The position numbers were made by a program, and so were the translations under genes. 42,365 nucleotides of DNA from Octopus bimaculoides. Lineage: Eukaryota. Shown here in pieces: positions 1-42,365 of this stretch. The stretch spans positions 19,219,081 to 19,261,445 of the forward strand of contig NC_069006.1 in NCBI RefSeq assembly GCF_001194135.2, written 5' to 3'. Below the pieces are notes generated by a model, which saw only the letters and a program-made list of their open reading frames with translations, did not search any database and was not told the origin of the DNA. Every line of letters begins with the position of its first letter. Position 1 is the first letter of the stretch.

Positions 1-302
1 TACTACCACCACCACCACCAACAACAACAACAATGCTAAATTACTCCCAGCACATTAGTTGTGTGTGTGTGTATGTGTGCGTGCGAGTGTGAGTGTGCAA
101 AAGAGTGCAATACTAGTGTGCACAGACACCCCTGTACCCTACCCTCCTATAGTGCTGTGATATATATCTATATATATACATTATATTTAAGTATGTCAGT
201 TGCAATACTGTATGCAACCTCATCCATACACTTCTACGATAGTGCATATAACATATCTATATATATACATTATATATATTCCATATACATATATATTACA
301 TT

Positions 303-378
<76 letters not shown>

Positions 379-1496
379 TATATATTTATGTATGTATACA
401 TTATAAAATATGCTGAGTATGAAAAATATGTATTTCTCTCTAAGTATGGAGTTCTTCAAGTACTGATATTTTCATTGTCATTTGTGTCTCAATTGTGAAT
501 AGATATTTGTCTTAGTTATTTTATTTTATGGGAACAATAGTTATTAACTTATGTTAATAGTAGCTAAATTGTGTTGGTGTATTTCAATAACAGTGGGTAT
601 CCTTACTAAATAAATATAAATATATATATATAACAATATATTATAAATTAACTACCAACAAAAATAATTGGTAAGCTAACTTAAAAAACCATCACCAAAA
701 TAGCAGAAAAAAACGACAGTGAAGATATGCAGACTCTTCAAGAATCGATCCTTTTGGTTATATTAATAATAATAAAGGAGTTACGACGCAAAAACGTATA
801 AATTCAAAAGAACATATTTATCTTCTTCAATATATATTTCAGTATAAAGAATTCATTAAGATGCTTAAATGAATTGTGAAATTTTTTCGCCATGAACGGT
901 TTGTGTTTTTAAACGGAATGTATTTTTTCTGATGTTATATCTGTTCCTGAATGATGTGTNNNNNNNNNNNNNNNNNNNNNNNNNNNNNNNNNNNNNNNNN
1001 NNNNNNNNNNNNNNNNNNNNNNNNNNNNNNATATATATAAGGGCATAACTATACAAGAATGCCTCATATATATATATATATATATTTTCTTTTTTGTAAA
1101 TACTAAAATACCATGTACACAGTTTCAGATTTGATTTAGCTGAGTGGTTGCTAGCAGGTTTATCTTCTGCTGTTATGTAGTAGCATGATTTCCTCGGCTA
1201 AATATTAATGTTATCAGGCATGATTCTTTTTGGTGGTGTGAAGATTCATCATTTAATGTTACAAATGAATTATTTGGAAAGATTTAAACATTACATTGTT
1301 TGTGGTATTAGCTAATATACTTGCCTCATCAATAAGCCATCCTATAATTCATCCATTACTGATATTAATTTATACCCAATATGGAATCTGAATGAGTGAC
1401 CAAGTTCACTTATACACACTAAAATGGAAAATTGCAAAAGTTTATATATAAACACACACATATATTATATGATAAATATTACACATATATCAATAA

Positions 1497-1537
<41 letters not shown>

Positions 1538-1587
1538 ATATTATATATATATATAAATAAATATTATACATATATATGTATAATATT

Positions 1588-1643
<56 letters not shown>

Positions 1644-2582
1644 GTATGTATGTGTGTGTAGGGCTCACAAGAAAAGCATTTAAAATATGCTATTATCAAC
1701 ATAGCAACAAATTTCATGATATCAATAGATGATATTATGATGCTTCATTTTCTATTTATATATGGAACTGAAAAAACAAATAAGCAAACAACATATCTAT
1801 ATCACACAGTGAAAATAAAATGCTCTAATAATCTCGAAATACTAAACATATGAAATTTTTCATGCTTAGAAACCAGCTGTAAGATGGCACTCTAAAAGAA
1901 TACCTCCTTCCAGACTTATAACATTTAGATGTTTTATAAGTTTATAACAACAACACTTCTCCATAATACGTTCTCTGCAATTTACTCAAACTTTTGACTC
2001 TATATGATAACTTTAATTTCAAGTGCTCAACCAAATGCTACACTCACAAAAAAAATATGAATATTACTTATTTATAGTCCTTACTATAAGTTTTACCTTA
2101 TTTATTGTTTTTTTAATTTTATCATTTACGAATACATTTGTCATAAATAATGTCTATTTTATATCATCTCTTATCAACACCATTTATATATAGATATATA
2201 TATTAAATATCTACATGTTTTTGTGTGGGTCTATGTATGTCTGTACACATTTGTGTACATATATGTACACACATGTACATTGCTTCTTATTTTTTTACAT
2301 TTGCATCAAAAAAAGGTATATTTTATATAATCATTGTTAACGCTGTTATCATTTGTAGGGTATATAGTATTTCATCATTGTTATTTTTTTCATCTTTGTT
2401 GTATACATTATAATATCATTTCAATATTTCAACTAACTTTTAAATTTTAAATTAAAATTCTAAATTTTAATTAACTAACTTTAATTTTTGATATTGTCAT
2501 ATTTTTAGTTGTGAATTATTTATATAAATGTCAATTTTTAAATTGCAAACTATTTAAATAAAAAATATCTATAAAGTCACTC

Positions 2583-2845
2583 TTAACCCTTTTACTGTGG
2601 AAATCAGATGTATGTGATATATCCACTCAAAATTTCAAAACCCTTAACTGCAGAAAACAGTTTAATATCCCAATTTATCTTTTTTTTTTTTGAGGATTGT
2701 CATGTTTGAATCTATTTCTTGTCAAGATATGTGAAGTTTATTGAGACAGCATAACTTGCAGAAAATATCAGATCTGTTTTTGGGTAGATATTTAACATCA
2801 TCACTGGAATAACCATGAAATTTAATTTCACAGTTAAAGGGTTAA
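2583..2845. mobile_element. piggyBac-like MITE (TTAA-CCCTT termini)
   Basis: TTAACCCTTTTACTGTGGAAAT ... ATTTCACAGTTAAAGGGTTAA. Confidence 0.75.
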
Positions 2846-2863
2846 TAAAAATATCGTATATAT

Positions 2864-3113
2864 CCCTTCTACTATTGGCACAAGGCCTCAAGTTTTGGGG
2901 AAGGTGGCTAGTCAAATACATCAACCCCAGTTTTCAACTGGTGCCAACTGGTGCCCCTTTCAGGGGCAATGAACTAAGTATCGGTTGAGAACTGGGGTTG
3001 ATGTATGGCAAAGTTGACCTTGGCAGAATTTGAACTCAGAATGTAAAGACAGATGAAATGCCACTAAGCATTTTGTCCTGGATGCTAATAATTCTTCCAG
3101 GTTGCCACCTTAA
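2864..3113 (-). mobile_element. SINE family C with an internal inversion
   Basis: GGCAAAGTTGACCTTGGCAGAATTTGAACTCAG core; inverted block at 2920-3002. Confidence 0.8.
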
Positions 3114-3130
3114 CAATTATATATATATAT

Positions 3131-3370
3131 CAGTGGTTCTCAACCAGGGTCCATACAACCCTCTAGGGTTCACATGTGATTTAGTTATTAAAAATTATGT
3201 GCAATAAATCAGTTATACTTCTACAATACAAAAATATTTAATTTTTTTTTTATACAATTCCTAATATTTAAATGGGATGTTTAAAACTTCAAATGGTTAT
3301 GGGAAGGGGCCAGTAGAGTAAAATAGGAATCAAAGAGGTTCACAGGCAGAAAAATGGTTGAGAATCACTG
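3131..3370. mobile_element. hAT (Charlie-like) MITE
   Basis: TIRs CAGTGGTTCTCAACC / GGTTGAGAATCACTG. Flanks ATATATAT and GTGTATAT are a partial 8-bp TSD. Confidence 0.75.
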
Positions 3371-4452
3371 GTGTATATGAACATTGACAGCAATATATAA
3401 CATGGCTGGTCTCAACTCATTCTAGGGAGATAAATAATATCTCATGAAATACCTATATTAAGTGAGATAGCTAAAACTGCTGGAAAGAGAGAGAGACACT
3501 AATAAATATGAAGTTGATTTCACAGTCATACAAATCAGCCTAACCAATAATGTTTTCTCCCCATAAAGGGAAACACCCTCTTTTAAATAAACTATATTCT
3601 AAAACAAAACGAGAAAATATCGATGTTAATTATATTTAAATATCATATCAGTGCTACCGCAAACGGGAAAAATACCACAAATAAAACAATGTTTAAAGCT
3701 TTCCAAATAATTCTTCCAGAATACCTAATCATGAATCACCAGTCCACCAATATCGGACTTAATAACACTAGTATATACCTAGATACATATACATATAAAT
3801 ACATACCTATACATGTAAATATACATATATATACACACAAACACATATATACACACACACATACATACAAACATGCATGTACACACATACAAATATATAT
3901 ATGTATATATGCATGTTTCTATATATGTACACATCGACACTTTTATATATGTGTGTGTGCATGTGTGTATATATCTAAATGTATGTATGTATCTGTCTAT
4001 TTATTTATCTAACCATATATACACATACATCCACTCGTGTGTGTTTATCTATATGTGTGTATGTATCTATATATATACATACATACATACACCCATGTAT
4101 GCATGTGTGTGTGTATATATATATGTTATACATATATATGTATGTATGTAGTTATATTTGAAATATACATATCTAAGGGCTTCATTGCCCAAATTCATTA
4201 TGTACATACACTTGTAAATTTTCTTTGTAGGTCACAAGTTTAGGCAAGTTGTTTCTATTTATGGCTGACCAGTGGGTCTTCTGTCTCAAAGCCACCCATG
4301 TTGCTCAAAGGAAAGACAATGGCTGATGATACAGCTTGGCACCAGTCTTGTTGCAGGCAAATTCAAAATACAAACAAGTTTAAAAATACCACTAGGAATT
4401 TTATCCAATGCTGTGATAATTCTACTAACACAACACTCATACACACACAGTA

Positions 4453-4528
<76 letters not shown>

Positions 4529-4787
4529 TTAATGAATATCAGGGTAGAAAAAATTTTTGAAATTTTTACTACCAGTGGCCTAGCATGTAGAAAACTAGTC
4601 AATAGACTATGTAGTATTCATGTACATTTAAACACATGAGAGATGACCATCATAGGACACCTAACACGCTAGAAGGAGAAACAGATGTAAGCTAATGAAG
4701 CATATAACATAATTGCTTATTTAATTTGTCATCCTATTTCCTTATACTAGAGTAGTATAGTTTTCACGAAGCATTATCTGATATATA

Positions 4788-5086
4788 TATATAAATGTTT
4801 TTTAATGTTTTTTTTTTATCCAAAACAATGCAAGTTATAAAAAAATTAATAATACAGTTTGATTGTTATTACTATAAACTAACCCTTCTTCAGGGAATTT
4901 ACAGAGAAAAGGTGTTGAAGTTGATTTGTACAGAGTAGAGAACTCAGGTATCAACACCTTTTCTCCATAAATTCCCTGAAATATTCCAATACTAGATAAT
5001 ACTAAATAAATATCGACCTATTTTCTTAATCTTTTAATAACTTGCATTGTTTACGCTTTTAAAAAAATATTCAAAACATTTTATAT
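4788..5086. repeat. Long imperfect inverted repeat (foldback element)
   Basis: Inner arms 4889-4918 and 4951-4980 (30 nt, 2 mismatches). Outer arms include AAACAATGCAAGTTAT (4823-4838) and ATAACTTGCATTGTTT (5037-5052). Confidence 0.7.
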
Positions 5087-5287
5087 CATCATCATCATCA
5101 TCATCATTTAACTTCTGTTTTCGATGCTGGCATTGGTTGAATGGTTTAACAGGAGCCGGCCAGCCAGAGAGTTGCCCAGGCTTCAGTTGTCTGTTTTAGC
5201 GTGGTTTCTATGTCTGGATACCCTTCCTAATGTCAACCACATTACAGAGTGTGTTGGTTGCTTTTTACATGACACCAACATGAGTGC
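5086..5287 (-). mobile_element. Older family D-related copy (another at 31925-32056, +)
   Basis: (ATC)n, TTTAACTTCTGTTTTCGATGCTGGCATTGG, GGATACCCTTCCTAATGTCAACCAC. Confidence 0.65.
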
Positions 5288-5371
5288 TTATATATAATGT
5301 AATATATATATAAATGTGTGTGTGTGTGTGTGTGTATAATGTTATATCTATATGTATCTATATCTATATAT

Positions 5372-5785
5372 GTGGCACACCGTCGCTTACGACGTCGAGG
5401 GTTCCAGTTGATCCGATCAACGGAACAGCCTGCTCGTGAAATTAACGTGCAAGTGGCTGAGCACTCCACAGACACGTATACCCTTAACATAGTTCTCGGG
5501 GATATTCAGCGTGACACAGGATGACAGGCACAACAGAAACAGGAAGTAAGAGTGAGAGAAATTGTGGTGGAAGAGTACAGCAGGGTTCGCCACCATCCCC
5601 TCCTGGAGCCTCGTGGAGCTTTAGGTGTTTTCGCTCAATAAACACTCACAACGCCTGGTCTGNNNNNNNNNNCCTGGAGCCTCGTGGAGCTTTAGGTGTT
5701 TTCGCTCAATAAACACTCACAACGCCTGGTCTGGGAATCGAAACCGCGAGTCTGCTGCCCTAACCACTGGGCCATTGCGGCTCCA
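5372..5785 (-). mobile_element. SINE family A (tRNA-Arg-like head, AAC tail)
   Basis: Reverse complement of the 40880 copy. Contains a 10-N gap with duplicated flanks. Confidence 0.85.
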
Positions 5786-5885
5786 CTTATATATATATAT
5801 ATATATATATATACATACATACACATATACACATAATGTAATATATATATAAATGTATATATAAAGTAATGCATATATATATATA

Positions 5886-7920
5886 TGAAAAAAGTGAAAA
5901 AGTGGTAGCATTTGCATGATCTTTTGGGATGAGTCGGACAACTGTATCGATGATTGAACATAATAAGGACAAGATTTTATCACATATCAAATCTGAAGCC
6001 CCAGGGATGAAGAACACTGTCATCAATAAGAAAAGAGGCAAAATCTTTGAGAAAATGGAAAGTCTTCTTTCTCTTTGGATTGTTAGGTTGAATCGGCAGC
6101 GTGGTACTATTAGTCAAGGATTCATCCAAGAGAAAGCGTTGTCTTTGAGGGCCTGAAGAAAAATATCCAGATGAGAAAGGTGTAGAGTTCAAGGCAAGTC
6201 AAGGATGGTTCATGAGATTTAAGGAGCGAAGAAGTTATCACTCCATTAAGAAGCAAGATGAAAGCGCATCAGCTGATGAACAAGCAGCAATGGAATTTCC
6301 TAATGCATTAAAGAAAATCATTGAAGAAAACAGGTTTCTTCCCGAACAGATTTTTAACGTAGACGAAACTGGATTGTATTGGAAAAAATTGACAGACCGT
6401 TTATTCATTTCTAAGGAGGAGAAAACTGTTCCAGGCTACAAGGACCCAGAAGAACGTGTTACCATTACATTGGGAGGTAATTGTGCAGGAGATTTTAAGT
6501 TAAAACCATTGCTTGTGTATCATGAACACAATCCCCGTGCCCTGAAGAACATACCCAAGGCATCTGTCCCTGTTATATGGATAGCTAATTCAAAAGCATG
6601 GGTTACTGTTATTATTTTTGAAGATTGGTTCTTCAATCATTTTGAAGTACTGTAAGGAGAAGGGGATTCCTTTTAAGGTTTTACTTATCTTAGATGATGC
6701 TCTTGACCACCTGCAAAACATTGTAGGCTTTGACCCCAATGTTACCGTCGTATACCTCACCCTGAACGCTATGTCTCTTCTGCAGCCAGTGGATCAGGGA
6801 ATAAATGCTATCTTCAAGCATCACTATATGAAGTGTACACTGTGCCAAGCAATAGCTGCAACTGATCTTAATGAGTCCGTCACACTTCGAGACTTTTGGA
6901 AGATTTACGATATCTACAAGGCTGCACAGAACATAACAGCAGCATAGAATGATGTACAGAGCACAGCTATGAATGGTGTATGGAAGAAACTGTGTCCGCA
7001 GTTCACGAATGATGTTAAGGGGTTTGATAATGTTGCCATCAACAAAACGTTGGTGACTGCGACAAAAAAACTGGAAATGCATTTGGAGGAGGAGGATTTC
7101 ACAGGTTTATTTGAAAAAGACAAGCAGCCCCTTGATGAACGAAGATTTGATAGAGCTTCATGGGAAGCAAAATAAAGAAGAAGAGGAAGTCGAACCTGAG
7201 CCATGTCACTTTAACATTAAGAAAATGCAGTAAGCATTTGCATTTATTGAAAAAGGTCTTTTTATGTTCGAGGATATGGATCCAAATGCTCAACGCTTTT
7301 CCAAGATTATGGGGGCTTGTCACGAAGCTTTTGCTTTTTATAATGTAATCCTTGAGGAAAAGAAGAAGACAGTTCAAGGAACTCTCAACCGGTTTTTTTA
7401 TGCATATTGAACAAGAACAGCCCGAGACAGCTATTGATGTTGATGATCCACAGCCACCTACATCTGCGATGTAAACCACCAAATTGTATGTACGTATTGG
7501 TAAATTTAAAATAATTTAGTTCTTTTTACTATTGCAAAATAATAATAATTACTGAATTTGTTTTTTAAGCTTAAAAAAGACTTTTATTTTACAATGTCTT
7601 CTTGCAAACAGAATTCATAAGTAAAGCATCCTCGATGTACTGTAAACATTGCCAAATTGTATTCATAAATTTAGATTACTTTTTTTTTTACTATATTGTA
7701 TTAAAAAATATAAATTATTTGTTGGTAAGTTTAAAATAGGTTTCTATTAACCACATTTTATTGAAAATGCATTTATAAATAAAGTACAGAACTGGGAATG
7801 GTTATTATCAGTTTAGCCTAGAGACAAGTAAATTCAGCCTGGCCTAGCCTAGAGACAAGTTAATTTAACTTAAGTTGTGTCTCTTGGAACCAATTAATGA
7901 TGTAGGGTGAGGTATCCCTG
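5886..7920 (+). mobile_element. Tigger/pogo DNA transposon, decayed (CENP-B HTH plus DDE_1 transposase pseudogene), 5' end lost
   Basis: Overlapping ORFs 5929-6156, 6212-6655, 6618-6947, 6969-7175 and 7160-7348 give MESLLSLWI, KASQGWFMRFK, IFNVDETGLYW, LLILDDALDH and LLQPVDQGI, broken by frameshifts and stops. Right TIR ...GTGAGGTATCCCTG ends at 7920, followed by TA. Confidence 0.92.
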
Positions 7921-7968
7921 TATATATATATACATATATAAGTATATAAGTACACATATATTGAGAGA

Positions 7969-8679
7969 GAGGGTGCAGTGAATAAATTGTGATCTAAATT
8001 ATGAAAAATGAAAATAACACAGACATCTAATTTTAACAGATATATTTACCAAAGTTACATAGAAATCTCTTGAAATACTAAAGAGTAAATTTATTCAATA
8101 AAATCGTTATTGGCTTCAACCATGGCTTCCAGACGACTTTAGAATCTTCTGGACAGTCTCCTTGTTTAAGTTGATGAATGCTGCCATAATCCTTGTCTTC
8201 AGTTCATCTTTGGTCTTACAAGGAGTTTTGTTGGTCTCTCACTCAACTGTGCCCCACACATAATAATCAAAGGGTTTGCAGTGTGAGGAGTTAGATGGTC
8301 AGATGTTAGGGGTGATGTGGTCACAGAAATTGTCTGACAGCCATGACTGGGTTCTCCTGCTTGTGTGGCATGGTGCAGAGTCCTGTTGCCAGACACAGGG
8401 TCTTCCAACAGCCACCCTCTTGATCCAGGGCATCACTACCTCCCCCAGGTACTTGATGTAGGCCTCCATGTTGAGTCTGAGGCCATGTGGGAAGATGAAT
8501 GGAGGCATAACGTTGCCATCACTAGTGATCACTCCAAACACCATGTTGTTGACAGGATGCATCATGGTGCTGTTTTTTCTCACAGACAGTTCCCAACTGT
8601 GTAGTTGACAAAACCAAAAACAAAGTGCATTCTCAAAATTGAAAATATAAAGTGGCATCAATTTACCCATCGCACCCTG
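7969..8679 (-). mobile_element. Internally deleted Tc1/mariner element of the DD37D (maT) type
   Basis: Minus strand reads MVFGVITSDG...WQQDSAPCHTS...ITPNI*PSNSSHCKPFDYYVWG, with 37 residues between the last two Asp. Imperfect TIRs AGGGTGCAGTGAATAAATTG and (rc) CAGGGTGCGATGGGTAAATTG. TA at 8680. Confidence 0.88.
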
Positions 8680-9576
8680 TATATAGATGTGTTTTTGTAT
8701 GTGAATTGATATGGATGTATTTATCTATATGTATATTCACCTTCAAACAGCCACCACCAAGATACATCCCACTATACCCTGCTAGGAATCACTGTCCCTA
8801 ACACACTTAGCTTTGGCTGGGCTTTGATTTCATGTTGTGTGTCTCTAATGTAGTTGAGTGGTCTTCATTCTCTATTGGAGTGCAGAAATCTCCAACATAC
8901 ACACACACACATATATATGTAGACATAAATACATGTTATGGTTCTAAGTTATAAAATATGTATATATTATATAGTTTAATGCTGATTAAAGTAACAGACG
9001 GTGTGCCATGACTTCGAGACTCTTATAAGACTGGTAAAGGAGTCCTCCATGCAAAGCCTTCTGGGAAACTAAACAGTGGATATTTATTATAATAAAGAAA
9101 ATGTGTGTATATTGAGAGCTGACAGTACTGAATTAATTCATTTATTAATATCAAACCTGTTAAACTCATTTTGAATTAAAATTTATTTCATGATGTCTCA
9201 AAATATTTGTCATATAACTCATGAAATAGATTTAAATATAAAATGAATTTAACAGCTTTGTGTGTTGTGAATTTTCTGTTCCAAAGCACATGTATAAACA
9301 TGTATGTTTGTGTGTATGTATCTACATACACATATAATGTATATATATATATAGATAGATATATATATATGTATATACATACACACACGTACATATATAT
9401 ACATGCGTATAAACACACACGTATATAATCCTGTTCAGTAGGATCTTTAGAAAGGTGAATGGATGCCATGACAGGATTACTTAAGTCTCTCAGTTAATCC
9501 TTTATGAGAGCAAAGTATTATGCTTCACCCCACTAACACCACCACCTCCACTACCACTGACAGAACCTTCACCACA

Positions 9577-9614
<38 letters not shown>

Positions 9615-9704
9615 GCGACACCAATGGCAACATCAATACTGATTGCTGAATTATTCTGATATCCCTTCATAAATGGTAATAACAATATTAATAAACCTGA
9701 TAAT

Positions 9705-9784
9705 AGGTGCAAGCAATGGCTATGTAGTAAGAAGCTTGCTTCCCAACCACATGGATCCAGGTTCTGTCCCACTGTATGGCGCAC
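9705..9784 (+). mobile_element. SINE family B head fragment (similar fragments at 25557-25710, 30432-30555 and 31038-31160; tail fragments at 21055-21129, 21400-21440 and 22015-22080)
   Basis: GCTTGCTTCCCAACCACATGG...GTCCCACTG motif. Confidence 0.7.
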
Positions 9785-9949
9785 ACATACATACATGCAT
9801 GCATATATGCATAAACACATATATACATACATATGTACATCATGCATGCATGCACACTTACACATATGCATACATACATGCATTCATACATACATACATA
9901 CATACAAAAACATACTTATAGTGACATTATTTATATCTCTCAGTAGAAG

Positions 9950-10200
9950 CACCACTGCAAACCATATCTACTGTAAACCTACTGCAAACCATATCCACTG
10001 TAAACCTACTGCATACCATATCCACAGCAAATCCACTTCAAAGTGTATGTGCTGCAAACCCATTGCAAACCATATCTGCTGCAAACCATATCTGCTGCAA
10101 ACCATATCTGCTGCAAACCATATCCGCTGCAAACCATATCCACTGTAAACCCACTGCAAATTATATTCTGCTACAAACCCACTGCAAATTCCTATTGTAA
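9950..10200. repeat. Minisatellite built on CTGCAAACCATATC (27-nt and 16-nt units)
   Basis: ACTGCAAACCATATCCACTGTAAACCT units, then CTGCAAACCATATCTG units. Confidence 0.85.
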
Positions 10201-10744
10201 ATTCTACAGCAAGAATCTTGATATCTGCCCCTATTCCACTTCTTCCTTAAAGGAGCTGAGCATCATAGCAAAGAGTTAGATGAGAGCAAGGGTGATGGGA
10301 ACAGATAGACATGGATAACAAAAGTGGACAATGTACCCTGACACCTCACAGACACCATCAATACTGACCTCTCACTGTTGACCTTTTACCTCTGACCTCA
10401 CCTGACCAGCAGAAACACAGACAGCGTTTTGTTAATTGATTTCAATGGTGAATATTGTAATTATATTTTTCTCCATAATTTGCTCATATTATAGAGGTTG
10501 AGACATTCATTCTGAACATTTTGACAACTCATACACCAAAGTGTTGATTCACTACCCTCCCCCTGCCTACAATTGTCACATCCAGACTATAGACCCACAT
10601 AAATAATATATTATACATCTACATTGTGTATATGTGATAGATATAGATTTATACACACATGTAATATCTATATATATATATATTTCCAACATAAAATCTA
10701 AAGAGTATGAATGTGTGTGTGTCCCTTATCTGTGAAATCATTAC

Positions 10745-10780
<36 letters not shown>

Positions 10781-10900
10781 CATATAGATACATGAGCAGA
10801 CAGACATGCAAACACAATATGTATGTAATATGTATGTATACATATCTTGAAATAAATCTCCTGTGTTTCAAATATTTAAAAAAGTAAAATTCCTCTGATA

Positions 10901-10951
<51 letters not shown>

Positions 10952-10976
10952 CATAAACGTAGATAAAGATAGATAT

Positions 10977-11061
10977 GGCTGGTTTATGGGGTTACATGGG
11001 GTTTCATGTCCGTAAAATGCTTACCTTTACAGCATTTCTTCAGACCCTAAACCTGTTGGCC
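10977..11061 (-). ncRNA. Type I hammerhead ribozyme motif with complete core
   Basis: Minus strand: GGC-CAACA-GGUUUA-GGGU CUGAAGA A AUG-CUGUAAA-GGUAAGCAU-UUUACGG-A-CAU GAAA C-CCCAU-G UA / ACCC-CA-UAAACC-A-GCC. Stems I and II pair extensively. Cleavage triplet is GUA. Confidence 0.75.
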
Positions 11062-11124
11062 TATACTCTACAGCATTATAACATGGAGTGTGCTTCTTTT
11101 TCAGATTTATGATTTACTTACGAT

Positions 11125-11164
<40 letters not shown>

Positions 11165-11232
11165 CACGATTATCAATTTGTGTTGCAAGATTCCTGATGT
11201 AAAATCGTGTGTTGAAACAGATCACAAAATAC

Positions 11233-11277
<45 letters not shown>

Positions 11278-11612
11278 TGTATATGTATGCATATGTATAT
11301 ATATGAATGTATGTATATATGTACGTACTGTAAATATATTGCTGATGCCATAAGAATTTATAAACTTTTGAGAGAACGTGAAACAATTCTGTTTTGGAAC
11401 TGGATCTCCAAGCACACACAAATAATAGCATGTAAATATTAAGTTGAAAAACCCATTTTGGATACAAAAATTTGAAGGCTGTAGCAGGAGATGAACTCAC
11501 ATCCTCACATCTCCTGTAGACATGATGGCCAGCCTTCAGTTTTTTTCTATCCAAAAGGGTTTTTCAACTGAACATTTATATGCTATTTATATAGGCTCTG
11601 AGATCCATTTCC

Positions 11613-11663
<51 letters not shown>

Positions 11664-11929
11664 ATTCCTTCAGTATCTGGCTTTGTTATAACTTGAAATG
11701 GCTCTTACGAAAGTGGTATTAATATTTTATGTTGTTCAATCTTTCTCAACTAATCAATAAACCAATTGAGTGAACCTATCAGTAACGAACCTATAATGAC
11801 TACTGGAAACAGCTGCAAGCCAAATTTACTCCAATAAAGGAAAAGTGTGTAATGACCATCATTTATACCTTGTCGTATATACACACAGACACAGACACAC
11901 ACACACACACATCTGTACATATCATAAAA

Positions 11930-12245
11930 CTAGATTTATACTAACCTTAGAACCAGCTCTATACAGACATTAGAATGAGATCTATACAGGCCATAGTACC
12001 TGCTCTATCAAACCATAGAACTATTTTTATATAGACCGTAGTTCCAGCACTATATACACCATAGACAGAGCCTGATATATACAGACCAAAAATAGAACTA
12101 AACAGTTCTGTTAAGACCTTAAAACCAGTTCTGTGCATATCAATGAACTAGCTCTAAAAAACTAAAGAACCAGTTCTATTAGACCAGAGAACCAATTCTA
12201 TATAGAGCAATGAGCTAGTTTTATATAGACAATGGAACCAGTTAT
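11930..12245. repeat. Degenerate minisatellite of about 23 nt (TAGAACCAGTTCTATACAGACCA); second array at 13310-13600
   Basis: Recurrent AGAACCAGTTCTAT / CAGACC motifs. Confidence 0.75.
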
Positions 12246-12607
12246 ATATATATATATATATATAAAGGAGGTCAGGAGGTATGAGATAAATATATTTATT
12301 TCACCAGTTGATATCCATAAGATCATGACTGTTCTGTAGCCAAAATTATGAAATAATAATTTCATTAGGAGTACCCCACCAGATTAGTTAAATCCATATA
12401 TTGTGCATTAAATATATATATATATATATATACTCATACACACAACTATCTATATATATAAATAAACACATAGACAGATACATAAATACATATATAAACT
12501 GTATATCCAATGCAGGGATGGTTCAAAGTGTAACATGTGTGTATAAAGAACCTCATTTGTGTTCTTTTTGATACCTATATCTATATCTATCTATCTATAT
12601 ATATATA

Positions 12608-12856
12608 TTCTTTTACTGGTTTCAGTCATTTGACTGCACCCATGCTGGAGCACCGCCTTGAGGTGCTTTTACTCGAACAAATCAACCCCAGGACTTATTT
12701 TTTATTAAAGCCTAGTACTTATTCTATCGGTCACTTTTGCTGAACTGCTGAGTTACAGGAATGTAGGCACACCAACACCAATTGTCAAGCGGTGATGAAG
12801 GCACAAGCATGGATACAAAGACACACAAACACATAGATATATACATTTATATGTAA

Positions 12857-12888
<32 letters not shown>

Positions 12889-13063
12889 TTACATATAAAT
12901 GTATATCTATGATGGACTTCTTTCAGTTTCCGTTGACCAAATCCACTCACAAGGCTTTGGTCAGCCGGAAGCTATAGTAGAAGACACTTGCCCAAAGTGC
13001 CACACAGTAGGACTGGATCTGGAACCATGTGGTTGGGAAGCAAGCTTCTTACCACACAGCCAC
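12608..13063 (-). mobile_element. SINE family B (tRNA head, internal microsatellite, AAGTAAAAGA tail), full length
   Basis: Reverse complement of the 33950 copy with a complete tail. Confidence 0.88.
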
Positions 13064-13795
13064 ATAAAAGCAGAAGAAGAGAAGGCACATGGGATAGAGA
13101 GTCACTGAAGAGGTCACAGCATATGTGACAAAAGAGCTTAGACGAAGACACTAAAGTCATAAAAATAAAGCTGAAGTGAAGATCAAATATATGGTGTGTT
13201 TAATTGGCAAAATATGACCATCCCCGGGTATAAGAATATATATATTGATAAATACACATACACACATACATACATACACACATACACACATACATACATA
13301 CACACATAAGAACTAATTCTATCAGACCAGTTAATAAATTTTATACAGATTATAGAACTAGTTCTGTCCAGACCATGGATAGAACCAGTTCTATACAGAC
13401 CGCAAACAGAACTAGTTCTATACAGACTACAGAGTGAGTTCTATACAGGCTATAAAACCAGTCCAATATGGACCACAAATAAAATCAATTCCATTATAGA
13501 TTCTGGGTTCAATTCTATCAGACCATAGAGCAAGTTCTATACAAACCAAAGATAGAATCAGTTCCCTAAAGACCACAAAACTAGCCCTATACTTAATTCA
13601 TGTCTGCTCCATTTTCATTTCATTTCATTTTATTTATTTTTGTCCCTCATTAAACATGTCTGAATTTTCCAGTTCTATAGATCTACAAATAAGATCCCTT
13701 TTCAAATCACTCACCCTTTGAACCCTTAATTAAAAACACTAAATAGTGTGCTTACTAATTAATTTAGTCTGGCACATATATATATATACACATGA

Positions 13796-13854
<59 letters not shown>

Positions 13855-13907
13855 AATACATATATATACATACATATATATATACATATATATATATAAA
13901 TACATAT

Positions 13908-13942
<35 letters not shown>

Positions 13943-14723
13943 CACACACACATAAACACATATATATGTATATATATATATATCTATACATACATACATA
14001 CATACATATATGTATGTATACATATGTATATATGTATACATACATATATGTATGTATACATATGTATATATGTATGTATNNNNNNNNNNNNNNNNNNNNN
14101 NNNNNNNNNNNNNATATATATATATATATATATATATATATCTGTGACAGACATGTAGGAGACTTTCGGTCTTTATTTCTGCTTGCAACTAACTGGTAAT
14201 GTCTAAATGTTAAATTTATGCCAGGCTTCTGAAGTGATGCCATTAATTATTACAGGTCACCATCATTGCTCTGACTTTTACCAGAGGTCACTCTCATTTG
14301 TCTGACCCTCTGTGATCTCTTGCAGGTAGTGGCAACAGTTTCTCTTTATGACCGAACTTTATATGTATGTATGTCTGTATGAATGCTCGTGCGAATGTGT
14401 ATTATCTGTGTCTGGGTGTGTGCATGCATGTCTGTAAATCTGTATGCGTGTGTGTCTGTGTATGTGTGTGTTTGCGCATGCATATGTGTTTCATGTGCAT
14501 ATAGTCAACTTTGTTTTACAAACATTCACTGCCTTTTGAAATGTTTTCATCTAAAAATAAAACACATTGTTGTCACTGTGATTTCATTGTTGTTGTTATT
14601 CTACTCCGGTAGGGTACCAGGATTGGTTGGATACTTAGTATTGAACTTAGAGTATATCGAAGCAATTCATAGTTTTCATTTGTTGTTAGTATACTGTAAG
14701 TATGTATAAAAAGAAAAATAATA

Positions 14724-14947
14724 AATGCGCCCTTTTAAAGCCTAGCCAGGCTCATGGGCACAGTTTCCCGGTTTCAATGGCGTATGTGTACCCCAGCGGG
14801 ACGGGACGCCAGTCCATCACAGCGTTACTCATTTTTGCCAGCTGAGTGGACTGGAGCAACGTGAAATGAAGAGTTTTGTTGAAGAACACAACGCATTGCC
14901 CAGTCCAGGAATCGAAACCACAATCTTACGATCATGGTGCTGACACC
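14724..14947 (-). mobile_element. SINE family E (tRNA head, conserved core, Nin/Deu-like domain)
   Basis: Reverse complement reads GTTTCGATTCC...TTGCTCCAGTCCACTCAGCTGGCAAAAATGAGTA...GTGATGGACTGGCGTCCCGTCC...GAAACCGGGA. Confidence 0.7.
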
Positions 14948-15431
14948 NNNNNNNNNNNNNNNNNNNNNNNNNNNNNNNNNNNNNNNNNNNNNNNNNNNNN
15001 NNNNNNNNNNNNNNNNNNNNNNNNNNNNNNNNNNNNNNNNNNNNNNNTACTAATTGACGATTCCCTGCCCTATATATCTATATATATATATATATATTCT
15101 CACATACACACATATATAATAGAAATAATAGAAATAAAAATTGGTAATTAATTAATTAATCGACACATGATTCCAAGAAGAAAAAAATGCACCCCTATGA
15201 AAATTAGCAAAAGCAGTACTGATTGTTCATTACATTTTTCATAAGTTGTACTTGCCAATTAATTCATAGCTGGAACCCAGACACGTGCTATTATTTTGGT
15301 TCAGATTAGGCCTGGGAACAATTGTGGCTGAGAGGTGGTTCCACATTCCTCAAAACAATGGAATCACTGAACCAGGATCCCACTACATAATGCAGTTTAA
15401 AGTCATACCCAGGACACATATAGATGTATTA

Positions 15432-15511
15432 ATTAACCAATAGTTGTCTCCCGACATGCTACTTAACCAATAGTTGGGATCCTGACATGCTAATTAACCG
15501 ACAGCTGGGAT
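15432..15511. repeat. 30-31 nt tandem repeat, about 2.6 copies
   Basis: TTAACCAATAGTTG...GACATGCTA units. Confidence 0.8.
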
Positions 15512-15732
15512 TTTGGGATCCTACTACTCCAAGTCAGAGCAGGCCTAGAAACAATTGTGGTAAAGTGATGGTTCCACATTCATCAAAACTCTGAAACTCC
15601 CTGGGGTGGGAGGGCAACCCATCCACGGGTTAACTCTGATTCCAAACCACTGCTGCCTTGAGCACTGAGGCAAATGAAAATGAGTAGACCCATCCTCACA
15701 AGAATTGCAGGTGTTGTGCATACAGTAGAAAA

Positions 15733-16114
15733 AGTTTCGAATTTGGGGACAAGGCAGGCAACTTCGGTTGAGTGAGTGAGCCGATTTACATCGACCCCAG
15801 TGCTCAACTGCTACTTACTTTATCGATCCCGAAAGGGTGAAAGGCAAAGTCAACTGCGGCGGAATTTGAACTCAGAACACGAAGACAGACGAAATACCTA
15901 TTTCTTTACTGCCCACTACACACAGAGGGGACAAACAAGGACAGACAAACGGATTAAGTCGATTATATCGACCCCAGTGCGTAACTGCTACTTACTTTAT
16001 CGACCCCGAAAGGATGAAAGGCAAAGTCGACCTCGGCGGAATTTGAACTCAGAACGCAGTGGCAGACGAAATACCGCTAAGCATTTCGCCTGGCGTGTTA
16101 ACGCTTCTGCCTTA
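15733..16114 (-). mobile_element. SINE family C, long form with a duplicated core
   Basis: TCGACCCCGAAAGGATGAAAGGCAAAGTC...GGAATTTGAACTCAGAAC occurs twice, separated by GGGGACAAACAAGGACAGAC. Confidence 0.88.
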
Positions 16115-16781
16115 AAGGTTATTAATATTGCTGTTGTTCTTATTTAACAGCATTTCATCCCTAATGGAGTAGACATATCATCAAAAGCATTCCGGCTGTA
16201 TACCAATATTTGCCATCAGAGTAGAAAAACAAAAACTGATGGCCTGGCGATTCCACAGAAAACTGATATAACGCAATCTTGGACATCCACGAGTTATTTC
16301 CCTTTGATTTGCAAAATTCACGCGATACACTGTATGACCATATATAACTTTATCATAACTACTCGGCATTAATGTTTATATATTCTATTTAAATTAAATG
16401 TTTTTCGAGTGATACCAAATGTTTTGCTTTTACATTTTCTATATTAATCTATGAACATACATACATACATACGTACGTACATAAATATATGCATACATAC
16501 ATCCATGCGTACGTAGTACACACACGCATTTAAACTTAGGTATACACACACGTGCTTACACATTAACAGGCACACACATGTATACATACATTTGAGTTCG
16601 TTTATGGTTGTCCATCGGACTGAATGTGGCTATTTTCTCTTTCAGTTGTGAATCCTTTGAGCCCTCTGCAACCCAATCCGTAATATGAAGTTTTAGTTAC
16701 AGACAAAACATAAATGTTTGTTTGAAGATCTTAAGTGAATCTAGTCCTACATTATCTCATATTTCCTTCCGTTGTTGATGA

Positions 16782-16857
16782 GGTAGTGTGGCCAAGAGGT
16801 CTAATTCTGTAGTTTGATGACCCAGTCTCGGCGTGGGTTCGAGTTCCAACGCTGCCA
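16782..16857 (+). pseudogene. Degenerate tRNA-Leu-like sequence
   Basis: GGTAGTGTGGCCAAGAGGTCTAA...CCAGTCTC-GGCGTGGGTTCGAGTTCCAACGCTGCCA tracks the eukaryotic tRNA-Leu pattern at both ends. The anticodon arm is disrupted and the variable arm is shortened. Confidence 0.7.
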
Positions 16858-17062
16858 TCGCGAATTTCCTCTTTGTTTCTTTGTTCGTTCTTGTTAAGAT
16901 GAGTGCTAAAGGTTTGACAGTGCTAAAAGGTTTGACAGCTATGTGTTGCAGATCGAGCTACCGCTGACGCTCCGTTTGATGTGTCAAATGTTACTTTTCT
17001 TGGTAGTGCTCCTGTAGTGAAAAGCGTTTAGCAAAGTATTATTGAAGGGAAACACATTTAAC

Positions 17063-17295
17063 AGGATTTATGACATTATTTACATTATTTACATTTGACG
17101 GATATTTGTCCTCATCTTGTTTGTTGTTAACACAACGTTTCGGCTGATATACCCTCCAGCCTTCGTCAGGTGTCTTGGGGCTTGGGGAAATTTCGAACCT
17201 GGGTTCTCATTCCTAAGGTATTTTTCGATAGTATTATTATTATTATTATTCAGGTCATTGCTTGGAATCGAACTCGGAATCTTGGGGTTAGTAGC
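17063..17295 (-). mobile_element. tRNA-headed SINE-like element carrying the minimal hammerhead (5' end hidden in the N gap)
   Basis: Minus strand: B-box GAGTTCGATTCC (17264-17275), (AAT)n, unique body, hammerhead, then a short tandem tail TGTAAATAATGTAAATAATGT. Confidence 0.6.
17129..17174 (-). ncRNA. Minimal type I hammerhead motif (Penelope-like-element type)
   Basis: Minus strand: GACAC CUGACGA A GGCUG-GAGGGUAUAU-CAGCC GAAA CG UU / GUGUU. Palindromic AACGUU stem III. Stem I is GACAC/GUGUU. Confidence 0.7.
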
Positions 17296-19310
17296 NNNNN
17301 NNNNNNNNNNNNNNNNNNNNNNNNNNNNNNNNNNNNNNNNNNNNNNNNNNNNNNNNNNNNNNNNNNNNNNNNNNNNNNNNNNNNNNNNNNNNNNNNNNNN
17401 NNNNNNNNNNNNNNNNNNNNNNNNNNNNNNNNNNNNNNNNNNNNNNNNNNNNNNNNNNNNNNNNNNNNNNNNNNNNNNNNNNNNNNNNNNNNNNNNNNNN
17501 NNNNNNNNNNNNNNNNNNNNNNNNNNNNNNNNNNNNNNNNNNNNNNNNNNNNNNNNNNNNNNNNNNNNNNNNNNNNNNNNNNNNNNNNNNNNNNNNNNNN
17601 NNNNNNNNNNNNNNNNNNNNNNNNNNNNNNNNNNNNNNNNNNNNNNNNNNNNNNNNNNNNNNNNNNNNNNNNNNNNNNNNNNNNNNNNNNNNNNNNNNNN
17701 NNNNNNNNNNNNNNNNNNNNNNNNNNNNNNNNNNNNNNNNNNNNNNNNNNNNNNNNNNNNNNNNNNNNNNNNNNNNNNNNNNNNNNNNNNNNNNNNNNNN
17801 NNNNNNNNNNNNNNNNNNNNNNNNNNNNNNNNNNNNNNNNNNNNNNNNNNNNNNNNNNNNNNNNNNNNNNNNNNNNNNNNNNNNNNNNNNNNNNNNNNNN
17901 NNNNNNNNNNNNNNNNATATATATATAATAGAGAGAGAGAGAGAAAGAAAGAAAGAGTCTAACTTTAACTGGAAAACCTAAAGGTCAGAGTATGGTGGGA
18001 AAAATTAATGACCAAGACATTGAATGTTGGTCGGTTGTCGGCCACCTGTGTATGTTTCTGTGTACGTACACGCGCGTTAGTTTATTTATATATGCACACA
18101 TATAGATATGAATATACACGCATATATATATTTGCATAGATATACACACATATATATTTGCATAGATATACACACACATATATGAATGAAACGTCAAAAA
18201 CATGTCAGTATGAATGTAAACAAAATACAGATTACTCAGTATATATCCCTTTTATATTCATTTACTAGTATCTGAAACTTCCCTCTAGCATTGCAACCAA
18301 TGACTTCCTTGGATATGCTTGCACGTATACCAGCGTGTATGTATGACCGTATGTTTGTGTATGTACACTATGTGTGTGTGTGTGTGTGTGTATGTACAAT
18401 GTGTGCGTGTGTGTGGAGAGAGAAAGAAAGAGAGAGGGGGGAGACAAACAGATAGCAGGCAGACAGAGAAAGAGAGGGAGAAAGAAACGAAGAGAGATTG
18501 TTTTAGAGATAAAAGGAAAAGAGAGAAAACACTAGAGAGGGGGGAAGAAAGAAGTAGAGAGAGAAATAAGCAGACAGAAAGAGAGAGTGAGAGACAGAGA
18601 GAAACAGATAGAAAGATAAAAAGAGAGAGGGAGAGACGTAGGACGGGAATCAGTTAAGTAGGAGACAGGGGGAGTTATGTGAGTGAGTGTTAAGGTGTAA
18701 AATGCGGTGACGACAATATTACATAGTTTCTTATAAGACAGGTAACCAGGAGAGTAGCCTCAATCTAGTTTACAGAGTTATCATACAGGTTGCAGGGCCT
18801 CAGGTGGTTGTTTTGCTTAAGCAGAGACAATAAACAGGTATGTGATCCTGAACTGGGTCATACACGCACAACTCACTTTCTCAGCCAAGAGGAAAACATC
18901 AGTTAAAGCTCACAAAGAGAATCGTTGTACGGAGATGCTGTGTAGATTGTTGTTTAATGAAGTTCTCAACAATTAATTAGTTTTGATCAACTGCCGTATG
19001 TAGTACCTGATATGAATTAAGTTCCACACCACGTTTTCTGCACACCTCTTTTCTCTATTGTAATGTTACCGACCCAAGAAGGGATGTACTGCAGTATGAT
19101 CTTTACTGACCTAGTGTGGGAAATTTTGTTTACAAACACTTTTTGATGTATGAATCACAGGATTTCAATTCTATCGTTGGAATACGTTAATTTATCTGAC
19201 TATATAATTAATATAAACGCTTTTTAACCTTAAAAAAAAAAAGTACAAAAAACACATTGCTATATTTGGTTTAATGACTTAAATATTTTGTTTCACTTTG
19301 ATTTAACGAT

Positions 19311-19757
19311 ATGGCTTTGGACAACTCTGGTTCATCTAGGAAAGGGTCTCCAATAGATCGTGATCAGTCCGAAGGAAAACCTTCTTTTAAATATAGTTTC
19401 GCTTATGAGAGGGCAACTCTGTATGAATACAAGTTCGAACGACAGGCGGAGCCCGATGAAGTTAATCCATGTCTCAGGTGTAACAAAACCGTGTCACGTC
19501 CCGATGAAACGGTTAGCATTGGACCTGATGTACAGTTTCATAAACAATGTTTTCGATGTCGAATCTGCGGCATGCCTCTCACCCAACAGACATTCTATCG
19601 CAACGACCGCATCAACGGCAATATGGACAAAGAAGTTTACTGTAAGACTCATGTTGGTAAAACCCCTGGAGAGATAGAAGGAGCCACTATAAAACAAACG
19701 ACGGCACCTGTTCGTGGGGGCAGCAAAGATTCACCAAATTCCAAATATATCATTCAA
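19311..19757 (+). CDS. Hil: First coding exon of a Hillarin/LTD-1-like LIM (plus probable transglutaminase-like) protein
   Basis: ATG at 19311 with an in-frame TGA at 19299-19301. 149 open codons end at a phase-0 GTAAGT donor (19758). LIM signature C-x2-C...H-x2-C-x2-C-x2-C...C-x2-H (CLRCNKTV...FHKQCFRCRICG...DKEVYCKTH). The insertion before DKEVYC resembles Hillarin (recalled as NNQHKQDDKEVYCSSHVPK) rather than LASP or CRP. Family assignment is from memory, not a search. Confidence 0.75.
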
Positions 19758-20449
19758 GTAAGTTTTCGTATTACTATTTAGTTTTCTTTTAAAACAGACA
19801 CCCTTTTCTTGACACTTTTAGGCCGGAAATTACACACATTAATCAGCATATTTACTGAAGTAAATCCGAATATTTGATGGTTTCACTACAAAAACCAAAA
19901 CGACCATCAGTCCAGTCTTAAAATATACCTTGTTGATTGGGATGTTTAACATTTCGTTTAAACCAAATTAAATTTTTCAACCAATTTTTTTATAGTAAAA
20001 GCAGTTTTTCAAAAAATCCAAACACACATAGTTTATTCGCGTCGGTGATAGTTTGGATCAGCCAAAACAATTAATAAAATAAGATAGGTTTATATCGTGA
20101 GTAGAGGTGTGCTGTGAGGTATCGGTCGGTCCGTAGCAGCACCCTTTGCTAAAATTAACCCTTAGCTTTATGTTAAATACCTACTTAGTCATTCCACCCC
20201 TTCCTACAATCACCTGCCGGATAGATGTATCTACTTGACACTCCTCAACATTCTTTGAACTCGGACCTTTCTTAAACTATCATGTCAAACCAGGTCAGTC
20301 ACGGTGTATCTCCTGTTCTCATTTTTCTCAGTCGCGGTTTCGATTGTTGGTGGAAATTAAGACTATTTAACTTTATGCTATTAACAAATACCATCGGGAA
20401 AGGCCCAGTCACCGCATCCAATTAACACTCCCCAACTTCTTAACAGTTT

Positions 20450-20880
20450 TCGATCTAGTCATAAGGTCTCCAATTCTGAGCCGGGTTTGTCGATACCAGC
20501 GACTCCAATACTTGACTCGTACCTTGTTTTATCAATCCTAGAAGGACGAAAGGCAAAGCTGACCTCAGCAGAGTTTGAACTCTGAACATATAAAAGCCAA
20601 AAGAAATGCTGCTAAACATTTCTTCAGATACTTAAACGATTTCGCATGCTCGCCGCCCATTTTTCTTTCGTAATTATTTCTTAATATATGCATAAAACCT
20701 GAAGTTTTGGAGAGAGGCTGAGTCGATTACATCCACCGCATTGCTCAACTGGAACTTATTTTATCGACCTCGAAAGGATGAAAGGCAAAGTCGACCTCGG
20801 CGGAATTTGAACTCAGAACATAAAAACCGGAAGAAATGCCCCTAAGCATTTCGTCCATGTGCTCACTATTCTACCTCCTC
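20450..20880 (-). mobile_element. Two tandem SINE family C copies
   Basis: Cores at about 20520-20585 and 20750-20820. Confidence 0.82.
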
Positions 20881-21129
20881 CATCTTTCATAATACACTTT
20901 TTGGTCAGTCAAAAATGAAACTAGTGGCAACGGCTATGGTGCAAGAGCAAAATTCTACAACTTGGGTTCGATTACTGGTGAAAGACATGTCACTTTACTC
21001 GAGAAATACATAAACGTNNNNNNNNNNNNNNNNNNNNNNNNNNNNNNNNNNNNNAAAAACCCTTTTAGGTAGTGCTCCAGCATGGCTGCAGTCAAATAAC
21101 TGAAACAAGTAAAAGAAATAAAGAATATC

Positions 21130-21390
21130 GGTAATCTTCAAGTTTAGGGGGATAAAAAAAATAAATAAATAAAAATATTCAAGGGAAATAACTGAACGAC
21201 TTACCAGTATTATCCGTTTTCTTCTAGCTGTTTATAAATAAATCACACCCTAATCCTAACCCTAACGTCAATCAAATCACGTGTGTGATTTATTTATAAA
21301 CAGATGTACAGAGAATACTGGTAAGACATTCAGTTACTTCCCTTGAATATTTTTATTTATTTTTTTATCCCCCTAAACTTGAAGATTACC
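21130..21390. mobile_element. Foldback MITE with about 110-bp TIRs and an 8-bp TSD (Merlin-like)
   Basis: Arms 21130-21248 and 21283-21390 start GGTAATCTTCAAGTTTAGGGGGATAAAA. Exact AGAATATC direct repeat at 21122-21129 and 21391-21398. Confidence 0.75.
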
Positions 21391-21819
21391 AGAATATCCA
21401 TGATATTCTTTTATTCTTTTACTTGTTTTAGTCATGTTGATAAATTTTTCAATGAGTTATATCTATTTACTGCTTCCTCATTCGGTAGTGTTTAGTATGT
21501 GTGTGTGTGTACATGTTGGGAAACAAAACCTTTATATACTTTAAAAGTAAATATATAAATGACGTGCACAGACACACGTAACCGCCAATATTGAGTGATG
21601 AAGAAGCAGAAATAAAGAGAAATAAATCCATGCTGTAAGAGATGATGTGAAAGGATTATTATGATGCGATAAAGAAAATGTTCCACATAACAAATATTGA
21701 CCTTACATCTTCAACATCATTATCATCGTTTTCTTTATCATCATCATCGCTACCACCATCATTATCATTATCATCAACATAATCATTGCCTCTTGATCTT
21801 GATAATTATTATCATGGTC

Positions 21820-22295
21820 ATTAGGCCGAATCGTTAGCATGCCGGACAAAATGCTTCGTAGCATTTCATCTGTCTTTACACTCTGAGTTCAAATTCCACC
21901 AAACATTGACTTTGCCTTTCGTCTTTTTGGAGTCGATAAAATAGGTACCAGTTGTTACAGTTGACTTACCCCCTCCCCGAAATTGCTGCCCTTGCACCAA
22001 AATTTGAAATCATTTCTTTTATTCTTTTACTTGTTTCAATCATTTGACTTCGGCCATGCTGAAGCCCCGCTTTTAGTCATAATGCAACAAGCTGGCAGAA
22101 TCGTTTGCATGTTGGGCAAAATGCTTAGCAGCGTTTCATCCGTGTTTACGTTCTGAGTTCAAATTTCAGCGAGGTTGACATTACCTTTCATCCTTTCAGG
22201 GTCAATAAAATAAGTACCAGTCAAGCCCTGGGGTCATTGTAATTGACTCAACCCCTCCTTCTGAAATTTCAGGCCTTCTGTCTATAGTACAAAGC
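21820..22295 (+). mobile_element. Two SINE family C copies separated by a family B tail
   Basis: GAATCGTTAGCA...CTGAGTTCAAATT...CTTTCATCCTTTC cores at 21830-22010 and 22085-22295. Confidence 0.82.
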
Positions 22296-22334
22296 ATCGT
22301 TATCATGGCCATCATTGTCACTTCATCACCACTG

Positions 22335-22830
22335 CTACAGTATCATCATGGCCTACTGATTTGGCACCATGATCTTGTGATCTGATATGGCCTGATCTAG
22401 TGACCAGGTATTCTAACTTAGGTGCCTGGTTCCATGCCCTGCTATCACAGCCTGGTAATTTGATACCGTTGCCTTGTGCTCTGGTAACCAGGTTTGATGT
22501 CTTAGTAATCCGATGCCATGGTCTGTTCATATGGTTCTATGGGTTGGTGATCAGGTACCAAGGTTTGGTTGATCTCATAACTTAGCCTAGTGGTCTGGTA
22601 CTGTGATTTGGTTGATCAGGTACCATTAAGGCGATCAGGAACCGTGATCTGGTTCTTTAGCCCGATGATCTGATACCATAGTCTGATCTGGTACCTTTAT
22701 ATGGTTAATCTGGTACATGTTCTGGTGATTTGATACACCATCTGGTGATCTGGTACTGTAGCATATGATCTTGGCCTAATGGTCCAGTACCATGTACTAT
22801 GGACTAATAATCTAATACCACCATGGCCTT
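22335..22830. repeat. Degenerate minisatellite of about 20 nt (GGTGATCTGGTACCAT)
   Basis: Repeated GATCTGGTAC / GATCAGGTACC words. Confidence 0.7.
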
Positions 22831-22844
22831 GTTTAGATGTTCAG

Positions 22845-23110
22845 TCTGAGATAATGAAACACCTTATTGATAAAAATTTACATTGGTTGGGCCACATACA
22901 CAGGTGGACAACAATGGACTCCCCAGACAAATCCTTGACTCCCAACTATACAAGGGGAAAAGAAACCATAGAAGACCTAGACTGAGATTCAAAGATTTCA
23001 CAAAAAGGAATATGGAGTGGAAAGGAATTGGTCATAATATCTGGCAAACTCAAGTTTACAAAAACCCCCACCAGAATGGAGAAAGCTTACAAAGTCATGC
23101 AAAACAGTCA
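22845..23110 (+). mobile_element. RTE/BovB-type LINE ORF2 C-terminal fragment
   Basis: NLHWLGHIHR, then a frameshift, then NNGLPRQILDSQLYKGKRNHRRPRLRFKD. This matches the RTE pattern LRWLGHV.RM....PK..LYGEL..GKR..GRP.LRFKD. Confidence 0.75.
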
Positions 23111-23233
23111 TAGCTGTGATGACAGATTGCAAATCAGCTTTGTTATTTGATCTGATGACTGTTGATCCTTCATCTGGTAACTATACCCTATCAACTCAAC
23201 CACTTCACTGCCCCAAGTTGATTTGTTTAGGGA

Positions 23234-23808
23234 TTAACCTTTTAGCTTTCAGATCACCTGTCAAATACAATGCTTATTTAATCAAATTGTTTGAATTAAT
23301 CATGCATTATCTTGTAGCTTTATTGAAGGTGCATGGTTCAGTGGTTAGAGCATCAGGCTCACAATCATGAAGTAGTGAGTTCGATTCCCAGACTGGGCTG
23401 CGTGTTGTGTTCTTGAGCAAGGCACTTTATTTCACATTGCTCCAGTTCACTCAGCTGTAGAACTGAGTTGTATTATCACTGGTGCCAAACTGTATTGGCC
23501 TTTGCCTCTTCCTTGGCCAACATCGGTGGCATGGAGAGAGAAGAGGCTGGTATGCATGGGCAACTGCTGGTCTTTGATAAAACAACTTTAGCCAGAGGGT
23601 AACTTTCTAAGTGCAATCCCATGGTCATGCATGAATGAAAGGGGTCTTCACCTTTTTATCATAAAGCTTTAGGTTTTAGGTGATGTGATTGTTTATTTTT
23701 AGTATGACATTGTAAGCTAGGTGTAAGAGACAGGATCTGGTTGGTTTGAACATAAATCAAGTGAAATATTTGGACTGGATACGGCCAGTTTAAATACTAA
23801 AGAGTTAA
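23234..23808 (+). mobile_element. piggyBac-like MITE with a nested SINE
   Basis: TTAACCTTTT...AAAGAGTTAA termini. Body matches 37665-37876. Interrupted by the SINE at 23326-23655. Confidence 0.7.
23326..23655 (+). mobile_element. SINE with a family E head and core and a third, different tail
   Basis: GGTTCAGTGG A-box, GAGTTCGATTCC B-box, CTTGAGCAAGGCACTTTATTTCACATTGCTCCAG core. Diverges from the other copies after CAGCTG. Confidence 0.7.
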
Positions 23809-23974
23809 AGAAATCAATTAGTTGGTATGCTAAATGGTTTTTCAGTGTTTAGTTTTGAGTTTAAATCTTACTTATCAACTTTGGCTTTCATTTGCACAGG
23901 ATAAATAAGATATGTACCAGTTATAAACTTGGGAGGGGGGGGGGTGATACAATTATGAATAATTACTTCACCTG

Positions 23975-24164
23975 TTTAAAACATAGAGAAAGAAAGAGAT
24001 ATAAGCAAAGAGAAAAAGAGAGACAGACAGACAGAGAAAAGAGAGAGAGAGAGACAGAAAGAAAGAGACAGGGAGAAAGAGAGAGACAGACAGAGAAAAG
24101 AGAGAGAGACAGAAAGAAAGAGAGAGACAGACAGAGAAAAGGAGAGATAGACAGAAAATTGAGT

Positions 24165-24210
<46 letters not shown>
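23975..24210. repeat. (GA)-rich compound microsatellite (another at 18415-18635; many (TA)n and (CA)n tracts throughout)
   Basis: Directly visible. Confidence 0.9.
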
Positions 24211-24211
<1 letters not shown>

Positions 24212-36921: not shown

Positions 36922-37664
36922 TTTAAATCTGTTTATCCATGCTTGTATGAGTTGGTGGCAGGGGTTATTTCGCCGAGTCTCACGCCTCTTCTTGCAGTCT
37001 TTTGTCATTTGTTTTTATGAGAGTTAGTCGCATGAGATCCACTTTTACTTCTCTTTCCCATGGCCAACTTGATCTTCATCTTCCACAGGTTTCTTCTACT
37101 TAGTTTCCTAACACTTCCTGTCATCCTTCCCATATAGCACATGCCCTTACCAGCTCAGCCTTCTCTCTTGCACACTACATCTGATTTCTTTAATCCTCAA
37201 TTTTTCTTTTGGCTCATTTGTGCTCTGTAGTTGAGGCGCAATGGCCCAGTGGTTAGGGCAGCGGACTTGCGGTCATAGAATTGCGGTTTCGATTCCCAGA
37301 CCGGGCGTTGTGAGTGTTTATTGAGCGAAAACACCTAAAGCTCCACGAGGCTCCGGCAGGGGATGATGGTGGCGAACCCTGCTGTACTCTTTCACCACAA
37401 CTTTCTCTCACTCTTACTTCCTGTTTCTGTTGTGCCTGTAATTCAAAGGGTCAACCTTGTCACACTGTGTCACGCTGAATATCCCCGAGAACTACGTTAA
37501 GGGTACACATGTTCCGTTGATCGGATCGACTGGAACCCTCGATATCATAAGGGATGGAGTGCCAACAACAACAACAAAAGCTCTGTAGTTCATGTACATT
37601 AACATTACACATCCAAATAGCGCATATTCTCATTTCATTCCAGTCTTTTTTGTATTCTCTGTGT
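36922..37664 (-). mobile_element. RTE-clade LINE 3' fragment interrupted by a SINE
   Basis: Minus strand reads CSVQERRLSW*GHVL, then a decayed GRGRPRKTW-like region and an RTE-like 3' end. The sequence rejoins across the SINE at TSD GCTCTGTAGTT. Confidence 0.7.
37233..37579 (+). mobile_element. SINE family A with an internal deletion and an 11-bp TSD
   Basis: TSD GCTCTGTAGTT at 37222-37232 and 37580-37590. Lacks the roughly 48-nt segment containing GGAGTGCTCAGCCAC. Confidence 0.9.
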
Positions 37665-37876
37665 TTAACCCTTTTGCATTCAGATTACTCTGTCAAATGT
37701 TATGTTTCTTTATTCACATTGTTTTGAATTAAGCATGCATTATGTTGTAACTCGATGATATGATTGTTTATTTTTACACTATCAGCATAGGGTAGGTGTG
37801 TGAGGCGGGACCTGGCCAGTTTGAATATAAAGCAGGCAAAAATATTTTGGCCGGATTCTAAATACTAAAGGGTTAA
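37665..37876 (+). mobile_element. piggyBac-like MITE
   Basis: TTAACCCTTTTGCATTCAGATTACTCTGTCAA...AATACTAAAGGGTTAA. Confidence 0.75.
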
Positions 37877-37910
37877 TGTCCTTGTTTTGCTATCTTGCAA
37901 CTGTACTTCA

Positions 37911-38060
37911 GACACAGACATCATACAGTCATTGGCAGCTCACCTAACTGAGGTGTCAGGCAATATCTGTGAGGGTGCTTGGCTGTTCCAATGCCCGAGC
38001 TTCACCATCGCCTGTGATAATGCTGCGTGTGTGTTGGCTTGCTTCAGTAGGTTTCAATAA
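37911..38060 (+). mobile_element. Probable C-terminal fragment of a CRE-clade (RLE) non-LTR retrotransposon
   Basis: Frame from 37911 reads DTDIIQSLAAHLTEVSGNICEGAWLFQCPSFTIACDNAACVLACFSRFQ*. It aligns without gaps to the recalled CRE-type motif FL..L..RI....GD......LFQR.S.A.QRGNAA.IL. The R>C changes fit CpG decay. Confidence 0.55.
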
Positions 38061-38942
38061 ACCATATGGCATGTGAGCAATTGAAGCACTTGGTGTTGCA
38101 TTCATGTCTTTTTTTCTTTCTTTCATCCTCTTTTTCCTTTTCTCTTCTTTTTTCCTTTCTTTGCTCATGTTCGTGTTTTCTTGAGTTTTGGATTTGTATT
38201 TTAATGTGGTTTTGTATTATATATGTATCATATACATATGTGTTATATCTGTAATTATTAAATTATCTAAGCTTTCATACAATTTACCCTGCATTCAGAA
38301 AGAGAACGAACCCCTTTTTTTTAGTCACCCTTGTTCTTACTCTGGCTACAATGCATTCATAACACTTTCCTCAACCTCCAATTAGGTCACCTAGAAAATA
38401 GAGGCTTTCAAGTATTAGCTAAGGAATCCGCCAAAAAGGTATTCCTTGTGTTAGTTACATGACAAGCCGATCCAGTAACCAATCAGTTGAGGTTGTGTTA
38501 GTCATGTGACCTTGCTTGAACATGGGTTAATGAGAGCAGTTCTGGCTTTATCAACAATAGTTATATTAACATCATTGGGAGCCAAAAAAAAGTGGTTCTA
38601 CCTTGTCATTGTACTTACCAGAAATAGCAGTCAAAACTTCTTCAAATCACTCAATAGTGTAATGGGATCCTGGATGCTTTGTTTAATTAAAAGAATGTCA
38701 CATCTGGAGTGTCTTTTATCATAAGTGTAATTGATGAAGGTTGACTTCAAGCTGAACAACAACAAGAGCTACAGCAGCATTGTCAATCATCTTCCCAAAT
38801 CTTGTATTATCCACACATAACCTGAATACCATATATCAAACCTGTGTTGTTTCCATTAACAGAGGCCTGGAAAGCATCCTCCTGTGGAATTATGCTGGTC
38901 TTGTTTCTTGTAACAGTAAAAATATGAAGCTCCACTAATATC

Positions 38943-39145
38943 CTTTCTACAATAGACACAAGGCTTGCAATCTTCAAGGAAGTGTCTAATCAGTTATACT
39001 GGTCCTAGTGCTCAACTGGTACTTAATTTATTGATCCCAAAAAGATGAAAGGCAAAGTTGACCCAAGTGGAATTTGAACTCAGATCGTAAAGAGGGATGA
39101 AATGCTGATAATCATTTTGTCCAGTGTGCAAATGATTCTGCCAGC
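38943..39145 (-). mobile_element. SINE family C (further minus-strand copies at 39830-40035 and 40335-40495)
   Basis: CTCAACTGGTACTTAATTTATTGATCCC...GGAATTTGAACTCAG. Confidence 0.8.
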
Positions 39146-39369
39146 CCCTTTAGTGTTTAAACCAGTCATATCTGGCCAACATATTCTACCTTCTTTATGT
39201 TCAAACTGGCCAAGATCTGGTCTCTCACACCTACCTTGCAATGTCATTCTTAAAATAGATAACCACATCATGATATCTCAAAGCCACAAGATAATGTGAG
39301 ATGAATTCAAAACAATGTGAATAAATAAACATTACACTTGACAGAGTAATCTGAATACTAAAGGGTTAA
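39146..39369 (-). mobile_element. piggyBac-like MITE, same family as 37665-37876, reverse orientation
   Basis: Ends TTGACAGAGTAATCTGAATACTAAAGGGTTAA, the reverse complement of the 37665 start. Confidence 0.75.
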
Positions 39370-40104
39370 GGTCCACTAATATCAGGAAAACACCACTGCA
39401 CCACACTCTGTCAAAATATGTACAGCACTCAAATAGAATCCTAACTTTTGGTCCAAATTCTCGGCCTCACTATCACACAGCATCTCTCCTGGTGAAAGCT
39501 CAGCCTTAGCATAGCTAGGTCTGTATCCTATAAACTGGCCCTTCTCTTCAGAGTCAAAAACTATTTCAGCTTCCAATGGCTGATGACAATCTAAGGTCCA
39601 AGTGAAGCTGACAATAGAGTGCAGTCTTTCGGAGAAAGTATATCAAAATTGAAAGTATTTGTTCAGCAATTTCCATAAAAATTTTATTTATCTAAATTGT
39701 TTTTTTTTAGCTGAATTGCTTGTTTATATATTTTTGTGTGTTTATGTGTGCGTATATGTATGTATATTTGTGTATGTTTGTGTTATACAGCTACATATTC
39801 CTGTCATAAACAGTGACCCTAAATATCGATTTCAAATTTTGGCACAAGGGCTGCAATTTCAGGTGATGGGGTAAGTCATTTACATCAACCCCACTGCTCA
39901 ACTGACACTTATTTTATTAACCCCTGAAAGAATGACAGGCGACGTCTACCTTTGCAGAATTTGAACTCAGAACATGAGGTCGGATCAAATGCCACAAAGC
40001 ATTTTGCTTGATGTGCTTAAGATTCTGCCAGCTCACTGGTTTCAAATTTTCAGCACAAGGTCAGTAATTTTGGGGGAGGTAAAGTTACCCTCTCTAGTCA
40101 TATC

Positions 40105-40325
40105 AACTCATAGTTGCTGGTTTTCCGGTTTCATGATGTGTATATTCACCACCTGGATGGGACGCCAGCTCATTGCAGAATTGCTCATTTTTGCCAGCTG
40201 AGTGAACCGGAGCGATGTCAAATGAAGTGTTTTGTTTAAGAACACAATGCATCACCTGGTTCAGGAATTGAAACCACAATCTTACAATCATGAGTCTAAC
40301 ACCCTAACCACTAAGCTATATGCCT
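40105..40325 (-). mobile_element. SINE family E
   Basis: Homologous to 14724-14947 along its length. Confidence 0.75.
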
Positions 40326-40879
40326 ACACAGTTTTGTGGGAAGGAGTAAGTCAATTACATCGCCCTTCCCTCGACCCCGATAGGATGAATGTCAAAGTTG
40401 ACCTAAATGGAATTTGAATCCAGAATGTAAACTTGGATGAAATGCCATTAAGCATTTTGCCTGGTATGCTAATGATTCTACCAGCTAGCCACCTTAGTTA
40501 CCCTAAATATTATTAGCTTTGAAAGACATTATGTATCTTGGTGCAAGTTGACAAAAGAAGAAGAAAATGATATATTGATATAGGGTTGTTTAAATTCCAT
40601 TGACACACAGCTGTCTCACTGGAATAAATCCATATATATTGTGTAGACTCCATTTCTGACATCATATTGTGTATTGTTCTGAGTGAATATATTGCTCTAT
40701 TCATTAAGACTGTTTGGTTTACCTATCAACCCATTTAACGGGTTTTTGAGTTGAGCCTATGTATTTTATGTCTTAACTTACTTGACAAAGGTGAACTTGA
40801 AGCAGAGTGTCTTTTTCCTTTTAGAAACTCCATCTACCCTCTCACACCCAGGAGGTTTATGTCTATGTATTGTGAGAAT

Positions 40880-41263
40880 GTGGAGGCACAATGGTCCAGT
40901 GGTTAGGGCAGTGGACTTGCGGTCATAGGATCGTGGTTTTGATTCCCAGACCGGGTGTTGTGAGTGTTTATTGAGCGAAAACACCTAAAGCTCCACGAGG
41001 CTCCGGCAGAGGATGGTGGCGAACCCTGCTGTACTCTTGCACCACAACTTTCCCTCACTCTTTCTTCCTGTTTCTGTTGTGCCTGTAATTCAAAGGGTCA
41101 GCCTTGTCACACTCTGTGTCACGCTTAATCTCCCCGAGAACTACGTTAAGGGTACATGCATCTGTGGAGTGCTCAGCTACTTGCACGTTAATTTCACAAG
41201 CAGGCTGTTCCGTTGATCAGATTAACTGGAACCCTCGACGTCATAAGCGACAGAGTGCCAACA
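40880..41263 (+). mobile_element. SINE family A, full length, 11-bp TSD
   Basis: TSD ATTGTGAGAAT at 40869-40879 and 41264-41274. Confidence 0.9.
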
Positions 41264-41354
41264 ATTGTGAGAATATGGTTGCGTATATTTTTTATCTTTT
41301 TTCTACCTATTAGAGTAACTTCCCTTTTATTCAATGGTTTTTTTCATAGCATCT

Positions 41355-41432
41355 GTTGCCATTAATAGCTGATGATAATGTATCATAGCCCTTCACACCG
41401 ACATTTGAAACTCCGAGTACTATAATGACAAT
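41355..41432 (+). ncRNA. Type I hammerhead ribozyme motif
   Basis: GUUG-C-CAUU-A-AUAG CUGAUGA U AAUGU-(19 nt)-ACAUU U GAAA CU-CCG-AG UA / CUAU-AAUG-A-CAAU. About 12 bp of stem I and a GUA triplet. The first stem II position is U.U. Confidence 0.65.
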
Positions 41433-41640
41433 CTTTTACCATTTGTTCTAAATTATAACATATATATGTGTGTGTGTGTATGTGTGTGTGTCTGTGTGTT
41501 ATAATTTATATATATTTTATTATTAAAGCTGCGAAAACATCACCAAACACTGTTACTCAGAGTTTCATGTTCCCATGTTTCAAGTAACATGAAGCTCTGA
41601 GTAACAGTTTTTTGTGATGTTTTTGCGGTATTTGAGTACT

Positions 41641-41708
41641 ATTTTGTTCCACCTTGTTTCACATTTATGTGCTTACTCCGGTAGGGGACAAACACAGACA
41701 CACAAATA

Positions 41709-41779
<71 letters not shown>

Positions 41780-41938
41780 CTGCCTTCTTTCAGTTTCCAT
41801 CTACCAAATCCACTCAAGGCTTTGGTCGGCCTGAGGCTATAGTAGAAGACACTTGCCAAAGGTGCCACTCAGTGGGACTGAACCCGGAGCCATGTGGTTG
41901 ATAAGCAAGCTACTTACCACACAGCCATGCCTGTGCCT
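41641..41938 (-). mobile_element. SINE family B, head and part of body, with expanded (CA)n
   Basis: CTTCTTTCAGTTTCCATCTACCAAATCCACTC...CTTACCACACAGCCATGCC. Confidence 0.85.
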
Positions 41939-42124
41939 ATATATATATATATATATATATATACATTTATGTATATAATATATATATATCTATACATAAT
42001 ATATATATATTTATGTATATGTGTATGTATATATATATATATATGTATATAATATATATATGTATATATATAAGTCTAACCCATGCTAGCATGGAAGGCA
42101 GATGTTAAACGATGATGATGATAT

Positions 42125-42365
42125 ATCATCATCATCATCATCATCATCGTTTAACGTCCGCTTTCCATGCTAGCATGGGTTGGACGATTTGACTGAGGAC
42201 TGGTGAAACCGGATGGCAACACCAGGCTCCAGTCTGATTTGGCAGAGTTTCTACAGCTGGATGCCCTTCCTAACGCCAACCACTCAGAGAGTGTAGTGGG
42301 TGCTTTTACGTGTCACCCGCACGAAAACGGCCACGCTCGAAATGGTGTCTTTTATGTGCCACCCG
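42125..42365 (-). mobile_element. Family D copy running off the window; isolated + strand tail at 42078-42122
   Basis: CGTTTAACGTCCGCTTTCCATGCTAGCATGGGTT... Confidence 0.85.

What the first reader, a model, noticed from the sequence alone, without database searches (positions are those of the whole stretch)
41355..41432. Sense-strand hammerhead motif inside the presumed Hillarin-like intron
Seen: CUGAUGA (41369-41375), GAAA (41407-41410), a 3-bp stem III (A-U, C-G, U-A, loop CCG), GUA ending at 41419, about 12 bp of stem I, and a 5-bp stem II preceded by a U.U pair. It lies on the same strand as the LIM exon, 21.6 kb downstream, and I found no second exon in between. Established: intronic hammerheads exist in vertebrate genes such as RECK. 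Inference: if active, it would cut this pre-mRNA co-transcriptionally and could affect splicing or output. The U.U pair may have attenuated it.
Basis: partly seen in the sequence, partly recalled or inferred. Interest (0 to 1): 0.75.

Follow-up and report, generated by a model that had tools for sequence, protein, structure and literature searches.

The report
Solitary retroelement-type hammerhead ribozyme motif
The 78-base stretch does carry a complete hammerhead (self-cleaving RNA) motif, and its two odd features match the variant carried by mobile elements of marine invertebrates, so it is most likely an ordinary mobile-element leftover and not a ribozyme that regulates the gene.

Summary
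A descriptor built on those elements finds this site only in the window. It finds none in 300 shuffles, and the chance expectation is about 1e-3 per window.

A metagenome scan changed the verdict. I searched for the motif's own core plus helix III (CUGAUGA...GAAACUCCGAGUA). It returned 47 loci, and 32 hold well-formed type I hammerheads with covarying helices I and II. In 29 of the 32, the "defective" U.U pair at the base of helix II is also present. U.U is therefore a trait of this class, not damage.

Some of these relatives form 197-205-nt tandem pairs or head-to-head inverted pairs. Others lie 120-170 nt downstream of a retroelement-like ORF. In the window, a 100-nt hairpin 110 nt downstream is built from two inverted copies that resemble hammerhead 3' halves.

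The motif is therefore most likely a solitary hammerhead of the Penelope-like/retrozyme class. Its helix II is weak (AU-rich, 19-nt loop, predicted pairing probability 0), so strong monomeric cleavage is unlikely. An intronic position is plausible, because a GTAAGT donor follows the LIM exon, but it is unproven. No evidence supports a regulatory role.

It is a new member of a known kind, of modest interest.

The parts
41355..41368 (+). Helix I, 5' strand (GUUGCCAUUAAUAG); A41364 is bulged and C41359 is mismatched
   Evidence: Pairs listed. Distal pairs have predicted probability 0.5-0.73 and proximal pairs 0.08-0.21.
41369..41375 (+). Conserved core box CUGAUGA (positions 3-9)
   Evidence: It is one of 5 such heptamers in the window, counting both strands.
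41376..41406 (+). Helix II: U41376.U41406 (positions 10.1/11.1), then 5 bp AAUGU/ACAUU (41377-81 with 41401-05) closing a 19-nt loop (41382-41400)
   Evidence: all five pairs are standard, but their predicted pairing probability is 0.00. The competing hairpin AUGAUA-aug-UAUCAU sequesters part of the core. U.U is shared with the natural relatives.
41407..41410 (+). Conserved core box GAAA (G12 A13 A14 A15.1)
41410..41418 (+). Helix III, ACU-CCG-AGU (3 bp, 3-nt loop), nearly palindromic
   Evidence: The same GAAACUCCGAGUA string occurs in 32 well-formed natural hammerhead loci.
41419..41420 (+). Predicted cleavage site: after A41419 (H17 of the GUA triplet), before C41420
   Evidence: Position follows from hammerhead numbering. 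Cleavage was not tested.
41420..41432 (+). Helix I, 3' strand (CUAUAAUGACAAU)
41529..41628 (.). Near-perfect 100-nt hairpin. Each arm reads AACAUGAA[A/G]CUCUGAGUAACAG, which resembles helix II 3' strand + GAAA + helix III + UA + helix I 3' strand of a hammerhead. There is no CUGAUGA box. Probably an inverted pair of 5'-truncated hammerhead units.
   Evidence: MFE -60.4 kcal/mol, z = -12.8. The arms are the 2nd and 4th best hits of model R1 in the whole window: 41554-41589(-) at 13.2 bits and 41576-41603(+) at 12.4 bits. Local alignment to the natural consensus is 24/30 and 18/20, reached by 0 of 500 shuffles. Natural relatives L021 and L047 form head-to-head inverted pairs.
19311..19763 (+). 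Upstream context: first coding exon with a LIM domain (ATG 19311, exon end 19757) and its GTAAGT splice donor (19758-19763)

Best explanation
The sequence is a genuine but solitary type I hammerhead motif. It belongs to the class carried by Penelope-like retroelements and their non-autonomous derivatives (non-LTR retrozymes), in the variant that has U.U at positions 10.1/11.1 and the short helix III ACU-CCG-AGU.

It was probably left by an old retroelement insertion. A neighbouring inverted pair of truncated hammerhead-like units may come from the same or a second insertion. It lies in repeat- and microsatellite-rich DNA, about 21.6 kb downstream of a LIM-domain first exon, on the same strand.

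If transcribed with the gene, the RNA could form helices I, II and III around the CUGAUGA/GAAA core. It would then cleave after A41419 by 2'-O transesterification.

Its helix II is AU-rich, closes a 19-nt loop and competes with a stronger local hairpin. Its helix III is of the short type that in relatives works mainly in dimers. As a lone copy it is therefore expected to cleave weakly or not at all.

Shown: the motif, its rarity by chance, its match to a natural covarying family, and the neighbouring relic.

Inferred: the retroelement origin, the intronic position, and low activity.
For: 1. Complete core and type I topology. It is the only descriptor hit in the window, with 0 hits in 300 shuffles and an expectation of about 1e-3 per window.
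2. The scan CTGATGA-N{10,40}-GAAACTCCGAGTA returned 47 loci. Of these, 32 are well-formed hammerheads. 31 of the 32 have U at 10.1, and 29 have U.U, which the pattern did not require.
3. These relatives covary in helices I and II: 8 pairs have changes on both sides, reached by 0 of 500 shuffles.
4. Context of the relatives: tandem pairs 197-205 nt apart; inverted head-to-head pairs; and positions 120-170 nt downstream of an ORF with YRDD and GIY..YIG-like motifs that has 1352 homologs on animal-sized contigs.
5. The next-best hits of model R1 in the 42-kb window are the two arms of a hairpin 110-210 nt downstream (E = 0.25 and 0.43). My estimate for this proximity arising by chance is 0.003-0.006.
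6. R1 scores the candidate at 30.7 bits. Twelve contigs that carry the 20-nt pattern by chance score 14-23 bits. Untrained true hammerheads score 34.0 and 22.5 bits.
7. Literature: U.U at the base of helix II occurs in axolotl HHR_Amex2, with 22% cleavage per hour as a monomer and much more as a dimer (PMC7229834). Metazoan type I hammerheads have short palindromic helices III (PMC4209133). In Xenopus, 42-44% of retrozymes overlap introns, and solo monomers exist (bioRxiv 10.64898/2026.07.22.740005).
Against: - The window holds no second copy of 41265-41460.
- No RT/GIY-YIG remnant or Pfam domain lies within 38.5-42.4 kb. No homolog of the relatives' ORF family occurs anywhere in the window.
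- The match to the natural family rests on 13 nt of helix III plus two U residues. Helix II, loop II (19 nt against 4) and helix I are unlike any relative.
- The R1 score is partly circular, because 20 model positions were fixed by my own search pattern.
- I did not determine which organisms the relatives come from, so the class is not shown to exist in the source genome.
- No Rfam hammerhead family matches even at E <= 10. This is weak evidence, because Rfam also misses all the natural relatives at gathering score, and a canonical one reaches only 14.7 bits against a cut-off of 34.
- The ORF next to the relatives gave no Pfam or PDB match. 'Penelope-like' is therefore a reading of motifs only.
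Confidence: 0.7

Rival explanations
1. Chance assembly. An AT-rich region with a local inverted repeat happens to contain CUGAUGA and GAAA in the right register, and the resemblance to real hammerheads is coincidental.
For: - The expectation of about 1e-3 per window implies tens of such motifs in a genome of a few Gb, and a scan selects for them.
- The region is single-copy in the window.
- Folding is no better than shuffles: z = -0.56, with 53 of 200 shuffles as stable.
- The hammerhead fold is -2.5 kcal/mol against an MFE of -9.7, and helix II has pairing probability 0.00.
- No Rfam hammerhead matches.
Against: - Helix III plus H17 is identical to that of 32 natural hammerhead loci, and the unforced U.U is shared with 29 of them. 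I estimate this joint coincidence at well under 1e-2, even allowing for many natural classes.
- A second hammerhead-like relic lies within about 200 nt.
- Natural relatives also fail Rfam and also have hammerhead folds above their MFE, so those negatives do not discriminate.
Confidence: 0.12
2. One reading: a host-retained, attenuated intronic ribozyme that cuts the pre-mRNA of the LIM-domain gene co-transcriptionally and modulates splicing or output. This would be analogous to the conserved amniote intronic hammerheads.
For: - It is on the sense strand, downstream of an exon with a canonical donor.
- The catalytic core is complete.
- U.U hammerheads can cleave (PMC7229834).
- No exon-like conserved block lies within 10 kb downstream of the LIM exon in the nearest relative either, consistent with a long first intron.
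Against: - No evidence of transcription, conservation or cleavage could be obtained.
- Helix II is predicted not to form. By contrast, it is the most stable element in most natural relatives, with probability 0.7-0.99.
- The short helix III class works poorly as monomers.
- The surroundings are repeats and microsatellites, not a conserved block.
- Retrozyme-type hammerheads commonly lie in introns without a known role.
Confidence: 0.07
3. An active retrozyme unit. The complete hammerhead and the + strand hammerhead-like box in the hairpin (GUA ending at 41603, 184 nt downstream) delimit a small RNA that is excised and circularised.
For: The 184-nt spacing resembles the 197-205-nt natural dimers and falls in the 170-400-nt range reported for metazoan retrozymes (PMC7229834). 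The interval includes a strongly self-paired segment.
Against: - The second site has GAAG instead of GAAA and no CUGAUGA box, so it cannot cleave.
- The interval contains a (TG)n microsatellite.
- There is no tandem repeat of the unit.
Confidence: 0.03
4. An intronic box C/D snoRNA. UGAUGA would serve as box C, inside a terminal stem formed by what is here called helix I.
For: Rfam lists weak matches to SNORD12, snR76 and snoRNA2 at 11.5-13.5 bits, E = 3-7. The size of about 75 nt, the sense orientation in a presumed intron and the terminal stem all fit the type.
Against: - Scores are far below the gathering thresholds of 43-108 bits.
- No CUGA box D precedes the 3' strand of the stem; the sequence there is UUUGAAACUCCGAGUA.
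- No D'/C' boxes were identified.
Confidence: 0.01

Closest known systems
Type I hammerheads of Penelope-like elements and non-LTR retrozymes, U.U variant. Represented here by the natural family in metagenome loci L002-L048, and in the literature by axolotl HHR_Amex2.
   Same: - CUGAUGA and GAAA boxes and type I topology.
- U.U at 10.1/11.1.
- Identical helix III and cleavage triplet (GAAACUCCGAGUA).
- Low-GC surroundings.
- A neighbouring inverted hammerhead-like pair, as in L021 and L047.
(PMC7229834)
   Different: - Helix II is AU-rich with a 19-nt loop. Relatives have 3-6 bp, mostly with a G-C/C-G core, and a tetraloop.
- Helix I is 12 pairs with a bulge and a mismatch, not 6 bp followed by loop 1.
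- There is no tandem partner and no adjacent retroelement ORF.
- Activity is untested.
   Same: An isolated type I motif in the sense strand of a presumed intron. These too are thought to derive from retroelement hammerheads (my own knowledge; PMC4209133 notes the similarity between Schistosoma and human motifs).
   Different: - Those are defined by deep orthologous conservation and demonstrated cleavage. Neither is available here.
- No Rfam HH9/HH10 match even at E <= 10.
- G10.1-C11.1 there, U.U here.
Dimer-dependent satellite/SINE hammerheads (newt satellite 2, Schistosoma Sm-alpha, cave-cricket pDo500) and minimal hammerheads of Penelope-like elements
   Same: A short helix III that is nearly palindromic. 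Two copies of ACUCCGAGU could pair at 8 of 9 positions (read directly from the sequence), which in these families supports dimeric action (PMC4209133).
   Different: Those occur in tandem arrays or in both terminal repeats of an element. Here there is one complete copy, and the nearest related boxes lack the 5' half of the core.
Box C/D snoRNA
   Same: A UGAUGA box inside a terminal stem, length of about 75 nt, and a presumed intronic sense location.
   Different: No box D (CUGA), and scores of 11-13 bits against thresholds of 43 or more. It is not a member.

Membership tests
Hammerhead ribozyme, type I | Core box C3-U4-G5-A6-N7-G8-A9 (CUGANGA) | tested here: met
   CUGAUGA at 41369-41375.
Hammerhead ribozyme, type I | Core G12-A13-A14, an A15.1-U16.1 pair, and H17 (not G) at the cleavage site | tested here: met
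   GAAA at 41407-41410; A41410-U41418; A41419.
Hammerhead ribozyme, type I | Three helices abutting the core, with helix I open and helices II and III closed by loops | tested here: met
   Descriptor hit with helix I >= 4 contiguous pairs (12 in all), helix II 5 bp and helix III 3 bp.
Hammerhead ribozyme, type I | A standard pair at 10.1-11.1, usually G-C | tested here: not met
   U41376.U41406. However, 29 of the 32 natural loci with the same helix III also have U.U, as does axolotl HHR_Amex2. This therefore defines a subclass and does not exclude membership.
Hammerhead ribozyme, type I | The hammerhead fold is thermodynamically accessible, with a stable helix II | tested here: not met
   Helix II pairing probability is 0.00, and the hammerhead fold is -2.5 against an MFE of -9.7 kcal/mol. 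In most natural relatives helix II has probability 0.7-0.99, although their whole fold also lies 2-8 kcal/mol above the MFE.
Hammerhead ribozyme, type I | Match to the Rfam hammerhead models (RF00163, RF02275, RF02277) at gathering score | tested here: inconclusive
   No match even at E <= 10. The same models miss every natural relative in 8 loci, and a canonical one scores 14.7 bits against a cut-off of 34.
Hammerhead ribozyme, type I | Tertiary contacts between loop 1 and loop 2 | not testable with these tools
   A bulged A41364 in helix I and a 19-nt loop II are present. No recognisable conserved contact nucleotides could be scored.
Hammerhead ribozyme, type I | Site-specific self-cleavage | not testable with these tools
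   This needs an in-vitro transcription and cleavage assay, or RNA end mapping.
Non-LTR retrozyme | Tandem repeats of 150-450 bp, each carrying a type I hammerhead (PMC7229834) | tested here: not met
   No tandem repeat of the unit. There is one complete hammerhead. The box 184 nt downstream lacks CUGAUGA and has GAAG. At most this is a decayed or solo unit.
Hammerhead of a Penelope-like element terminal repeat | Location in the terminal repeat of an element that encodes RT and a GIY-YIG endonuclease | tested here: not met
   No Pfam domain within 38.5-42.4 kb on either strand. No homolog of the relatives' ORF family anywhere in the window.
Conserved intronic hammerhead (HH9/HH10 type) | Orthologous conservation across species, and location within an intron | not testable with these tools
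   The nearest available relative shares only the LIM exon (69% nt identity) and no non-coding sequence. No gene model or RNA data were available.
Box C/D snoRNA | Box C (RUGAUGA) and box D (CUGA) brought together by a terminal stem | tested here: not met
   A box C-like UGAUGA is present, but there is no CUGA near the 3' strand of the stem. Rfam scores are 11.5-13.5 bits against thresholds of 43 or more.

The most novel reading that the evidence does not exclude
A retroelement-derived hammerhead has been retained in the first intron of a LIM-domain gene of a cephalopod. It would act as a deliberately slow ribozyme: the weak helix II and the U.U pair would couple cleavage to transcription speed or to a trans-acting factor, and so tune how much full-length pre-mRNA survives. 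This would be an invertebrate counterpart of the amniote intronic hammerheads.
Probability: 0.05. Interest if true: 0.65.

Novelty: new member of a known kind. Interest (0 to 1): 0.3.

Why it matters
If the reading is right, the site is one more dispersed copy of a hammerhead class already known to ride on Penelope-like elements and retrozymes in many animals. That is unremarkable in itself.

Three points give it modest value:
I found no paper describing hammerheads in cephalopods. One literature search on hammerhead and octopus returned only a paper on Penelope-like elements.
- The U.U pair is a conserved trait of a widespread subclass, so motif searches should not treat it as a defect.
- The Rfam hammerhead models miss this whole subclass. 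Genome annotations therefore probably under-count it.

A real effect on the host gene would be interesting, but nothing here supports one.

Tried and rejected
- I first leaned towards chance or artefact. The grounds were the Rfam negatives, folding no better than shuffles and the U.U pair. I dropped this view once controls showed that bona fide relatives also fail Rfam, also fold above their MFE and also carry U.U.
- The first metagenome pattern was too strict (AGCTGATGA...TTGAAACTCCGAGTAC) and found nothing.
- Orthology could not be tested. The best homolog of the LIM exon is only 63% identical. Its contig (L001) shares nothing with the window outside the exon, and flanks are limited to 10 kb.
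- A Pfam call on six-frame DNA references failed because of stop codons. I redid it with concatenated open segments for 38.5-42.4 kb only.
- I did not scan the + strand from 19.8 to 38.5 kb for further exons.
- Naming the ORF next to the natural relatives failed: Pfam and a profile search of PDB gave nothing. 'Penelope-like' rests on my reading of YRDD and GIY..YIG-type motifs.
- Searching papers and a supplement for the sequence strings returned only unrelated PCR primers.
- The C/D snoRNA reading is rejected because there is no box D.
- The third R1 hit, at 10985-11051(-) with CUGAAGA...GAAAC, is rejected. Helix II does not abut the core and helix III has 2 bp.
- The R1 score of 30.7 bits is not used as independent proof, because the model inherits 20 positions from my search pattern.

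Full report
**Observation**

- CUGAUGA at 41369-41375 and GAAA at 41407-41410.
- A 3-bp helix III (A41410-U41418, C-G, U-A) with loop CCG.
- GUA ending at 41419.
- A 12-pair helix I (41355-41368 with 41420-41432), with one bulged A, one C.A mismatch and one G.U.
- A 5-bp helix II (AAUGU/ACAUU) preceded by U41376.U41406, closing a 19-nt loop.

The upstream exon is also real. ORF 19311-19781 (+) has a LIM domain (Pfam E = 1.8e-9). Its homology to the best relative ends exactly at a GTAAGT donor at 19758.

**Is it more than chance?**

- an exact CUGAUGA box;
- helix II of at least 4 bp, with or without a pair at 10.1/11.1;
- GAAA;
- helix III of at least 3 bp with a loop of 12 nt or less;
- H17;
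- helix I of at least 4 contiguous pairs.

It finds this site and no other on either strand, and nothing in 300 dinucleotide shuffles. A first-order Markov simulation of 1.5 million core contexts gives 4-6e-4 expected hits per window.

In the real sequence, 12 of 84,390 positions satisfy everything except the heptamer. Multiplied by the heptamer frequency, this gives about 1e-3 per window.

The motif is thus improbable in one window. Tens of such motifs would still be expected by chance in a genome of a few Gb, so chance could not be dismissed on this figure alone.

**First impression, later revised**

Several results initially pointed to an artefact:
- Rfam finds no hammerhead family at gathering score in the window. 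It finds none at E <= 10 in 601 nt or 111 nt around the site.
- The 78-mer folds no better than shuffles (z = -0.56).
- The hammerhead secondary structure is -2.5 kcal/mol against an MFE of -9.7, and helix II has pairing probability 0.00. A local hairpin (AUGAUA-aug-UAUCAU) competes for part of the core.
- The stretch 41265-41460 is single-copy in the window. It lies between a SINE-like repeat (40880-41264) and microsatellites.

**The turning point**

Orthologous DNA was unobtainable. The best LIM-exon homolog is 63% identical, and its contig shares only the exon with the window. I therefore scanned the metagenome collection for the motif's own core and helix III.

A strict pattern found nothing. 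The pattern CTGATGA-N{10,40}-GAAACTCCGAGTA found 47 loci. Their content:
- 28 loci belong to one family: ...GUUGC CUGAUGA U UGCUUC AUUA GAAGCA U GAAACUCCGAGUA GCGAU...
- L010, L017 and L031 are different sequences with the same layout.
- L021 is a canonical G10.1-C11.1 form.
- About 14 loci are chance matches without helices.

In 31 of the 32 well-formed loci, position 10.1 is U. In 29 both 10.1 and 11.1 are U, although the pattern did not ask for this.

Further copies in the same loci, not selected by the pattern, keep the ACU...AGU stem with loops CAG, UGG or CGG.

An alignment of 14 distinct members shows compensatory change in helices I and II: 8 pairs have changes on both sides, a level reached by 0 of 500 shuffles.

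The two features that made the candidate look odd are the U.U pair and a 3-bp helix III with a 3-nt loop. Together they are the signature of a natural, covarying hammerhead subclass.

The literature agrees:
- About 60,000 axolotl HHR_Amex2 motifs have a U.U mismatch at the base of helix II. They cleave 22% per hour as monomers and much better as dimers (PMC7229834).
- Metazoan type I hammerheads typically have a short, palindromic helix III (PMC4209133).

**What the relatives are**

- In L025, L038 and L010, two hammerheads lie 197-205 nt apart, like dimeric retrozymes.
- In L021 and L047, two copies lie head to head and form long hairpins.
- In L010, L031 and L041, the hammerhead lies 120-170 nt downstream of the end of an ORF. 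Its family has 1352 homologs at E <= 1e-10 on contigs of animal-genome size, one of them named from the sea cucumber Apostichopus japonicus.
- The ORF alignment shows a YRDD motif and a C-terminal IVY...YIG...R...H...E pattern. I read these as an RT and a GIY-YIG nuclease, the architecture of Penelope-like elements. Pfam and PDB searches did not confirm this, so it remains an inference.
- Published work places canonical hammerheads in the terminal repeats of Penelope-like elements. It also notes inverted 5'-truncated copies and a bias for insertion into microsatellites (PMC8557442). Retrozymes are derived from those repeats (bioRxiv 10.64898/2026.07.22.740005).

**Controls that re-weight the early negatives**

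- Rfam at gathering score detects none of the natural hammerheads in eight loci.
- The perfectly canonical L021 copy reaches only 14.7 bits on RF00163, against a cut-off of 34.
- Natural members also have hammerhead folds 2-8 kcal/mol above their MFE, and helix III pairing probabilities near zero.

Only one negative still discriminates. Helix II is the most stable element in most natural members (probability 0.7-0.99), but it is predicted not to form in the candidate.

**Model search of the window**

A covariance model of the natural family (R1) hits 41361-41427 (+) over its full length, at 30.7 bits and E = 3.5e-6.

This score is partly circular, because 20 positions were fixed by my pattern. 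For calibration:
- twelve contigs that carry the pattern by chance score 14-23 bits;
- two true hammerheads not used in training score 34.0 (truncated) and 22.5 bits;
- trained members score 52-80 bits.

The secondary hits are more informative. The 2nd and 4th best hits in the whole window are the two arms of a 100-nt hairpin at 41529-41628 (MFE -60.4 kcal/mol, z = -12.8). They are 41554-41589 (-) at 13.2 bits and 41576-41603 (+) at 12.4 bits, and both cover model positions 17-46.

Each arm reads AACAUGAA[A/G]CUCUGAGUAACAG. This matches 17 of 20 positions of the L021 3' half. It aligns at 24/30 and 18/20 to the main family, a level reached by 0 of 500 shuffles.

Neither hit is significant alone (E = 0.25 and 0.43). 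Lying within about 200 nt of the top hit in a 42-kb window gives a joint chance of roughly 0.003-0.006, by my estimate.

The hairpin thus looks like an inverted pair of 5'-truncated hammerhead units that lack the CUGAUGA box. This mirrors the inverted arrangements of L021 and L047.

**Conclusion on identity**

Three lines agree:
- rarity by chance;
- an exact match to the helix III and U.U signature of a natural covarying class;
- a second hammerhead-like relic next door.

I put about 0.7 on a genuine, retroelement-derived type I hammerhead and about 0.12 on pure chance.

It is not demonstrably part of a retrozyme or of a Penelope-like element. There is no tandem unit. No coding remnant lies within 3 kb. 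No homolog of the relatives' ORF occurs anywhere in the window. It is best described as a solitary or decayed copy.

**Mechanism and function**

If the region is transcribed with the LIM-domain gene, the RNA could adopt the three-helix junction. It would cleave after A41419 by the usual hammerhead transesterification, leaving a 2',3'-cyclic phosphate and a 5'-OH (established chemistry of the family).

Three features argue for weak activity as a lone copy:
- helix III is of the short class that works mainly through dimers;
- helix II has one G-C pair in five, closes a 19-nt loop and loses to a competing hairpin that forms first during transcription;
- no partner copy with a complete core is nearby.

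An intronic position is plausible. There is a canonical donor, and no conserved block lies within 10 kb downstream in the related contig. I could not verify it, and I did not scan 19.8-38.5 kb for further exons.

In Xenopus, 42-44% of retrozymes overlap introns, so an intronic location needs no special explanation.

**Comparison, novelty and score**

The closest known things are the U.U-variant type I hammerheads of Penelope-like elements and retrozymes.

The finding is a new member of a known kind. Interest is modest (0.3), for three reasons:
- it may extend this hammerhead class to the source lineage;
- it shows that the U.U pair is a class trait and not damage;
- it exposes a blind spot in the Rfam hammerhead models.

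Noticed in passing
window 41529-41628: A near-perfect 100-nt hairpin (MFE -60.4 kcal/mol, z = -12.8). It draws weak matches to many miRNA-precursor models. Its arms carry boxes that resemble hammerhead 3' halves (AACAUGAA[A/G]CUCUGAGUAACAG). It is single-copy in the window. It could instead be a small foldback element or a hairpin-RNA source.
   Followed up: partly
metagenome loci L002-L048 (for example L011 2497-2550, L025 1885-2143, L021 923-1037): A natural type I hammerhead subclass with U.U at 10.1/11.1 and helix III ACU-NNN-AGU. It occurs as 197-205-nt dimers and as head-to-head inverted pairs. Rfam release 15 detects none of them at gathering score, and a canonical member scores 14.7 bits against 34 on RF00163.
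   Followed up: partly
L010 395-1345(-), L041 210-1166(+), L031 466-1203(+): An ORF family ending 120-170 nt upstream of the hammerhead, with YRDD and GIY..YIG-like motifs. It has 1352 homologs at E <= 1e-10 on animal-sized contigs, one named from Apostichopus japonicus. There is no Pfam or PDB match in my scans. It is probably a clade of Penelope-like elements, but this is unconfirmed.
   Followed up: partly
window 40880-41264, 37230-37568, 31292-31838, 5373-5786(-), 25990-26175: A SINE-like interspersed repeat family, with 80-92% identity between copies. One copy ends 90 nt upstream of the hammerhead motif. The motif is not part of the repeat.
   Followed up: partly
window 5920-6944 (+): A frameshifted relic of a pogo/Tigger-type DNA transposase. 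Pfam DDE_1 matches at E = 3.7e-15 and 7.9e-11 in two frames, and HTH_Tnp_Tc5 at E = 4.6e-4.
   Followed up: yes
window 19311-19763 (+): The LIM-domain first exon has an ATG at 19311 and a perfect GTAAGT donor at 19758. The closest database relative is only 63-64% identical in protein. The source species is therefore absent from the protein collection, and the 'Hillarin-like' label is unverified.
   Followed up: partly
window 41358-41441 (+): Weak Rfam similarity to box C/D snoRNAs (SNORD12, snR76, snoRNA2; 11.5-13.5 bits, E = 3-7), caused by UGAUGA inside a terminal stem. There is no box D.
   Followed up: yes
window 10985-11051 (-): A weak hammerhead-like hit of model R1 (12.8 bits, E = 0.33): GGGU CUGAAGA ... 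GAAAC CCCAUGUA ACCC. Helix II does not abut the core and helix III has 2 bp. It is probably chance.
   Followed up: yes
whole window: The window contains 2056 N bases in several runs (assembly gaps) and very dense microsatellites. Near the motif these are (TG)n at 41467-41499, (AC)n at 41688-41778 and (TA)n at 41938-42072. GC content is 25-41%.
   Followed up: no
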